Origin: Rebecca billardiae RCC1528
Taxonomy: Eukaryota > Protista > Haptophyta
Direction of reading: 5' to 3'
NCBI GenBank assembly: GCA_965240325.2
Contig: OZ251229.1
Span: 2,418,001 to 2,482,000, forward strand
Length of the DNA: 64,000 nt
Positions 1-64,000 of this stretch are shown here, one piece after another. The notes beneath the pieces are model-generated. The model was not told the DNA's origin, made no database searches, and was given only the letters and a program-made list of their open reading frames with translations. The position numbers and the translations under genes are program-made. The number at the start of each line of letters is the position of its first letter. Position 1 is the first letter of the stretch.

Positions 1-1487
1 GTCAGCGCGGGGGCGCGCGTCGCGAGCGCGAGCTCGAGCGCGTGCGCGACCAGCGCCTGCAGCGTCTGCACCGCCGCGGGAGGCGCGTGCGCGCGCAGCT
101 GCTCGTACCCCGCCGGGTCCTCGAGCAGCAGCACGTCGTACAGGAAGCGCGCGGGGAGGAGGCCGCGGCCGTCGGCGCGGGAGGTGGCGGCGTGGCGCAG
201 CGCGCGCGCCGCCGCGGCGTCCGAGAGCGCGCCGAGCCCCTCGCCGCGTGCGGCGAGCGCCTGCGCCTGACCAAACTCGGCGGGCGCGGCCGAGGGGGGC
301 GCGGCCGCGAGCGCTGCCGTGTGCGCCGCGAGCACGGCGGGCGCGTGCGCCGGCTCGAGCGCACGCAGCCGGTCGAGCAGCATGGCCATGAGGCGCAGCT
401 CGCCGTGCTCGGCATCTTCGCTCGCCGCGGCCTCGGCCTCGGCCACACCGACGGTGGCCTCGGCCACCGCCGCAAGCTGCTGCGGCGGTGCGCTCGGGCG
501 CGCGCGGCCGGCCTGCTCGGCCGTGCGCGGCGCGTGCGTCGACGCTCGCGCCGCCGCCTCTGCCGGCGGCGGTGGCGCCAGCGCCACAGCGGGCTCGGAG
601 GCGGCGAGCGCCGGTGCGTGGCGCGGCGGCAGTGCTGGCTCGGCCGCGTCGGCGCGCAGCGCCACCGCGCAGCCGGGCGCGTCCCCGTGGCGGAGCGAGG
701 CGCCGAGAGCGCCCGCAGCGGCGGCCGCGATCGCCTGCGCGGCCGAGCGCAGAGCGTCTGCGCACAGCGCCTGCGCCGCGCCGTCGGCGCGGGCCGAGGG
801 GGCGCACGCGAGGCGCGGCGCTGGCGCGGAGCGCTCCGGCGCGCCGCCCTCTGCCCCCGCCTCGTCCAGCGTGAGCGCCCGGACCGCCGCGTCCATCCGG
901 AGAGCGCCCAGCCCGAGCTGCAGCTGCCGGCTCAGCACGGCCGCAGAGTGCTCCGCCCACGCGGCGGTGGCGCCGTCGAGGGAGGCGGCGTGCGCCTCGC
1001 TCGTCGCGGCGTCCTGCGCGCGCAGCGCCTCGCGCACCCGCTCGCGCGTCAGCTCGTCCGCCTCCGCCAGCTTGCGCTCCTCCGCCACGCGGCGCTGCGC
1101 CTCGGAGCGCGAGGCGGCCGCGCGCATCTCCGCCTCAAACGACTCGGCGGAGCGCGCACGCCTCGCCGCGAGGAAGCGTGCTCGGTGGCGGGCGAGCTCG
1201 GCGTACCACTGCTCGGTGGCATCCTCCACGCGCTCCACGTACGCCGCGCGCGCGCGCTCGAGCTCTGCCGCGGCCGGCTCCTGGCCGCGCGGTGGCGGCG
1301 CGGCGCGCGGCGTGCGCAGCAGAGCGTTCCGCTCCTTCTTCTCCGGAAGCTCGTTGCCCAGCACGGCAAGCGCGGCGCGAAGCCGCTGCACGCGCACCTG
1401 ACCGACGCGCCCCTCGCGCTCGGCACGCGCGAGCGCTGCCTCCTCCGCCACCCGCACCTGCTGCTGCACGTGCGCCAAGGCCGCCAT
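1..1487 (-). CDS. Ala/Glu/Arg-rich coiled-coil protein, 3'-truncated by the window edge
   Basis: ATG at 1487 (-) begins MAALAHVQQQVRVAEEAALARAEREG..., and the frame appears to stay open to position 1 (...RFLYDVLLLEDPAGYEQLRAH...). It is absent from the ORF track, consistent with no stop inside the window. Helical composition; no domain recognised. Confidence 0.5.
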   Translation of the reverse strand, partial: MAALAHVQQQVRVAEEAALARAEREGRVGQVRVQRLRAALAVLGNELPEKKERNALLRTPRAAPPPRGQEPAAAELERARAAYVERVEDATEQWYAELARHRARFLAARRARSAESFEAEMRAAASRSEAQRRVAEERKLAEADELTRERVREALRAQDAATSEAHAASLDGATAAWAEHSAAVLSRQLQLGLGALRMDAAVRALTLDEAGAEGGAPERSAPAPRLACAPSARADGAAQALCADALRSAAQAIAAAAAGALGASLRHGDAPGCAVALRADAAEPALPPRHAPALAASEPAVALAPPPPAEAAARASTHAPRTAEQAGRARPSAPPQQLAAVAEATVGVAEAEAAASEDAEHGELRLMAMLLDRLRALEPAHAPAVLAAHTAALAAAPPSAAPAEFGQAQALAARGEGLGALSDAAAARALRHAATSRADGRGLLPARFLYDVLLLEDPAGYEQLRAHAPPAAVQTLQALVAHALELALATRAPAL

Positions 1488-1601
1488 CCCTGCCACTTGA
1501 AATGTGCGCCGCCGCAAGCTGGCCAGGGCGGGGCGGGCCAACGGGTGCGCAGCGACCGGACGCACGGCAAAGGATCTCCTGCAAAGTGCCGCGGAATAAG
1601 C

Positions 1602-2957
1602 ATGGCGGAGGAGCACGGCCATTGGGCGCCACCATGTCGGTACTGCGGCTCGATCGAGCCACCGGCTCGGCGCGTGTGCGAGTGCCCCCACATGGCGCAC
1701 GTGGAGTGTGTCATGCGCCGTCGCGCGTTCGCGCTCGAGGAGTTCCTCCTCCACGGTCACCGGAAAGGGCGGGATTGCTTCGAGCGGTGCGAGATGTGCT
1801 TTGAGCGGTACACGCTGCCGCCAGGGGCGCACATGAGCTGGGGCCCGCGCAGGCTGCCGTACGCATGGGCGATGGTCAGTCTTGCGTGGCTCGTCGACGC
1901 GCTTGTGCTGCTGCTCACTCTCGAGTGTGTTGGCGTGGCAGTGCTGTACGGCACGCGTGCCGCGCTCGCCCTCGCCGTGTTTGAGTGGGCGGACCGCGAC
2001 GGCTCGGGCGAGCTGAGCGTCGCCGAGGCGGTGGGCCTGGCCAACGCCACAGGCGATGTCGCAGGCGCCGAGGCGCTTCCGCGGGTCATCGCCGTGATCC
2101 CGCCCGTGGGCAAGCCGCACATCTCGCGCTGGGGCCTGTTTGTCACTTACTGCGATTGGATCCCCACCACACTCGCGCAGGACGCGCTAGCACTCGGCGT
2201 GCTCGCGCCCGCGCGGGGCGAGCGTGCCGCTTCGCTGGGGCTGTGCGCCGAGCAGCTGGTTGTGACGAGCATGCCGGCGTGCTGCGCGCGGCTGATCGCA
2301 GCCGGCGTCGCGGCCATGCTCGCGCTGAACGCGCTGTGCGCGCGCGCGTACGTGAGGCGAGTGCGCCACGCGTGCGCGCGCGTGCTGTGCTCGGGGCTGT
2401 GCAATCTGCACGCTGCGCGCCTCGGCCTCGTCGTCCCGTCGCGCAACTTCTGGGCCGCCGTCTTCGCGGAAAGCACGCCGGTGCCGAGGCCGAATGCGGC
2501 CCTCTTCGCCATCATGGCGAGTGCGCACGCGCAGTGGGCGATCGCTGGCGGCGCATGGCTCGTGAGTGGCGTGCTGCTGCAACCGCGACTGCTGCTCGCG
2601 AGGGCAGCGCCGGTGGGGATGGCACAGCTGCTCAACCCACTGCTGGCGCGCGTGCACGGTGGCTGCGCGCTCGACTCCAAAACGGCCACTGCTCGCACGG
2701 CCACAGCCCAGTCCTCGCCTTTCTCACTGGGACCAGTCAGCACGTGTGCGGTGGCGGGCCTGGTCGACCTCCTGCTGATCCCTGTGGCCCGATCGATCTC
2801 GTCGGGGCGTCGCCGCGCAGCGCGAGGTAGTGCCCATCACTACGACGCCGACGCCCTGGCACCGCCCGCCTGTCCAATCTTACGACGTGGCGTCATGCGC
2901 GGCGACCGACTGGCTCGCGCCGGCGTGACGGCGGAGTACGACCATGGCGCGAATTAG
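1602..2957 (+). CDS. RING-CH (MARCH/RINGv-type) membrane E3 ligase-like protein with an EF-hand
   Basis: ATG 1602 is in frame with ORF 42..2957. C4HC3 pattern CRYC...CEC..AHVEC...CEMC, then hydrophobic TM-like segments and a canonical EF-hand loop DRDGSGELSVAE. Confidence 0.7.
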   Translation: MAEEHGHWAPPCRYCGSIEPPARRVCECPHMAHVECVMRRRAFALEEFLLHGHRKGRDCFERCEMCFERYTLPPGAHMSWGPRRLPYAWAMVSLAWLVDALVLLLTLECVGVAVLYGTRAALALAVFEWADRDGSGELSVAEAVGLANATGDVAGAEALPRVIAVIPPVGKPHISRWGLFVTYCDWIPTTLAQDALALGVLAPARGERAASLGLCAEQLVVTSMPACCARLIAAGVAAMLALNALCARAYVRRVRHACARVLCSGLCNLHAARLGLVVPSRNFWAAVFAESTPVPRPNAALFAIMASAHAQWAIAGGAWLVSGVLLQPRLLLARAAPVGMAQLLNPLLARVHGGCALDSKTATARTATAQSSPFSLGPVSTCAVAGLVDLLLIPVARSISSGRRRAARGSAHHYDADALAPPACPILRRGVMRGDRLARAGVTAEYDHGAN

Positions 2958-3189
2958 CCGCTAAGCGCATCGTCACGTGGCGGTGGAGGCGGGCTGCTCT
3001 TCTTCCGACGAGTTATTCCGGACGCTCAGTCGTCGTATAGTAGCTGCTCAACGGTCGTATTCTAATAGCGTAGTACGTTCACGTAGCAGCCAGCTCCGTC
3101 TTGACCGTAGACGCGACCGGACTCGACGACCTGCATCAGTGCATGCGGCTGGCACCGCATCTGGCGTCGCATCAGATATATATATATAT

Positions 3190-5263
3190 GTCTAGCCACT
3201 CCGCCATGCCCGGCTCGTACAAGGCGTCGGGTACGAATGGACTCTGGAGCTGGATGGTCGCGGCGCGCGGCGTCGTGGAACTTCGCTCTCGGGGGCGCCA
3301 TGGGGCTGCTCACGACGAAGGCGCCGAGCTGGGCAAGGGAATCGCCTGCATCGAGCACTGCCGGGTGCACTCTCCGCTGCAGGAGGTGCACCGCAGTCGC
3401 GCAGCCCCTCTGCTCGGTAAGGTCGCTGGCTGTCTGTGTGGCCCGGCTCCCCGCCTGATCGTTCGGCGGCGCGACGACATCATCTACTGTCTTCGCCGCG
3501 TCGCCCCTCATGCAATATGGTCTCCTGCTCTCGCCGCTGTCGCGTCAACCCGCACGCTTCATCGTTTGAGATACGCGCTCGCCTCGCGCCCGTGCGTCGC
3601 GCGGGTGCGGCGCACTCTGACGCGTGTCTGCTCGCCGCGCGTCGCGATCGATCGTGCGCGCGCGGCCGCGCAGTCCTCGTCTCTTCTATTTCTAAACGGG
3701 ATTCATCAACGACTACTTGGACGCCCGCTCCAACTTATAAACGGGACTCGCGGGCGCCCTCTCGACCTCGGGCAGCAGCTCAACCGCCACGCCGCTGCCA
3801 GCGCCCGCTGTCGTTCGTTGCTCAAATCCCAACATAGCTAACCTGATCGTTCCATGATTGATCATTGTGGTCTGTCTATCTACTCCACGACGCCGCGCGC
3901 CGCGACCATCCAGCTCCAGAGTCCATTCGTACCCGACGCCTTGTACGAGCCGGGCATGGCGGAGTGGCTAGACGTGGCGTTATAGGGAACCTATAACTGA
4001 GTGTCTATGAGCGACGCCAAGAATCCGGCTCGCACGGCATTCCTGCGTTGTCCTGTGCGCACCGCCGCGCGCAGGAGTCCTGGTGCGCTGCCAATCTGGC
4101 CCACAGCGGCGCACCCGCAGGACTCGGTTGGTTACCGCTCACATCGGATCGATCAGGCTTCGCTCTCGGGGGCGCCATGGGGCTGCTCACGACGAAGGCG
4201 CCGAGCTGGGCAAGGGAATCGCCTGCATCGAGCACTGCCGGGTGCACTCTCCGCTGCAGGAGGTGCACCGCAGTCGCGCAGCCCCTCTGCTCGGTAAGGT
4301 CGCTGGCTGTCTGTGTGGCCCGGCTCCCCGCCTGATCGTTCGGCGGCGCGACGACATCATCTACTGTCTTCGCCGCGTCGCCCCTCATGCAATATGGTCT
4401 CCTGCTCTCGCCGCTGTCGCGTCAACCCGCACGCTTCATCGTTTGCCCGCCCGCCCACCCTCGGCCTCTGGCGGATATGGAAGCGCACTGCAGTGTCAGC
4501 GAGCCATCAGCCTTAATCGACCTTGCTCAGTGACTGACGACTCGCGGGCGCCCTCTCGACCTCGGGCAGCAGCTCAACCGCCACGCCGCTGCCAGCGCCC
4601 GCTGTCGTTCGTTGCTCAAATCCCACGAACGACAGCGGGCGCTGGCAGCGGCGTGGCGGTTGAGCTGCTGCCCGAGGTCGAGAGGGCGCCCGCGAGTCGT
4701 CAGTCACTGAGCAAGGTCGATTAAGGCTGATGGCTCGCTGACACTGCAGTGCGCTTCCATATCCGCCAGAGGCCGAGGGTGGGCGGGCGGGCAAACGATG
4801 AAGCGTGCGGGTTGACGCGACAGCGGCGAGAGCAGGAGACCATATTGCATGAGGGGCGACGCGGCGAAGACAGTAGATGATGTCGTCGCGCCGCCGAACG
4901 ATCAGGCGGGGAGCCGGGCCACACAGACAGCCAGCGACCTTACCGAGCAGAGGGGCTGCGCGACTGCGGTGCACCTCCTGCAGCGGAGAGTGCACCCGGC
5001 AGTGCTCGATGCAGGCGATTCCCTTGCCCAGCTCGGCGCCTTCGTCGTGAGCAGCCCCATGGCGCCCCCGAGAGCGAAGCCTGATCGATCCGATGTGAGC
5101 GGTAACCAACCGAGTCCTGCGGGTGCGCCGCTGTGGGCCAGATTGGCAGCGCACCAGGACTCCTGCGCGCGGCGGTGCGCACAGGACAACGCAGGAATGC
5201 CGTGCGAGCCGGATTCTTGGCGTCGCTCATAGACACTCAGTTATAGGTTCCCTATAACGCCAC
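3190..5263. mobile_element. Rearranged copy of the (TA)n-targeting split-direct-repeat element (family A), with an internal inversion and fold-back
   Basis: Flanked by (TA)n at 3176-3189 and 5264-5272. Starts GTCTAGCCAC and ends CCTATAACGCCAC, like 59767-61425. 3190-3279 is the inverted repeat of 3884-3973, and 3974-4612 is the reverse complement of 4625-5263. Confidence 0.85.
3974..5263. repeat. Long palindrome: 639-bp arms with a 12-nt spacer (4613-4624)
   Basis: Mirror ORFs have identical translations (4001..4297+ and 4940..5236-; 4005..4388- and 4849..5232+). Mirror coordinates sum to 9237. Confidence 0.95.
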
Positions 5264-5568
5264 ATATATATAGCAGGATGACTGGCGCCTATCGAGTGAC
5301 TCCCAAGCAGTCCGAGCTGTCAGGTCAGCCTCGGGCTTAATGAGCTCATGAGGACAAGACTCATGAGCTCGGGGTAGCTAGTCGTAGCCAGCTACTTACT
5401 CGCCGTAGCCAGGCGTAGGGCGCGTAGCCTCGGGCTTGCGGGCGCAGGCCTCGCGACCGAGTCGCCGATCTCGGATCCGACGGCCCGAGTCGGAGACGCG
5501 ATAACGCCTTGCACGGGATCGATGATCACTGCGTCTGCTGGTCTGGTGCGTGTGTCGCTCCTCGCTCA

Positions 5569-8500
5569 TCACGAGACTTCTTGGCAGTAGCAGAACTCGT
5601 CGCCACCCGGCACGCCACCGAAGAGCAGCTCACGCTTGTGCGCGGCACCGGCATGCGCTGATGCTCGGCGTTTGCGCCGGATGTAGGAGGAGACGCAGAC
5701 GCAGTCGAGGGGCCCCCTGCACGCGATGACGCACGGCGGGCCAGGGGCAGGTTGCGCGCCGAGAAATGAGCCGCGTGCCATCGGGCGAGCAAGGTGGAGG
5801 GAGGGGGCGCGGTGCGCTGCGCGTGTCGGCCTCGCTGGCGGGCGCAGTCCCGTGCGCAGTCGCGCACCTGGACTCTGTGCCGCACGGGTCGCACACGCCG
5901 TACACGCTGGGATCAGTCTGATCGCAGATGCCGCCATCCTCGATGATCACGTACTCAGTCGGCCGCACGCACGGCGGCGGCGGCGGCGGCGGCGGCGATG
6001 GCGGCGACGGCGGCGGTGGCGGCGGCGGAGGCGAAGGTGGCGGCGTGACTGCTCGCGTGCACGCGCACGTGTACGCGGGAGGGAGGGCTCGTGGCGTGAG
6101 CGCGTCGCGATGGCTCGCGGCGCTGCGCGGCGGAGGCGCCGCGGGCGCAGGGCGCATCGGTCGCGCGCGTGTCGCACCGAGGCAGTCCCCAAAGTGCACG
6201 TCGTCGATCGCGATGTCGCCCGAGAAGTCGCTCCCCACCACGCCCTCGATGCGCACCGCCTGCATGCCGGTGAGGCCAAAGTCGCTGAGGCAGATGTGCG
6301 TCCACACCCACCGGTCGCCCTCGTCCTCGCTCGCCGAGAAGAGGAGCCCGTCCTCGGACGCGTTGTGCGAGGTGTTGGCGTACACGTTGAGCGTGCCCAC
6401 GTGCAGCCCCGTCATGTGCCGCCAGAACGTCATGCCCGGCGTGGCGCTCGCGTTCACCGCGGGCGAGTCCAGGCACGCCCTGTCGCCCTGCGCGCGTGTC
6501 CACGTGCTCTCGATGAAGATGTAGTAGCCCTCGGAGGGCGAGGGCACGTGCACGACCGGGTCGGTCCAGTTGGTCGAGTGGTCGACCGACGGGCCCGTGA
6601 ACGCCGACGGCGTCTCGCCCTGGTTCATCGTCCAGCGGAACTCGCAGCCGCCGTGCGTCCAGTCGCACAGCTCCACCGGGTGCTCGTCCTCAAACGCGCA
6701 CCACGCGGTCGGCGGCGAGCTCGGCGGCGGCGAGGGTGGCGGGCTCGGCGGGGGCGGGCTCGGTGGAGGCGCCGGCGGCGGCGAGGGCGGCGGCGAGGGC
6801 GGTGAGGGCGGCGGCGAGGGCGGCGGCGGCGAGGGCGGTGGCGAGGGCGGCGGCGAGGGCGGCGGCGTGGGCGGCGGTGGCGGCGGCGAGCTCGGCGGCG
6901 GTGGACTTGGTGGCGGCGACGGAGGGGACGAGGGCGGCGGCGAGGGCGGCGGCGATGGTGGCGGCGGGCTGGGCGGTGGGCTGGGCGGCGGCGTGGGCGG
7001 CGGGCTGGGGGGCGGCGAGGGCGGCGGCGGCGAGGGCGGCGGCGAGGGCGGCGGCGAGGGCGGCGGCGATGGTGGCGGCGCTGGCGGTGGCGAAGGCGGC
7101 GGCGACGGTGGCGGGCTGGGCGGCGGCGCGGGCGGCGGGCTGGGCGGCGGCGAGGGCGGCGGCGAGGGCGGCGGCGAAGGCGGCGGCGAGGGCGGCGGGC
7201 TGGGCGGCGGGCTGGGCGGGCTCGGTGGCGGGCTCGGAGGAGGCTGGGGCGGCGGCGAGGGCGGCGGCGAGGGCGGGCTGGGCGGCGGGTGTGGCTCCGG
7301 TGGCGGCGGGCTGGGCGGCGGCTGGGGCGGTGGCGACGGAGGAGGAATCGGCGGCGGGGGGCTTGGTGGCGATGGGGGTGGCGACGGCGGCGGCTCTGGC
7401 GGTGGCGATGGCGGCGGCGATGGTGGCGGGCTCGGCGGCGGTGGGCTTGGCGGCGGCGCGGGTGGCGGGCTCGGTGGCGGGAGTGGCGGCGGCGGGCTCG
7501 GCGGCGGGAGTGGCGGCGGCGGGCTCGGCGGCGGGCTCGGCGGCGGGCTCGGCGGGGGGAGCGGCGGCGGCGACGGCGGCGGCGACGGCGGCGGCGGCGA
7601 CGGCGGCGGCGATGGCGGCGGTGGCGATGGCGGTGGCTCCGGTGGCGGGTTTGGCGGTGGGCTCGGCGGCTTGGGCGTTGGCGGTGGCGGCGACGGCGGC
7701 GGGGATGGCGGCGGCGTCGGCGGCGGCGGGCTTGGCGGCGGGCTTGGCGGCTGCGGAGGTGGCGGCGGGGATGGTGGCGGGCTCGGCGGCGGCGGGCTCG
7801 GCGGCGGCGTCGGCGGCGGGCGCGGCGCGTGGTAGAAGAGCAGATCCTGCGCCGGGCTCCCGCCGTTGTACAGCTCGGCGACCGAGCCCTCGCCGCTGGT
7901 GGAGCAGCAGTCGAGCACGCCGTAGAAGAAGCCAATGTCGTCCAGGTACCCGTTGAAGCCCTCCGACGAGTAGAACCTGCCGGTGCCCATCAGCAGCACG
8001 CCGTCCGTGCCGGTGATGAGCGAGTCGATGTCGAGCGTCTGGTCCTCCACGCCGTTCAGGTACAGCTTCATGCGGTACCCGTTGTACGTGACGGCGACGT
8101 GGTACCACGTGTCGAGCACGTACGTGCTCGTGCTCGTGAGCGTGAACCCCTTGAGCTGCACCTCGACCAGCCCGCCCGACGCCAGCCCGATCTCGAAGAT
8201 CGACTTGTCCGGGATGCCGACGAACGTCGTCGCGCCGTACGACACGAGGCCCTTCGCCTCGAGCGTGCCGGTCTGCTGGAACCACAGGCTCACCGAGCGC
8301 GGCGTGTCGCCGACGATGTCGAGCGGCACGCTCGCCTCGAGGTGCTGGTCGGCCGTGTCGAAGAGGCAGATCGCCTGGTCGAGCGCGGTCAGCGTGTTGG
8401 CGATGTACGTCACCTGGCTCCCGACGAGCGTGCCGTTGTACAGCGTGGCGCTGTTGTTGCTCCACTGGTCGTCGGTGTTGCCGTTCATGTTGTACGCGTG

Positions 8501-9537
8501 CTTGACCTCGGCGGGCGGCGGCGGCGGCGGCGAGGGCGGCGGCGAGCTCGGCGGCGGGCTCGGCGGCGGGCTCGGCGGCGGGCTCGGCGGCGGGCTCGGC
8601 GGCGGGCTCGGCGGCGAGCTCGGCGGCGGCGGGCTCGGCGGCGGGCTCGGCGGCGGGCTCGGCGGCGGGCTCGGCGGCGGGCTCGGCGGCGGGCTCGGCG
8701 GCGGCGGGCTCGGTGGCGGGCTCGGCGGCGGCATCGGCGGCGGAGGCGAGAGCGAGCCGCCGGCCAGGTTGATGTCGGACGCCTGGTTGGTGACGATCGT
8801 GCTCACCTGCGCGCCGCTGAGCATGTTGGTGTACAGGCCCAGGTCGTCCACGTCGCCCGCGTAGCTGTTGTAGAAGGACGTGATCGAGTTGCAGACGCGC
8901 AGCGCCGACGAGGCCGTGTTGAGGGCGCCGCCCGAGATCGCCACCGGGTTGGACGCGTACGCCGTGCCGTCCAGGTACATGTACACGCTCGTCGCGCCGT
9001 CGTACGCGAACGCGGCGTGGTGCCACGTGCTCGTCGAGATCCCCGGGCCGCAGTCGATGTTGGTCGAGCCGCTGAAGAGGCAGATCTTGGCGCCGCCCGA
9101 GAGGGACACGAGCACGTCGAACACCTGGTCCTCCGAGTTGGCCGAGTCGCCGTACGAGACGATCGAGTTGGTGCCCGAGCCGGTGTACTTGAACCAGAGC
9201 ACGACCGTGCGCAGCCCCGCGCCGGTCAGCCCCGCGTCCACGGCGCCCGACGACTGCAGGTAGCCCGACGACGCGCACGTGAGCGCGGTGCCGACCTGGC
9301 CGCCGCCCTGCGTGCCGAGCGCGGCGGAGCCCGTCGCGGCGAGCGTGAGGCTGCCGACGGCGTCCTCCGTGGCGCTCGTGTCGAACTTGAAGTGGTTGAT
9401 GAGCGTGGCCGGGTCGGGCGGCGGCGGCGAGGGCGGCGGCGGGCTGGGCGGCGGGCTGGGCGGCGGGCTGGGCGGCGGGCTGGGCGGCGGGCTGGGCGGC
9501 GAGGCGGGCGGCGGGCTGGGCGGCGGGCTGGGCGGCG

Positions 9538-9569
<32 letters not shown>

Positions 9570-10999
9570 ATCGGCGGCGGCGGCGAGAGGAGCTCGCCCG
9601 CCAGCGACGTGTCGGCGGTGCTGCCGTCCGTGTGGATGGTCGAGACCTGCGTCGGCGTGAGCACGCCCGTGTACAGGCCCAGGTCGTCGATCCGGCCGGC
9701 GAAGGTCGTGGTGAAGCCGACGCCGTTGGTCGAGGAGGCCAGGCGCATCGTCGTCGACGCCGAACCGGCGCCCGTCGTGAGCGTCTTCGCCGCCAGCGTC
9801 TTGGATAGCGAGCCGTCGATGTAGATCTTGTACGCGCCGTCGTCGTACGTGACCGCCACGTGGTACCACGTGTCGGTTGTCGTCACGGCGCCGTTGGCCA
9901 CGAGCCGGTTGTTCGTGCCGCCGGTGAAGACGGCGACGCTGCCCGAGGACAGGCCGATGTCGAAGGCGTTGAGCGTGCCCGACGCGCCGTACGACAGGAT
10001 CGCCGGGGTGGTGCCCGCGGTCGAGCGCTCGGCGGCCGTCTGGCGGAACCAGAAGGCGAAGGAGCGCGTCGCCGCGGCCGAGATGTTCGTCGCCGCGGCC
10101 TCGCCGCCGATGGCGTCCACGGTGTAGACGGTGGAGCCATCGAGCAGGAGCGCCTTGCCCACCTCGCCGTCGTCGTAGCTCGTCGTGCCCGACGACAGCG
10201 TGAGCCCCGTCACGTCGTTGTTGAACGTGAAGTGCGCGAACAGCGAGGCGGCGTACGGCACGCCGCTCGCCGAGATGGCCGCGACGCCGTCGTTGTAGAT
10301 GCTCGTCACGTCCGCCGAGCTGAGCTCGGCGGAGTGGATGGCGAGGTCGTCGATCGCGCCGTTGAACGCCGTCGTCGTGCCCGTGCCCGTGCACACCTTC
10401 ATCACCGTCGACACCGTCGTGAGCGTCGTGGAGGCAGGCGTGGCCGACTCGTCGACGCCGTTGAGGTAGAGCGCCTGCGACGTGCCAGACGAGGTGAGGA
10501 CCACGTGGTACCACGTGCTCGCGTCGGCGCTGAGCTGCGTGCTGCTCGTCATGAAGCCGATCGTCGAGTACTGCACCTGCAGCTCGCGCGAGCTGCTCAG
10601 CTGCAGCTCGAGCAGGTCCTCGTCGAACGTCGCCTCGGTGCCGACCGAGACGATGCCCATCGCGTTGGCGCTGGTGCCGTCCACGCGCACCCACAGCGAG
10701 ATCGACGCGGCGTTGGCGCCCGAGATGGCGCTGATCGCCGCGTCGGACACGAGCGTGTTGGCGCCGTTGCAGTCGAAGGCAGAGACGATCTGCCCCTCGA
10801 CGTACGTCGCTGAGCCGGCGGAGACGGTGAGCGTCGTCGAGTCGCCGCTCACCTCGGACGTGCGCGCGTTGTCAAAGCGGAAGTGGTGCGCGAGGTTGGC
10901 CGTCACCGCGGCCGACGCGGGCCGGCCCAGCGCGAGCGCCAGCAGCGCCAGGCCGACGCCGCGAGCGTGCAGCGCGAAGCGCGAACGGGCAGCAGCCAT
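5569..10999 (-). CDS. Secreted/surface glycoprotein: signal peptide, 4 LamG/pentraxin-like domains, SPPP extensin-like linkers, MAM domain, Cys-rich tail
   Basis: ATG 10999 (MAAARSRFALHARGVGLALLALALGRPASA). Four repeats with WYHVAVTY..G...LY.DG...G.IDDL motifs and (SPPP)n tracts. MAM motifs CxFE..CDW..TGPSVDHS..GYYIFIES..GDIAIDDV. Predicted GT-AG introns 6049-6177 and 5717-5867 join in frame to a last exon ending FCYCQEVS* at 5569. Confidence 0.85.
6715..7825 (-). repeat. Coding low-complexity (Ser-Pro3-5)n tract; shorter tracts at about 8515-8745 and 9415-9585
   Basis: GGCGGCGGGCTC-type tandem units encode SPPP on the - strand. Confidence 0.9.
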
Positions 11000-11652
11000 G
11001 GGCCCAGCCGAGGTGCAGCGGTGGCTTCGAGGGCCGCGCGAGCAAATGGCGCTCGCCGCCGCCGCTGCTGCTGCTGCTGCTGCTGCTGCGCGCCCGCGTA
11101 CACGAGCTGACCTGCGCGGCGCGGCCGCGGCGCGCGCGGGTCGGAACGCGTCGGGAGGGACGTGGACGCATGGGTCAGCCGCCACGCGCTGGGCGCTCCG
11201 CCGTGGGACCGCGGCGCACGGTGCTGCGCAGCCAGTGCCGCAGCGCGCCGTGTCACACCGCGCGCGCCGGCTGCGGTCCCGCCCATCGCCGAGGCTGGGG
11301 CCTGGCCCACGGCCTGCGGGCGCGCCGCGCGCTGCCGCGGGCGCGGCTGGCACCACCACATGGCGCGCGCTGCGCCCGTGCACCCCGGGCCGGCCTGCCG
11401 CGAGGGCGCACGCAACGGGTCACACACCTGCCCCCGCGGTTGCAGGTCAGTTACGCTCTCGCCAGTGGTTGGCGCACGCACGGTGGCGGCGGCACGGCTC
11501 ACGGTTTGGAGGAGCCGTTTTCGTGCCGATGAGGGCCGATAAACTCGACGCCGTCGTAAAATCGAAATGGAAATTCGGGGCGGAGCTTTTGCGCCATTTT
11601 CGCGTCGCGATTTCATTTTCTGCGGCAAAATTAACGCCTGGAGGCGCGCACG

Positions 11653-13050
11653 ATGTCGTCCGTCCGGCGGAGAGCGGCGGCTTGGGTCCTCGCGCTTGCC
11701 AGCGTGTGTTCGGCACCCGCCGAGGTGAAGCCGCCGTATCTGTGGTCGAATACCACCGCGTTTTTTGCGCTGAAGTACGAGCGGGTCGTCGCCCGGGTCC
11801 GCACGCGGCAGCAGCGGCAGCGCGCCGCCGACGTGCGCGAGATGTGCGCAGCGACGAAGCAGCTGCAGCTGCGGGTCCGCGCAGCGGCCGACGAGTTGCG
11901 AAAGCGGTGGGCGCCGGCAGTCCCCGATCGCAGGTGCGCCGCCGAGCTGGAGTCTGTCATCCGCGCCGAAGCCAACCTGAGCGTCGGCTGCCCCTTGCCC
12001 TCGACAGTGTGGTGGCACGCGGTGCCCGACCCGATCACGGAGGAGACGGCCGCGAGCTGCGCGGATCTGCGCCGGGGGAAGCACATGGCGCCGCCCGCGG
12101 GGCTTCGGCGGGTGGTCTTCTATATCGAGGCGTACAAGCAGCCCGCGCTCGTGGCGCGCACCATCCGCCGACTCCGCGCGCCGGGGCACGCCTTCATCGT
12201 GCACGTGGACAAGCACGTGGGCTCCGACTTTGTGCACGAGATGGCGGCGGTCGGGCCCGACGTGTGCGTGCTGCGCTCCGGCGTGATCATCTACCTCACA
12301 GGGACCGACGTGCACTCCGTGTGGTCAGTGCAGCGCTGGCTACTCACGCACCGGGTGCGCTTCGACTCCTTCGTCTCGCTCACAGGCGGGGACTATCCGT
12401 TGCACGACGGCGCGCGCGCGGCGCGACTGCTGGCGGCCGCTGGCGACGTCACGTGGTACCCGCACCCGCCGATGCGCCCCGAGCAGCGGCGAAGGGTGGA
12501 CGGCGACAAGGACCTGTACATCAAAAAGTTCCGCCGCATCTTCTCGTACGGCTTCGGCTGCCGGGCGACGCGCTCGTACCACAGCTTGCGAATGCGCCCG
12601 CAGTGGATCGCGCGCCGCGTGCCGACGCTGCGCCTGCGGCAGACGCCGCCGCTCACGACCGGCGTGTACGCCGCGCGCACCGTGCGCGAGCTGCAAATGA
12701 ACGACGACGCGGTCGCGGCGTTGCTCTTCATGTCGAAGACCAAGCAAGCGGCGGCGGAGCACTACTGGGCGAGCGCGCTGACGCTGCCCGTCTTCGACTC
12801 GCATCTGATCCACCGGGCGCCGTGCTTCATGTCCTGGCACTTGGGCGTCGGCGCAGACGGGGTGCACAACACAATCCTCACGAGAGAGCAGTGGGCGTTC
12901 ATCGAGGCGGCGATCCGCGGCTGCGCGCTCTTCGCGCGCAAGTTCAACCTGGACACGGACGAGGCAGTGCTGGATATGATCGACAACGCCACCGCGCCGA
13001 GCGGGCCACCAGAGATCGCGGCGGCTCTCCGCAAGTCGTGTGGGATGTGA
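11653..13050 (+). CDS. Glycosyltransferase family 14 (Core-2/I-branching / xylosyltransferase-like)
   Basis: N-terminal hydrophobic signal/anchor. GT14 motifs FYIEAYK..., FIVHVDK, FVSLTGGDYPL, EHYW and LFARKF. Confidence 0.8.
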   Translation: MSSVRRRAAAWVLALASVCSAPAEVKPPYLWSNTTAFFALKYERVVARVRTRQQRQRAADVREMCAATKQLQLRVRAAADELRKRWAPAVPDRRCAAELESVIRAEANLSVGCPLPSTVWWHAVPDPITEETAASCADLRRGKHMAPPAGLRRVVFYIEAYKQPALVARTIRRLRAPGHAFIVHVDKHVGSDFVHEMAAVGPDVCVLRSGVIIYLTGTDVHSVWSVQRWLLTHRVRFDSFVSLTGGDYPLHDGARAARLLAAAGDVTWYPHPPMRPEQRRRVDGDKDLYIKKFRRIFSYGFGCRATRSYHSLRMRPQWIARRVPTLRLRQTPPLTTGVYAARTVRELQMNDDAVAALLFMSKTKQAAAEHYWASALTLPVFDSHLIHRAPCFMSWHLGVGADGVHNTILTREQWAFIEAAIRGCALFARKFNLDTDEAVLDMIDNATAPSGPPEIAAALRKSCGM

Positions 13051-13056
13051 GCAGGC

Positions 13057-13147
13057 GGCCTGTTTTAATTCTACGAGAGCCGCCCAACGGCGACATCAGC
13101 CAAAACGCGGTGAAATGGCGGCTTCAGTCCACTGGTGCGGGTGCCGG
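13057..13147. mobile_element. Partial end of the GGCCTGTTTT-TIR DNA element family (see 37211-38119)
   Basis: GGCCTGTTTTAATTCTACGAGAGCC...GGCGACAT...AATGGCGGCTT...CTGGTGCGGG aligns with the reverse complement of about 38030-38119. No partner TIR was found nearby. Confidence 0.65.
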
Positions 13148-13370
13148 TGGTAGTGCAGAGTAGTGGCGGCCCCGTGGGGCACGTCGTTGAGCTGGCGCAT
13201 CCTCGTACTAAGAGTAAGACGCTGAGCTGTGCTGGCGAAAGACGTTGCCAAGACATGCGCTTCGACTTGCCGCGGGACAAAGGTCAAAGCGCCAACCGTC
13301 CACCGTCAATTGAATAGAAAAAAAAGTGCTGAGCACTGAGCAGCGGTCGGCCGCGGGCGATGGCGGTTCG

Positions 13371-16300
13371 ATGGCGGGGAGGGGCTCCCCACCCCATCAC
13401 GACCAGGACGAGCACGAGGAGGGCGAGTCGGACGAGGAGGAGCGCCACCGCAAGGCCGTCGCCGTGGCCGAGGCGCTGCGCGAGGCGTCGCCCTCTCTGC
13501 AGCAGCGCCGGCGCACCTCGCGCGACGACCCCGCGTACCTCGCCAACTTCCACGCCAACTCGAGGCTGCACTTCATCGGCGTGTGGCGCGAGCGGTACGA
13601 GGAGCTGTTCGCGCTCCGGCCGGCGCCGCCCGCCCTGCCGCCCACGCCCGATGGCGGCGAGCGGACGATCCTGCACGTCGACATGGACTGCTTCTTCGCC
13701 TCGGTCGCCGCGGCGGGGCGGCCGGCGCTCGCGCGCGTGCCGCTCGCGGTGACGTGGGCGTCCGGCCGGGCGGCGGCGAGCTCGGAGCGCTTCAGCGGCG
13801 GCGAGATCTCGTCGGCGAACTACCTCGCGCGCGCGTTCGGCGTGCGCGCCGGCATGTGGACCACCGAGGCGCGCGCCCTCTGCCCGCGCCTCGTGCTGGT
13901 GCCGTACGAGTTTGAGCGGTACGTGGGCGTGGCGCGCGCGCTCTACGAGGCGCTGCACGCGCTCACGCCGCACGTCGCGGCGGTGTCGTGCGACGAGGCG
14001 TACGTCGACTGCACGGGGCTCGTGCGCGGCAGCGCCGACTGGGCGGAGGAGGCGCTCGCGCTCGCGCACGACGTGCGCGAGCGCGTGCGGCGCGCGACCG
14101 CCGGCTGCTGCGCGTCGGTCGGCGTCGGCCCCAACCGGCTGCTCGCGCGCATCGCGACGGCGGCGGCGAAGCCGGACGGCGCGCGCACGCTGCGCGCGTC
14201 GGACGCGGCGGCGACGCTCGCGCCGATGCCCGTGCGCGAGCTGCCCAGCGTCGGCCCCAAGCGCGCCGCGCGCCTGCACGAGCTCGGCGTGCGCGCGTGC
14301 GCCGACGTGCGCGCGGCGGCCGCGAGCGGCGAGCTCGCGCGCGCGCTCGGCGCCAAGGCCGCCGCCGAGCTCGCGGCGCTGGCGCGCGGTGAGGACCCGC
14401 GACCGTGGCCCGCGGAGGGGCGCAAGTCGCTCAGCGCGCAGGCCTCGTGGGGCGTGCGCTTCGCCACCGACGCCGAGGTCGACGGCTTCGCGCGCCAGCT
14501 GTGCGACGCGCTCGCGGACAAGGCGGCGCGCGCGCGCGTGTGCGGCGCGCGCCACGTGGGCGTGCACGTGTGGGAGGCGAAGGCGGAGGCGGAGCAGCGG
14601 TACCAGCCGAAGGGCTTCGTCGGCCACGGCGACTGCCACATGCGCGCGCGCGCCGAGACGCTCCGCCGGCCGCTGAGCCCCACCGCCGCCGCGCTCACGC
14701 CATGCGCGCTCGCGCTCGTGCGCGCGCTCGGCGTGCCGCCCGCGCGCGTGCGCGGCATGCGCGTCGAGCTCAGCCAGCTCAGCTACGCCGCGCACGCCGC
14801 GCGGCGCAGCCCCGACGCGGCCGAGGGACGCGCCACCGGCGGCGGCGGCGGCGGCGCCGGCGCCGGCGCCCCATCGCGCACGCCCGGCGCCTCGCCCTCG
14901 CCGGCGCGCGCGCGGCGCATCGACGCGATGCTGCCGCGCACCGCGCCGCCCGCGGCCGTGGGCGCGCCGCGCGCACCGCCAGCGGCCGCGCCGGCGGCCG
15001 CCGCGGGCGTGGGCGGCGCAGAGCCGCGCGCGCGGCGCGCGGACGCGGCGGCGCTCGCCGAAGTGCCGCGCTTCGGCGGCGGCGGCGGCGGCCTGGACGC
15101 GAGCGCGTACTTCCAGGGCAAGCGGCAGCGCACGCGCGAGGCGCTCAACGAGCCCGGCGGCGGCGGCGGCGGCGGCGCCGCCGCCGCCGCCGAGGGCGGC
15201 AGCGCGCTCCTGCGCGGCGTGACGCTCTGGGTGGACGGGCTGACCACGCCGCCCGCCGACGCGCTGCGGCTGCTCGTGCTGCAGCACGGCGGCGCATACG
15301 CACCCGCGGGCAACTTTGGCGCGGCCGGCGCGGGCGTGACGCACATCGTGTGCGAGAGCGTGCGCGCCGGCCGAGCGGACGCCCTCGCGCGCCGCGCGCT
15401 CGCCAGGGGCGGCGGCGGCGCGCGTCGATGCGAGCTGGTGCGGCCGCAGTGGCTGCTCGAGAGCATCGCGGCGGGGCGCAGGCTGCCCGAGTGCGAGTAC
15501 GCGCTCGAGGGCCTCCTCGACCCGCGCCAGCGCACGCTGGCGCTCGGCGCGCGCGAGGCCGCGCCCGCCGCGCTCAGCGCCGGCTCGGAGCGGCAGCCGC
15601 CATCGTCGCCGCCGGCGCGCGAGCGCGGCGGCGCCAGCGGCGCGCGCGACGAGCTCGGCTCCACGGCCGAGTCGGAGGACGACGCGGAGGACGCGCAGCA
15701 GGGCGGCACGCTGCGCGACGTGCTGTGCATGTCGCAGGTCGCGGTGCCGCCGCTCGAGCAGCTCGACATGCGCGAGCTCGCCCAGCTGCCGCGCGCCATG
15801 CGCGCGCGCGTGCGGCACGCGTACGAGCAGCGCGGCCACGCCTGGCCGCGCGCGCACGCCGAGCACGCCGAGCACGCCGAGCACGCGGCCGCGGCGCAGG
15901 CGGCGCAGCGGCCGCCGCCCGCGCTCGGCTGCGCGCCCCCGGTGGGCGCGGAGGCCGACGAGGCCGAGGCCGCCGCCGGCGCGGATGGCGACGCTGCCGT
16001 CGCGCGCGCGCTCGAGCGCATGGGCTACGAGCGAAGCGCGGCGCTGGCCGCGGCGCGCGCGGTCGCGGGCGTGACGCTCGCCGCTCACGTCGCGGCCGCC
16101 GTCGACTGGCTGTGCGCGCGAGAGGGCGCGCCCTCGGCCTACGCCAGCCGCGAGGAGGCCGGCGCTGCCTGCGCGCCCGCGCTGCCGCCGCGTGCGCACG
16201 AGCCGCCGGCGGCGGCGCCCGCCGCCGCGCCCGTGCCGTCGGCGCCCGCGGGGCGCGCGGCAGCATCCGGCGCCGCGCCACGCGCGCACGCCGCGGACGC

Positions 16301-16835
16301 GGCATCGCTCGTGCCGAGCCGGCTGGAGGACGTCGACCCATCTGTCCTCGCCGCGCTGCCTGCCGACATCAGGCGCGAGCTACAGGCCGCGCTCGGCGCC
16401 GCGCCTTCGGAGCACGTTGCGCATCGCCCCGCCGTGCGAGCGAGCGCGCACGCAGGCGGCTCGGTGCCGGCCGCGCTCCCCGAGCTGTCGGCCGACGCCG
16501 ATGCCGCCTTCGCCCTAGTGCGCGAGCTGGCGGCGAGATGCGGTGGCGCGGCGGCGTCGGACGCCGAGCTTGACGAGGGCGAGCGGCAGCTCACGGCGCA
16601 CGCGACGGCGCTGGCGCGCGCGGCCTCTCTCGAGGCGCTGGAGGTGCTCGTGCGGCGCGCCGCGCGGCTGCTGGGCCGCGCCGAGCGCTGGCGCGTGCGG
16701 CTGCTGCGCTTGCTGGACGCCGTGGACGACGCGGTCCTCGCGCGCGTGGGCGGCTCGCTGGCATGCACGACGCAGGCGAGACGGGAGCTGCTCTCGGCCG
16801 GCTCGGCTTCGCGCGAAGCCGGGCCGCCATCGTAG
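13371..16835 (+). CDS. REV1: DNA repair protein REV1 (Y-family deoxycytidyl transferase) with an internal BRCT, UBMs, UBA and a C-terminal helical domain
   Basis: N-digit FHANSRLHFIGVWR; ILHVDMDCFFAS; EISSANYLARAFGVRAGM; REV1-type SCDEAYVD; little finger RKSLSAQASWGVRF. BRCT at about 15205-15507. UBM-like LAQLPRAMR and VDPSVLAALPADIRREL; UBA LERMGYERSAA...AVDWL. Confidence 0.92.
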   Translation: MAGRGSPPHHDQDEHEEGESDEEERHRKAVAVAEALREASPSLQQRRRTSRDDPAYLANFHANSRLHFIGVWRERYEELFALRPAPPALPPTPDGGERTILHVDMDCFFASVAAAGRPALARVPLAVTWASGRAAASSERFSGGEISSANYLARAFGVRAGMWTTEARALCPRLVLVPYEFERYVGVARALYEALHALTPHVAAVSCDEAYVDCTGLVRGSADWAEEALALAHDVRERVRRATAGCCASVGVGPNRLLARIATAAAKPDGARTLRASDAAATLAPMPVRELPSVGPKRAARLHELGVRACADVRAAAASGELARALGAKAAAELAALARGEDPRPWPAEGRKSLSAQASWGVRFATDAEVDGFARQLCDALADKAARARVCGARHVGVHVWEAKAEAEQRYQPKGFVGHGDCHMRARAETLRRPLSPTAAALTPCALALVRALGVPPARVRGMRVELSQLSYAAHAARRSPDAAEGRATGGGGGGAGAGAPSRTPGASPSPARARRIDAMLPRTAPPAAVGAPRAPPAAAPAAAAGVGGAEPRARRADAAALAEVPRFGGGGGGLDASAYFQGKRQRTREALNEPGGGGGGGAAAAAEGGSALLRGVTLWVDGLTTPPADALRLLVLQHGGAYAPAGNFGAAGAGVTHIVCESVRAGRADALARRALARGGGGARRCELVRPQWLLESIAAGRRLPECEYALEGLLDPRQRTLALGAREAAPAALSAGSERQPPSSPPARERGGASGARDELGSTAESEDDAEDAQQGGTLRDVLCMSQVAVPPLEQLDMRELAQLPRAMRARVRHAYEQRGHAWPRAHAEHAEHAEHAAAAQAAQRPPPALGCAPPVGAEADEAEAAAGADGDAAVARALERMGYERSAALAAARAVAGVTLAAHVAAAVDWLCAREGAPSAYASREEAGAACAPALPPRAHEPPAAAPAAAPVPSAPAGRAAASGAAPRAHAADAASLVPSRLEDVDPSVLAALPADIRRELQAALGAAPSEHVAHRPAVRASAHAGGSVPAALPELSADADAAFALVRELAARCGGAAASDAELDEGERQLTAHATALARAASLEALEVLVRRAARLLGRAERWRVRLLRLLDAVDDAVLARVGGSLACTTQARRELLSAGSASREAGPPS

Positions 16836-17001
16836 CTACGCTACTGAAAGTCTGAACCTGTCTGAACCATGAAAGTCCCATAGTAGTTCTACTTGACTAC
16901 TTTAGTACTAGTACACCGGGTACAATTGCTCCGTTACAAGTCCTTTACTTGTTCGTAGTACACGCTGCTGTGTAACAGGCAGGGTAGGTTCGCGCAGGCC
17001 T

Positions 17002-18117
17002 ATGGCGTCGTCGTCCGCGGTCGAATGGGAGCTCGATTGGCTGCGGCAGGAATACGCCGCTCTGCGAGAGAGCTCCGAGCACAGCCTCGCGGTCCAGAGC
17101 TTCGAGCTCGAGCAGCTACGTGCGCAGGTGCGAGTGCTCTCCTCGATGCGGCATAAGACGCCGCTGATGGGCGAGAGCCCAGCGGTGTGGATCTCGCTCG
17201 CCGAGCGCGCGCTGAGCAGCCAGCAGCTCTCGGGCGATCCGGCCCGGTCAGCTTCGGTGGGAGCGGCGTCTCAGCGTCAACCAGGCGAGATCAGTGCCCC
17301 ACCAACGGTTGGCGAGCAGCGGGTGGCAGCTGACGGCACGGACCATCTCGCGCAGCTCCTGAAGCAGTCCCTCGAGGAGGTGCAGGGCCTTCTCTTCATG
17401 CTCAAGACGACGTGTGCCGAACGTGACGAGCTGCGCGTCCGGTGTGAGAGCCTGGAACGCGACGCAGCGCTCGCGGCGCGCGCCGGCAAGGACCACGGCC
17501 GAGCGTCCATCGCCGAGCACATCGAGCGTCGTGGCGAGGCAGACGACGCGCGCGCTCGCGAGGGGGCCAAAGGGCGCAGCGCAGCCTCGTCCATGCCCCA
17601 TGGCGCGCACTGGCACCTGCCGGTGTACGGTGGGGTTGCTCCCGACCACGGTCTGGGTGGAGATTCCCTCGACCCGCTGCCTGACGGTGATGCCATTTGG
17701 CGAATCGGCGAGCGCTTTCGCATGCCTCGAGCGCCGCCCAAGGCGATGACAGGCTGGGACGCACGCCGCCCCAAGTCCGCCTCAGCACGCGTGCCTCGCG
17801 TCGCGGCGCCAGGCAGTGACCGGCCGAGCCATGGGCCTGGAGTAGACCTGCCCGAGCCCGCCTTCCCATGCACATCCTCCACCGCAGCGATGCCCGGGTT
17901 CCCGGCACGCAAGCTCGGTGGGAGCGGCTCCTCGTCTGATGCGCCGCGCCGACTTAGACAGCGGCCTGCAACAGCTTCGAGTCCACCCAACGCCACCGCC
18001 TCGCACCACGTACCGTTGCCACCTGCGCCAATGGATGGTGGCGACGGGCGCGCGCTCTTCTGGGGACACCGCCGGCCACCGGCTGCTGCGTCCATTGCGG
18101 CAGCGGCGGCGGTCTGA
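17002..18117 (+). CDS. Hypothetical protein with N-terminal coiled coils and a disordered tail
   Basis: 371-aa ATG-initiated ORF after an AT-richer spacer. Heptad-like segments (ELDWLRQEYAALRE, ELEQLRAQVRVL); no family recognised. Confidence 0.5.
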   Translation: MASSSAVEWELDWLRQEYAALRESSEHSLAVQSFELEQLRAQVRVLSSMRHKTPLMGESPAVWISLAERALSSQQLSGDPARSASVGAASQRQPGEISAPPTVGEQRVAADGTDHLAQLLKQSLEEVQGLLFMLKTTCAERDELRVRCESLERDAALAARAGKDHGRASIAEHIERRGEADDARAREGAKGRSAASSMPHGAHWHLPVYGGVAPDHGLGGDSLDPLPDGDAIWRIGERFRMPRAPPKAMTGWDARRPKSASARVPRVAAPGSDRPSHGPGVDLPEPAFPCTSSTAAMPGFPARKLGGSGSSSDAPRRLRQRPATASSPPNATASHHVPLPPAPMDGGDGRALFWGHRRPPAAASIAAAAAV

Positions 18118-18227
18118 CATCATCCGTCAGGATAAAGCACCGCCTTCTAATGAATGGCCCCGTGTAACGGCCGCAGCGCGGGTCGCTCTGCAATACCGCC
18201 AACAGGGCAGTGGATGGATGACCGGGG

Positions 18228-18662
18228 AAGTTTGACCCCGCGCCCCTCTCGCGGGCTCTTGGCGCGCGAACGCTTATTCACTCCTGGCCGAGGAGGAGCC
18301 GTAGTTTGGCGCTCCGTGCACCAACAAATACGACATCCGCCCCAGCCGCATGTTGCCACTCGACACCTCGTCTCGCTTTGCGCGGAGCCTAAACCTGCAC
18401 GTGATGTGCGGGGCGAGCCACCCGAAGCACGGAAATGCACTCCCGACTCGCGACGCGATGCGCGCTGCACAGCCTGTGTTTCGGGTGGCTCGCGCACACG
18501 ACAAGTGGGCTCCGCGCGAAGCGAGGCGAAGTATCGAGTGGCAACATGCAGCTGGGGATGTCTTATTTGTTCGTGAACGGAGCGCCAAGCTACGGCTCGG
18601 CGGCCACTAGTGGGGATAAGCGTTCGCGCGCCAGAGCGCGCGAGAGGGGCGCGGGGCCAGAT
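18228..18662. mobile_element. Fold-back MITE with imperfect TIRs of about 200 bp and an 8-9 bp TSD (Mutator/MULE-like)
   Basis: The left arm (CCCCGCGCCCCTCTCGCG...GGCGCGCGAACGCTTAT...GAGCCGTAG...CATGTTGCCACTCGA...GCGAGCCACCCGAA) is mirrored on the right. The direct repeat TGACCGGGG occurs at 18219-18227 and 18663-18671. Confidence 0.8.
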
Positions 18663-19266
18663 TGACCGGGGTCCCACTGTCCTTTCTTTCCGATGGCGGC
18701 TTCGCCTCCGCATAGGCGGGCGAGTCGCCGCTGCCCGCAGAAGGCGTGCGCCGGAGGCAAGGAAGCGCGACCACGCCCCTCGGCCGCCGGCCTCGCACGC
18801 GTCCTTGAAAGAGCATCCCAGCTGCGGTCATTCGACTTGTGCGTCAGGAGCCGTGTTCCAGCTAGCCGAAGCTCACGCGCCGCGAGCAGCACGACGGCAC
18901 GCACAAGTCGCCCGCCGCACCGGCCGAGCGTGCGCCGAAAGCGGCACAGCGGAAGAGGGCCCGACCCGATGGCGGGTCTCGCCGGGGCCCTTCACAAGTT
19001 CGTGCTTGGGTCTTTCGCGTCTGTAGCCATCTGGCTCAACGGCCCGTTACTGATTCCGAACCACAGCCTAAGTAAGCTACGGCATCGCTCAGGCCAGAGC
19101 GCAGATCGGTGCCTGAGCCGAGTGTGCGCACGTTCAGTGACTATATGTCTATATTCGACTTTCGAGTCTCGATCGGCATCGGCCGCCGACGACTCTGTGG
19201 CTGTCTGCCAGCGGCCTATGGCTACTCAATGACTGCCGAGATGGGGCAGCACGTGGCAGCGACTGA

Positions 19267-22200
19267 TCAGCTCGACGATGTCATCTCGTCGTCGATATCG
19301 GGGCTTCGCGACCAGCTACCCCGGCTCCAGCGCCTACCTCCAGTGGACGAGCGCTTCGGTGGACTCGGCATGAGAGCCGGGCTGGTCGAGTCCTGGGTCG
19401 ACGCGCTGCCTGTGGTCGTCGTGGTGAGATCGGAGAGCGCCCCACGCTGGCTCACTGTGCGCACGGTCGCCGCCTTGTTGCGCGCCTGGGGCGCTTTCAG
19501 CGCCTCGCGCTCTCGCATATATGTGCGCAGCTTTTCCTCGAGCTGCAGCGCCAGCACGCTGCACGTCTTCGCCTCGCCGCAGTCTAGGATGTGCACCGCG
19601 ATGCGCTGAGCGGTGTTCATCGGCGTGGCTGCAGCCGCCCCCTCGTCGAGCGTGTCTGCCGCCGAGCTCTTGACGCAGTTCAGCACGCATTGGCGAGTCT
19701 GTGTCACCGTGCTGTGCCGCCAGGCCTCGCGCTGACGCGTCGTCAACGACAGCAGGCTGCCGTCGACGATGGCGAAGCTGTCGATGGCATCCAGGCTGAA
19801 GTGCTGCTTGACACGTCGCTTTGAAGCCTCCACGAGCAGCACGCGACGCTCCGTCAGAACGAACAGATCGGCGCGCTGCGTCGGCGGCTTTGGGAGAAGG
19901 TCCGCGCAAAAGACGAGAGACTCGCGCTTGTGCTTGCCGGCCCGGAATTGCACGAGCACTTCGTTCGCGATCGCCTCCTGGATGGAGTACTCCTTGATCG
20001 TCCGCGCATCGCCATCCAGCGTCCGTGGTGGTCGCACTCGGTCGTGCATGTTGGCGTGCGACGAGTTGCCTACCTGGTTCGCGATGCCTTGCGCAGTTCG
20101 GCTAGCGAAGTCGAGGGCACCTGCATGTGCACGCAGGCGGAGCTCGTGGCACGCGTGAGCGACATGCGCATAAGGGGCGACCGGTGCGCTGCGCGGTCGC
20201 GTCGCACCTGCGGTGGGCTTCACAGCCGCGCCAACGATGCCTTTGCCGAAGCCCATCATCAGACCGCTCGCACCGCCCTCGCGCAGGCCCCTCGCTGGCT
20301 GCACGAGCAGCCCGGTCACGCCCTGGAAGATGCCCGCGCCGAAGCTCTGCACACCCCTCACAGTGCCGTCGAGAGCGTTCTGCGGCTGCTGGGCGCGCCC
20401 GCGCGCGCGCTCGCGCCGCTCGAGATAGGCGGTGTCGAAGGAGAGATGCGCGACTGCCCCTGCTGCCCTCCCCGTGACTGTCGCGAAGGCCGAAAAGGCA
20501 CCTGCGGCGTGAGTGCGCGCGCCCGCACGCGAAGAAAGCGGTGCGCCGCGCGTGGTCAGTCAGTGAGCCAAGCGCTCTGCAGGCAGTGCCGCGGCGAGGA
20601 TTGCACGCGTACCAGAGACGGTCGCACGGGCGAGACCAATCGAGCCGAAGACCACGTCCTTCCCCACATCGAGCGGCGACTTCTCCCGTGTTCGGAAGGG
20701 GTGGAAGATGAAGTCTTTCACACCGAGCCCCAAGTTGCGGACGAGATTCGCCGGCTGGCTGAGCGTGTCCACGTTGAGGACCAGCTTGTACACCTGCCGG
20801 AGGAGTGCATGGCGGTACTGCGCCCCAATCCGGGCGCCCAGCTCGCCGGGCGGCGCGAGGATGGGTTCCTGACGCAGCGCAGGGGAAGAGCGCAGGGAGA
20901 GGAGGAGCAAGCGATAAGAGGGAGGGAGACATGTCCTGCACCCGCCCTCCAGGTAGGCGCACCGCGCGCGCAGTAGCGCACACCGTGAAAACGAGCGCGT
21001 GCAGGCTGAGCGGAAGCCGATCGATGGACGGGATGTGCACCGGGTTCCGCAGCAGCTCCTGGATCATGCGCTGGCTCGACATGTAGGAGATGTTCACCTT
21101 GATCGGGCTCACCTCCAGCTGCTCGAAGTACCACACCGCAGGCGGATCATGCATGCGCTGCGGGGCGCGCGAGTGCGGCACGTGCTCGGCCGGCACGCTT
21201 CCTGCGCCCTGCGCCTGGCGCTTCAAAGCCGCTTCGAGGTGCTCGCCGACGCGAGCGAGCGTGCGGATGAGCTTTTCCTCCACGCTGATCTCCACCTCGT
21301 CCAGGTAGATGCCGATGTATTCGAAGACCGGGCCGGACGCATGACGCGCGTTCCGCATGACGGCGGCGAGGTGCACGGCCACGGGCATCGCCTCGACCGA
21401 ACGCCGCGACTTCGTGCCGCCGGCGTTGTGGTGCGGCTTGCCGTTGCACGACAGGACGACGGGCAAGAGGGCTGTGTTGAGCTGATTGTCGAGTTGCAGT
21501 GAGCCGAGCTTGAGGTCGACGCTGTGCCGGCTGTTGCTCCCGTGCATCTCGAGCTCAAAGTCGTGCAGTGAGAAGTACACGAGTTCGGAGTGCCCGGCCT
21601 GCACGGCCGATATGCCCAGACCTCCGAGCGAGAGGTAGAGGGACCACACCGGTCGGAAGGCGTCGATGTCGACGCCGCCGTCGTCCAGCAGCCACTCGCA
21701 CTCGTCCGCCGTGGTCGGCTGCGCGTCCCACACGGTGAGCACCCGCGTGGGCCCGAGCAGCGTGACCGCCGTCCACAGCTGCATGGGAGGCGCGCCGTGG
21801 GCGATCGGACCCCCGAGCTTCTCGAGCCGCACGCGCGCGAGGTCAGCGGTGCCCTTGGCGAGGATGTTCTCGTCCGGAAAGTTGATGGACAGCTCCTTCT
21901 GCCCGATCGGCGTGTCCCAGACGTAAGGCAGGTCCGCTCCCGGCCGCACGACGCGCGACGTCGTGTTGGCGGCGCACTGCTGCACGCGCACGTTTTGCGC
22001 CGTCCGGTTGCAGATCTTGAACGGCGGGCTGTAGCCGGCCTCCATGGCGTCGATGAAGAGCACCTCCACCGTGCCGCGGATGGTCGTGACGCGCACGAGG
22101 ATGAGCATCTCCTCCTGCACCTGGTGCGCACTGCTGTGCACGTCGGTGGGCGGGCGATGCACCGGGCAGCTCACGGCCACGTTGCCCACCTCGCTGACGA

Positions 22201-25200
22201 GGAACGGCCCGCTCGCGAGGCTCGTCTGGTAGTGGCGCGTGGCCTTCCCCAGACTCATCCGCCGCGCGGGCGCCCCGGAAAGGCCGTCCATGCCCTCGGT
22301 GAGCGTCTGCGTGGACGCGCCCGGGCCCTCGTAGCCCGGCGAGCCCACCGCGATCTGCACGAGCGCGTCGCCCGACGCCGTCCAGCGGTGGAAGGGCGTC
22401 GATTCGCCGGCGGGGAGGTGTTTGCCCGCGGCACCGTGCTTGGCGGCCGTCGTCTCCCAAAAGTACACGGCGCGGTCCTTGAGCGTGTTGGTGAAGACGA
22501 AGCGCGGCGAGAAGGAGACGACCTTGGAGAGCACGGCGTCGCCGGGCGCGGCCGTCACGATGACGCCGATGTCTCGGCCGCCGGTGCGCAAGGCGCCGGG
22601 CGTGTCGAGCACGTCGAGCGAGAAGGCGTGTGACCACTTGCTGTCGGCGCCGTCCTCGTCGCGGACGCGCACGCTTAGCCGGTTCGAGAACAGGTCCGTG
22701 CTCCGATAGCTGAAGAGCTCGCACTCCGCGCCGGAGTCGACGAACTCCTCCAGCGTCATCGCCGACATCTCGGCCGACGCGCCGACGAAGCCCTCGGCGG
22801 TGAGCGGCACCTCCTCGACGTGCTCGGGCAGCGGCTCCGCGCGCGCGATTGAGTTCCGCCGCTTTGGCGCCGTGCCGTCTGCGCTCGCGACCGGCTCGAC
22901 GACGCCGAGCGTCTGGGACGGCCGGAGCGCCTGGGACGATCGGCGCATCTGCGAGGGCCGTCGCACGTACGCCGATGCGGACGTGCGCATCTCCGTCTCG
23001 GCGCCGACGAGCCGCGCCGGCGCGCGTCCCGCGCGCCTGAGCCGTCCGGACGTCGTGGGCCGGAACAAGGACGGGTCGTCCGAGTCGGCGTCGGTGATCT
23101 CGGCGTCGGACCCGTCCAGCGCGACGGTGATGCCGTCGATGTGCGTCGACTCGGACTTCCTGCCCACGCTGTCCGCGCCGAGCAGATCGCCCGCAAAGCC
23201 ACCCGGCTCCGAGCTGGTGCCGCTCGTGCGCAGCAGCCGCCTGCCCGTGCCGGGCGGCGAGGGCGACGCGCTCCGCGCGCCCGGCGAGCGGCTCTCCGGC
23301 GAGACGCCCCAGCGCGCGAGGCGGCTCTCGCGCTCGCTGGAACTGGGAACGGGCGAGAGGTCGCGCGCCGCGCCCCTGTGGCCAATCCGGCTGTCGACCG
23401 AGGCGGCCGGCTGGGCGTGCTCGGCCGCCGCCGCCGCCGCCGCCGGCTTGTTGCGCGCGCGGCCCGAGCTCTCGCCCGCGGCGCTCACGGAGAGCTCGGT
23501 GCCGCTCTCGTCGTAGCGAGGCGCGGCGCTCGCACGCGCGGCGCCGGCGGCGGCGGCGGCGTCGGCGGCGGCGTCCTTGTTGCGGCCGAGGTCCTGCGTG
23601 CGCAGCGCGAGGCCGAGCTTCACCTCGCGGAAGAGCAGCGGCATCTGCGTCTCGTTGAGCAGCCAGTAGGGCGCGAGCACCTGCACGCTGTGCGCGCCCG
23701 GCGCGCTCGGCTCGTAGTTGAGCAGGAGGGCGAGCGTGCGCCGATCGGCGCCCTGGCCGACGAGCTCGACCGTGTCCTGCAGCCGGGGCGCGCGCGCGCC
23801 GCCGGGCGCGTGCCGCGACTTGACGAGCACGGGCGTCGACCAGAAGAAGCCGCGCACGCGCACGCTCAGCCGGTGCGCGCGGTGCGTCGAGAGCGCGTGC
23901 ATCGGCAGCGCTTCGCCCGGCTCGAGCGTCGTCTGCGAGCTCTCGATCACGCTGAACGGGTCGTCGCCAAAGCGCACGCGCGAGCGCGCGCGCGTGGGCG
24001 ACGGCGGCTCGGCGTGCGCCGCCGCCGAGCCCGCCGAGCCGCGCGGCCGCGCCGCGTCGGCGCCGCTCGGCCCGCGCTCCGAGCGCGAGGAGTGCGCGCC
24101 GGGCACGCTGCTGCGCGGCGACTCGAGCGTCGAGCCGCGCGGCGACACGAGCGTCGAGCTGGGGCTGAGCGCGCGGCCGTGCTCGGCGTGCTCCGCGCCG
24201 AGCCCCGCGCTGTACATCACGAGCTCGAGCGGCACGGGCAGCAGGTTCTCGACGGTGAGCGGCGCGGTGAGCACGAGCGCGATCGCCGCGGACGGCGGCG
24301 CGCCGCGCGTCGCGCCCTGCCGGCTGCCGAGCGACGCGACCGGCGCGGGCCGCGCGGTCTGGCGCAGCACGGCCGCGACCATGTGGTGCTCCGCGCCGCC
24401 GCGCGCCGGGCGCGGCGCGCCGCCGCCGCCGCCGCCACCGCGATGCGCGCCGCTGCCGCTGCCAGCCTCGACGCTCGTCGGCGTCGGCGCCCAGCGCCAG
24501 TGCACCTGGCGCGCGCCCGTGCAGCGCATCGGCCCCCAGCCGCAGCGCGCGCCGACGTGCTTGGGCAGCCCCGGCAGGCTCTCGTCGTCCGAGTTGTCCG
24601 AGGACGACTCGTCCGCGCCCGGCGCACCGCCCGCGCCGCCCGGCGCGCCGCCCTCCGCGTCCGCGCCCTCGTACAGCCGCGCGCGCCAGATCGCCTCGAG
24701 CCCCTCGAGCGCGCGCTCCCTGTGCAGGAAGAGCGCGAAGACGTGCGCGTGCCCGCTCGTGTGCACCTCGATGCCGTTGGGCGCGGTCGGCCGGCCGTGC
24801 GCCGCCTCGATGTGGTCGATGTCGGTGAGCCGCACCGTCAGCCGGATCGACTTGCCAAACGAGGTGCCGGCGAACGCGACGTAGTTGTTCGTCACGAAGA
24901 GCGTGCCGCGGCACAGCGAGCGGCGCCACACGTAGCTGCACGCGTAGCTGTGCAGCAGGCACTCGTCCTCGCCCAGCTCGAAGAGCGAGCGCACCTCGCC
25001 GTTCATCCGCGAGTCGCGCACGACCGCGGGCGCGTGCACGGCGAGCTGCTCCTCGAGCAGCCGGTGCAGCGCGTCCAGCCGCATCGAGTAGAAGCTGATG
25101 CGCACCTCGGTGCCGCCGGTCGGCGGGCGCACGGTCACCGTCAGGCCCGCGCCGAGCCGCTTGGCGCCCGAGCCGACCGACGCCCTGTCGATGCCCACCA

Positions 25201-26956
25201 CCCACCTGAACGAGTACTGGTGCTTCACCTCGGCCAGCCCGCCCAGCCGGCGCGCGTGGCACATGAAGTAGGTGGGCGTCACGTACAGCCGGCCGCGCAC
25301 GGGCGCGTACGACTCGCGCGGCCCGTCGTCCTGCCGCACGAGGAAGTGGCAGCGCAGCTGGCCGATCAGGTACTCCGACTCGTGCAGGTTGAAGAGTCGC
25401 GTCGCGCGCGCGTTGTACTTGCCCTGCGGCGAGACGGTCGCGCTCGAGTCCGCGTTGATGAAGATCTGGCCCGGCCAGATCGCGCGCGCGAGCGGCTGCC
25501 AGTCCATCGACCCGCGCGACGCGTCGCCCGCCGCCGCCGCCGCCGCCGCCGACGGCTCGGCCGCGCCGAGCTCCGCGCCGCCGCCCGGCGGCAGCGGCTT
25601 GAACTCGATCCCGCCCTCGAGGTACTGCGGCGGGATCATGAGCGACGCGCCCGGCTGCAGCTCGCCCAGCCGCACCACGTCCCGGTACGCGGGCAGCTTG
25701 CGGAAGCTCGCCGTGCGCGCGTGCCGGAACGCCTGGCGCGCGAGCTCGGCGCGCGTCGCGCGTCGCGCGGCCGGCTCGGCCTCGTCCGCCGCGCCGGTGG
25801 GCGCGTGCGCCGCGCCGCCGCCCTCGGCCCCCGGCGTCGAGCCGCGCGGCGTGCCCGGCGCGCTGCCCGGCGGCAGCTGCGCGTGCGCCGAGCGGAAGAG
25901 GTCGGACGCGCGCTCGTCCGCGGCCGGCAGCGCGATCGAGACGCTCACGGGCGCGGACGTGGCGTTGAGCACCATCATCGGCGAGGAGACGGTGAGCACC
26001 ATCGTCGCCGCGCCCTTGCCCTGCTCGAGGGTCGCGTGGAACTGCAGCACCCACCACGGCACCGGCTCCTTGCTCGAGTCGAGCTGCGCGAGCTGCACGG
26101 TCGTGGCGGTGGTCGAGGAGATGTGCAGGTACGGCACGGCCGCCCAGCCGCCGTGCAGCTGCAGGCCGATCGCGTGCACAGGCGGCTTCCACGCGAGGAA
26201 GCCCGCCGCCTCGGCGCCGGGCTGCGCGCCCAGCGCGCGCGCGCGCGGCTCGGCGTGCGCGCCCGCCGCCGCCGACTCGCGCCCGCTCGCGCCGCCCAGC
26301 TCGCCCGCCCAGAAGTCGAAGGGCAGCTCCTCGCCCGGGCCGACCGTGTGCTCGAGCGCGCGCCCGACGCTCGAGCTCGAGCGCGGCGCGCCCGGTCGCC
26401 GCGCGCCGCCGGGCGGCGGCGGCGCGTCCGCCGCCGCGCCACTCTCGGTCGGCCCCGCGGGCGCGTCCGCGCGCCAGAACGTGAGCGGCGCGCCCGTCTC
26501 GTTCCGCATCAGGTACGGCTGCTTCTTGCGCGCCTGCGCGAGCGTGTCGTGCGACGCCTGCAGCGCGTCTGAGAGCGCGGCCGCGGCGGCCGCGCCCGTC
26601 TGCGCCATCTGGTCGCTCAGCGTGAGCTCGAGCAGCCGGCCCTCGCCCTCGCTGCTCACCGTCGCGACCACCTCGCCGGCGGGCAGCCGCAGCAGCTCGG
26701 CGCCCAGCGTGATCGGCTCGAGCAGCGGCTCCCACTTGCCGATCGTCTGGTTGTACAGCCGCGCGCGCAGCGGCAGCGAGACCGTCAGCTCGGCGCGCCC
26801 GTCCGAGCCGCGCGGCGCGTCGAGCCCGGCGCGCAGGTCGGACGAGGAGAGCAGCGCGATCGGGATGGGCCGGTTCGCCGTGGAGATGAGCACCACCTGC
26901 ACCTCCTGCACCGCCACCGACGCGCGCACCGACGGGCCGGGCACGAGCGCGCCCGA

Positions 26957-27005
<49 letters not shown>

Positions 27006-30000
27006 AGGGCGGCGGGCTCGGCGAGCGGCGGCTCGGCCTCGGGAGCGTCGGCGGCGAGCGCGCGCGCCTCGGCCAGCGCCAGCTCGAGCGCGCTCGCCGC
27101 CGCCTGCACGGGCGCGAGCGCCTCGGCGAGCGCCTCCGCCGCGTGCCTCAGCAGCGAGATCATGAACGTGTCGAGCACGACGCACAGCACGCCGCGCGTG
27201 CGCACGCCGCACTCGAGCGCGCGCGGCGGCGGCGGCGCGCGCGGCTCGGTGTGCGGCTCGCCCTGCTCCGAGCCGTGCGTCGTCGCGCGCTCGGAGGCGA
27301 GGCGGTGCGAGCTGTCGGAGTGCAGCCCGGCGCTGCTCGCGCGCTGCGCGCCGGGTGACGCGGGCGTCGACGCGCCGAACGCCACGCTGCCGCCCCCCGC
27401 GCGCGCAGGCCCGTCCCTGAGCGAGAGCAGCGCCTCGAATCGCGTCACCAGGTGGAGCACGCGCCCGCCGCCCGACGCGTGTCGCGCGTGCGACGAGGGC
27501 GGCGACGAGGCGGACGAGGCGTCGGCGGCGAGCGGCGGCGGGTGCGCGTCGGCGGCGTCGGCAGCGGCGTCGGCGGCGGCGTCGGCGGCGTCGGCGGCGT
27601 CGGCCGCGGCGGCCTTCCCGCCCGCCGCCGGCCTGGACGGGTCGCCGAGCGCGTGCACGCGCGTGCTGACGTGCGTGAGCTCGAGCGTGCTGCGCTCCTC
27701 GCGCGCCGGGCCGTCGGCGCCGTGGCCGGGCACGGTCTCCCACTTGGTGAGGGAGAGGCTGAGCGCGGTGGACAGCCCGTCCACGCCCGCGCGCGGGCAC
27801 GACGCCTGCACGCTCGGCACGTGCACCGTGAGGCCGCTCAGCACGATCGCGCTGCCCACCTCCGAGCCCGGCGGCAGCAGCCGGCTGTCGACCGCCGCCG
27901 GCTCGGCGCCGCCGCGCAGCAGCGCGGGCGGCGTGGCGTCGAGCAGCGCGCCGACCCAGCCGACGAGCTCGCCGAGCTGCGGGAAGAGCACGATGAGCTG
28001 CGCGCCGTCGAGCTGCAGCGCGCTGTGCTGCGCGTCCTTCTCGAAGCGCAGCAGCGGCAGCGGCGCCGACGGCTCGTCGGGCGCGCGCCCGCGCTGCTCG
28101 GCCTCGCCCTCGTCCCCGCCGCGCTCGTCCGCCCACGCGCCGTCGGCCGCGCGCTCGCCGAGGTCGGAGGCGGAGCGGATGTCGCCCGAGTGCCAGCGCC
28201 GCTGGATCCCCGCCTCGTCCAGCGCCGACGAGCGCGCGCGGCTGTGGTCCAGCACGCACAGCGAGCCGCGCTTCATGCTGAACGCGCGCGCCGCGCGCGC
28301 GCGCGCGCCGTGCACCTTGCGCTGCTCGTCCGCGGGCGTGCGGCAGAGGATCGGCAGCCCCGCGCACGCGCGCAGGCTGCCGCCGGCGCGCCCGTCGGCG
28401 GCGGGCGCGGCGGGCGCGGCGGCGGCGCCGCCGCCGCCGCCGCGCGCGCGCGCGCCCGGCGGCTGGCGCAGGAAGAGCCGCGCGTCCTGCAGCGTGAGCT
28501 CGAGCGAGTTGTCGCCCCACGGCTCGCGCGGCAGGCAGACGCGCACCCACAGGCCCGCGCCCTGCAGCTCGGCGACGGTCGCGCCGTGCGCGCCGGCCGC
28601 GCCCGGCGGCTCGGGCGGCTCGGTGAGCCGGATGCACGCGCTGTCGATGCGCAGCGTGAGCTGCGTCTCCGCGTGGTACGGCGGCAGCGGCATCGACGCG
28701 TACCAGTCGACCATGTACTGCACGCCCTCGACCCAGAAGTTGCGCAGCAGCACGAGGGCGAGCTGCGGGCACAGCTGCGGGCACACGCGCAGCAGCACGG
28801 GCTCGGTGGCGTGGATCGAGATGTTGCCCTCGGCCATGCCGAGCGACGGCCCCTCGTTGTACGCGTCCGGCCCGTCGATCACCAGCTCGAGCACGCGCAG
28901 CCGCATCGCCTCCACGCCGAGCACCGAGAGCGCCGCGCCGGCGCCGAGCACGCGCACGCGGCCCGCGCCCGCCGGCAGCTCGGCGGGGCGGCGCGTCTCG
29001 TTGGTGACGACGAGGCTGTCGCCGCGCACGACGAGCCCGCCGGGCGGCTCGCCGCGCTCGGCCGCGCCGATCGCGCCGCACGCGCGCGGCTCGCCCGGCG
29101 TGAGCACCGCGCGCCACGCGTCGAACGCCACCTCGAACTTCATCGCGGACGCGCCGCCGCCAAAGTAGGGCGCCTGCGCGGTCGAGAGCGGCTCGATCAT
29201 CCCGCTCAGGATGAACTCCCACAGCAGGATGACGGAGGGCTGGTAGTAGTGCAGCAGCATCGGCGCGGGGCCGAAGTCGAGCCCGAAGTAGAACTCGAGC
29301 TCGCGCGTCTGCGCGTCCGCGTACGACTGCGCCGTCTCCGCGTCGCTCGGCGCGTACGTCTCGAAGCGCGCGCTCACCGTGCACGGCGCGCCGCCCTCGG
29401 GCGCGAGCGCGCGCCACCAGCGCTCGTCGGGCAGCACGGCGGTGGGCGAGGGCGCGGAGACGGGCGTGGGCGCGAGGTGGGGCGGTGGCGGCGCGCTGAT
29501 GCAGAGGAACGGCAGCAGTACCTTCACCGCCACCGACTTGTCCGACATGTCCGCGAAGCTCACCTCGAGCGCGCGCACCGAGCCGCCGCCCGGCTCGCAC
29601 AGCAGCGCGCCGAGCGCGCGGTCGCGCACGTCGTCGTGCAGCGAGAGGAAGAGCGCCTCGGCGGAGACGCGGAGCATGTGCTCGCAGCGCGGCGGCGTGG
29701 GCCGCGGGCGCGGGAACGACTCGAGCCCGCCGCTCACGCCGTGCACCGCGCCGAGCGTCGAGAAGAGCGCCTGCCACAGCCGGTGGCAGCCGTCGAGGTT
29801 CCACGCGAGCAACAGCCGGCCCGTGCGCACGTGCGTGCTCACCGCCGCCGCCGGCGGCGCGGCGCCGTCGGGCGGCGCGCGCGCGCCCTCGTCCCAGTAC
29901 GCGGTGCGCGCCGTCTGCTGCACGCGCAGCGCCGGCTGCTCCGCCTCCGCGCCCGCGCCGCCGTCCGTCGCGCCCACGTCGCGCAGCGCGACGCTCTGCC

Positions 30001-31220
30001 GAGCCGCGGTGCCGCGCGCGCGCAGCCCCTTGCGCGGCGGCGCGCCCGCCGGCTCGGGCTCGGCCGCCGCCGCGGCGAGCGACGGGCGCGAGGCTGGCGT
30101 GTCGAGCGGCCGGACGGCGAGGAGGTGCGAGGCGGCCGAGCCGTCGGGCTGCGTCAGGTCGCTCAGCTCGAGCGTGCCCACGACCACGTCCGACGTCGGC
30201 GAGGCGAAGCTGGGCGTGTGCAGCAGCGCGCCGCACTCGCGCGCGAGCACGCGCAGCAGCGGCGCGCCCGGCTCGAGCGCGCGCGGGTGGCCGCGGCCGG
30301 GCCGCGGGCCGACGTCGAGGTCGGCGCCGGCGTGATTGGCGTGCACGTGCAGCTCAAAGCTGCCCACCACCACCTCCACCAGCTGCTCGGGCTGCGCGAT
30401 CGGCGGCGGCTCCGCCGCGCGCGCGCGCGGCGGCGCGGGCGGCGCGAGCGCGCGCGCGAGCCTCGCGAGCGCGACCACGTCCGCGCCGCTCAGCCGCGCG
30501 GACACGCTGCCCAGCTTGGTGCTCGCCCAGCGCGGCGCGGCGTCGAGCAGCGTGCACGGCGTGGCCTGCGCCCAGCCCACCAGCGCGGACGTCGTGCGCA
30601 CCGAGCGCACGCTCAGCACCGTCCGCCGGCCGAGCGCGCCGCGCTCCGCCTCGGCCGCCGCCGCGCCGGGCAGCCGCATCGGCGGCGGCGCCTCCGCCGC
30701 CTCCGCCGCCTCCGCCGCCTCCGCCGCCGCCGCCGCCTCCTCCTCGACGACGACGAGGTCGAGCACCGAGTCCTGCGCGACGAGCATGGGCGACTCGGCG
30801 AACATCGAGTCCGAGCTGTTCGACACGGTCGACGCCGAGCGCGCCGTCGAGCCCGCGCCCAGCTGCGCGCTGCTCAGCGAGCCGGCGGGCGCGTCCGCGG
30901 GCCCCGCGTGCAGGTGCACGACCGGCGCGCCGCCGCGCAGGCACTCGTCCGGCGCGCAGTGCGTGAGCGCGGCGCTCACCCCCGCCACCTCGAGCTGCGC
31001 GCGCGTGCCCTCGAGCGCGGCGCGCTGGTACGGCGGGCGCAGCTTCGCCGTCACCTCCAGCCCCCTCCGGAAGTCGAGCGCGTCGAAGCCGACGTGCAGC
31101 GTCGCCGCGCCGCCCGTGCCGCGGCCGTGCTCGGGCGGCAGCGGCGCGTCCTGCAACTCGGTGAGCGCCAGCCGCACGCACCCCAGCCGCACGTCGAGCT
31201 GCACGCCGTCGCGCGCGGGT

Positions 31221-31251
<31 letters not shown>

Positions 31252-34222
31252 GCGCCCACGCCGCCGCGTCGGGCGGCGGCGGGCGCGCCGCGCCCGCCGT
31301 CGGCGGCACGAGCGACGCGCCGAAGCGCAGCGGCACGTCGGCGAGCGCGAGCAGCGCGCGCACGCCCTCGCAGTCGGCCGCGAGCTCGAGCGGCTGCACG
31401 CAGCGCACGCGCACCGAGTGCTTGTTCGCGGACGAGCTGGGCGGCGGGGCGGCGCCGCCGCTCGGGCCCGCCGAGTCGGCCGCGGCCTCGCCGAGCCGCG
31501 TGTGCGTGTGCACCGTGAGGAACGGCCCGCCGAAGCTGTCGCCGCCGCCGGGGTCGCGCACGATGCGCACGAGCTCGCGGCCGCGCGCGCGGCCGACGCG
31601 CATGCGGCGCAGCGCGTTCAGCACGCGCACCGAGCGCCGGTGCGGCTTGAGCACGGAGGCGGCGCCGCCCAGCCGGCCGAGCATGCCGCGCGGCGCGCCG
31701 AGTCTCGGCCCGTCCGCCGGCTCCGCCTCGTCGAGCACGTTGAACTCGTCGAGCTCGACGGTCTCCTCCTCCTCCTCCTCCTCCTCCTCGCCCTCCTCCT
31801 CGCCGCCGCCGCCGCCGCCAACGCCGCTCGGCGGCGCGCGCGCCGCGTCCGCGACCGGCGCCGGTGCCGCCGCCGCCGCCGCCGCGGCCGCGGCGGCGGC
31901 GGCAGCCCCGGTCGCATCCGCCCCCGCCGCCGCCGCCACCTCCGCCGCCTCGAGGTGCGCCGCGGGCGTGGCGGAGTCGCGCTCCTTCTCGCGCACGCGG
32001 TCGAGCAGCGAGAGGGCGTGCACCTCCACGCGGATCGACGCGTCGAGCGAGGGCAGCGCCTTGCGCAGCAGGGCGAGCTCGATGCCCACGAGGCTGAGCT
32101 CGAAGTTGTTCGGGCCCGCGCCGGGCGGGGGCGCCGCGCGGCCCTCGCCCGCGCCCGCCTCCGCCGCCCTCGGCGCGGCGGGCGGCGGCGTGCGCGGCGC
32201 CGTGCGCAGCAGCAGCACAAACGCGCCGAGGCTGGCGCTGCACTTGACGCCGCCCGCGCTCAGGTCGGTCTCCGGCAGCTCGGGGATGAGCCCGTGGCGC
32301 TCGCTCCAGTCCTCGTCCGCCCCGCCGTCGCCCGCGTCGCGCCACGTCACGTGCTCGTGCGACTCGGTGCGCGCCCGGCCGAGCGAGGGCGAGAGCGAGG
32401 GCGAGAGCGAGGGCGAGCCGAGCAGCCCGGCGATCGACGCGCGGCCGGGCGACGCCGGCCCGCCGAGGCTCGAGAGATCGTCGCCCGCGCCGGAGGGCGC
32501 CTCGAGCGCGGGCGGGGAGGCGGAGCCGCTGTCGGGCAGGTGAGCGGAGCCGCGCCAGCTGAACCAGTCGCCCCGCCAGAACGACGTGCCCTTCTTGCTC
32601 GGCCCTCCTCTCTCGGCGCCGAGCTTGGCCGCGCGGCTCGCCTTGCCGGCCGAGCTGCGGCCGTTGGGCGTGGCGGCCGCGCGCGGGCCGTGCGGCATCA
32701 GCACGACCGAGCGGACGAGCGCGGCTCGTTGCGGCGGCGGGAGGAGCGCGACGAGCTCCCGGAGATCGTCGGACTCCTCCACCTCCGCCGCCGTGAGCGG
32801 CGGCGGCGCCGGCGGCGGCGCGCCCGGAAGCGCCGGCGGCATGCGCTGGCGCATCAGCGCGCGCGCCGCCGCGCAGTACTGCTGCCGCGCGCGCCGCCGG
32901 AGCGCTCGCCGCGCGGCGAGCATCTCGCGCACCTCGGCGACGGCGACGTCGCGCGCGTACTTCCACCAGCGGCGAGGCGCCAGCAGCGCCCGCGCGCCGC
33001 GCGGGCGCAGCGCCTGCCGCGCGGCGACGCGCCTGTGCACGCGCATCAGCTCGGCGAGCGCGGCCGCGTCGTCGAGCTGCGCCTTGCCGACGCACACGCC
33101 CAGCCGGTCGAGCCGCAGCCGCAGCTCGAGCTTGCCGCCGGAGCTGAGCGGGATACTGAGCTCGCACGCGACGGAGAAGGTGCGCACGATCAGGTCGGTC
33201 AGCAGCGGCGAGGCGGCGCGCCACCGCGCCACCAGCTGCTCGAGCAGCTGCAGCCGCTGCGCCTGCGTCGCGTCCGCGCCGCCGAGCATGCGCAGCAGCT
33301 CGGCCGACGCGAGCCGGCGCACGTGCGCGCCGTCGAGCAGCTGCTGCTGCGCCTGCTGCTGCGCCGCCGCGGCGGCCGCCGCCGCCTTGGTCGAGCCGCG
33401 CCCGCGCGCGATCCGCACGCCGCCCGCCTTCGGCTCGGGCTTGGGCTCGGGCGCCGCCGCGGGCGCGGGCGCGCGCTCAGGCTCGGGCTCGCCCGAGTCG
33501 AGCGGCGCGAGCCGCGCCGTCAGCTGCTCCGCGCGCAGGTGGCTCGCGCACGCGTCGAGGAGCACCACCTTGTTCAGCCGCGCGCGCGGCGCCTTTGTGC
33601 GCTCGGATGCGGCGCGCGTCTTGGCCGCCTCGGTGCGCTCGGCGTCCACGCCGGAGCTCAGCTCGCCGATGGTGATGCTGAAGCCGTGCGGCACGCCGCC
33701 CAGGCCGGCCAGGCTGCCGACCGAGCTCTCAAAGCGCACGCTCACGTTGGTCACGCGGATCTGCGCGGACGCGCCGATCCACTGCAGCACGCGTGACGGC
33801 GGCCCGGACCCGCCGCCGCCGCCCTGCGCGCTCGGTCGCCCCGTCGAGCCCTCGGCGCCGTCCGCGCTCGGAGCGGAGGCGTCGTCGAGCTCCGAGTCAA
33901 GCGCCGCGCTCGATTCGCGCTGGGCGATGCGCCTGTGCTCGAGATACTCGGCACCCGGGCAGAGCAGGACGGAGAGGCCGTCGATGGATAGCCTGATCGG
34001 CTCCTTGGACAGGCCCGACCACGGGATATCCAGCACCACCTTCCGGATGAGCCCGGCTCGTATCGCCAGCGCGCCGTCGAGCACGGGCCCGGGGCGCAGC
34101 TCGAGGTTCTCGAGCTCAAGGTGGCCCTTGCGGAAGTTGACGCGGAGCTGCTCGCGCGGCAGGTTCTTGATGTACGCCCGCGTCGTCTCCTCGAGCTTGC
34201 CGGCGATCCATCGCTCGAACAT
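19267..34222 (-). CDS. VPS13: VPS13 family bridge-like lipid transfer protein
   Basis: Chorein_N start MFERWIAGKLEETTRAYIKNLPREQLRVNFRKGHLELENLEL; RRWWKYA; YNQTIGKWEPLLEP; VAB repeats (PYLMRNETG, APYWLLNETQMPL, FSPRFVFTN, PFKICNRT, LPYVWDTP); LQLDNQL; ATG2_C-like GVTGLLVQPARG...GFGKGIVGAAVKP; RVRPPR. Predicted introns 20869-20983, 20502-20612 and 20121-20207. Confidence 0.93.
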
Positions 34223-34549
34223 GGCCCACCGTCGGCCAGCTCGACCCGAAGGCCGCCCACGAACAGCCGCTTCCTTTGCCTTGGCCGCCCCAGCAAGTGC
34301 TCCCGGTGGCGCGAGATTTCAATCCTGTGAGTGATTGCATCTTTCGCGGGTAACCTAGCCGCATATTTAGTTCAGTCATCGGGGATTCGGGGTGACAAAG
34401 ATGCTATGAAAGATGCTCCTCCATATACGGTTACATATTGCGGTTCGAGTGCGCGAACCAGACGACAGTAGCAGACGAAACTCAACCGGAGAGGGAGCGG
34501 CGCCATCGTCAAACATACAGCACAACTTCCGGCGGGCCAAGCGGCAAAG

Positions 34550-37066
34550 ATGAGCGACGCGCCAGGGCAGACGCTCGGCCGCGGCAGCCGGGGCCACCGC
34601 CACCTCGCCTTCCGCGAGGACTCGCCCGCCTTTCGCCGTGACCTCGAGCTGTGCGAGGAGAACGCGCGCAACGTGCGCACGCACGTCAAGAACGTGCGCA
34701 AGACGGTGCACTCCGTCTACCAGACGGGCGCGCGCTCGGGCGAGGCGACCAAGGCGTGGGCGAACGAGCTGCTGGCGTTCGGCGGGCCGAACCAGGCCGT
34801 CATGTCGGCCGGCGTGGGCCCGGCGCTCTGGACGATCTCCGCGTGCTTCAAGGAGGTCGCCGACCTGTCATACGCGTCGCTGCTCAACGTCGAGAAGGAG
34901 TTTGCCAACCGCATCGACATCAAGGTGGAGGAGGACGCGAAGGTGCTCAAGGAGCTCAAGACGCGGTTCACGCGGGCGGACGAGAAGTACCGCGCCGCGA
35001 TCGACCGCGCGCGCTCGCTCAAGAAGGACGCCAAGGACGCCAAGGTGATCGGCGCCGACCGCGAGCTGATCGCCGCCAAGCTCGCGCTCGAGAACGCGCG
35101 CTTCGACCTCGTCGCCAAGCTGAACGAGCTGGAGAGCGGGCGGCAGGTGGACCTGCTCGAGTGCATGTGCGAGTGCGTGCGCGTCCAGCTCGGCTTCTTC
35201 GCCTCGGCGCAGGAGCATCTCGCCCGGCTCGCGGCGAACGTGCCGACGTGGCAGCAGTTCCTCGCGCAGAAGCGGACCGAGCTCGCCAAGCTCGCCGAGT
35301 CCAACCTCGCGACGCAGCAGCACCTGCGCCGGCTGAGCCAGGTGCACTCGGACGGCGCGCTGTTCGCGCCGCACGCCGCGCACGCGCACGCGCCCACCAC
35401 GTCCAAGGAGGGCTACCTCTTCAAGCGCTCCACGCACGGCACGGGCTGGAAGCGCGTGTGGGTCGAGCTGCGCGACGCGCACCTGCTGTGGTCCTCGCAG
35501 CGGCTCGATCGGCGCGCGAGCGGCGCGGACGAGGCGCGCCAGCACGGCGTGAGCCTGCTGCTGTGCACGGTGCAGCTCAAGGACACGTCCGACTCGGCCC
35601 GCCGCTTCTGCTTCGAGGTGGTCACCCCCGACCGCACCATCAGCCTGCAGGCCGAGAGCGACGTCGACCGCGAGCGCTGGGTCGACTCGCTCCGCACCGC
35701 GATCGAGCAGGCCTTCCACGCGCTCGACACGGAGCGCGGCATGCCGTCCAACTCGACGAAGCTCGACGCGAGCGGGCAGGGCGAGCCGGCGCACGTCGCC
35801 GTCGCGCCGCTGCTCGAGCTGCGCAAGCTCGAGGACAACAAGCTGTGCGCCGACTGCGGCGACAGCGCGCCCGACTGGGCGGTCGTGAACCACGGCGTGG
35901 TCGTGTGCATCGAGTGCTCGGGGCTGCACCGCTCGCTCGGCGTGCACGTGAGCAAGGTGCGCTCGCTCACGCTCGACACGTGGGATGTGTCGCTCGTCGA
36001 CATGATGGGCGCGCTGGGCAACCGCCGCGCGAACCGGCTCCTCGAGTACGCGCCGATCGGGAACAAGCCCGTGGCGTCGTCGCCGCGGTGCGTCGCGACG
36101 CCGCGCGACGCCGCGAGCGCCGCGCCCGCAGCAGGGGTGCGCGCGCGCCGTCGAGGCCGGCAACGGCCTCGGCGCTTGCGTGGCTCACACAGCGCGCGCG
36201 CGCGCGCTCGTGCGCGTGCCTGCAGGGAGGAGAAGAAGGCGTGGATCGAAGCCAAGTACCGGCTGCGCATGTTCGTCAGGCCGTGCTGGGTGTACGGCGC
36301 GCTCGCGCACGTGCTCTGCGCCGCGGTGCGGCGCGACGACGCGCCGATGGCGGAGGCGCTGATCGCGCAGGGCGCGCCTCTCGAGGACGCGGTGAGCGAA
36401 GCGGAGCTGCCGGGCGACGATGGTGCGCTCAGCGCGTTGGGCTGGGTCGCGGGCGGGCCGTACCCGCCGCTCACGCCCGTGCAGCACGCGGCGCACGCGT
36501 GTGCGCTGCGGTGCGTCGAGCTGCTCTGCCACTGGGGCGTCGCGCTCGGCCCGTCCGGCGCCGCGCGCCTCAGCCCGCTGCACACGGCCGCGGCGGCGGG
36601 GCACGCGGACGCTGTCGGCGTGCTGCTGAGGCGTGGTGCGCCGTGTGAGGCGCGCGACGCCACCGGCCGGACACCAGCCGACGTGGCGGCGCTCCACGAG
36701 CACGCGGCCGTCGGGAACCTGCTCGACGCCGCCGCGCGCCCCCGGCAGGAGTCGCTGCCGGGAGCGACCAGCTCGGTCCGCACCTCCCGGCTGTCGGACA
36801 ACACCGACGCCGGCGCGTCGACGGCCGATGCGCAGGCGGCCTCGGACGGGGCGTCTCGAGGGATACGACGCTCGCTATCCGCTAGCCGCGGGCCGCGCTC
36901 CATGGGCACACGCGTCATGAGCGGCCTGCTGTGGCGGTCGGCGAACAGCCGCGACGACAGCGACTTGCCGCGCAGCGGCGGCAGCACAGACGTGTCGCCT
37001 GCGGTGTCCCGCCCTGTCAGAACCAGCGGCGGCGGCGGCATGACGTCGCAGTCCTTCCATCGATGA
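34550..37066 (+). CDS. ACAP/AGD-type ArfGAP (BAR-PH-ArfGAP-ankyrin)
   Basis: BAR N-terminus EDSPAFRRDL; PH KEGYLFKRS...WKRVW...RRFCFEVVTP...LQAES..RERWV; ArfGAP zinc finger CADC...CIECSGLHRSLGVHVSKVRSLTLD; ankyrin SPLHTAA, GRTPAD. Predicted in-frame intron 36088-36225. Confidence 0.93.
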   Translation: MSDAPGQTLGRGSRGHRHLAFREDSPAFRRDLELCEENARNVRTHVKNVRKTVHSVYQTGARSGEATKAWANELLAFGGPNQAVMSAGVGPALWTISACFKEVADLSYASLLNVEKEFANRIDIKVEEDAKVLKELKTRFTRADEKYRAAIDRARSLKKDAKDAKVIGADRELIAAKLALENARFDLVAKLNELESGRQVDLLECMCECVRVQLGFFASAQEHLARLAANVPTWQQFLAQKRTELAKLAESNLATQQHLRRLSQVHSDGALFAPHAAHAHAPTTSKEGYLFKRSTHGTGWKRVWVELRDAHLLWSSQRLDRRASGADEARQHGVSLLLCTVQLKDTSDSARRFCFEVVTPDRTISLQAESDVDRERWVDSLRTAIEQAFHALDTERGMPSNSTKLDASGQGEPAHVAVAPLLELRKLEDNKLCADCGDSAPDWAVVNHGVVVCIECSGLHRSLGVHVSKVRSLTLDTWDVSLVDMMGALGNRRANRLLEYAPIGNKPVASSPRCVATPRDAASAAPAAGVRARRRGRQRPRRLRGSHSARARARARACREEKKAWIEAKYRLRMFVRPCWVYGALAHVLCAAVRRDDAPMAEALIAQGAPLEDAVSEAELPGDDGALSALGWVAGGPYPPLTPVQHAAHACALRCVELLCHWGVALGPSGAARLSPLHTAAAAGHADAVGVLLRRGAPCEARDATGRTPADVAALHEHAAVGNLLDAAARPRQESLPGATSSVRTSRLSDNTDAGASTADAQAASDGASRGIRRSLSASRGPRSMGTRVMSGLLWRSANSRDDSDLPRSGGSTDVSPAVSRPVRTSGGGGMTSQSFHR

Positions 37067-37210
37067 CGACGGCGCCCGACGCCGGCCGATGATCAGTAGC
37101 AGTCTTATTGTGCTGTGAGTGTGATCGGATATTACTACTGACTCATATTGTTCATTACGGAACGGCCTCGCACGGTGACGGTACGGGCTACGGCTACCGG
37201 GCTGATGAAT

Positions 37211-38119
37211 GGCCTGTTTTATTTCTACCAGATTCCATTTACTATGTCACGGCGACAAACCCGTGCTCGCCAGTGGGAATCGGTGTCACGCCCCGTTGGG
37301 TGTACCTCTCACGGCCGATGGCGGCCCCCACGTGCGCAAGGAATGCGATTCGTGCACTCCTCGGTGACCGGTGAGTGCACGAATCCAGTTGCGGCGCTCG
37401 TCCGCCTCGTCGTTGTCGCACACGAGGTACACCCAACACCATGGGTCGGATCCCAGAACTCTCCGCGCGCTCGCGCCTGCGCGGCACTGGCAGGCTTGTT
37501 CTCATCATCTTGGCCAAGACTGCAGCCTGAAAGATGCGCGAGGACGCGTGTGCACGCCTTTCCGCGCGTCATGGGTGCGCGTGGCACGCACCTTGTAATA
37601 TTATACGCCGAGGAGGCCTGAGCATCCGGCCTACTAACCTTCCGCGATCACGTTCAAATGCAGGCGGCAAGCTGCAAGCAAGCGCACGCCGAACGGAAGC
37701 ATCTCAAGCTCGACAAGGTAGTGGCGGCGGAGCGTTTAGAGCTGGTGGCGATTGCAGTCCATCTGGCTGTGAACTGGTCGCTAACTGACACGGGTGCGAC
37801 GCAGCAGCCAAGGCAGAGTGCTTGCAGCTTGCAGAGGGCCTCCAGCTGCAGCGGTTTGCCGCCGCTCGCCGCCGCTGCATCGTGCACACTGCCGTGCACC
37901 GCGAGTGACCCCTGTGTCAAGGCGAAGCACCACGGCAAGGCGAATCAGCATGTCTGACAACATCCTTCGCCACAGCGCAGCGCCTCAACACGAGAATGCG
38001 CGAATGACGTGCCATCACTTCTCCGGACTAGCTCCGGGGCCCGCACCAGCGGGCAAGCCGCCATTGTACCGCGTCTTGGCGAATGTCGCCTTTGGGCTCT
38101 CGTAGAAATAAAACAGGCC
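37211..38119. mobile_element. Non-autonomous DNA transposon with 18-bp perfect TIRs and a 4-bp TSD (GAAT)
   Basis: GGCCTGTTTTATTTCTAC at 37211-37228 and its reverse complement at 38102-38119. GAAT at 37207-37210 and 38120-38123. A second partial copy is at 13057. Confidence 0.8.
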
Positions 38120-38641
38120 GAATATTGAATGACTAGAATTGTGTCTAGTAAGAGTAGAGTGAGACACTCACGTCTGCCGATAGTTAGTGATGAGTGAGTA
38201 TTCCGAGTACGGCCAGTGACTCAGTGAATGAAACAGTGATCGACTACCGACTGTCACTCTGTCGGACTGCTCCGAGCTGCCACGCGTCTGCTGCGACTCA
38301 GCAGACTGCTGGGTCCCGTTCACGAGCTGCCTGGCCGCCGCACCGAGACTCGTCGGGCGTGACGCCTGTCTGCTCTCGGCGTACGTCAGTCGTCAGCCTC
38401 CCGAGCTGCGGCGGGCAATGCTGCCGTCACTTCAGCCTTCAGGCTTCAGAGTCCAGTGCGGCATGTCTGATGACAGCATCACAGCCGATGCGCGCTCTTG
38501 CGGCGGCGGAGCGCGTCGGCATTTCTCACGACCTGTGTTTAGATGACGAAACCAGGCGCTCATCTCCGCTCGGCGGCGGCGCCGCTCGCGAGAGGCGGCG
38601 CCGAGGGCCGACGCGGCGCCGACGCCGCCCTGCCCGAACGG

Positions 38642-41036
38642 ATGGGCGCGACATTAGTGCGCCGATCCATTGCGGCGGTGCTCGTCGCCTGCGCGGCGCT
38701 GACGGCCGGCGGGCTGCAGCGCCCCCCGAGGCCGCAGCCCCGGCCGCGGGCGCAGCTGCCTTCGAGCGCACCACCGCCCCTCTCCCGGCGCACGGCCCTG
38801 CTGGGCTCGTTTGCAACGGCGGCGGGCGGCGCGGTGCTCCAGCCGGGGCGCGCGCGCGGCGCCGACGACATCGGCGGCTTGGTGTGGACGCCGGTGGAGG
38901 GCTCGGTGCGCAAGCTGAGCGGCGACACGCAGCGCCAGCGCTTCCCGCTGCGCTTCAGCACCTACCTCACGCGCTTCCTGCTCGAGTACGACCGCAGCAC
39001 GCGCGCGTGGTGGGACGAGGGCGGTCGCTCGATCCCGCTCTGGTTTGACGAGGACGCGGTCGAGCGCGTGCGGCTGACGCAGTACGGCGAGCTGACGCGC
39101 TCGGTGGAGTACGGGCTGGCGACCGCGTACGACGACCCCGACGGCGCCGACCGCCTGCTCGCCGTGCTCTCCGCCGACTTCCGCTCGGTCGCGCAGGCGC
39201 GGCAGCTCGCGATCCTCTTCTCGCTGCTGCCGGCGGGCGACCAGCCCGTGCGCCGGCTGGGTGAGCTGCTCGGCCGCGCGGACAACGCGAGCGTGCGCGC
39301 CGTGCGCGTGCGCGAGCCGGGGCGCGGGTACGACCCGCTCGACCCGCCCAACGTCACAATCTCCTCGCCGCTCGCGCTGAACGGCTCGCGCGCGCTCGGC
39401 CGCGCGCTCGTGGACGAGACCAACGGCACGATCGTCGGCGTCGAGCTGCTGGACGGCGGCTCTGGGTACTCGCAGGCGCGGCGCGTGACGGCGACGGTCG
39501 ACCCACCGCCGCGCGGCGCGGACAGCCGCCGCGCGCTCCTCGAGGTCGAGCTGCCCGCTCGCGAGGAGCGGCGCGGCGTGCGGCCGAGCCGGCTGCCCGC
39601 GCTCTCCAAGGCGAGCTCGCTCACCTCGCTGCTGCCCGACCGCACGCCCGTCACGTACGACGAGGGCGCGAGGTGCTACCGCGTGGGCAGGGCGGGCGCC
39701 GTGGCGCAGATCGAGGAGATCACGCCGCCCGACGGCGACGTCGACGCCTTCGGCCCCGTCAACCGCGAGCCCGTGCAGCGCTCGGCCGCGGTGGACGGCT
39801 CGCAGTACGCAAGGCTCGCGCTCGCGGGCGCGGTGTGCGCCGCGCTCGGCCACGCCGCGCTCACGCCGCTCGAGGTCGTCAAGACGAAGCTGCAGGCGGA
39901 CGCCGCGCGGTATGACGGCCTCAACTTCTTCGAGTCCGTCGCGGAGGTCGCGCGCGAGCCGCTGCCAGTCGAGCTCGCACGGACAGCGGAGGAGGCCGAG
40001 CCCGGCGGCGCGGCCGAGCCCGGCGGCGACGAGGGCCCGCCTGACGCTCTGCACGACGACGCGCGCGCCGCGGCGCCGGCGCAAGCCGCAGGCGCGCCCG
40101 CACCGGCGGGCTCCGCCGCGCTCGAACCCGCCGAGCCCACTCTGCGGAGCGTGTGCGAGAACCTCTTCCGGGGCGTGGACGCGTCCGCGCTCGGCCACTT
40201 CATCTCGGGCGGCATCTCGTTCGGGCTGACGGAGTATTTGCGGCGCGCGCTTGCGGAGGCGCTCGGTCCCGAGAGCGCGCTGATCTACCCGCCCTGGGCG
40301 GTCGTGTCCAGCGCGTCGGTCCTCGGCGTGATCGCGGGCACCACCGCCATCGCGCCCTTCGAGGCGACACGCGTGCGCATGGTGCGCGCGCGCGCGACCA
40401 CGCCGCGGCACCGCGCAGCGCCATCATCCACCCTCGATCGCCGCCGCGCGCGCTCATCACACAACGCGCGGCGCGTGCTCGCAGGTGACCAAGCCTGGCT
40501 TCGCGCCCGACGTGTTCGCGGGCCTGACGCGCCTCTCGGCGGAGGACGGCCTCGGATCCGCGTGGGGCCCCAAGTTCCGCACGCTGCTGCTGAAGGACAT
40601 CCCTTTCGCCATGCTCAAGTTCTCTGCGTTCGACGCGGTGAGTGCGGCCGTGTACGCGCTCTTCCCCTCGCTCGCCGAGTCGCTGCAGACGTCGCTGCTC
40701 GTCTCGCTCGCGAGCGGCTTTGCGTCAGGCGTCGCCGCCGCGGCCTTCAGCCACCCCGCGGACACCATATTCACCCAGCTCTCCGTGCAGAAGAAGGCGG
40801 CAGAGGGAGAGGCCCAGCCGAGCCTGCTCGATGTGGCGCGCAGAATCGTGGACGAGCTCGGTGTGCGCGCGCTGTATGCGGGCGTGGGCGCACGCTGTGT
40901 CTTCTCTGGCCTCCTGCTCTCGATCGAATTCCTCATCTACGACTACCTGCGCGCGGCCATGCACGTCGGCACAGAAGACCTGCAGCTGTACCTTGACGTG
41001 CTGGCTGGGCTGGGCCGATCCACCGGTGGGTCGTGA
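38642..41036 (+). CDS. Mitochondrial carrier family (SLC25, phosphate-carrier-like) protein with a long N-terminal extension, probably plastid-targeted
   Basis: Three PX[D/E] signatures: TPLEVVKTK, APFEATRVR, HPADTI. Predicted intron 40382-40484 joins to ORF 40485..41036. N-terminal signal peptide, Pro/Arg-rich stretch and SRRTALL motif. Confidence 0.85.
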
Positions 41037-41283
41037 CGAAGCAGCCTGATCTGAGTTGTCGTCGTGATGATGCGCTGATGCTGATCATCGTCAAATTCAA
41101 TGCTGATGCCGTCTGACAATGCGGATCACGATACTACGACATTCTGGCATCTGATCCAGACCGTCGGATCACTCGGATGATCGGAGGCGCGATGACGTGT
41201 GGCCCGAGGCTCCGTACGTCAGACGACGCCGGTACACTCGTCTCGATCATCGGACCAAAAGCAGCAGATCTTCGGTGTCGTCG

Positions 41284-42153
41284 TCACAGCTCCTTCGATG
41301 CCACGTCGATTTCACGAGCCACGGCGCCGATATTGCCGCGTTCCGTCGAATCGCCCGCTGTCTGCGACGCCGCAGCGCTGCCGGAGACAGCAGACTGCGC
41401 CGGAGTGGTCGCAGCCCGCTTGCCGACGAAATCGGAGGCATACAGGTCGAACACCGACATGCGCTCGCGCACAAGCGCAAAGTACAGGATCTGCGCGAGC
41501 AGCGCGGAGTTGACCAAGAAGCCGCATGCGCACCCGGCGAGGAGCAGCAGGTCGCCATCAGCGAGCTCGAGCGTGGTCCAAAAGCGGAGCGCATTGCCGC
41601 CAGCGAGGAGCGTGGCCGTGAGTGGGGAGAACTCGCCCACGGCCCCGCGTCGCAGATTAATGACGAGCTGAGGCAGCACGGCGGTCGCCCCGGCGAAGGA
41701 TGCGACCGCCTGCGCCACTGGGAGCGCCAACTCGCGCCCGTCCGCCGACGACAGCGCCAGCAGTTCAAGCGCAGCGATGCTGGCTGCGATGAGCAACGGC
41801 TTGGCTTCGCGCGTGAAGTAGCAAATGAGGCCGAGCATCACTGCGGCCTGCAGAGCAAGCGTGAGCGACTCCGCGTACTGGCTGAGAGGGTAGTGCCGGG
41901 AGAAGTTGTAGGCATCAGTCGTGGCGTAGCTCGCGAGCTTCAGGACCCAGGTCGTTGGCGCGAGGCCTGCGGCCGACTGCGACCGGCAGATTCTGTAGAT
42001 CATGGGGGTGTACAACGTCAAACTGCCGGCGCCGATGACGTAGCCGACAGCGTGGGCTGCATCTGCGCCCGTGATTGCCATGGTCGCGCGTGAGCTCGAC
42101 GCCAGCGCGCCCGAGCCCGACACCAGCGCGCGGGCGCGCAGTAGCGCCACCAT
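41284..42153 (-). CDS. PQ-loop membrane protein (MPDU1/Lec35-like)
   Basis: GYVIGAGSLTLYTPMIYRICRSQSAAGL, YPLSQYAESL, LPQLVINLRRGAVGEFS, LRFWTT and LVNSALLAQILYF match the MPDU1 pattern. The start codon is uncertain. Confidence 0.8.
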   Translation of the reverse strand: MVALLRARALVSGSGALASSSRATMAITGADAAHAVGYVIGAGSLTLYTPMIYRICRSQSAAGLAPTTWVLKLASYATTDAYNFSRHYPLSQYAESLTLALQAAVMLGLICYFTREAKPLLIAASIAALELLALSSADGRELALPVAQAVASFAGATAVLPQLVINLRRGAVGEFSPLTATLLAGGNALRFWTTLELADGDLLLLAGCACGFLVNSALLAQILYFALVRERMSVFDLYASDFVGKRAATTPAQSAVSGSAAASQTAGDSTERGNIGAVAREIDVASKEL

Positions 42154-42291
42154 GCCTTTGGCGATTGCGCGGGAGTCCGGTGCCCAGGGAAGCACTGGAG
42201 TCCGGTCCGCCTTCGCCAAGTGCTCCAAACGGCCAGTCTCGCGCGATCGGGTGCGATGGCCGCCGCGACGTGCTCGTCGGTGCTTGACTGA

Positions 42292-43764
42292 ATGTGGCTG
42301 GTCGCTGCCTGGGCGTGGACGCTCGCGCTCGTGCCGCCGTCTCCGGCGGTGCGTTCGGCGCGAGCGGCGCTAGAGCCCGTGTTCGAAGCCATCGATTGGC
42401 GCACGCACGGGCACATGGCGCGCGTCCTCGAAGCGTTCCGCCGCGCCGAGGTGTCGCCGTCCGACTTTGGAGGTGTCGACGGCTACGGCCACGGCGACCT
42501 CGGGCGCGAGAAGATCGACGCGATCTACGCGGAGCTCTTCGGCGCAGAGGCGGCCATGGTACGGGTGCAGTGCTTCTCTGGCACCCACGCCATCGCGTGC
42601 GCGCTGTACGGCGTCCTGCGGCCGGGCGACACGATGCTGACCGTGAGCGGCGCGCCGTACGACACGCTGGAGGAGGTGCTGGGCACGCGCGCGCGCGAGG
42701 CGAGCGGTCTCACTGGCTCGCTTGCGGACTTTGGTGTGCACTGGGAGTGCGTCGACCTCACGCCCGAGGGCACCTTCGACTATCCGGCCATCGAGCGCGC
42801 CCTCGAGCGCATCGAGGCGGGCGGCAGGGTGGCCATGGTGCACGTCCAGCGCTCGTGCGGGTACGCCTGGCGCCGCTCGCTGCCGGTCGCGGAGATCGGC
42901 GAGCTCGCGAGCTGGCTGGACGGATGGAAGCACGCGCACGGTAGCCGACGCGGCGCGCCGCCGTCGGGTGCTGCTGCTCGAGGAGGCGTGCAGGGCGAGG
43001 CCGCTCGAGAGGAGGGGCCGCGCGCCGGCGCCGATCATGCTTCTGACGCTGCGGCGCCATGGCAGCCGTCGTGGCCCGTCCTCTTCGTGGACAACTGCTA
43101 CGGGGAGTTTGTGGAGGAGTGCGAGCCGACGGCCGTGGGCGCGGACCTCGTGGCCGGCTCGCTCATCAAGAACCCGGGCGGCACGCTCGCCCTCACAGGC
43201 GGGTACGTCGCCGGCCGTGCCGCGCTGGTACAGGCTGCATCCAACCGGCTGAGCGCGCCAGGCGTCGAGGGCGGCGCGACGCTCGGACAGAATCGCGCGC
43301 TGATGCAGGGCCTCTTCCATGCGCCCCAGGTCGTCGGCGAGGCGCTCAAAGGGGCGCACCTTGCGGCACAGACGCTCGGCGCACGCGGGTACGCGTGCAA
43401 CCCGCCGCCACTCGCACCCGCGGCCGCCCACGACATGGCCGTGGCAGCACTCGCGGCGCGTGCAGACATCGTGCAGGCAATCCGGCTCGGTTCGCGCGAA
43501 CGGCTCATCGCGTTCTGCGAGGTGGTCCAGCGCTTCTCGCCCATCTCGGCGCACGTGCGCCCTGTCGCCGGCACGACGCCCGGCTACGGCGACCCCGTCG
43601 TCTTCGCGGATGGCACCTTTGTTGACGGCTCGACGGCCGAGCTCACGGCGGATGGCCCGCTGCGCGAGCCGTTCGTGGTGTACATGCAAGGCGGGACGCA
43701 CTGGACGCACTGGGCGCTCGTCCTCGACGCGTTCCTCGAGCTCGACGAGGAGGCACCATGCTGA
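42292..43764 (+). CDS. YnbB / 'aluminium resistance' cystathionine beta-lyase / methionine gamma-lyase family PLP enzyme
   Basis: GYGHGDLGRE, SGTHAIACAL, PYDTLEEV, QRSCGYAWR, FVDNCYGEFVE, AGSLIKNPGG (PLP Lys), GTFVDGSTAELTADGPLREP. Signal-peptide-like N-terminus. Confidence 0.9.
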   Translation: MWLVAAWAWTLALVPPSPAVRSARAALEPVFEAIDWRTHGHMARVLEAFRRAEVSPSDFGGVDGYGHGDLGREKIDAIYAELFGAEAAMVRVQCFSGTHAIACALYGVLRPGDTMLTVSGAPYDTLEEVLGTRAREASGLTGSLADFGVHWECVDLTPEGTFDYPAIERALERIEAGGRVAMVHVQRSCGYAWRRSLPVAEIGELASWLDGWKHAHGSRRGAPPSGAAARGGVQGEAAREEGPRAGADHASDAAAPWQPSWPVLFVDNCYGEFVEECEPTAVGADLVAGSLIKNPGGTLALTGGYVAGRAALVQAASNRLSAPGVEGGATLGQNRALMQGLFHAPQVVGEALKGAHLAAQTLGARGYACNPPPLAPAAAHDMAVAALAARADIVQAIRLGSRERLIAFCEVVQRFSPISAHVRPVAGTTPGYGDPVVFADGTFVDGSTAELTADGPLREPFVVYMQGGTHWTHWALVLDAFLELDEEAPC

Positions 43765-44196
43765 GCGTGGGGCCTGCCGCCGATGGCGATGGCCATGTTT
43801 CAGACCAGGCTCTAGCAGTCCTCCAGCGCACGTCGTCAGGTGGAGGCCAGGCGCCGAGCCCGAGCAGCGAGCTGAGCCGCGCGCTCGGCGCTGCGCCGTG
43901 CGCGCACGACCCGCGTCTGACAACGACGACATGAAGTGACTCGTCGTCGTCTGATGGATGTGCTGAAGTTGCTATGACGCGAGATAGCTTATTGATCCAG
44001 ATGCAGCACCCTCCCCGTGTGGTGTCAGAGCGCGCGCGTGCCTCCGAGCGCGGGGCGGCCGTCGTTCTTATTCGTAAAAACTTCCTGATGATAGATGCTC
44101 TTTCAGTCTTTGTGATGACAGTGTTGGGTAAAGTATCTATCTATCCATATTGAATATTGGGTGGCGTCTACCAATCACGCCTGAGCTGAAGCCAGG

Positions 44197-44940
44197 ATGG
44201 AGGCTATGCGCAGAGCAGGCCGGCCTCTCGCCGGGCGCATGTCCTGGGGCACACTCCTACGACGCACGATGATGATCGGCCGGCCGGCCCCTGACTTCAC
44301 TGCGCCGGCGTGCATGCCCGACAACTCGTTCACTGAAGTTAGCCTGTCTTCCTTCCAAGGGAGCAAGCACGTGGTGCTCTTCTTCTACCCGGCAGATTTC
44401 ACGTACGTGTGCGCGTCGGAGTTGCCCGCGTTCGCACGCATCACGAAGCAGCTCGCGGAGCGCGATGCCGTCGTGCTCGGCGTTTCCACCGACACCCACT
44501 ATGCCCACCGGGCGTGGAAGCTCCTCGGCCCGGAGCACGGAGGCCTCAGCGATTTCGACATCTCCTACCCGCTCATCGGGGATGCCACCAAAGCCATCAG
44601 CCATGCGTGGGACGTGCTGCTGCCCTCGGGGCTGGCAACACGAGGCCTTTTCGTCATTGACACGCGGGGCATCGTGCAGTACGAGTCGCGGAACCCACCT
44701 CCGATCGGTCGGGATGTCTCCGTGCCCGTGCGCATACTCGACGCCATAGTGCACCTGGAGCAAGCCGGCGTGACTGCGCGTAGCAGCGGCCGCGACTCAA
44801 TCGCCGAGGACGACCCTGACGAGGAGGTCATTCCTGCGGACTGGGCCCCCGGGCGGCCGACCATGAGACCCTCCAAGGATGGCGTGCGGACGTACCTGCA
44901 GCACATGAGCGAGGACGTCACTTCGGGGGCATGCGGGTAG
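44197..44940 (+). CDS. Peroxiredoxin, AhpC/Prx1 subfamily, with an Arg-rich organellar presequence
   Basis: IGRPAPDFTA; VVLFFYPADFTYVCASE (PxxxTxxC); GVSTDTHYAHRAW; RGLFVID; GRDV; EVIPADW. Confidence 0.9.
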   Translation: MEAMRRAGRPLAGRMSWGTLLRRTMMIGRPAPDFTAPACMPDNSFTEVSLSSFQGSKHVVLFFYPADFTYVCASELPAFARITKQLAERDAVVLGVSTDTHYAHRAWKLLGPEHGGLSDFDISYPLIGDATKAISHAWDVLLPSGLATRGLFVIDTRGIVQYESRNPPPIGRDVSVPVRILDAIVHLEQAGVTARSSGRDSIAEDDPDEEVIPADWAPGRPTMRPSKDGVRTYLQHMSEDVTSGACG

Positions 44941-44963
44941 CCGATCGCGGGCCGCTTAACAGT

Positions 44964-45120
44964 TTATTTGTTTTAACGTGCGTAAGGCTCACGGTGGCAG
45001 GTTGCCGCGCCATCCTTCATCGCACGCTCTCCGAAGAGAGACCTGGAAACTGGGGGTTTGAACCCATGACCTCAGACGCAAGAGCACGCCAGTACTCCCA
45101 CTCGGCCACAGACCGGCGTG
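44964..45120 (-). mobile_element. tRNA-derived SINE (157 bp) flanked by ACAGT direct repeats
   Basis: On the - strand: box A TGGCCGAGTGG (45108-45098), box B GGTTCAAACCC (45064-45054), no intact acceptor stem, unique body, A-rich 3' end AAAACAAATAA. ACAGT at 44959-44963 and 45121-45125. The 3' 80 bp are identical to 55871-55950. Confidence 0.8.
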
Positions 45121-45324
45121 ACAGTAATCACGGCGGCTAACCGCTGCTTGACTATACCGCGTATCATACGGTCGTCGCGTATGCTGTCAGATGTAGTATA
45201 CGACTCCCACAGTGCGCTAACCGGCACCGAAAGTTGAATTGGCAGAATCGGCCGATTCCGCGATCAGGGACGTTTTCGCGGAGGCCGGCCGCCATCGCTG
45301 GCGCAGCCATCCGCGCGCGAACAC

Positions 45325-46040
45325 GCGCGCGCAGCGACGCCAGCCGCATGGCGTGCGCCAAGACGGGGGGCGGCTGAGTTCTGCATCACCTACGCTCGTT
45401 CGGGCTCGCGGGTCATGCCTCCCATCGCGGCCGCCTCCGTCCGCCTTTGACCAGGGTGCGCGTGCAGGTGCGCCAGCAGTCGGCGACATCGCCTCCCGCG
45501 CGCCGCGCCACACCGCGGCTGACGGGGGGGTCTAGGAGGGAATCGCAGAAAGTTACGTGGCTGAAATTGTTCGGTGTACACGCATCATCAAAGGTAGCAC
45601 AGCTGCGTTTCGCCGTTGACGAGCTGCACCCCCCCTCAATTCGCGGGCTCTCCGCGCTCGCTTCGCGAGCAGGAACATCTGAGATCCGCACGCGAACATG
45701 CGCGCGCAGAGACGCCAGCCGCATGGCGTGCGCCAAGACGGGGGGCGGCTGAGTTCTGCATCACCTACGCTCGTTCGGGCTCGCGGGTCATGCCTCCCAT
45801 CGCGGCCGCCTCCGTCCGCCTCTGACCGGAGTGCGCGTGCCGGGTGCTCGGCAGCCTGCGCGCGCACCTTGCGCGCGCCGCGCCACACGGCGGCTGACAG
45901 CGGGGTCTAGGAGGGCATCGCAGAAAGTTACACGGCTGAAATTGTTCGCTGTACGCGCATGACCCAGTGCATCACAGCTGCGTTCCACCGTTCACGAGCT
46001 GCACCCCCTTGCATTCGCGGGCGCGCCGCGGCCGCGCTCG
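45325..46040. repeat. Diverged tandem duplication, period about 375 bp
   Basis: The block GACGCCAGCCGCATGGCGTGCGCCAAGACGGGGGGCGGCTGAGTTCTGCATCACCTACG... recurs with position 45361 matching 45736. The 3' halves are more diverged. Confidence 0.85.
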
Positions 46041-48018
46041 CGCAGGCGCATGGGATCCACGTGTTGGCTCGATCATCGGGATCAAGCGGGCTGCGCAGGC
46101 AGTGGGCTGGCGTACGAGCTCACTACACGCGCAGTGTCAGAATACGCTGCATCAGATGTGCCCCGTCGGCTGTGCTGCTGAGCATACGGCACACGACGGG
46201 CACTCGAGCAGTGTGGCTGGCGATGAGCCCGAGCATCCCAGCTGGCGTGCGAGTGGCTTACTGGGCGCAGCTGATGCACGAGCACCCTGCGTTGCACACC
46301 GAAGGTGCCAGAAGCACGCGTTCTTGCCATCCAGTCGTATCGTCCGGCCCCCATGCGCTCAAGGCGGGGGAGGAGATCTGCACGCGTACGCGCGCGCTGG
46401 AGATTCCCGAGGCCGCGCATCTGGGCGCTCGGGTTGCCTCCACAGGGGCACCTGAGCTTGACTCGAGGGCTGAGTGGAGCAGGCGACGAAACACGCACGA
46501 CGAGTGGCCGGCGTGATTGTCTGGGGTCTCCTCGTGACGCGCTTGCACGTTTTCGGCGCATCACCACTGTGCTGACTTCGCGGCGGCGCCCTGACCGCGC
46601 CCCGAGTGACCGTGTCATCGGCTGACCCGCTGACTGCACCCGGTACGTCCGTACCAGGCGCAGCTGAGACTCGCGCAGAGTAGCGCGCGGCCTATGGCTA
46701 TAGCCCGGTCGTAGCTTGCGCGTATAGGAGTAGCAGTTGTCGTCATGCGACCTGCTCGCCTGCTGCGCTAATAAAATTTGATGACTGGCCGACCGCGGAC
46801 GAAACCTGTATGCGCACGCAGCACGGGATCGATTACAGCGACGCGGGCAGCGTGCCCGCGCGTCGACGCACGGCCACTGCGGACCCGACGGCCATCAGTC
46901 CGAGCTCGCGTCGCGTCGGCGGACGGCTGGCTGGCGGATGAGTCGGCAGGCTTGGGGAGCCCGCGGGCGCGGCACGCCACGCTGATTGCATGCTGCTGTA
47001 GTTGCGCATCGCCTCTTCGTAGACGCGCTGCCTCACTCTCAGCTGAGCTCGGGCCGCCGGGTGCGACGACGGCTGGCGGGAGCCGCTGACAGTGACGTCA
47101 TGACGACCGACCGCGAACTCCGACCTGGCTGACAGCAGCGCGAGCAGCGCAGCACGGCGCGGCGCGATGCGATCTGCGGCGCGGCACGCTGCCAGCGCCA
47201 CTGGCGTGCGAGACCCCGCCCCGTCCCCGCAGCGCCGCGCTCACATGTGACCACGACCTGCACAACACGGGCCGTGGTCAGAAAGCCGTCGCGCGCGCGT
47301 TCATTTACGCGGCAACTTGGTGCTGAGCGCCAGCCGAGAGGTAGTGGCGACGACGACAGCCACTCCAGGTCGATGTGCACCTGCGTCTGTGCCCGGGTGC
47401 CGCTGGGATGCGATTGAGGATGAGAGCTTGCGGCAGCATGCCCTTACATGAGCAGCGGTCAGTTTGGAGAGCGTGAGTCGTGCCAGCACGCGAGAGCAGA
47501 CGTGCACGTTTCGAGCAGCCGAGCTGGACCATGAAAGTCAGCAATCCAGCGCGCATGCCGCGCACCCGAAAGAGCCGACCATCTCCGCATGCTCAGAGCA
47601 GCCGGCGGCGCGCTCGCAGAGTCGCTTCGGAGTCGCTTTGCGGCCGTCTCGGCGCGTGTCATGTGGAGCTGCTCTCGAGGCGAAGGAGGAGGAAGGCGTT
47701 GATCAGCGCCGCTGAAGACTAGGACTAGGCTCTCTCGCGAGGTCCGCCGCGCGGTCTACGCCGCCGATCACGGCCTCTTGAGGACGGTCGGCCAGCGCGC
47801 GCGTCGACAGCCATCGTGACGCCTCTCATTCAACTTTCGGCCCGTGTTAGCGCACTGTGCCGTAACTACGTCGTACGCACGTATTATTTATTTAAATGTA
47901 ATATACGACGACGCGCCTGCGTGCGAGTCGTGATGCTGCTGATGATGATGAGCGAGGCTGACGATGTAGCAGCTGGCGCTGCTGCTGCGCCGCCGTAGAA
48001 TTTATAGGCCGTATTTAT

Positions 48019-49200
48019 TTAGCGGCGGCAGTCGGGACTGCTGCTGATGCTGTCATCTTGACGGCGACCGTCGCCAGCAAGCCCCGAGGCGGAGAGGAGC
48101 ATCTCGCGGAGCAGTGCGGAGTGCGTGTGCACGGCTCGGCACGGGTAGGGCACGCCCCACGACGTCGTCCACGTGAGGGCGAACGGGTCGAAGTGCGCGT
48201 CGTCATGCTCGCGTTGCCGGCTTGCGGGCTGCCACGGCGCGCGCTCATTGTCGTTGTGCGCCTTTGAGAACGGGCAGAAGTACTCCTCGGGCATCGTGCT
48301 CAGGCGCAGCCGGAGCGACGGGTTGGACGTGTACTCCATCCACAGCGCCTCCTGGTCCGTCTTGCGCATCGGCAGGCTGCGCTGCGAGCTCCGCTGCGGG
48401 AAGTCCTGCCGCAAGTAGCGCCCTGCGGCGAGCACCATCCAGCGGTGCACCTCTGCCGTCCTGCGGAAGGCGAGCATGCACCCGCAGAAGGGCGGCGGCC
48501 CGGCGTAATCCGTGTCCCAGAAGCCACCCGAGTGCGTCCGCCTCGTCGAGCCCGGCGCGTACGCGCGGCCGGGGTCGATCACGGCCGCCACGTCGTGCAC
48601 GCCCAGCCCGTGCGTGAGCAGCGCGTGCGCAAACACGGGCTGCAGCACGTACACGTCGGTGTCCATGTAGAGCGAGCGCTCGAAGCGCGCGCTCAGCATG
48701 GCGTTGAACTTGGACAGCCAGAAGAAGTCGCGTGGCGACGCGCCCGGCGGCCCCTGCCCCTCCCCCTGCCCCCGCTGCGCGCGCTGCACGAGTGGCTGCA
48801 GCGCGGAGTGCAACGTGTGCGCGTCAGCGTGGTAGTCCCAGAGGCGGCTGGCGTTCGCGCAGCCAAACGTCCACTGGGGGCTAGGGCTGTCCAGGCGGCG
48901 GCGTGTCACGCTGTCGGCGAAGAGCTGCAGCGGCAGCCGCGGTCTCATCACCGCCCTCGTGTGCCGCACGAAGGAAACGGCCTCGCGCACGGCGCGCTTG
49001 TCTGGCCCGCGCGGGACAGCCGGCACGAGCACAACGTTCACGATGCCGAGGGCCTCGCCCGCGGAGTCAGGCGAAGAGCCATCGCCACCGATTGCCGCCG
49101 TGCTGTGGCTCGCGGCGAGGACAATAACAAGCACTGCCGTTCCGGCCACTCGACACATGTGTGAGATGCGCGGTGACCGGCAGCCATCGTCAATCGTCAT
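48019..49200 (-). CDS. Putative GT-A fold glycosyltransferase (nucleotide-diphospho-sugar transferase-like)
   Basis: N-terminal hydrophobic segment (alternative start 49158); SKFNAMLSARFERSLYMDTDVYV (DxD); TDQEALW; MPEEYFCP. Confidence 0.65.
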   Translation of the reverse strand: MTIDDGCRSPRISHMCRVAGTAVLVIVLAASHSTAAIGGDGSSPDSAGEALGIVNVVLVPAVPRGPDKRAVREAVSFVRHTRAVMRPRLPLQLFADSVTRRRLDSPSPQWTFGCANASRLWDYHADAHTLHSALQPLVQRAQRGQGEGQGPPGASPRDFFWLSKFNAMLSARFERSLYMDTDVYVLQPVFAHALLTHGLGVHDVAAVIDPGRAYAPGSTRRTHSGGFWDTDYAGPPPFCGCMLAFRRTAEVHRWMVLAAGRYLRQDFPQRSSQRSLPMRKTDQEALWMEYTSNPSLRLRLSTMPEEYFCPFSKAHNDNERAPWQPASRQREHDDAHFDPFALTWTTSWGVPYPCRAVHTHSALLREMLLSASGLAGDGRRQDDSISSSPDCRR

Positions 49201-49436
49201 GCTTGCCCGCCATGTTGTAACTACAGCTATGGCCGTTACGCGGCGCCGTTACCATATGTACCTTAGTATCATGTACATATGGCCGCGTTACGGCGTCGTT
49301 ATATATATATATATATATGGTACCTAGCATTATCCTCGCTGATGCAATCAACGGCCGCCTCGCATCTGTCTAGCTATGAGACTCTGCTGAGCGCACGTAC
49401 TGTACATCCGTCGTCGGGCCGCGCTTGGAGCCTTGG

Positions 49437-51479
49437 TCAGAAGCCGAGCGCATCCGCTGCTCGCGCATCACCCGTGCCCTCGGCAAACGTGCGGTGCCAG
49501 CGGTGCAGCTCGCGCATCATGTCGGCCTGGTTCGACACGGACGGCTTGCTGTGCCTCCGCGCCTCGTCAAAGTCGCTGTTGCGCAGCGGCCGGAGCAGCT
49601 CGGCAGGCAGCTGCGCGCCAGCCGACGCCGCGTCCGCGCCTGCGCCCGCGAGCAGCTCGCGGATCGGAATGAGCGCCGCGCTCGTGCACAGGTGCTTGAG
49701 GTCGGAGCCGCTGTACCCCTCGGTGATGCTGCGCACAGCGCGCGCGCGCGCCGACGGGTCGGAGGGAGGAGGGAGCGCGCGAGTGAGCGCGGCGGCGGCC
49801 GGGGTGACGGCACACGCTGCGCGCGCGGCGCGCGCCCCCGCGCGCGCACGCGGCCACGTGCTCCACGTCGACGCCCGCTCCGCGCGCCGAGGCGAGCTCT
49901 TCTGCGAGCAGCACGCGCAGGATGGACGCGCGCGCGGCCGCGTCGGGCATGTGCAGCGCGAGCCGGCGCGGCAGCCGGCGCAGCGCCGCGTCGTCCAGGT
50001 CGAAGGGGCGGTTGGTGGCGCCGAGCACGAGCACGCGCTGCGGCCCAGCCGCGCCGCCCGCGTCCGCGCGCGCGCCGCGCTCTTTCTCGGGCGGCTCCGA
50101 CAGCAGCCCGTCCCACTGCGAGAGGAACTCGTTGCGCAGCCGGCGCGTCGCCTCGTGCTCGCTCGCCGCGCCGCGCCGGCCGAGCAGCGAGTCGATCTCG
50201 TCGAGGAAGACCACGCACGGCGCGAGGCGGCGCGCCACCCTGAAGATGGCCGCCACGTCTGCTCAGCAGCCGCGGCAGCGGCAGGAGGCGCGCGAGAGCG
50301 AGCGAGCACGCGAGCGAGCGAGCGAGGGCGGGACCGGCCGAGGGGGCGCGCGCGCGCGGGCGCGCGGCGCGGCGTGAACTGCACACGCGCCGGCGGAGGG
50401 CCGCGGCGCGCGCGCGCGGCGCACGGCGGCGCTGGCTCCGCGCGCGTGGTGCGCGCGTGCGCGCACGCTTCTCGTCCTCGCCGTACCACTTGGACGTGAT
50501 CTCCGACATGGTGATGTTGAGGAAGGACGCGCCCGCCTCGGTGGCGACCGCCTTGGCCAGCAGCGTCTTGCCCACGCCGGGCGGTCCCGAGAGCAGCACG
50601 CCCTGCACGGCGTGGCGCGCGATGCCGGACGCGAAGAGCTGCGGCTGCTGCAGCGGCAGCGAGACGACCTCGCGCAGCGTGCGCTTCACCTCCGCCAGCG
50701 CGCCCACCTTGGCAAACGGCACGCCCACCGACGCCGCGGGCACCACCAGCCGCTCGATCGCCGCCTCGTACTCGTCCGAGGCGCCCGGCGGGCGGGCGGA
50801 GGCCGGGGCGGAGCGCTCGGCGGACGCCGAGCCGAAATGCGCCTCGCTCGCGCCGCAGCTCGGGCACTCGGCGCCCACCAGCCTGCCGCCGTGCTCCTCG
50901 TCCTCGCCCTCGCCCTCCGCCTCGCCACTCCCGCCGCCTCGGACGTGACGCAACCGGCCGCGCGCCGCGGGCAGCTCGCGCAGCAGTGCCTCGTCGCGCG
51001 CGTCGCCGAGCGTGCGCAGGGCGTGGCCGATGGCGGCCGAGCCCACGCTCAGCGGCGCGCGCTCGGCCTCGGCCGCGGCGCCGCCGGCGGGCAGCGCCGG
51101 CGCGCACGCGCCGCGCTCGGCGCGCAGCAGCGTCTCGGACAGCGCCCACTTCGCCACGCACTGCGCCTCGAACGGCCCCAGCTGCTCGGCCCACAGCCGC
51201 GCAGGCAGCTGCGCCGCCGCCGCGTGCGCGAGCACCGCTCGGCCGTCGACGAGCGCGAGCGCGCGCGAGATCGAGTCGAGATTGGAGGCGAGGGTGTGGC
51301 CGCGCTGGTCGGCGGCGAGCTGCTCGTGCCACGCGCGCGCCGCGTCGGCCTCGTCCGGCGCGCGCAGCACCAGGCTCGAGCCGCACTTCTTGCGCACGAG
51401 CTGCTGCCGGTACCGCGCCGCGCGCGCGTCGGCCGGCGCGGCAGCGCGCCGCAAAGCGACGCCGCCGCCGCCGCCGCCA

Positions 51480-51544
<65 letters not shown>

Positions 51545-51971
51545 GGCGCGCGTCGGCTGGAGCGCGGGGTTGGTGGAGGTGACGAGCGCGAAGAAGGGCG
51601 GCACGCGCGGCGCGCGGCGCAGCGCGCGCTGCAGCTGCGTGAGCACCCCCGGCACCTCGGCCGCACCATGCACACAGAGCACGAGGGGCGTGCTGAGCGC
51701 GCGCAACGCGTGCCGCAGCGCGCGCAGCTCCGTGCGCGTCGGGTCCGCCTCGTCCGCGGCGAGGAGGAGCTCGGTGAGCAGCGCGGACGGGCCCGCGCCC
51801 TCGGACTCGACCACGCGCTGCGCCTCCGCCAGCGCGCTCAGCGTGTGGAACCGCCCGCCGCGCACGGGCGCGCCGGGCGCACCCGGCGCGCGGCGAGGCG
51901 CAGAGCCGGGCGCGCGCACGCGCGCCACGCGCGCGCTCGCAGCGGGCTGGCGCACGGCGCCACCCGCGTCG

Positions 51972-52007
<36 letters not shown>

Positions 52008-52672
52008 GCCGGTCCCAACTCGTCCGCCGGCCCGCCCTTCGCCGCCGCGGGCGCAAAGGACGCGCCCGCCCCTCCGCCGCCGCCGTCCGCCGCGCGCGCG
52101 AGCGCCGCGCCCACGCGCCCGCTCGCGCGCGCCTCCGCCTCCCTGCCGACGAGCGCGCGGATCTCGTCGCAGAGCTCCTCGATCTCGTGGGCGAGCATCG
52201 CGACGCGCCGCGGGAGCTTGAGCCCGCTCCCCGTCGCGGACTCGCGCTCCTCATCCGCCGCACTGCGCGGCAGCGCCGCCGCGAGCCCGCCCAGCCTGAG
52301 CAGCAGAAAGTGCGCGCCCAGCTCGTGCGCGAGCGCGCGCGCCAGCCGCTCCTGGAGCAGCTCGGAGGACGGCGGGCCCTCGAGCAGCAGCCAGCGGTGC
52401 CGCCCGCCGATCCCCGGCCGGTGGCGCCCGTCGGCGCTGCGCAGCTGCACGTTCGCCGAGAGCACGCACACGCGCTTCGCCGCATCCGACAGGTGATACG
52501 CCGAGCCGTCGAGCTGTGCAAACGAGAAGCCCGTGTCCGACGGCGGGCGCAGCTCGTCGCGTAGCTGGGCGGCGCGCGCGAGCGCGCGCTCGGCGCCGTC
52601 AGCCGCGCGCGACGCGCCGCGAGCGGCGAGCCCGCGCGCCTGCGCGCCCAGCGCGGGCCGCCAGCGCCACAT
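49437..52672 (-). CDS. AAA+ ATPase, MSP1/ATAD1-like with a long N-terminal region
   Basis: Degenerate first AAA (LLLEGPPSSELLQERLARALAH); Walker A GPPGVGKT; Walker B VVFLDEID; EHEATRRLRNEF; SRH LGATNRPFDLDDAALRR; TEGYSGSDL. Predicted introns about 50259-50467 and 49729-49849. Confidence 0.9.
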
Positions 52673-52749
52673 CCCGATCGGCGGCCGCGAATCCCCACGC
52701 GCGCAGGCCGGTCGTCATCCCACGATGGCGGTCGCCCCGCTCTGAGTAG

Positions 52750-54472
52750 ACCATTCGCGCGGACCCGCTCAGCCTCAGCGCGGCCGCGGCGGCAGCGGCC
52801 GCGCTCGGCGCGTGCGTGCAGACGCTCCTCGGCCCGCAGGCCACGCTCAAGAGCGTCGGCGGCGCCGAGGCCGAGCGCGAGCCCGCCGACGCCGACGGCG
52901 CCGCCGAGCTCGACGCCGAGCTCACGTCGGACGTACCAACGCTGCTCGCGGCGCTCAAGGTGCGCCACCCCGTCGGCGCCGTGCTCGAGGAGCTGTGCGA
53001 GGCGCAGGCGGAGGAGGTCGGCTGCGGCCTGACCACGCTCGTCACGCTCTTCGCCCTGCTCGCCTCCGCGGCGAGCGAGCTGTGCGCGCGCGGGCTGCGG
53101 CCGGCGGAAGTGATTGGCGGCTTCGACGAGGCGGCCGCGCTGTGTGTGGCCGCGCTTCGCAGCATGCGCGTGCCGGTGGAGGCGCTGGTCGAGCCGCGTG
53201 ACGAGCCTCGAGACGCCACGCACGAGCCAGCGCCGCGCGCGCAGCCCCGCGAGCGCGGCACGCGCGCCGCGGCGGCGGGCGAGGAGACGCGCGCACCGCA
53301 CGCCGGCAGGCCCAGGCCGAGCGCACAGCCGGCGGCGGCGGAGGACGAGTTCGCGTGGTTCTTCGGCGGCGAGCACGACGCCGCGGCAGCCGAGGTGCCG
53401 AGAACGACCGCCGCCGCCGCGGCGGCGCTCGACGCCATCGGTGACGCCCCGCGGCGCCGGTGCGCGCCGGGCGCGGCCGAGGAGGCGCCGCCGCCGCCCG
53501 CCGATCCGGAGGGCGCGGCGCGCGAGCAGGCCGAGCTGATGCACGCGCTGGGGCGTGGCCTCGCGCACGGCCGGGCGCTCGAGATGCGGCTCGCCGTGAG
53601 CGCCGCGCTGAGCGCGGGCCTGAGCGTGGGCGCGGCGCGCGCGGCGGGCGCGGCGCGCGCCGGGCGGCGCGGCGCAGACGCGAGGCGGCAGCTGGCGGAC
53701 GCGTGCGTGGCGCGCGTGCGCGTGCACGGGCTGACCGGCCAGAGCGCGGCGGCGAGCGAGGCCGTCGGCGGCTCGGTGCTGCTGCCCATCGAGCGCGCGG
53801 ACGCCCAGGCGGTGTGCGAGCTGCGCGCGCGCTCACCGCCGCCCGCCGCCGCACCGCACGCGCCACCGCGCGCGCGCCGGCCGGAGCGCGCGCTGCCGCG
53901 CGTGCTGCCGCTGCTGCTCGACGGCGCGTGCGACCTGCCGCGCGACGAGCGCGCGCACGCGCCGACGCCCTTCGAGGGCTCCGTCGCGTCGGAGCTGGCG
54001 CGCGGCGCCGATGCGGGGCGGGCGGCGGGCGCGCTCGCGCGCGCGGTCGACGGCGAGGCCGCCGCGCACGCGCGCGCCGCCGCGCGCGCGCTCGACGCCG
54101 CGTGCGAGCGCGCGCGCGCCGCGCTCGCGCGCGGCCGCGCGGTGCGCGCGCTCGTGCTCTCGCGCGGCGCGGTCTCCGCCGCCGTGCGCGCGGCGTGCGC
54201 CGCGCGCGGCCACGTGCTGATCGGGCACGTCTCGCTCGCGGAGCTGCGCGCGGCCGCGGCGCTGTGCGGCGGCAGGCCCGCCGCGCGGATGCCTGCGCCG
54301 CGCGGCGCGGCCGCCGACGGCGGCGCCGGCTGGCCGCTGCCGGCGCGGCTGCTCCGCGCGCGCGTGTGGGCGGAAGGCTGGGTGCCGGCCGAGCAGGCGC
54401 GCGTGGTCGAGCGCGGAGCGCGGCGCGCGCGCCCGCCTGCGCGGGAGGAGAGCTGGCAGCTGCTGCTCAGCC

Positions 54473-54508
<36 letters not shown>

Positions 54509-55356
54509 GCGGCGAGCCTCCGCGCGGCACCCCGTGCGCGAGTGTGCTGCTCCGCGCCACGTCGGCCGCGGCCGTCGACGACGGCGCGCGCGCCGTGCGC
54601 AAGTGCCTCGCGCGCGTGCGGAACGCGCTGGCGACCTCCGTGGCGGACGATGACGACGGCGCGGCGCGGGCGGGCGGTGCGTCGGTACTCGCGGCGGCGC
54701 GCGCGCCGGACGAGCGCAGCGCGTGCTGCGTGCTGCCGGGCGCGGGCATCGCCGAGCTCGAGTGCATCCTGAGGCTGCGCGAGCGCGCGCGCGCGCAGCA
54801 GCGGCAGGGCGGTGCGCTGGCCGAGCACGCGGCGGCGCTCCGTGCGGCGGGTGGCGGCGGCGCGGCCGACGGCGCGGACGCCACTCGACTGCTTGTGCGC
54901 GCACAGACCACGGCGGCATTCGCAGCCGCGCTCGAGGGCGTGCTCGCGCGCGTGCTCGCCAACGGCGGCACCGACGCGCCGAGCGCCGCGGTGGCGGTGG
55001 ACGGCGCGCTCGCACGCTGGGCGCAGCTCGGCAGCGCGGCCGAGCGCGCCGCCAGCTGTGCGACGCCCGCTGGGCTGCGGGCGGCCATGGCTATTGCGCC
55101 CCTCCGCGCGCTGGCAAGCACGCACGCCGAGGGCGCCCCAGGCGCGTGCGTCGCCGCAGGCACGGCCAACGCCGCCGCCATCGTCGCCGCGCCCGCCGAG
55201 TCTCACTCTCAGCCAGGCGCGCGCCGTGCGCACGCGGTCGTGTGTGACGACCCGCTGAGCAAGGAGGCGGCCGTGCTGAACGCGAGTGCCGGGCTGCACC
55301 TCGTGCTGGGCGCGGACTGCGTCGTCACGCTCGCCCCAGCGGAGCGACGCGAGTGA
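52750..55356 (+). CDS. BBS12: Chaperonin-like BBSome assembly protein, most similar in pattern to BBS12; true start unresolved
   Basis: TLLGPQATLK; HPVGAVLEE..AQAEEVGCGLTTL (degenerate GDGTT); large insertion after the equatorial helix; VLPGAGIAE; DDPLSKEAA...LVLGAD. The frame opens after the TAG at 52747-52749 with no nearby in-frame ATG. Confidence 0.6.
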
Positions 55357-55703
55357 TGACGCCGATGCCGTTCCGAATAAGAGTCATCGTCGCGATCAAT
55401 ACGCTGCGCCTGCGGCGCCGGCGCGATTATGTCATGACGATGACACTCACTACATTTTGAGACTGTAGTCATTATATTACTTTATTGACACAGCTAGTAC
55501 GCAGTCGTCACTGTACAGTGTTATTGATATGAATTATATATTGCTGCTGACACGGTATACTGATGTGTATAGCAGCACGGTAGCGCGTGCCTCCGAGTCG
55601 CCAGTCCGAGCGCGGGGCGGCCGCTTGCTGCAATGGCCGCCTCGATGAGGTGCGGCAGCGCGCCCCTCACCTGCCTGCGCCGGTCTCTTTTGTGAACACA
55701 GTA

Positions 55704-55803
55704 CAGTTTACTAAGAATAAGAGACGCACACAGCTCAGGCAGGCGAGATTGACGCCCACAGTAAACTGTTGAGCTGTGTGCGTCTCTTATTCTTAGTAAA
55801 CTG
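55704..55803. mobile_element. 100-bp MITE-like element with CAGT...ACTG ends and TA flanks
   Basis: Perfect 37-bp inverted repeat 55701-55737 / 55770-55806. TA at 55702-55703 and 55804-55805, as expected for Tc1/mariner-type MITEs. Confidence 0.6.
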
Positions 55804-55870
55804 TACAGTTTACTATGATTTAACGTGCACACTTGGTTAAGGCGTGATTAACGCCATCCAACACTACAGT

Positions 55871-55950
55871 TTATTTGTTTTAACGTGCGTAAGGCTCACG
55901 GTGGCAGGTTGCCGCGCCATCCTTCATCGCACGCTCTCCGAAGAGAGACC
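55871..55950 (-). mobile_element. 5'-truncated copy of the tRNA-derived SINE
   Basis: Identical to 44964-45043. ACAGT at 55866-55870 and 55951-55955. Confidence 0.8.
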
Positions 55951-56102
55951 ACAGTATGCGAAGCGCAGCAGCACGGCGCGCGGGCGTAAATTGCTTGAGA
56001 GCATCTGACATGATGATGTCATGACGGGGCCCTCTACTGTACGGGTGCTGGTCGTTCAGTCAGCGGCTGAGCTCAAATCCACCGCCCCATCAACTGCAAA
56101 GC

Positions 56103-58340
56103 ATGGCTCCCCGACGTCGTCCCTCGGCGGCGACGCAGTGGGCCCACGTGCTGCTTCTCCTCCGCCACGTGGTTGTGGTCGTGGCTGTGCACGCGGCGGC
56201 GATGAACACGTCGCGGCCTCTGCCTGACCCCGCTCCCGTGTACGCCATCGCTCTCGACCGGCCCTTCCCACGCGCTGCGGGTGCCGTGGCTCTGTGTGAC
56301 CGCGAGCCGAGTGTGTGCACGTGGCGGCCTGCCACGCTGCTCGAGGGGATCGCGGTGCGATGGCTGTCATGGCGCCTCTTTGACCCTCGCAGACGGCCCG
56401 ACTCGGCCACGCTCGATCGGCCCGACGTCCTTCCTGCAGGTGGCTTGAAGCTGAAGATTATCACGTCGCTCGCGATGCAGATGCAAGGCATGGGGATGCA
56501 CAAGCAGAGCAACGCAGCCGCCACGGATGAGTCGACGAGTCGCTCGCCCGAGGAGTCACGCAGAGAGGCTTCCGACGCGACGCCCGGTGATTCGGCAGCA
56601 TCGGCCAGGGGCCGCAGACTCGGCAGCATCGCACCGTGCCCTCCTCCACGTGACAAGCCTGGCAACAGTCGCCGGATGCGGCGATTGGCAGGCACAGACA
56701 CGGGGCGGCGCACTTTCGCTGGCGGCGGCGGAGGGCGCGCACCGCGTCTCGGCGCTCAGCAGCACGACGGACACGCGCGGAGGCAGTGGCCCGGGGCGCG
56801 GCGCTTGAGCCCGCCGTTCGACGGCCCCGAGCAGCTGCGCTCATACATCGATGTGCCGCGGCTGCGGGCCGCCGCCTTGGCCGCGCTCTCCGCGGGTGAG
56901 GACACGTCCTGGGCGCGTCTGCTGGAGTTGAAGCTGCCCGGCCACCACATCCTCTCCGCGCTCGGGGTGCGCACGACGCGCCGGCTGCACTGCGCGCAAG
57001 GCACGCCTGCACTGCGCGCCTTTGCGCGCGAGCCCTCCGCCGAAGCCGCCGCGACGTTCGCCACGGGCGACTACGTGGTGAAGCGCGACAATGGCAATCA
57101 TGGGATCCAGGTGTTCGTCATGCACGCTGGGCACGACTCCTTCAGCGGCCGGCGCACCAATCTCATGGGGATCGCCGACAGTTTCGACCGCATGCTCGAG
57201 CGCGAGAGGATTACGCGCATGATGAGACATGGGAACACGCTGCGGCTGTGTCGCGCGCCAAGCGGCAAGGTGCAGGTGCGCCCCCTAGGCGACAACGATG
57301 CACGGTTCACGGATCGGAGCAACACCTTCTTCATCGAGCAAGCCGTGCAGGCGGAGAGGCCGCGTGCTCGGCACGCGCCCACGCAGCCCACCACGCGCCG
57401 CGGCGGTGCCACTGAGACTGCTGCGCAGCCGCAGGCCGCGCCCTCAGCCGTCGCGCCGCTCGAGCTCAAGCTCTTCACCTTTGGCTCGGACGTCGTGCTG
57501 GTCAAGGTGATGAGCATGCAGCACGCCGACGGCTCGTTTGTGAACCTCCGCCGCCCGGGGGTCGAGTTCCCGGACTGCTTGCCGTGCGAGCTCACCGATC
57601 TGGGCTGCACGCACTCGACGCTGGGCGTGGCGGACTCGCTCGCGCGTGGACGGCCAACGGGCGCCGGGATGAGCGCCGCCCGGCCTCGGCTGGCGGAGCC
57701 GCCGCACAGCTCCCGGGGAGGAGGATGGGAGTGGGGGTGCTACCAGGTCGACGAGGAGCTGCGCTACATCTGGCCGAACGACACAGACACTGCCGCGACT
57801 CGCGCAATCGGATCCGGTGCCGTGCGCCCACCACCGCTCGCGCTGCCGAGCCACGTGTCCAAGGCGGGCGTGCGCGCTGCGCTTGAGCTCGCGAGCACGC
57901 TGGGCGCAGCATTCGGCGTCTTCGGCCGGATCGACATGTACATTGCCGATGGTGGCCCCGTCGTCGGCGAAGTCACACTCACCCCTGGTGTCCTTCCAGA
58001 TAAGATACCGTACTCGCAGCGCTGGCACGCGTACCACAGGGGACGGCTCGCAAGGCTGCTTGGCGCGCAGTGGCGGGGCATCGCTGGCGGCGGGCGAGCG
58101 GTGCGCACGCCCTGCTGGCTCCGCGATTCCAATCGGTTCAGGGCGTGCCACCCTGCCTTGGGCCCGCTGATGCCGAATGGTACGCAGCAGCCGGGCGCGC
58201 TGGAGCTGCTTCTTGACAACTTCTGCGGGCAAGAGGCGAAGGAGGAGAAGGAGCAGTGGCGAGCGTTGGCCCGTGACATTGCTGACGTGTATGCTCGGTA
58301 CAAGTCGAGGCGGCTTGCGCTGGAGCCGCTGCCGGAGTAG
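56103..58340 (+). CDS. TupA-like ATP-grasp domain protein with an N-terminal signal/anchor
   Basis: DYVVKRDNGNHG, FFIEQAV, ELKLFTFG and FGRIDMY....PVVGEVTLTPG follow the ATP-grasp (TupA-type) motif order. Hydrophobic N-terminus. Confidence 0.65.
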   Translation: MAPRRRPSAATQWAHVLLLLRHVVVVVAVHAAAMNTSRPLPDPAPVYAIALDRPFPRAAGAVALCDREPSVCTWRPATLLEGIAVRWLSWRLFDPRRRPDSATLDRPDVLPAGGLKLKIITSLAMQMQGMGMHKQSNAAATDESTSRSPEESRREASDATPGDSAASARGRRLGSIAPCPPPRDKPGNSRRMRRLAGTDTGRRTFAGGGGGRAPRLGAQQHDGHARRQWPGARRLSPPFDGPEQLRSYIDVPRLRAAALAALSAGEDTSWARLLELKLPGHHILSALGVRTTRRLHCAQGTPALRAFAREPSAEAAATFATGDYVVKRDNGNHGIQVFVMHAGHDSFSGRRTNLMGIADSFDRMLERERITRMMRHGNTLRLCRAPSGKVQVRPLGDNDARFTDRSNTFFIEQAVQAERPRARHAPTQPTTRRGGATETAAQPQAAPSAVAPLELKLFTFGSDVVLVKVMSMQHADGSFVNLRRPGVEFPDCLPCELTDLGCTHSTLGVADSLARGRPTGAGMSAARPRLAEPPHSSRGGGWEWGCYQVDEELRYIWPNDTDTAATRAIGSGAVRPPPLALPSHVSKAGVRAALELASTLGAAFGVFGRIDMYIADGGPVVGEVTLTPGVLPDKIPYSQRWHAYHRGRLARLLGAQWRGIAGGGRAVRTPCWLRDSNRFRACHPALGPLMPNGTQQPGALELLLDNFCGQEAKEEKEQWRALARDIADVYARYKSRRLALEPLPE

Positions 58341-59766
58341 GACGAGTACCTTAGCAATATAGCAGGTCGGCGGTCGAGTCATAGCACGCGCAGTCTCAGC
58401 ATCGTCACGCAGATCATCGATGATATATCGGACGATACTACTACGTACGAATATTACACTCGGCTGAGACCTGACAGCTCATACCGGGCGCGCGGAGTAC
58501 GTCTCGGGCTACTACGCCTACTCTCGGCCCGGCGCGCGGCGGGGCCCGGAGTCTGACACCGGGGCCACGCCAGTCCGAGGGCACCCACATACTCGTATGG
58601 CGCCCATATAGTCATTGGCCATCATCACTTATTGTCATATCGATCGCCGCGAGTAGCATAACATATTTATTCACTTCATCAGCAGTCCGCAGTAGCTAGT
58701 GAGCCATCACGCTGACTGATGACACGCAGGTCCGACTAATCAGGCTCCGGATCGACTCACGAGACACACGACTCTGTCTGTCTGGCGGCCACGGTGGGCT
58801 GGCGCCGCCGTGGCGGGCCTGCGCGCAGCGGCCGCTCTGCTCTGCGGTCACCGCTCGTCAGTGTCGTCGATCTGATGATGATGTGTCGTACGACGTCAGA
58901 TCGCGATATATATGACTGTGACGAGCGTGCCAGTAGACTACGACCGACGACGAATGTCGTAGTCCGCGCCGGTCATCAAATAACATCATCAGTCAGCGCA
59001 CGTGGCCGCCGCCGGTCATCAGTCAGCTAGATGTCACGGATGCGGTGCCGGACTCTATCTGCGTCAGACGATCGATAGGACTTGCGCTGACGATACAGGC
59101 AATCGCGGGCAATAAGGAGCTGTCACGTTAAGAAACTGGGGCTTGCTATCTGCGGATCTGGCCTAGAAACTGAGACTAGCGATTGGCTGGTTCGCTATAC
59201 GCATAGTCACACTGAGAAACCGGGACCCGGACTACGTCGCCCGCGGCCGATGAGTGGTCCGCCGAGGGCCCGAGGCGCAGTGCCCGTGGGACGCGGCGCG
59301 CGGCCCGACTACGACGGTACGCCAAGTCCCGACTGAGTCTCCTGATGACTGACTCCTGGCCAGTGCACCGCAGCATCCATACAACATACATTATGCCAGA
59401 TTTGCTCCAAAATGGCCCAAAATTTTCTTCGGTCTCGCCGGCCGGGCCCGTAAAGACTCTGCGGGGGGCTGTGCCCCCCTGCGTCCCCCGCGGCCGCGCC
59501 TCAGCCTGCGCGGCGGGCGGACCCAGCTAAGAAACTGAGACTCCGTAGGCGTTCGGGCTACCGAACGGCTAAGAAACCGAGACTAGCCGTGAGATCTCTG
59601 ACTTCTTATTGCGTCGGCCCGCAATTGCCTGCATATCCGTCGTCGTCGCATCCGTCGTAGCAGTAGCATCAGCCATCACTCATCATCAGTACGCATCATC
59701 GATCATCATCAGCATCATCGATCACTGCGCTGTAATAACTGACTGCGCTAGCAGCTATATATATAT

Positions 59767-61425
59767 GTCTAGCCACTCCGCCATGCCCGGCTCGTACAAG
59801 GCGTCGGGTACGAATGGACTCTGGAGCTGGATGGTCGCGGCGCGCGGCGTCGTGGAGTAGACAGACCACAATGATCAATCATGGAACGATCAGGTTAGCT
59901 ATGTTGGGATTTGAGCAACGAACGACAGCGGGCGCTGGCAGCGGCGTGGCGGTTGAGCTGCTGCCCGAGGTCGAGAGGGCGCCCGCGAGTCGTCAGTCAC
60001 TGAGCAAGGTCGATTAAGGCTGATGGCTCGCTGACACTGCAGTGCTTCCATATCCGCCAGAGGCCGAGGGTGGGCGGGCGGGCAAACGATGAAGCGTGCG
60101 GGTTGACGCGACAGCGGCGAGAGCAAGAGACCATTGCATGAGGGGCGACGCGGCGAAGACAGATGATGACGTCGCGCCGCCGAACGATCAGGCGGGGAGC
60201 CGGGCCACACAGACAGCCAGCGACCTTACCGAGCAGAGGGGCTGCGGCGACTGCGGTGCACCTCCTGCAGCGGAGCGTGCACCCGGCAGTGCCCGATGCA
60301 GGCGATTCCCTTGCCCAGCTCGGCGCCTTCGTCGTGAGCAGCCCCATGGCGCCCCCGAGAGTGAAGCCTGATCGATCCGATGTGAGCGGTAACCAACCGA
60401 GTCCTGCAGGTGCGCCGCTGTGGGCCAGATTGGCAGCGCACCAGGACTCCGCCTGCGCGCGGCGGTGCGCACAGGACAACGCAGGAATGCCGTGCGAGCC
60501 GGATTCTTGGCGTCGCTCATAGACACTCAGTTATAGGTTCCCTATAACGCCACGTCTAGCCACTCCGCCATGCCCGGCTCGTACAAGGCGTCGGGTACGA
60601 ATGGACTCTGGAGCTGGATGGTCGCGGCGCGCGGCGTCGTGGAGTAGACAGACCACAATGATCAATCATGGAACGATCAGGTTAGCTATGTTGGGATTTG
60701 AGCAACGAACGACAGCGGGCGCTGGCAGCGGCGTGGCGGTTGAGCTGCTGCCCGAGGTCGAGAGGGCGCCCGCGAGTCCCGTTTATAAGTTGGAGCGGGC
60801 GTCCAAGTAGTCGTTGATGAATCCCGTTTAGAAATAGAAGAGACGAGGACTGCGCGGCCGCGCGCGCACGATCGATCGCGACGCGCGGCGAGCAGACACG
60901 CGTCAGAGTGCGCCGCACCCGCGCGACGCACGGGCGCGAGGCGAGCGCGTATCTCAAACGATGAAGCGTGCGGGTTGACGCGACAGCGGCGAGAGCAAGA
61001 GACCATTGCATGAGGGGCGACGCGGCGAAGACAGATGATGACGTCGCGCCGCCGAACGATCAGGCGGGGAGCCGGGCCACACAGACAGCCAGCGACCTTA
61101 CCGAGCAGAGGGGCTGCGGCGACTGCGGTGCACCTCCTGCAGCGGAGCGTGCACCCGGCAGTGCCCGATGCAGGCGATTCCCTTGCCCAGCTCGGCGCCT
61201 TCGTCGTGAGCAGCCCCATGGCGCCCCCGAGAGTGAAGCCTGATCGATCCGATGTGAGCGGTAACCAACCGAGTCCTGCAGGTGCGCCGCTGTGGGCCAG
61301 ATTGGCAGCGCACCAGGACTCCGCCTGCGCGCGGCGGTGCGCACAGGACAACGCAGGAATGCCGTGCGAGCCGGATTCTTGGCGTCGCTCATAGACACTC
61401 AGTTATAGGTTCCCTATAACGCCAC
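59767..61425. mobile_element. Family A non-autonomous element, 1659 bp, with A-X-B-A-Y-B split direct repeats, inserted in (TA)n
   Basis: A=59767-59991 and 60554-60778 (225 bp); X=59992-60082; B=60083-60553 and 60955-61425 (471 bp); Y=60779-60954. Flanks are TATATAT|GTCTAG and GCCAC|ATATA. Terminal hairpin GTTATAGG-TTC-CCTATAAC. Confidence 0.9.
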
Positions 61426-61771
61426 ATATACATGGCCCGCGGTGCAGGGACGGAGCGCGCAGCGTGGAGCCCGCACCAGCGGGCCCGAACCACGTTTCAA
61501 AAAGATCTTTGATCAAGAAAAAGGGACGCGGGGGCCGATTTTTAGGGCTGGCGGAGACCGAGTTTCGAATTTTGAGACCCTCTCTACAGATGCATCACGG
61601 AGAAAAAAACCGCGCCCGCGACATTCCCCTAATCAATCGTGGACGGCCGGGCGTGAGAGTTCACTTCTGTGTGAAGTAGGACGGTTACAAGTCCAATACA
61701 AGCGTCAGCTTCTTTGAGGCTATTTTTGCACGTCCTTACGGGATCAGCGAAGTAACCAACCGATATATATT

Positions 61772-61937
61772 GGCTTCGTCGGGGTCGTATTCACTACTGG
61801 AGAACATTTGCACCGCGCTTCGTATTCATATGTATGGTTCACGCAGGCATAAAATCGCTTCGTCCGGGTCGTATCCACTATACTGGAGAACATCATTTGC
61901 ACCGCTTCGTTTTCATACATTGTAATGTATATGGTTC
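61772..61937. repeat. Imperfect tandem duplication (period about 85 bp) inside element B
   Basis: GCTTCGTC.GGGTCGTAT.CACTA..CTGGAGAACAT..TTGCACCGC..TTCGT.TTCATA...TATGGTTC occurs twice. Confidence 0.75.
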
Positions 61938-62123
61938 GTGGACTGCTACGGGTTCGAGCAGAATATCATCGATATTCATCAGGCGCACGTGTGCGTATTC
62001 ATCATCAGCCTTCGGGAATTGGGAGTAGCTATTGGCCTTTTGCCCTCTGGCGAGCCAGTTGTGCGCAAGCACTTGAGCAGGCCTTGAGCAGGCTCGAGGC
62101 CACTTTTCTGCGCTCACGTGGAC

Positions 62124-62870
62124 ATGATGCCGAGCACGTCAGCTGGCGACGCCGACGAGGACCGCGCTCGCCGCGTATTGAACGTGCTGCTCGATTCCGG
62201 GGCAGTGAAGAAGGTGGCTAAGAGCACGCTCCAGAGCATCGCTGCTGCCATCTCAGTCGTGAGGCACAAGCAGGACGTGCCCTCTGCGGCGGTGAAGTAC
62301 AACGTGCCCAAATGGTCGATCTACAACTTCGTTCGCAAGGTCCGCACCGTGCTGGAGGACGAAGGCGCAATCGGCAGGGGGAGCGCGACGCGACTGATCA
62401 CCGACTTCACCACGCGCCCCGCAGGCCAGCTCCCTCCCTCCTCCTCACCCGGCCCAACAGCTGGCAGCCGCTTTGCGGCACTCGCCGCGCTCGACGGGGA
62501 AATGCCCGCTGCAGAGAAAGCACAGCCGCAGCGGGGGCGCCCGGCCGGCTCGCTCAGCCTGCTGGGCACGCTCAACCTAGGCGTCACGTGCTACCTCGGC
62601 TCGCTGCTGGCGGCGCTGCTCGCGTGCCCTTCCATCGTCTCGCTCGCCACATCTGCCGCGGCTGAGCAGTCCACCAACCCCATCGTGTCCCGAGCATGCG
62701 CTCGCTGGCGCTCGCGCATGTCAACTGCGAGTGGCCCAGCGAGGTGGGGCCGACGCGTAGCTTGCTCGAGCCGCTTAACGACGCGATCGCGGAGGTCTGT
62801 CGGTGGACAACGGCGTTTGGGCAGCAGCAGCAGGACGCGTGCGAGGTGCTGTACAAAATCATATGGAGGC
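62124..62870 (+). pseudogene. HTH-psq-like DNA-binding domain fused to a frameshifted, truncated USP (C19) deubiquitinase domain
   Basis: HTH AAAISVVRHKQDVPSAAVKYNVPKWSIYNFVRK (about 62229-62339). Cys box GTLNLGVTCYLGSLLAALL (Cys 62589-62591). A 1-nt frameshift near 62695 leads into FGQQQQDACEVLYKII (QQD box). No His box follows. Confidence 0.7.
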
Positions 62871-63240
62871 CCTGGCTGGCTGCGACGAGGCGTGCTCATA
62901 CCTTGGCTTGCTCGAGTGCCTCGGTCAGCTGGCGAGCGAGCAGCCCTCGCAGCAGCAGCGCGTGCCGACGCCGACGATCTCGCAGCAGCAGCGCGTGCCG
63001 ACGATCTCAGTCGGCCATGACTTCGACTGTACACAATCGGCGCCTCGCCGGCGGCTGCGATGGGCCCGTCCGGCCGCGCGGCGGGCGGCGGCGCGCCGCT
63101 GGATGGAGTCTACTCGCTGCCGGGCTCGCGGCCGGGCGGGCCCACTCTCGATCGCGACGGAGGGTGCGACGGAGGGTGCACCGCCACCGCGGGCCCCGAA
63201 CTACGTTCGTTCTACGGAAAAGGACCGCGGAACGCGGTCA

Positions 63241-63251
63241 TATATATATAG

Positions 63252-63319
<68 letters not shown>
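63241..63319. repeat. (TA)n microsatellite with one GC interruption
   Basis: Read directly from the sequence. Confidence 0.98.
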
Positions 63320-63321
<2 letters not shown>

Positions 63322-63773
63322 AAACAAAGCAGCTGCTGGTCGTGGCAATGTGCGGCTCGGGCGTGCGGCGGTAGGCGCGCAGCCGAGCGGCTTGCTGAGA
63401 CGAGTTGGGCATCCTCTGCTGGAGGTCGAGGCGATAGGTGTCTCGGGCGCGCAGCTGTTGTGCGCTGCCGAGTCCTACCTCGCGCGGATCGAGGAGCGAG
63501 GTGCGCGCCGATGATGCCCGCTGAATGCCCCCTTTTGGGGCTCCGACGAGGCGGCAAGAGCCAGAGCAGCTCGCCTTGTAACGAAGTGGAATGGCTCGGG
63601 GGCGCCCGAGAAGCCACTCTCACTCCAGGTGATGTAGCAGCCAGCCGTGTACCCGTAGAAGGTTCATGACGAATTCTGCGAGCTGGGTGCAACAGAGTGA
63701 GAGGCCACACGGCGAGCCCCGCCGTCACGCAGCAGCTCGTACACACTCAGTTATTGTACCAATAACAGGCCAC
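63320..63773. mobile_element. Family C fragment: (TA)n-flanked segment ending in a terminus related to family A
   Basis: Ends ACACTCA-GTTATTG-TAC-CAATAAC-AGGCCAC|ATATATA, versus family A ACACTCA-GTTATAGG-TTC-CCTATAAC-GCCAC|ATATA. The left boundary is the TA tract. Confidence 0.6.
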
Positions 63774-63927
63774 ATATATAACTACGACTACTGATCGGTC
63801 GCCCCGCGCCGCATGCAATTGCAAGCAGTGACGATCAGCCCCGGCGCTCTCACTCTGCCGCGGCGGCTCTGCCGCGCGGCGCAACTATAGTACTATTAGA
63901 CTATACTACTCATCTTATAATCAGTTA

Positions 63928-64000
63928 TGACCGCGTTCCGCGGTCCTTCCGTAGAACCAACGCAGAACTTTAGGGGCCCGCGGTGTACCCTCCGTCGGCT
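63928..64000 (-). mobile_element. Hairpin terminus of a second family-B-like element extending beyond the window
   Basis: The reverse complement reads CGACGGAGGGTACACCGCGGGCCCC...GTTCTACGGAAGGACCGCGGAACGCGGTCA|TAA, matching about 63168-63240. Confidence 0.75.

What the first reader, a model, noticed from the sequence alone, without database searches (positions are those of the whole stretch)
15072..15507. Domain-permuted REV1: N-terminal helix + BRCT module sits after the polymerase core
Seen: the ORF begins almost directly with the N-digit and catalytic core. FGGGGGGLDASAYFQGKRQR followed by a complete BRCT (LLRGVTLWVDGLTTPPADALRLLVLQHGG...VTHIVC...VRPQWLLESIAAGRRLPECEYAL) lies downstream of the little finger, in the same stop-free frame. 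A UBA-like domain lies between two UBM-like motifs. Established: yeast, plant and animal REV1 carry this helix (roughly FG.YM..K..KL) plus BRCT at the extreme N-terminus and use UBMs, not a UBA. Inference: a lineage-specific module relocation plus UBA gain, possibly altering PCNA/ubiquitin or DNA-end recruitment.
Basis: partly seen in the sequence, partly recalled or inferred. Interest (0 to 1): 0.7.

Follow-up and report, generated by a model that had tools for sequence, protein, structure and literature searches.

The report
REV1 polymerase with relocated BRCT module
This alga's REV1 DNA-damage-bypass polymerase carries its DNA/PCNA-binding "M1 helix + BRCT" module after the catalytic core instead of at the front, and has gained a ubiquitin-binding UBA domain; the layout is real, shared by a small clade of pavlovophyte-like relatives, and apparently undescribed.

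Summary
One stop-free 1169-codon ORF (13326-16835, +) keeps GC3 at 0.80-1.00 (0.88 or more in all but one 40-codon block) in a single frame. It encodes a REV1 orthologue ordered N-digit, polymerase core, little finger, linker, M1 helix, BRCT, UBM-like, UBA-like, UBM, C-terminal domain.

A profile built only from 41 canonical N-terminal REV1 M1-BRCT modules hits residues 595-744 at 79 bits (E 2e-23) and nothing else in the window. The predicted fold matches the human and yeast REV1 BRCT structures best.

The same order occurs in four other independent assemblies, including Pavlovales sp. CCMP2436, where core and most of the BRCT share one annotated exon. These were the only hits below 1e-30 among 1.84 billion representatives. 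The other 108 collected REV1s with both domains have BRCT first.

On a polymerase-core tree the permuted proteins form one clade inside a group whose other members lack a detectable BRCT: Prymnesium, dinoflagellates and a pelagophyte.

The UBA-like segment recurs in all five members and in no other collected REV1.

No reads or RNA runs were listed, so transcript continuity and function are untested.

Verdict: a real, clade-specific new variant of a known enzyme, of moderate interest. The scan had not noted REV1 elsewhere.

The parts
13326..16835 (+). Complete REV1 ORF (1169 codons including the stop). The first ATG is at codon 16 (nt 13371). It reads as a single coding exon.
   Evidence: GC3 is 0.80-1.00 in frame throughout and is lost in the flanks. 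PDB phmmer gives human REV1 at 2.8e-53.
13512..13661 (+). REV1 N-digit. The SRLH motif (S79 R80 L81 H82, nt 13560-13571) aligns with yeast S323 R324 L325 H326.
   Evidence: alignment to 8tlq_B and 3gqc_A; these residues are invariant.
13677..14159 (+). Y-family palm and fingers (Pfam IMS), with the catalytic DMDCFF and SCDE motifs.
   Evidence: IMS, 9.1e-37, residues 118-278; invariant D119, D121, D223, E224.
14202..14396 (+). Thumb / helix-hairpin-helix.
   Evidence: IMS_HHH_1 3.3e-07, IMS_HHH 4.3e-05.
14421..14789 (+). Little finger / PAD (Pfam IMS_C).
   Evidence: 2.4e-07, residues 366-488; alignment runs to residue 485.
14790..15071 (+). Low-complexity Ala/Pro/Gly-rich linker between the PAD and the M1 helix. 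Its length varies greatly among relatives, from about 12 residues in P0003 to about 190 in P0001.
   Evidence: coding GC3 0.95.
15072..15152 (+). M1-type helix (FGGGGGG...Y595 F Q G K599 R Q R602...), the REV1 motif that normally sits 10-20 residues upstream of the N-terminal BRCT.
   Evidence: Y20, K24, K27 nearly invariant across 45 modules; helix at module residues 17-32; PMC13250573.
15153..15206 (+). Poly-Gly/Ala spacer between M1 and the BRCT.
15207..15557 (+). REV1-type single BRCT (residues 628-727) plus the conserved post-BRCT tail (to residue 744, a 'PRQRTL' motif).
   Evidence: invariant G, G, P, GG, TH, P, W; 79.4 bits from the canonical-only HMM; best fold hits are REV1 BRCT structures; Pfam BRCT 628-714 is sub-threshold.
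15726..15845 (+). UBM1-like motif (...PPLEQLD...AQLP...), conserved in P0001 and P0002.
   Evidence: phmmer hits to the UBM region of plant and green-algal REV1 are weak (E 0.0025-0.2). Not detected by Pfam.
15978..16136 (+). UBA-like domain (RMGY loop ... VDWL).
   Evidence: Pfam UBA_7 17.6 bits, below the cut-off. The profile of 3 clade members against PDB returns UBA domains as top hits (1whc 4.3e-4, 2cpw 8.3e-4). Also found in P0083 and in CCMP2436 locus L004, and in no other collected REV1.
16317..16400 (+). UBM2 (VDPSVLAALPADIRRELQ).
   Evidence: Pfam UBM 23.5-25.3 bits against a cut-off of 23.3.
16491..16790 (+). Putative REV1 C-terminal domain (helical bundle that docks Rev7 and RIR partners).
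   Evidence: Pfam REV1_C E 0.11. Conserved in P0001, P0003, P0083. In the clade profile against PDB the top 8 hits are all REV1 CTD structures, but at E 0.3-1.

Best explanation
The ORF is the REV1 orthologue (deoxycytidyl transferase and translesion-synthesis scaffold) of a very GC-rich, pavlovophyte-like haptophyte. In it the conserved M1-helix-plus-BRCT module has been moved as a unit, from the N-terminus to a position between the little finger and the ubiquitin-binding region. A UBA domain has also been added between the two UBMs.

Shown:
- The catalytic core keeps every REV1 hallmark: the SRLH Arg/Leu of the N-digit, the catalytic carboxylates, the PAD.
- The module keeps the residues that are invariant in canonical REV1.
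- The arrangement is one continuous coding frame.
- The arrangement is conserved in a monophyletic set of five genes.

Inferred:
- REV1 modules are joined by long flexible linkers. M1-BRCT acts by binding duplex DNA, PCNA or a recessed 5'-phosphate near the polymerase. Tethering it to the C-terminal end of the PAD, which itself lies on the duplex, therefore probably preserves its roles: recruitment, and restraint of Pol zeta on undamaged DNA.
- The UBA most likely adds to, or in relative P0003 replaces, UBM-mediated reading of ubiquitinated PCNA.

The origin of the layout is unresolved. It could be an intragenic rearrangement, for example tandem duplication, fusion and loss. It could also be re-insertion of a REV1-derived module into a lineage whose relatives lack any BRCT.
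For: Identity and core.

Module identity:
- Canonical-only HMM 79.4 bits, E 2e-23, covering M1 through the post-BRCT tail.
- 45-sequence alignment with invariant G, G, P, GG, TH, P, W and near-invariant Y, K, K of M1.
- The fold model's best hits are REV1 BRCT structures.

Continuity: GC3 periodicity in one frame across all 1169 codons. No other REV1-type BRCT exists anywhere in the 64-kb window.

Conservation:
- P0001 and P0003 are single ORFs on multi-gene genomic contigs.
- P0083 is a metagenome fragment with the same order.
- In CCMP2436, exon 1 covers residues 1-718, that is the polymerase, the linker, M1 and most of the BRCT.
- These are the only four hits below 1e-30 in 1.84 billion representatives, with a gap from 201 to 88 bits.

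Phylogeny: the permuted clade has 100% SH-aLRT support on the polymerase-core tree. It sits within a 100%-supported group of 21 whose other 17 members have no BRCT.

UBA.

M1 function and DNA contacts: PMC13250573.
Against: - No RNA or read data could be obtained, so a single full-length transcript and protein is inferred, not shown.
- Generic Pfam BRCT and UBA models are below their curated cut-offs in the window protein.
- CTD support is weak.
- The first structure model, built on only 4 sequences, was poor.
- All functional statements are by analogy with yeast and human REV1.
- A second, canonical REV1 paralogue elsewhere in the genome cannot be excluded with these tools.
- Only the best 150 of 1201 profile hits were inspected, so more divergent permuted REV1s could exist.
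Confidence: 0.85

Rival explanations
1. Re-acquisition rather than intragenic relocation. The ancestor of the haptophyte, dinoflagellate and pelagophyte-type REV1 group had already lost M1-BRCT. The pavlovophyte lineage later inserted a REV1-derived M1-BRCT cassette, from a paralogue or a foreign REV1, downstream of the core.
For: On the polymerase-core tree the permuted clade sits within a strongly supported group in which all 17 other members lack a BRCT. No BRCT lies within +-10 kb of the Prymnesium or L006 genes. The module's best phmmer hits are green-algal-type REV1s.
Against: On the module tree the four permuted modules group together and are not nested inside any canonical lineage; their only weak join is a long-branch pairing. 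The similarity to green algae may simply reflect shared GC-rich composition. The trees are unrooted, so repeated loss from a relocated or N-terminal ancestor is equally possible.
Confidence: 0.25
2. Gene-model or assembly artefact. The polymerase core and the BRCT-UBM-CTD part belong to two genes, or a chimeric join, and only appear fused because stop-free frames are common in 80% GC DNA.
For: Long spurious ORFs do occur here on other frames and on the other strand. No reads could be laid.
Against: GC3 of 0.80-1.00 holds in exactly one frame through the core, linker, module and tail. The same collinear single ORF occurs in three other assemblies, and one annotated exon in CCMP2436 spans both parts. 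Even as two genes the BRCT would still not be N-terminal to the core.
Confidence: 0.03
3. The module is retained in the DNA but is functionally decaying or optional. It might be removed by splicing in the main isoform, in a lineage that is heading for the BRCT-less state of its relatives.
For: Relatives do without a BRCT. Published vertebrate work reports that damage tolerance needs the C-terminus but not the BRCT (Ross et al. 2005, cited in PMC13250573; seen as a reference title only, not read). The BRCT has lineage-specific insertions and weak Pfam scores.
Against: All residues invariant in canonical REV1 modules are kept in all four full permuted sequences, despite about 50% overall divergence. 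Codon bias is undiminished. No splice-like break is evident.
Confidence: 0.07

Closest known systems
Canonical eukaryotic REV1 (yeast Rev1, human REV1, plant REV1)
   Same: N-digit with SRLH Arg/Leu, Y-family palm, fingers, thumb and PAD, M1 helix plus a single BRCT with the same invariant residues, UBM, and a C-terminal helical domain.
   Different: M1-BRCT lies after the PAD instead of at the N-terminus. A UBA-like domain sits between the UBMs. The linkers are extremely Gly/Ala/Pro-rich. The CTD is very divergent.
BRCT-less REV1 of Prymnesium parvum, dinoflagellates, Chrysophaeum and related metagenomic sequences (P0023, P0004/5/10/20/22, P0029, P0006-13)
   Same: These are the closest polymerase cores (45-48% identity). 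The protein starts almost directly with the N-digit, and they fall in the same strongly supported tree group.
   Different: They have no detectable M1-BRCT, UBA or UBM. Some carry other additions: a second Y-family core, a DNA ligase, or an AAA_33 domain.
UBA domains of RAD23 / UBA-UBX proteins
   Same: Three-helix pattern with an MGF/MGY loop. The clade profile's best PDB hits are UBA domains. RAD23 UBA domains bind Y-family polymerase catalytic domains in trans (PMC10842004).
   Different: Here the UBA is built into the polymerase itself. It falls below Pfam cut-offs in the window protein, and ubiquitin binding is untested.

Membership tests
REV1 (Y-family deoxycytidyl transferase) | Y-family catalytic core: palm and fingers (IMS), thumb, little finger/PAD | tested here: met
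   Pfam IMS 9.1e-37, IMS_HHH_1 3.3e-07, IMS_C 2.4e-07. The best PDB sequence hits are REV1.
REV1 (Y-family deoxycytidyl transferase) | N-digit with the Arg that pairs with incoming dCTP and the adjacent Leu (yeast R324/L325, the SRLH motif) | tested here: met
   Query S79 R80 L81 H82 aligns to yeast S323-H326 and is invariant among the clade members.
REV1 (Y-family deoxycytidyl transferase) | Catalytic carboxylates (DxD in the first palm motif; DE in SCDE) | tested here: met
   D119, D121, D223 and E224 are present and invariant.
REV1 (Y-family deoxycytidyl transferase) | M1 helix plus a single REV1-type BRCT present | tested here: met
   Canonical-only HMM 79.4 bits; alignment invariants; Foldseek top hits are REV1 BRCTs.
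REV1 (Y-family deoxycytidyl transferase) | M1-BRCT located at the N-terminus, before the N-digit (canonical architecture) | tested here: not met
   The module is at residues 583-744, after the PAD (which ends at 488). There is no upstream BRCT in the window.
REV1 (Y-family deoxycytidyl transferase) | Ubiquitin-binding motifs (UBM) C-terminal to the core | tested here: met
   UBM at 1001-1018 scores 23.5-25.3 bits against a cut-off of 23.3. The first UBM-like motif (about 801-840) is supported only by weak phmmer hits and clade conservation.
REV1 (Y-family deoxycytidyl transferase) | C-terminal domain that docks Rev7/Pol zeta and RIR partners | tested here: inconclusive
   Pfam REV1_C E 0.11. 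In the clade profile against PDB the top 8 hits are all REV1 CTD, but at E 0.3-1. Binding cannot be tested here.
REV1 (Y-family deoxycytidyl transferase) | dCMP transferase activity and Pol zeta scaffold function | not testable with these tools
   Needs biochemistry or genetics.
UBA domain | Sequence match to UBA profiles (three-helix bundle with MGF/Y loop) | tested here: inconclusive
   Window: UBA_7 17.6 bits against a cut-off of 27. P0003: UBA 22.3 against 22.4. Clade profile against PDB: UBA domains at 4.3e-4 and 8.3e-4, and nearly all further hits are UBA. No structure model was made for it.
Circularly permuted protein (strict sense) | Old N- and C-termini joined and new termini opened, so the whole order is rotated | tested here: not met
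   Only the N-terminal module moved. UBM and CTD remain C-terminal, giving order B-A-C rather than B-C-A.

The most novel reading that the evidence does not exclude
The relocation and the UBA gain together rewire how this TLS scaffold is recruited and restrained. M1-BRCT, hung directly on the little finger (only about 12 residues away in relative P0003), would act as a built-in duplex or 5'-end clamp, or as a brake on Pol zeta. That would be the first Y-family polymerase to use a UBA. It would also be a natural experiment showing which REV1 functions depend on module position.
Probability: 0.25. Interest if true: 0.6.

Novelty: new variant of a known kind. Interest (0 to 1): 0.45.

Why it matters
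REV1 architecture (BRCT, core, UBMs, CTD) is treated as invariant from yeast to plants and animals. Current models of TLS polymerase switching and Pol zeta restraint assign specific roles to the N-terminal M1-BRCT region.

A conserved natural variant with that module on the other side of the core offers three things:
- It tests whether position matters or only tethering does.
- It gives a template for engineered yeast or human constructs.
- Together with the BRCT-less REV1s of other haptophytes and dinoflagellates, it shows that REV1 accessory modules are more evolutionarily plastic in algae than is assumed.

A UBA in a Y-family polymerase would add a third class of ubiquitin reader, besides UBZ and UBM, to this enzyme family. 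The impact is mainly comparative and mechanistic, not field-changing.

Tried and rejected
1. Reads and RNA: the look-up of sequencing runs listed no run. Transcript and assembly checks rest on codon bias and cross-assembly conservation.
2. The word-indexed search restricted to the BRCT region returned nothing, probably because poly-Gly/Ala words swamped the candidate list. It was replaced by the exhaustive profile search.
3. The first AlphaFold run on the 4-sequence alignment gave pLDDT 49 and was not used. The 45-sequence alignment gave a usable model.
4. The metagenome contig scan with the module alignment found no relative.
5. Upstream ORFs 10482-13160, 11653-13047 (+) and 10903-12312 (-) carry no BRCT or other relevant domain. 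The EXS/Rad10 neighbours seen in L001 and L004 were not found next to the window gene.
6. A hidden BRCT exon near the Prymnesium and L006 genes: none within +-10 kb.
7. Literature: no paper in the library links REV1 to haptophytes or reports a UBA or permuted REV1.
Full report
**What is there**

The window is very GC-rich (71.5% overall; 81-83% inside the gene against 63-70% in the flanks). ORF 13326-16835 on the + strand is 1169 codons long, with its first ATG at codon 16.

Stop-free frames are common in such DNA: there is a 1001-codon ORF on the opposite strand. I therefore tested coding continuity by codon-position composition. GC3 is 0.80-1.00 in every 40-codon block of this one frame, from the N-terminus through the linker, the BRCT segment and the tail. 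The periodicity disappears on both sides of the ORF. The gene therefore reads as one continuous coding exon.

**Identity**

Pfam finds the Y-family core: IMS 118-278 (9.1e-37), thumb HhH 293-357, and little finger IMS_C 366-488. The best solved-structure relatives are human REV1 (3gqc, 2.8e-53) and yeast Rev1.

The REV1-specific N-digit is present. Query S79-R80-L81-H82 aligns to yeast S323-R324-L325-H326. The catalytic DMDCFF and SCDE motifs are intact and invariant among the closest relatives.

The N-digit starts about 57 residues into the ORF, or about 42 residues after the first ATG.

**The displaced module**

The finding's coordinates (15072-15507) correspond to residues 583-727. Three lines of evidence show that this is the REV1 M1-helix-plus-BRCT module.

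- Sequence against yeast. phmmer against full-length yeast Rev1 aligns query 625-738 to yeast 162-260 (BRCT), while query 57-485 aligns to yeast 301-735. The order is swapped.
- Alignment and profile. An alignment with 41 canonical N-terminal modules and 3 relatives shows the invariant G, G, P, GG, TH, P, W of the BRCT, the near-invariant Y, K, K of the preceding helix, and even the conserved post-BRCT 'Q..L' tail. To avoid circularity I built an HMM from the 41 canonical modules only. It hits residues 595-744 at 79.4 bits (E 2e-23), covering model positions 19-151 of 156. The next-best piece in the six-frame translation of the whole 64-kb window scores 3.3 bits, so no N-terminal BRCT exon is hidden upstream.
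- Fold. An AlphaFold2 model on the 45-sequence alignment has pLDDT 76, with the BRCT core above 90. Its best Foldseek hits are the human REV1 BRCT (2ebw, 1.6e-7) and yeast Rev1 BRCT entries (5umv, 4id3, 2m2i, and 8tlq_B over 140 columns), ahead of other BRCTs apart from one XRCC1 BRCT entry (2d8m) ranked among them.

Generic Pfam BRCT models are below threshold (12-17 bits). That explains why precomputed annotations list no BRCT for these proteins.

The helix is the published M1 motif. It lies 10-20 residues upstream of the BRCT and contacts the major groove of duplex DNA in the yeast Rev1-Pol zeta cryo-EM structure. It is required for Rev1 to restrain Pol zeta on undamaged DNA (PMC13250573).

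**The tail**

After the module come, in order:

- A UBM-like motif at about 801-840. It is conserved in P0001 and P0002 and has weak matches to plant UBM regions.
- A UBA-like segment at 885-937.
- A UBM that passes the Pfam cut-off, at 1001-1018 (23.5-25.3 bits against 23.3).
- A divergent C-terminal helical domain. Pfam REV1_C gives E 0.11. In a clade profile against PDB the top eight hits are all REV1 CTD structures, but only at E 0.3-1.

The UBA is sub-threshold in Pfam for the window protein (17.6 bits), and P0003 reaches 22.3 against a cut-off of 22.4. However, a profile of three clade members retrieves UBA domains from PDB (1whc 4.3e-4, 2cpw 8.3e-4), and nearly all the weaker hits are also UBA.

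The same profile finds the segment in metagenomic P0083 (5e-7). It also finds it in the CCMP2436 locus, between the UBM exon and the CTD (1e-4). It finds it in none of the roughly 220 other REV1 or BRCT proteins collected.

Relative P0003 keeps the UBA but shows no recognisable UBM.

**Is it an artefact?**

However, the same order is found in four other independent assemblies:

- P0001 is a single ORF on a 12-kb Logan contig with neighbouring genes.
- P0003 is a single ORF on an 8-kb Logan contig.
- P0083 is a JGI metagenome fragment with the end of the PAD, then the module, then the UBA.
- P0002 is the annotated gene of Pavlovales sp. CCMP2436. Its first exon (L004 5001-7154) encodes residues 1-718, that is the core, linker, M1 and most of the BRCT. 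A CTD homologue lies further downstream, beyond the partial gene model.

Misassembly or a chance fusion of frames is therefore very unlikely.

**How common is it?**

An exhaustive profile search of the module against 1.84 billion representative proteins gave only four hits below 1e-30 (P0001, P0002, P0003, P0083). The score then drops from 201 to 88 bits.

Among all 227 proteins collected:

- 108 have BRCT before the polymerase.
- 4 have the polymerase before the BRCT; these are the same four.
- 23 have the polymerase only.
- 92 have the BRCT only; these are mostly short fragments.

On a polymerase-core tree (78 sequences, quick IQ-TREE), the window protein and its three full-length relatives form a clade with 100% SH-aLRT support. 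That clade lies inside a 100%-supported group of 21 whose other 17 members have no detectable BRCT. This group includes Prymnesium parvum, five dinoflagellate proteins, Chrysophaeum and metagenomic sequences. No REV1-type BRCT lies within 10 kb of the Prymnesium or L006 genes in any frame.

On a tree of the module alone, the four permuted modules group together (89) and are not nested in any canonical lineage. Their only weak join is a long-branch pairing.

So the arrangement is clade-specific. Whether it arose by intragenic rearrangement or by re-insertion of a REV1-derived cassette into a BRCT-less ancestor cannot be decided from unrooted trees.

**Organism**

The closest named relative is Pavlovales sp. 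CCMP2436. The composition (71.5% GC) and the single-exon structure fit what is published for Diacronema lutheri: 73.25% GC and 45% single-exon genes (PMC8379373). The identification as a pavlovophyte-like haptophyte is an inference.

**How it probably works (inference)**

REV1 is a beads-on-a-string scaffold. M1-BRCT binds duplex DNA, recessed 5'-phosphate junctions and PCNA with low affinity, and it modulates Pol zeta (PMC13250573). Because the little finger itself sits on the primer-template duplex, a module tethered to its C-terminal end should still reach its site. The tether is about 95 residues in the window protein and ranges from about 12 residues (P0003) to about 190 (P0001). I therefore expect function to be retained, perhaps with changed geometry.

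The UBA most plausibly adds to or replaces UBM-based reading of ubiquitinated PCNA. An alternative is intramolecular contact with the catalytic domain, as RAD23 UBA domains make with Y-family cores in trans (PMC10842004). None of this has been tested.

**Comparison and novelty**

By its core features the protein is a REV1. It fails only the positional criterion of the canonical architecture. It is not a strict circular permutation, because the order is B-A-C.

No paper in the searchable library connects REV1 with haptophytes or describes a permuted or UBA-bearing REV1. The scan's own notes contain no earlier REV1 finding.

I rate it a new variant of a known kind, of moderate interest.

**Limits**

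- Only the best 150 of 1201 profile hits were inspected.
- A canonical paralogue elsewhere in the genome cannot be excluded.
- The trees used the quick search and include compositionally biased, long-branched rows.
Its exons were compared by reference only.

Noticed in passing
P0004, P0005, P0010, P0020, P0022 (dinoflagellate REV1 homologues): Each protein carries a REV1-type core followed by a second, DinB/Dpo4-like Y-family core in the same polypeptide, with no BRCT. One of them (P0005) is a transcript-derived complete ORF.
   Followed up: partly
L006:7896-12205 and protein P0018: In a gene-dense metagenomic scaffold, an ATP-dependent DNA ligase gene lies 77 bp upstream of a BRCT-less REV1 on the same strand. 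In P0018 the ligase domains and the REV1 core are one 1176-residue protein.
   Followed up: no
P0029 (Chrysophaeum taylorii), residues 440-723: A BRCT-less REV1 core is followed by an AAA_33 (P-loop kinase-like) domain, 2.8e-17.
   Followed up: no
P0003 / L002:380-2896: This clade member has only about 12 residues between the little finger and M1. It keeps the UBA but has no recognisable UBM, which suggests that the UBA can substitute for the UBMs.
   Followed up: partly
L001:7966-9006 and L001:2166-3870; L004:1462-3042: In relatives, an EXS-family gene lies upstream of REV1 (both L001 and L004), and a Rad10/ERCC1 gene lies convergent just downstream (L001). This neighbourhood was not found around the window gene.
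   Followed up: partly
window 13326-16835 versus flanks: The gene body is 81-83% GC with GC3 near 0.97, against 63-70% GC in the flanking DNA. The drop at the stop codon is sharp.
   Followed up: yes
window 13371-13500 (residues 16-58): A short acidic N-terminal stretch is followed by a conserved Ala-rich helix-like motif (invariant A44, A46, A48, L51) ahead of the N-digit. It is shared by the clade and its role is unknown.
   Followed up: no
same genome, another piece (scan note s1-353184): An earlier first-reader note describes a Pol delta/zeta-like B-family polymerase with two NZF fingers and a PIP-like box in this genome. If real, REV1's partner polymerase may also carry unusual ubiquitin readers. 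Not checked here.
   Followed up: no

Follow-up and report, generated by a model that had tools for sequence, protein, structure and literature searches.

A gene-less 1.66-kb element of the haptophyte Rebecca billardiae is probably a miniature of tyrosine recombinase retrotransposons with split direct repeats

A gene-less mobile element of 1.66 kb (1659 bp) was identified at positions 59767-61425 of a 64,000-nt stretch from the GC-rich haptophyte Rebecca billardiae RCC1528 (contig OZ251229.1, positions 2,418,001 to 2,482,000 of the forward strand; hereafter the window). It is probably a non-autonomous, protein-less miniature of haptophyte tyrosine recombinase (YR) retrotransposons with split direct repeats, which are Ngaro/PAT-like and have the DIRS order. 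An earlier note, made from the sequence alone, had read it as a miniature non-autonomous retroelement. Those parts of that reading that concern a mobile, non-coding, (TA)n-targeting, and homogenised element related to sequences encoding reverse transcriptase (RT), RNase H, and YR were borne out, and the suggestions of an undescribed class of partner and of an HUH-like hairpin were not. The element combines unusual targeting and an unusual junction within a known kind and is not a new class, since a protein-coding family in this genome shares the junction fold.

The layout first proposed, A(225)-X(91)-B(471)-A-Y(176)-B, was correct to the base. The two A copies share 100% identity, as do the two B copies, and the internal B^A junction (GCCAC^GTCTAG, at 60553^60554; a caret marks a boundary throughout) is, as had been claimed, an exact joining of the 3′ and 5′ termini. 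GCCAC^GTCTA was present at 35/35 internal junctions in the loci read. The sequence tatatatatat abuts the element on the left and atatac on the right (Table 1). Read along the sense strand of the coding relatives described below, X corresponds to their 87- to 92-nt spacer between the second repeat pair, and Y occupies the place of their internal (ORF) region; the window plus strand, on which the element had originally been described, is antisense to the ORF of this RT-RNase H-YR family. Pfam searches of the chance ORFs of the element and Rfam searches within it gave no match, and inverted repeats were absent from positions 59000-62500. Pieces of the element, including the junction, were also present in Logan contigs from a second public run.

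Table 1. Features of the element at 59767-61425 and of the second locus, in window coordinates
Feature	Position	Strand	Remarks
Left target flank, (TA)n run with terminal T	59756-59766	.	61/61 host-flanked 5′ ends after T
A1, 5′ split repeat, 225 bp	59767-59991	+	First bases GTCTA, which give the lower junction stem its 3′ arm
X, unique 91-bp segment with G-rich tract at its end	59992-60082	+	
B1, 471 bp	60083-60553	+	Recurrent rearrangement breakpoints at B∼1-11 and B∼282-296
Two-storey junction hairpin spanning B1^A2	60520-60558	+	Fold, with compensatory changes in the recombinase-bearing family
A2, 225 bp	60554-60778	+	Recurrent breakpoints at A∼139-152; 100% identical to A1
Y, unique 176-bp segment	60779-60954	+	
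B2, 3′ split repeat, 471 bp	60955-61425	+	Terminates in hairpin and GCCAC (61392-61425)
Right target flank, ATATAC	61426-61431	.	57/57 host-flanked 3′ ends of the family precede A
Second locus, A[1-90]	3190-3279	+	(TA)6 run before it
Second locus, inverted block A[139-225]-X-B-A-Y-B[1-284]	3281-4625	-	Both ends at breakpoint hot spots
Second locus, A[152-225]-X-B	4625-5263	+	Followed by (TA)n

Searches of the 72-Mb genome with 24 nt of each end returned 140 matches per end (∼140 copies of each end), far beyond chance given that reversed control patterns returned 0. Copies take the form of at least 19 AXBAYB dimers, AXB monomers, AYB monomers, trimers, and one longer array. The dimers occupy unrelated loci, and in all of them X precedes Y and the junction is exact; several are 100% identical across the 1659 bp. 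Blunt insertion between T and A, suggested by the earlier note, was found at every host-flanked end of the family in the fetched loci, with T preceding the 5′ end in 61 of 61 and A following the 3′ end in 57 of 57. One extra 3′-end match is followed by G and is a junction of the family on contig C18, not of this one. The (TA)n flanks were confirmed as well: ATAT occurs in 54/61 left flanks and 55/58 right flanks, and (TA)≥3 runs make up 0.2% of the window. No target duplication is visible at the insertions, and junction and target have no common core, as had been suspected. A long coding member with the family's own A and B was not found among the 12 unpaired perfect-match 5′ends that were opened, 12/12 being short or deleted variants (17 unpaired 3′ ends were left unopened, and the 40 unlisted mismatch matches per end were examined in part). 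Two candidates for such a member were rejected: 3′ ends lying 6.2 kb apart on C23 belong to two separate short copies, and on C1 a "long" copy of 2.8 kb proved to be an AXB interrupted at B449 by foreign sequence.

The second locus in the window (3190-5263) is real and its inverted X-then-Y block was confirmed, although the arrangement is more complex than had been noted, as A[152-225]-X-B and the inverted block together form a foldback with its axis at A∼139-152. No difference separates its two full B copies, as claimed, and they share 96.8% identity with B of the 59767-61425 element, which amounts to ∼15 differences; the earlier note had counted at least 6 diagnostic sites between the loci. 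Homogenisation within copies was also seen across the genome. With 54 informative B sites, 21 of the 33 within-array B pairs had no discordant site (0/54), against a mean of 9.9 discordant sites for between-array pairs, and B copies did not cluster by their X or Y neighbour (9.89 vs 9.78). At least 8 B haplotypes exist, the same one being found in both units of an element, and dimer lineages differ by ∼8 to 15 sites. A split-direct-repeat layout of the PAT/Ngaro type, with repeat homogenisation linked to copying, is thus supported.

Monomers inserted on their own and arrays whose unit number varies had been listed as observations that would speak against this reading. Both exist, with unit numbers from 1 to >5 across the family, but they do not discriminate, because every young monomer (AXB or AYB) has the B haplotype of a dimer lineage and because Ngaro elements, with the plan A1-(ORFs)-B1A2B2, are known to leave solo AB repeats through recombination (PMC8547959; Cafeteria burkhardae). 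Haplotypes are mixed in L007 (AXB-AXB-AYB), whose middle unit carries a different B haplotype, and in the C11 array, along which B haplotypes alternate. Deletion derivatives were considered as proof of monomer mobility and rejected; ∼14 short forms retain both ends, and the breakpoints are unique in each, so that amplification of any given monomer derivative is not shown.

Sequence comparison points to a split-repeat family (contigs C18, C23, and C33) as the likely kind of helper; its ORF encodes a divergent RT, RNase H, and a tyrosine recombinase. A copy on C23 (L082; C23:1219888-1225268) has the structure c1(452)-3.86 kb-d1(264)^c2-87 bp-d2 and is flanked by gtgt on the left and atat on the right. 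Read in the sense direction (window minus strand), the element is As(471)-Y′(176)-Bs(225)^As(471)-X′(91)-Bs(225), where As and Bs denote the sense-strand repeats, a plan identical to the c1-internal-d1^c2-spacer-d2 of the RT-RNase H-YR family. Homologues of 1640 to 1770 aa score above the Pfam tyrosine recombinase cut-off. The RT is too divergent for Pfam; the middle region matched a Pfam-positive RT-RNase H ORF in hhalign (probability, 92.6%; E value, 4e-7), and the motifs DDxADFF, GFG..S, F/YTDD, SDAA..G.GGY, and NPLADAxSR could be recognised. The top Foldseek matches of the RT region were all retroviral or Ty3 RTs, which is supportive only, since the AlphaFold model of this region is poor (pLDDT 48). 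A sequence profile of the ORF searched against the PDB retrieved no RT, only noise and a weak XerD match. The C33 copy, which lies at about C33:127100-133200 and whose ORF and ends were partly read, is the sole one to retain RT motifs A and B.

This family has miniatures of its own (c-∼20 bp-d^c-sp-d on C34, C29, and C16) as well as solo c-sp-d copies, and it shares with the element both the T^A insertion rule and a two-storey junction hairpin with compensatory changes. Sequence similarity between the element and the candidate helper is confined to ∼45 nt at the junction, and a comparison of X′, the C18 spacer, and C23 y revealed only a C-rich tract in common. The undescribed class of autonomous partner that had been envisaged is not needed, as the best candidate is of the ordinary DIRS-order type (RT-RNase H-YR).

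Across the joined ends the element reads TAGAC / ACTCA / GTTATAGG-TTC-CCTATAAC / GCCAC^GTCTA. The terminal hairpin (GTTATAGG-TTC-CCTATAAC, then GCCAC) reported by the earlier note is present, with a GNA triloop on the minus strand. It is not a hallmark of HUH/single-stranded DNA systems, of which the note had called it more typical; it forms half of a two-storey stem-loop that spans the joined ends and is common to the recombinase-bearing family. The lower stem is TAGAC/GTCTA in the element and GACAC/GTGTC in that family, and in both a 5+5 bubble follows, with GCCAC on its 3′ side. Variants of the upper 8-bp stem (AGG/CCT, AAC/GTT, AGC/GCT, and TTG/CAA) are always paired, and the loop is always TNC. 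The fold energy of −7.3 kcal/mol (z −2.1) is modest, and z values of −2.1 and −1.4 are unremarkable.

Rearrangement breakpoints recur at a few sites within the repeats. Eleven of 17 "start" breakpoints in A fall at A139-152, where the foldback axes also lie (A∼140), and 7 of 17 "end" breakpoints in B fall at B282-296; a further 12 "start" breakpoints in B, whose partners vary, lie at B2-11. The B∼290 hot spot could be due simply to an 8-nt palindrome, GATCGATC, located at B∼292-299. We infer that the recurrent breaks at A∼140, B∼3, and B∼290 correspond to the ends of an RNA/cDNA intermediate. A sub-genomic RNA would begin in the first As (∼B 290 in plus-strand numbering) and stop in the last Bs (∼A 140), and its cDNA would be made by enzymes provided in trans. 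The lost end sequences would then be copied from the internal Bs^As junction, as in the DIRS-1 model, and each round of such copying is proposed to leave both A copies, and likewise both B copies, identical. The joined ends would fold into the two-storey hairpin, which the recombinase would employ for integration of the element at a T^A step of (TA)n without target duplication. Recombination, or template switching by RT, between the direct repeats would account for AXB, AYB, trimers, and longer arrays. Against this model stand the absence of Y-before-X dimers, which a circle bearing the B^A junction twice should also produce by opening at either copy, and the missing core common to junction and target, which departs from the trinucleotide model for DIRS (PMC7192593).

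A DNA-only route resembling that of Cryptons would avoid reverse transcription altogether. A tyrosine recombinase would excise double-stranded circles containing one unit or several and integrate them again, arrays would grow by circle integration into resident copies, and gene conversion would homogenise the repeats. The exact head-to-tail junctions, the existence of both monomer kinds, and a junction signal common to a recombinase family all agree with such a route, as does the deviant middle unit of L007, which fits a monomer circle entering a resident junction. It is nonetheless unlikely. The recombinase is encoded in the same ORF as RT and RNase H, whereas Cryptons are recognised by a YR without RT; homogenisation tracks lineages spread over several loci and, as in LTR pairs, is almost complete among young copies; X always precedes Y; and integration of circles would not be expected to leave polar breakpoint clusters within A and B.

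Rolling-circle transposition of the Helitron or Helitron2 type would cast the 3′ hairpin as a terminator, the short 5′/subterminal inverted repeat as an asymmetric TIR, and the tandem units as read-through products. Like Helitron2/Helentron elements, the family lacks target duplications, forms head-to-tail arrays, and shows a 3′ hairpin in subterminal position along with a short, asymmetric inverted repeat, in which 5 nt of the 5′ end match, in inverted orientation, sequence lying upstream of the hairpin. Intact Rep/helicase ORFs of 2600 to 3640 aa exist in the genome (five Rep matches in long open frames). Helitrons insert between A and T and Helitron2 elements between T and T, with 5′-TC...CTRR-3′ ends. 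The GTCTAG...GCCAC ends and T^A insertion of the element are not of this type, and its terminal signal belongs to the RT-RNase H-YR family and not to one moved by Rep/helicase. Read-through would yield identical units rather than one unit with X and then one with Y, and rolling-circle replication provides no means by which B1 and B2 could be homogenised across lineages. Around the ORF of the one Rep/helicase copy read (C23:56-75 kb, its boundaries unmapped) there were no GT...hairpin-GCCAC ends, and a Helitron was rejected as the mover of the element; we consider this explanation very improbable. Least credible of all is an immobile dimer, in which a monomer transposon repeatedly inserted beside itself in TA tracts and unequal crossing-over produced dimers and arrays in the manner of a young satellite, for while the range of unit numbers and the alternating C11 haplotypes, typical of unequal exchange, would suit it, at least 19 dispersed dimers with one order and an exact junction, several of them identical, would not, and a second insertion exactly at the element end would require a C^A target instead of T^A.

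The reading as a miniature YR retrotransposon places the element near several known systems. Like Ngaro and PAT elements, it has split direct repeats (A1-...-B1A2-...-B2) without differences inside a copy, along with solo AB derivatives and relatives in the same genome coding for RT-RNase H-YR; unlike them, it has no ORF, is 1.66 kb long, bears a 91-nt spacer in the second A/B pair, inserts strictly at T^A in (TA)n, and combines a conserved two-storey hairpin with the lack of a shared short core. With TOC1 of Chlamydomonas, presumably several kb long compared with 1.66 kb here, it has in common a non-autonomous retroelement nature, an unusual split repeat arrangement, and presumed mobilisation in trans, but there is no sequence relationship. 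TOC1 exemplifies the known non-autonomous DIRS elements (PMC9940879), and neither (TA)n targeting nor a junction hairpin is known from it. In the model for DIRS-1 of Dictyostelium, the sub-genomic transcript is made complete from a copy of the joined ends that lies internally, as we propose here; DIRS-1 cannot do without its internal complementary region, its cDNA is single-stranded, and its RT works in trans (PMC7192593). DIRS-1 differs in its inverted terminal repeats, its internal complementary region, and a trinucleotide proposed to be common to the target, whereas the repeats of the element are direct and no shared core was seen.

How YR retrotransposons integrate is unsettled, and the DIRS-1 study presents its assay as providing the first experimental support for any general mechanism (PMC7192593). 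By analogy with integron attC and CTX phage attP sites, the junction hairpin may itself be the recombination site, with the recombinase inserting folded single-stranded cDNA into T^A and requiring no shared core. In both settings a hairpin with an unpaired central bubble adjoins the exchange point, a tyrosine recombinase is involved, and little or no homology with the double-stranded target would be needed; those sites are bacterial, however, the likeness is one of analogy only, and a single-strand substrate is hypothetical here. We put this forward as a speculative and rather doubtful possibility. If true, it would provide a eukaryotic case of folded single-stranded, site-specific integration like that of integron attC and CTX phage, and would explain the missing target duplication and core homology along with the single-stranded cDNA of DIRS-type elements.

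The RT of this haptophyte lineage is missed by Pfam, so such elements can pass for "recombinase-only" or "enzyme-less." As a compact natural substrate, the family offers a 1.66-kb unit with no gene, dozens of young copies, an exact, predictable T^A target in TA repeats, a ∼45-nt junction signal with covariation between families, and, encoded in the same genome, a candidate helper enzyme. Should the breakpoint clusters represent RNA/cDNA ends, they would supply testable coordinates for the transcript and the strand transfers of a split-repeat element.

The layout proposed in the earlier note for the gene-less 1.66-kb element was recovered exactly, segment by segment, and its two A and two B repeats each share 100% identity. 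The internal boundary between B and A (GCCAC^GTCTAG at 60553^60554; ^ marks a joint) is a seamless join of the element's own 3′ and 5′ termini, the 3′ terminus bearing GTTATAGG-TTC-CCTATAAC and then GCCAC. Rearrangement has altered the other locus named in that note, a further member of this family. No differences separate the two complete B repeats there, which depart from those of the first locus at ~15 positions. Host DNA to the right of the element (ggcccgcggtgcaggg...gtttcaaaaag) also adjoins a rearranged copy on contig C3 (L068) and is therefore part of a repeat. C/D-box snoRNA-like Rfam matches in a GAT-rich simple stretch were sub-threshold (21 to 23 bits versus gathering scores of 40 to 54) and most likely arose by chance.

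Coordinates of the element, its relatives and neighboring features (C-numbers are contigs of the assembly, G000; L-numbers are fetched loci)
Feature	Location	Structure	Flanks or placement
Element, whole	window 59767-61425	A(225)-X(91)-B(471)-A-Y(176)-B	TA run at left, ATATAC at right
Second locus	window 3190-5263	A[1-90], then inverted A[139-225]-X-B-A-Y-B[1-284], then A[152-225]-X-B	
Repeat in host DNA	window 61433-61510		right of element
snoRNA-like matches	window 59667-59713 (-)		
Coding copy L082	C23:1219888-1225268	c1(452)-3.86 kb-d1(264)^c2-87 bp-d2	...gtgt^ and ^atatat
Fragment in C18 coding copy	C18:1301869-1303022	B[3-471]-A-Y-B[1-287], 1154 bp	co-oriented in sense, exactly at c1^internal boundary
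Split-repeat element L053	C23:93512-102487	a1(803)-ORFs-b1(533)^a2-172 bp-b2, 9 kb	within TA run
Array L030	C11:1464093-1468420	AXB(AYB)n	
Foreign DNA in B, L045/L031	C1:4893864-4897557	~1.7 kb	at B449
Foreign DNA in B, L023/L081	C33:123107-126262	3.1 kb	at B411/412
TTAACGACGTGGCA repeat	C23:56330 and 75121		terminus abuts (TA)n
Sister family 3′ end, L052	C23:75438 onward, minus orientation	...TAGACACTCA-GTTATTG-TGC-CAATAAC-GCCAC	
Helitron-like Rep/helicase, L051+L049+L052	C23:58551-69107	3519-aa open frame	

The assembly containing the window is eukaryotic, very GC-rich and 72 Mb in 41 contigs. Each of the 24-nt termini had 140 matches in it, compared with 0 for reversed control patterns, and the counts of structural forms come from the loci read out of these 140 matches per terminus. 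These loci comprised at least 19 AXBAYB dimers, several of them 100% identical over the full 1659 bp at unrelated loci; monomers of both kinds (AXB and AYB); trimers (AXB-AYB-AYB forms and one AXB-AXB-AYB); a single array, AXB(AYB)n, on C11; ~14 short forms of 228 to 1089 bp with internal deletions and both termini retained; and several foldback rearrangements. The order X then Y was invariant in all loci read. Foreign DNA was seen inside B at two loci. Indels separating the B haplotypes have lengths not divisible by three, the element's ORFs had no match in Pfam and the element had none in Rfam. A long coding member with the element's own A and B was not found among the fetched copies.

The base preceding the 5′ end was T in 61/61 host-flanked copies, and that following the 3′ end was A in all 57 host-flanked copies of the family. 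ATAT lay at the left end in 54/61 and at the right end in 55/58 (one of the 58 being the C18-family junction, with no host flank), compared with 0.2% of the window occupied by (TA)≥3 runs. Insertions into mixed microsatellites (e.g., L004; gtgtgt^...^acatat) resolve as T^A with zero duplicated bases; these flanks support a model in which the element enters at T^A and duplicates none of the target. Junction and target share no core, whereas a trinucleotide shared with the target has been proposed for DIRS (PMC7192593). This leaves room for a less likely reading, in which a folded single strand is the recombination substrate; DIRS-1 cDNA is single stranded and its RT works in trans (PMC7192593). 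Retroelements that combine split repeats with a recombinase are already known, as are non-autonomous members of the DIRS group (e.g., TOC1; PMC9940879), and a limited search found no literature linking such elements to TA microsatellites or a junction hairpin. A second TA-associated repeat, with terminus TTAACGACGTGGCA, recurs beside several copies of the element (flanks in L007, L023, L027, and L070) and is probably a further TA-targeting family.

More than a dozen B haplotypes were distinguished. Most dimers carry the same haplotype in B1 and B2, with each such lineage present at one to four loci. When B pairs from within one array were compared at 54 phylogenetically informative columns, 21 of 33 had no discordance (mean, 0.79, versus 9.9 between arrays). 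Intra-dimer differences were mostly private single changes, the clear exception being L016, whose B1 and B2 differ at 10 informative sites, and B units were not grouped by the preceding X or Y (9.89 versus 9.78). Judged from these comparisons, the homogenization pattern is that of LTR pairs, in which repeats become identical at the birth of a copy. Movement as DNA only, by a recombinase, is a weaker explanation.

A genome-wide Pfam search for tyrosine recombinases returned five weak matches, all from one split-repeat family that is the candidate helper; two of the five sit a few kilobases from fragments of the element. The joined ends of this coding family, antisense to its ORF, read GACAC-ACTCG-GTTATAAC-TCC-GTTATAAC-GCCAC^GTGTC, and those of the element TAGAC-ACTCA-GTTATAGG-TTC-CCTATAAC-GCCAC^GTCTA. 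The two share a predicted two-storey hairpin fold, with folding energies unremarkable alone (z of −2.1 and −1.4). The lower stem is compensatory between the families (TAGAC/GTCTA versus GACAC/GTGTC), as is the upper stem across families and subfamilies (AGG/CCT, AAC/GTT, AGC/GCT, and TTG/CAA), and the loop is TNC in all (GNA on the sense strand). Beyond ~45 nt of the junction, similarity between element and coding family is at background level. Since the junction is common to the coding family and is read antisense to its ORF, the orientation first assigned to the element was antisense. In sense orientation it becomes A*(471)-Y′(176)-B*(225)^A*-X′(91)-B*, with X corresponding to the 87- to 92-nt spacer of the coding family and Y occupying the place of the ORFs. 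A sister family, seen by its 3′ end alone (L052), has an identical flanking signal and a differently compensated stem.

A Helitron-type element is also weaker as an explanation: the genome holds intact Helitron Rep/helicase ORFs, but the copy read, on C23, shows none of the element's termini near its ORF. Four more Rep/helicase matches (C7, C13, C33, and C39) lie in open frames of 2600 to 3640 aa, and a tandem array of ~100-nt repeats lies immediately upstream of the C23 Rep/helicase on the opposite strand.

Breakpoints of rearranged or deleted copies were clustered and polar, with a variable partner side. A "start" breakpoints fell at 139-152 in 11/17, B "end" breakpoints at 282-296 in 7/17, and 12 B "start" breakpoints at 2-11. 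Joints within A included A[1-52/74/201/223]+A[140-225], three different joints to B were A[216/220/223]+B[3-471], and foldback axes lay at A~140 (window 4625 and L043). We infer from these positions that the clusters represent the ends of a linear nucleic-acid intermediate. Sense RNA would begin within the first A*, ~180 nt from its start, and stop ~85 nt inside the last B*; the A*^spacer boundary would serve as a site of priming or strand transfer, and the ends absent from the RNA would be copied from the internal junction. The DIRS/Ngaro model needs exactly such a shorter RNA, its missing ends being restored from the internal junction. An 8-nt palindrome, GATCGATC, at B~292-299 could alone promote breaks near B~290. 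Weak points of the preferred retroelement model are that a circle with two identical junctions should yield Y-X dimers too, yet X is always first, and that the junction has no core in common with the target.

Monomers and variable-unit arrays, which the earlier note held would speak against its reading, were found but are not decisive, because recombination or template switching could yield them. Young monomers bear the B haplotype of some dimer lineage, and their structures fit formation of AYB through A1/A2 recombination and AXB through B1/B2 recombination; solo AB repeats of Ngaro have been described as recombination products (PMC8547959). Homologous template switching in reverse transcription would yield the same monomers, as well as AXB(AYB)n and AXB-AXB-AYB. 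A foreign B haplotype in the middle unit of L007 is compatible with a template switch from one RNA to another, or with circle integration, and, given the older diverged AXB monomers (L062 and L064-L066), single units may also be mobile. Local growth as a satellite is a weaker account of the family. Alternating B haplotypes in the C11 array (07,12,07,12) point to duplication of a two-unit block.

On its motifs, the coding family is RT-RNase H-tyrosine recombinase. Relatives of its protein (1640 to 1770 aa) came from marine metagenomes and haptophytes, those named being Prymnesium and Pavlovales sp. CCMP2436, and two exceed the Pfam recombinase cut-off. Their alignment contains RT (DDxADYFNQL, LGFG..SSNIAQRF, and YTDD), RNase H (SDAA..G.GGY and NPLADAxSR), and recombinase (HxxR) motifs; RT motifs A and B are lost in the C18 and C23 copies and retained in the C33 copy. 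The helper's middle region aligned with the Pfam-positive RT-RNase H ORF of L053 (hhalign probability, 92.6%; E value, 4e−7; 360 columns), and when a low-confidence model of its RT region was searched with Foldseek, the top matches were all RTs of retroviruses or Ty3. L053 itself has Pfam-positive RT and RNase H motifs, with no recombinase recognized, and its 3′ repeat is truncated by a diverged AXB monomer of the element's family. The C18 copy (L041+L080) is the same element as L082 with a 92-bp spacer, its sole other difference being an added fragment of the element's family, both ends of which fall where breakpoints cluster in that family; the arrangement resembles a chimera of two elements made by template switching. 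The coding family has its own miniatures, with ~20 bp separating c1 from d1 (C34, C29, and C16), and solo c-spacer-d copies; since both forms occur in it, miniaturization and solo formation are normal for such elements.
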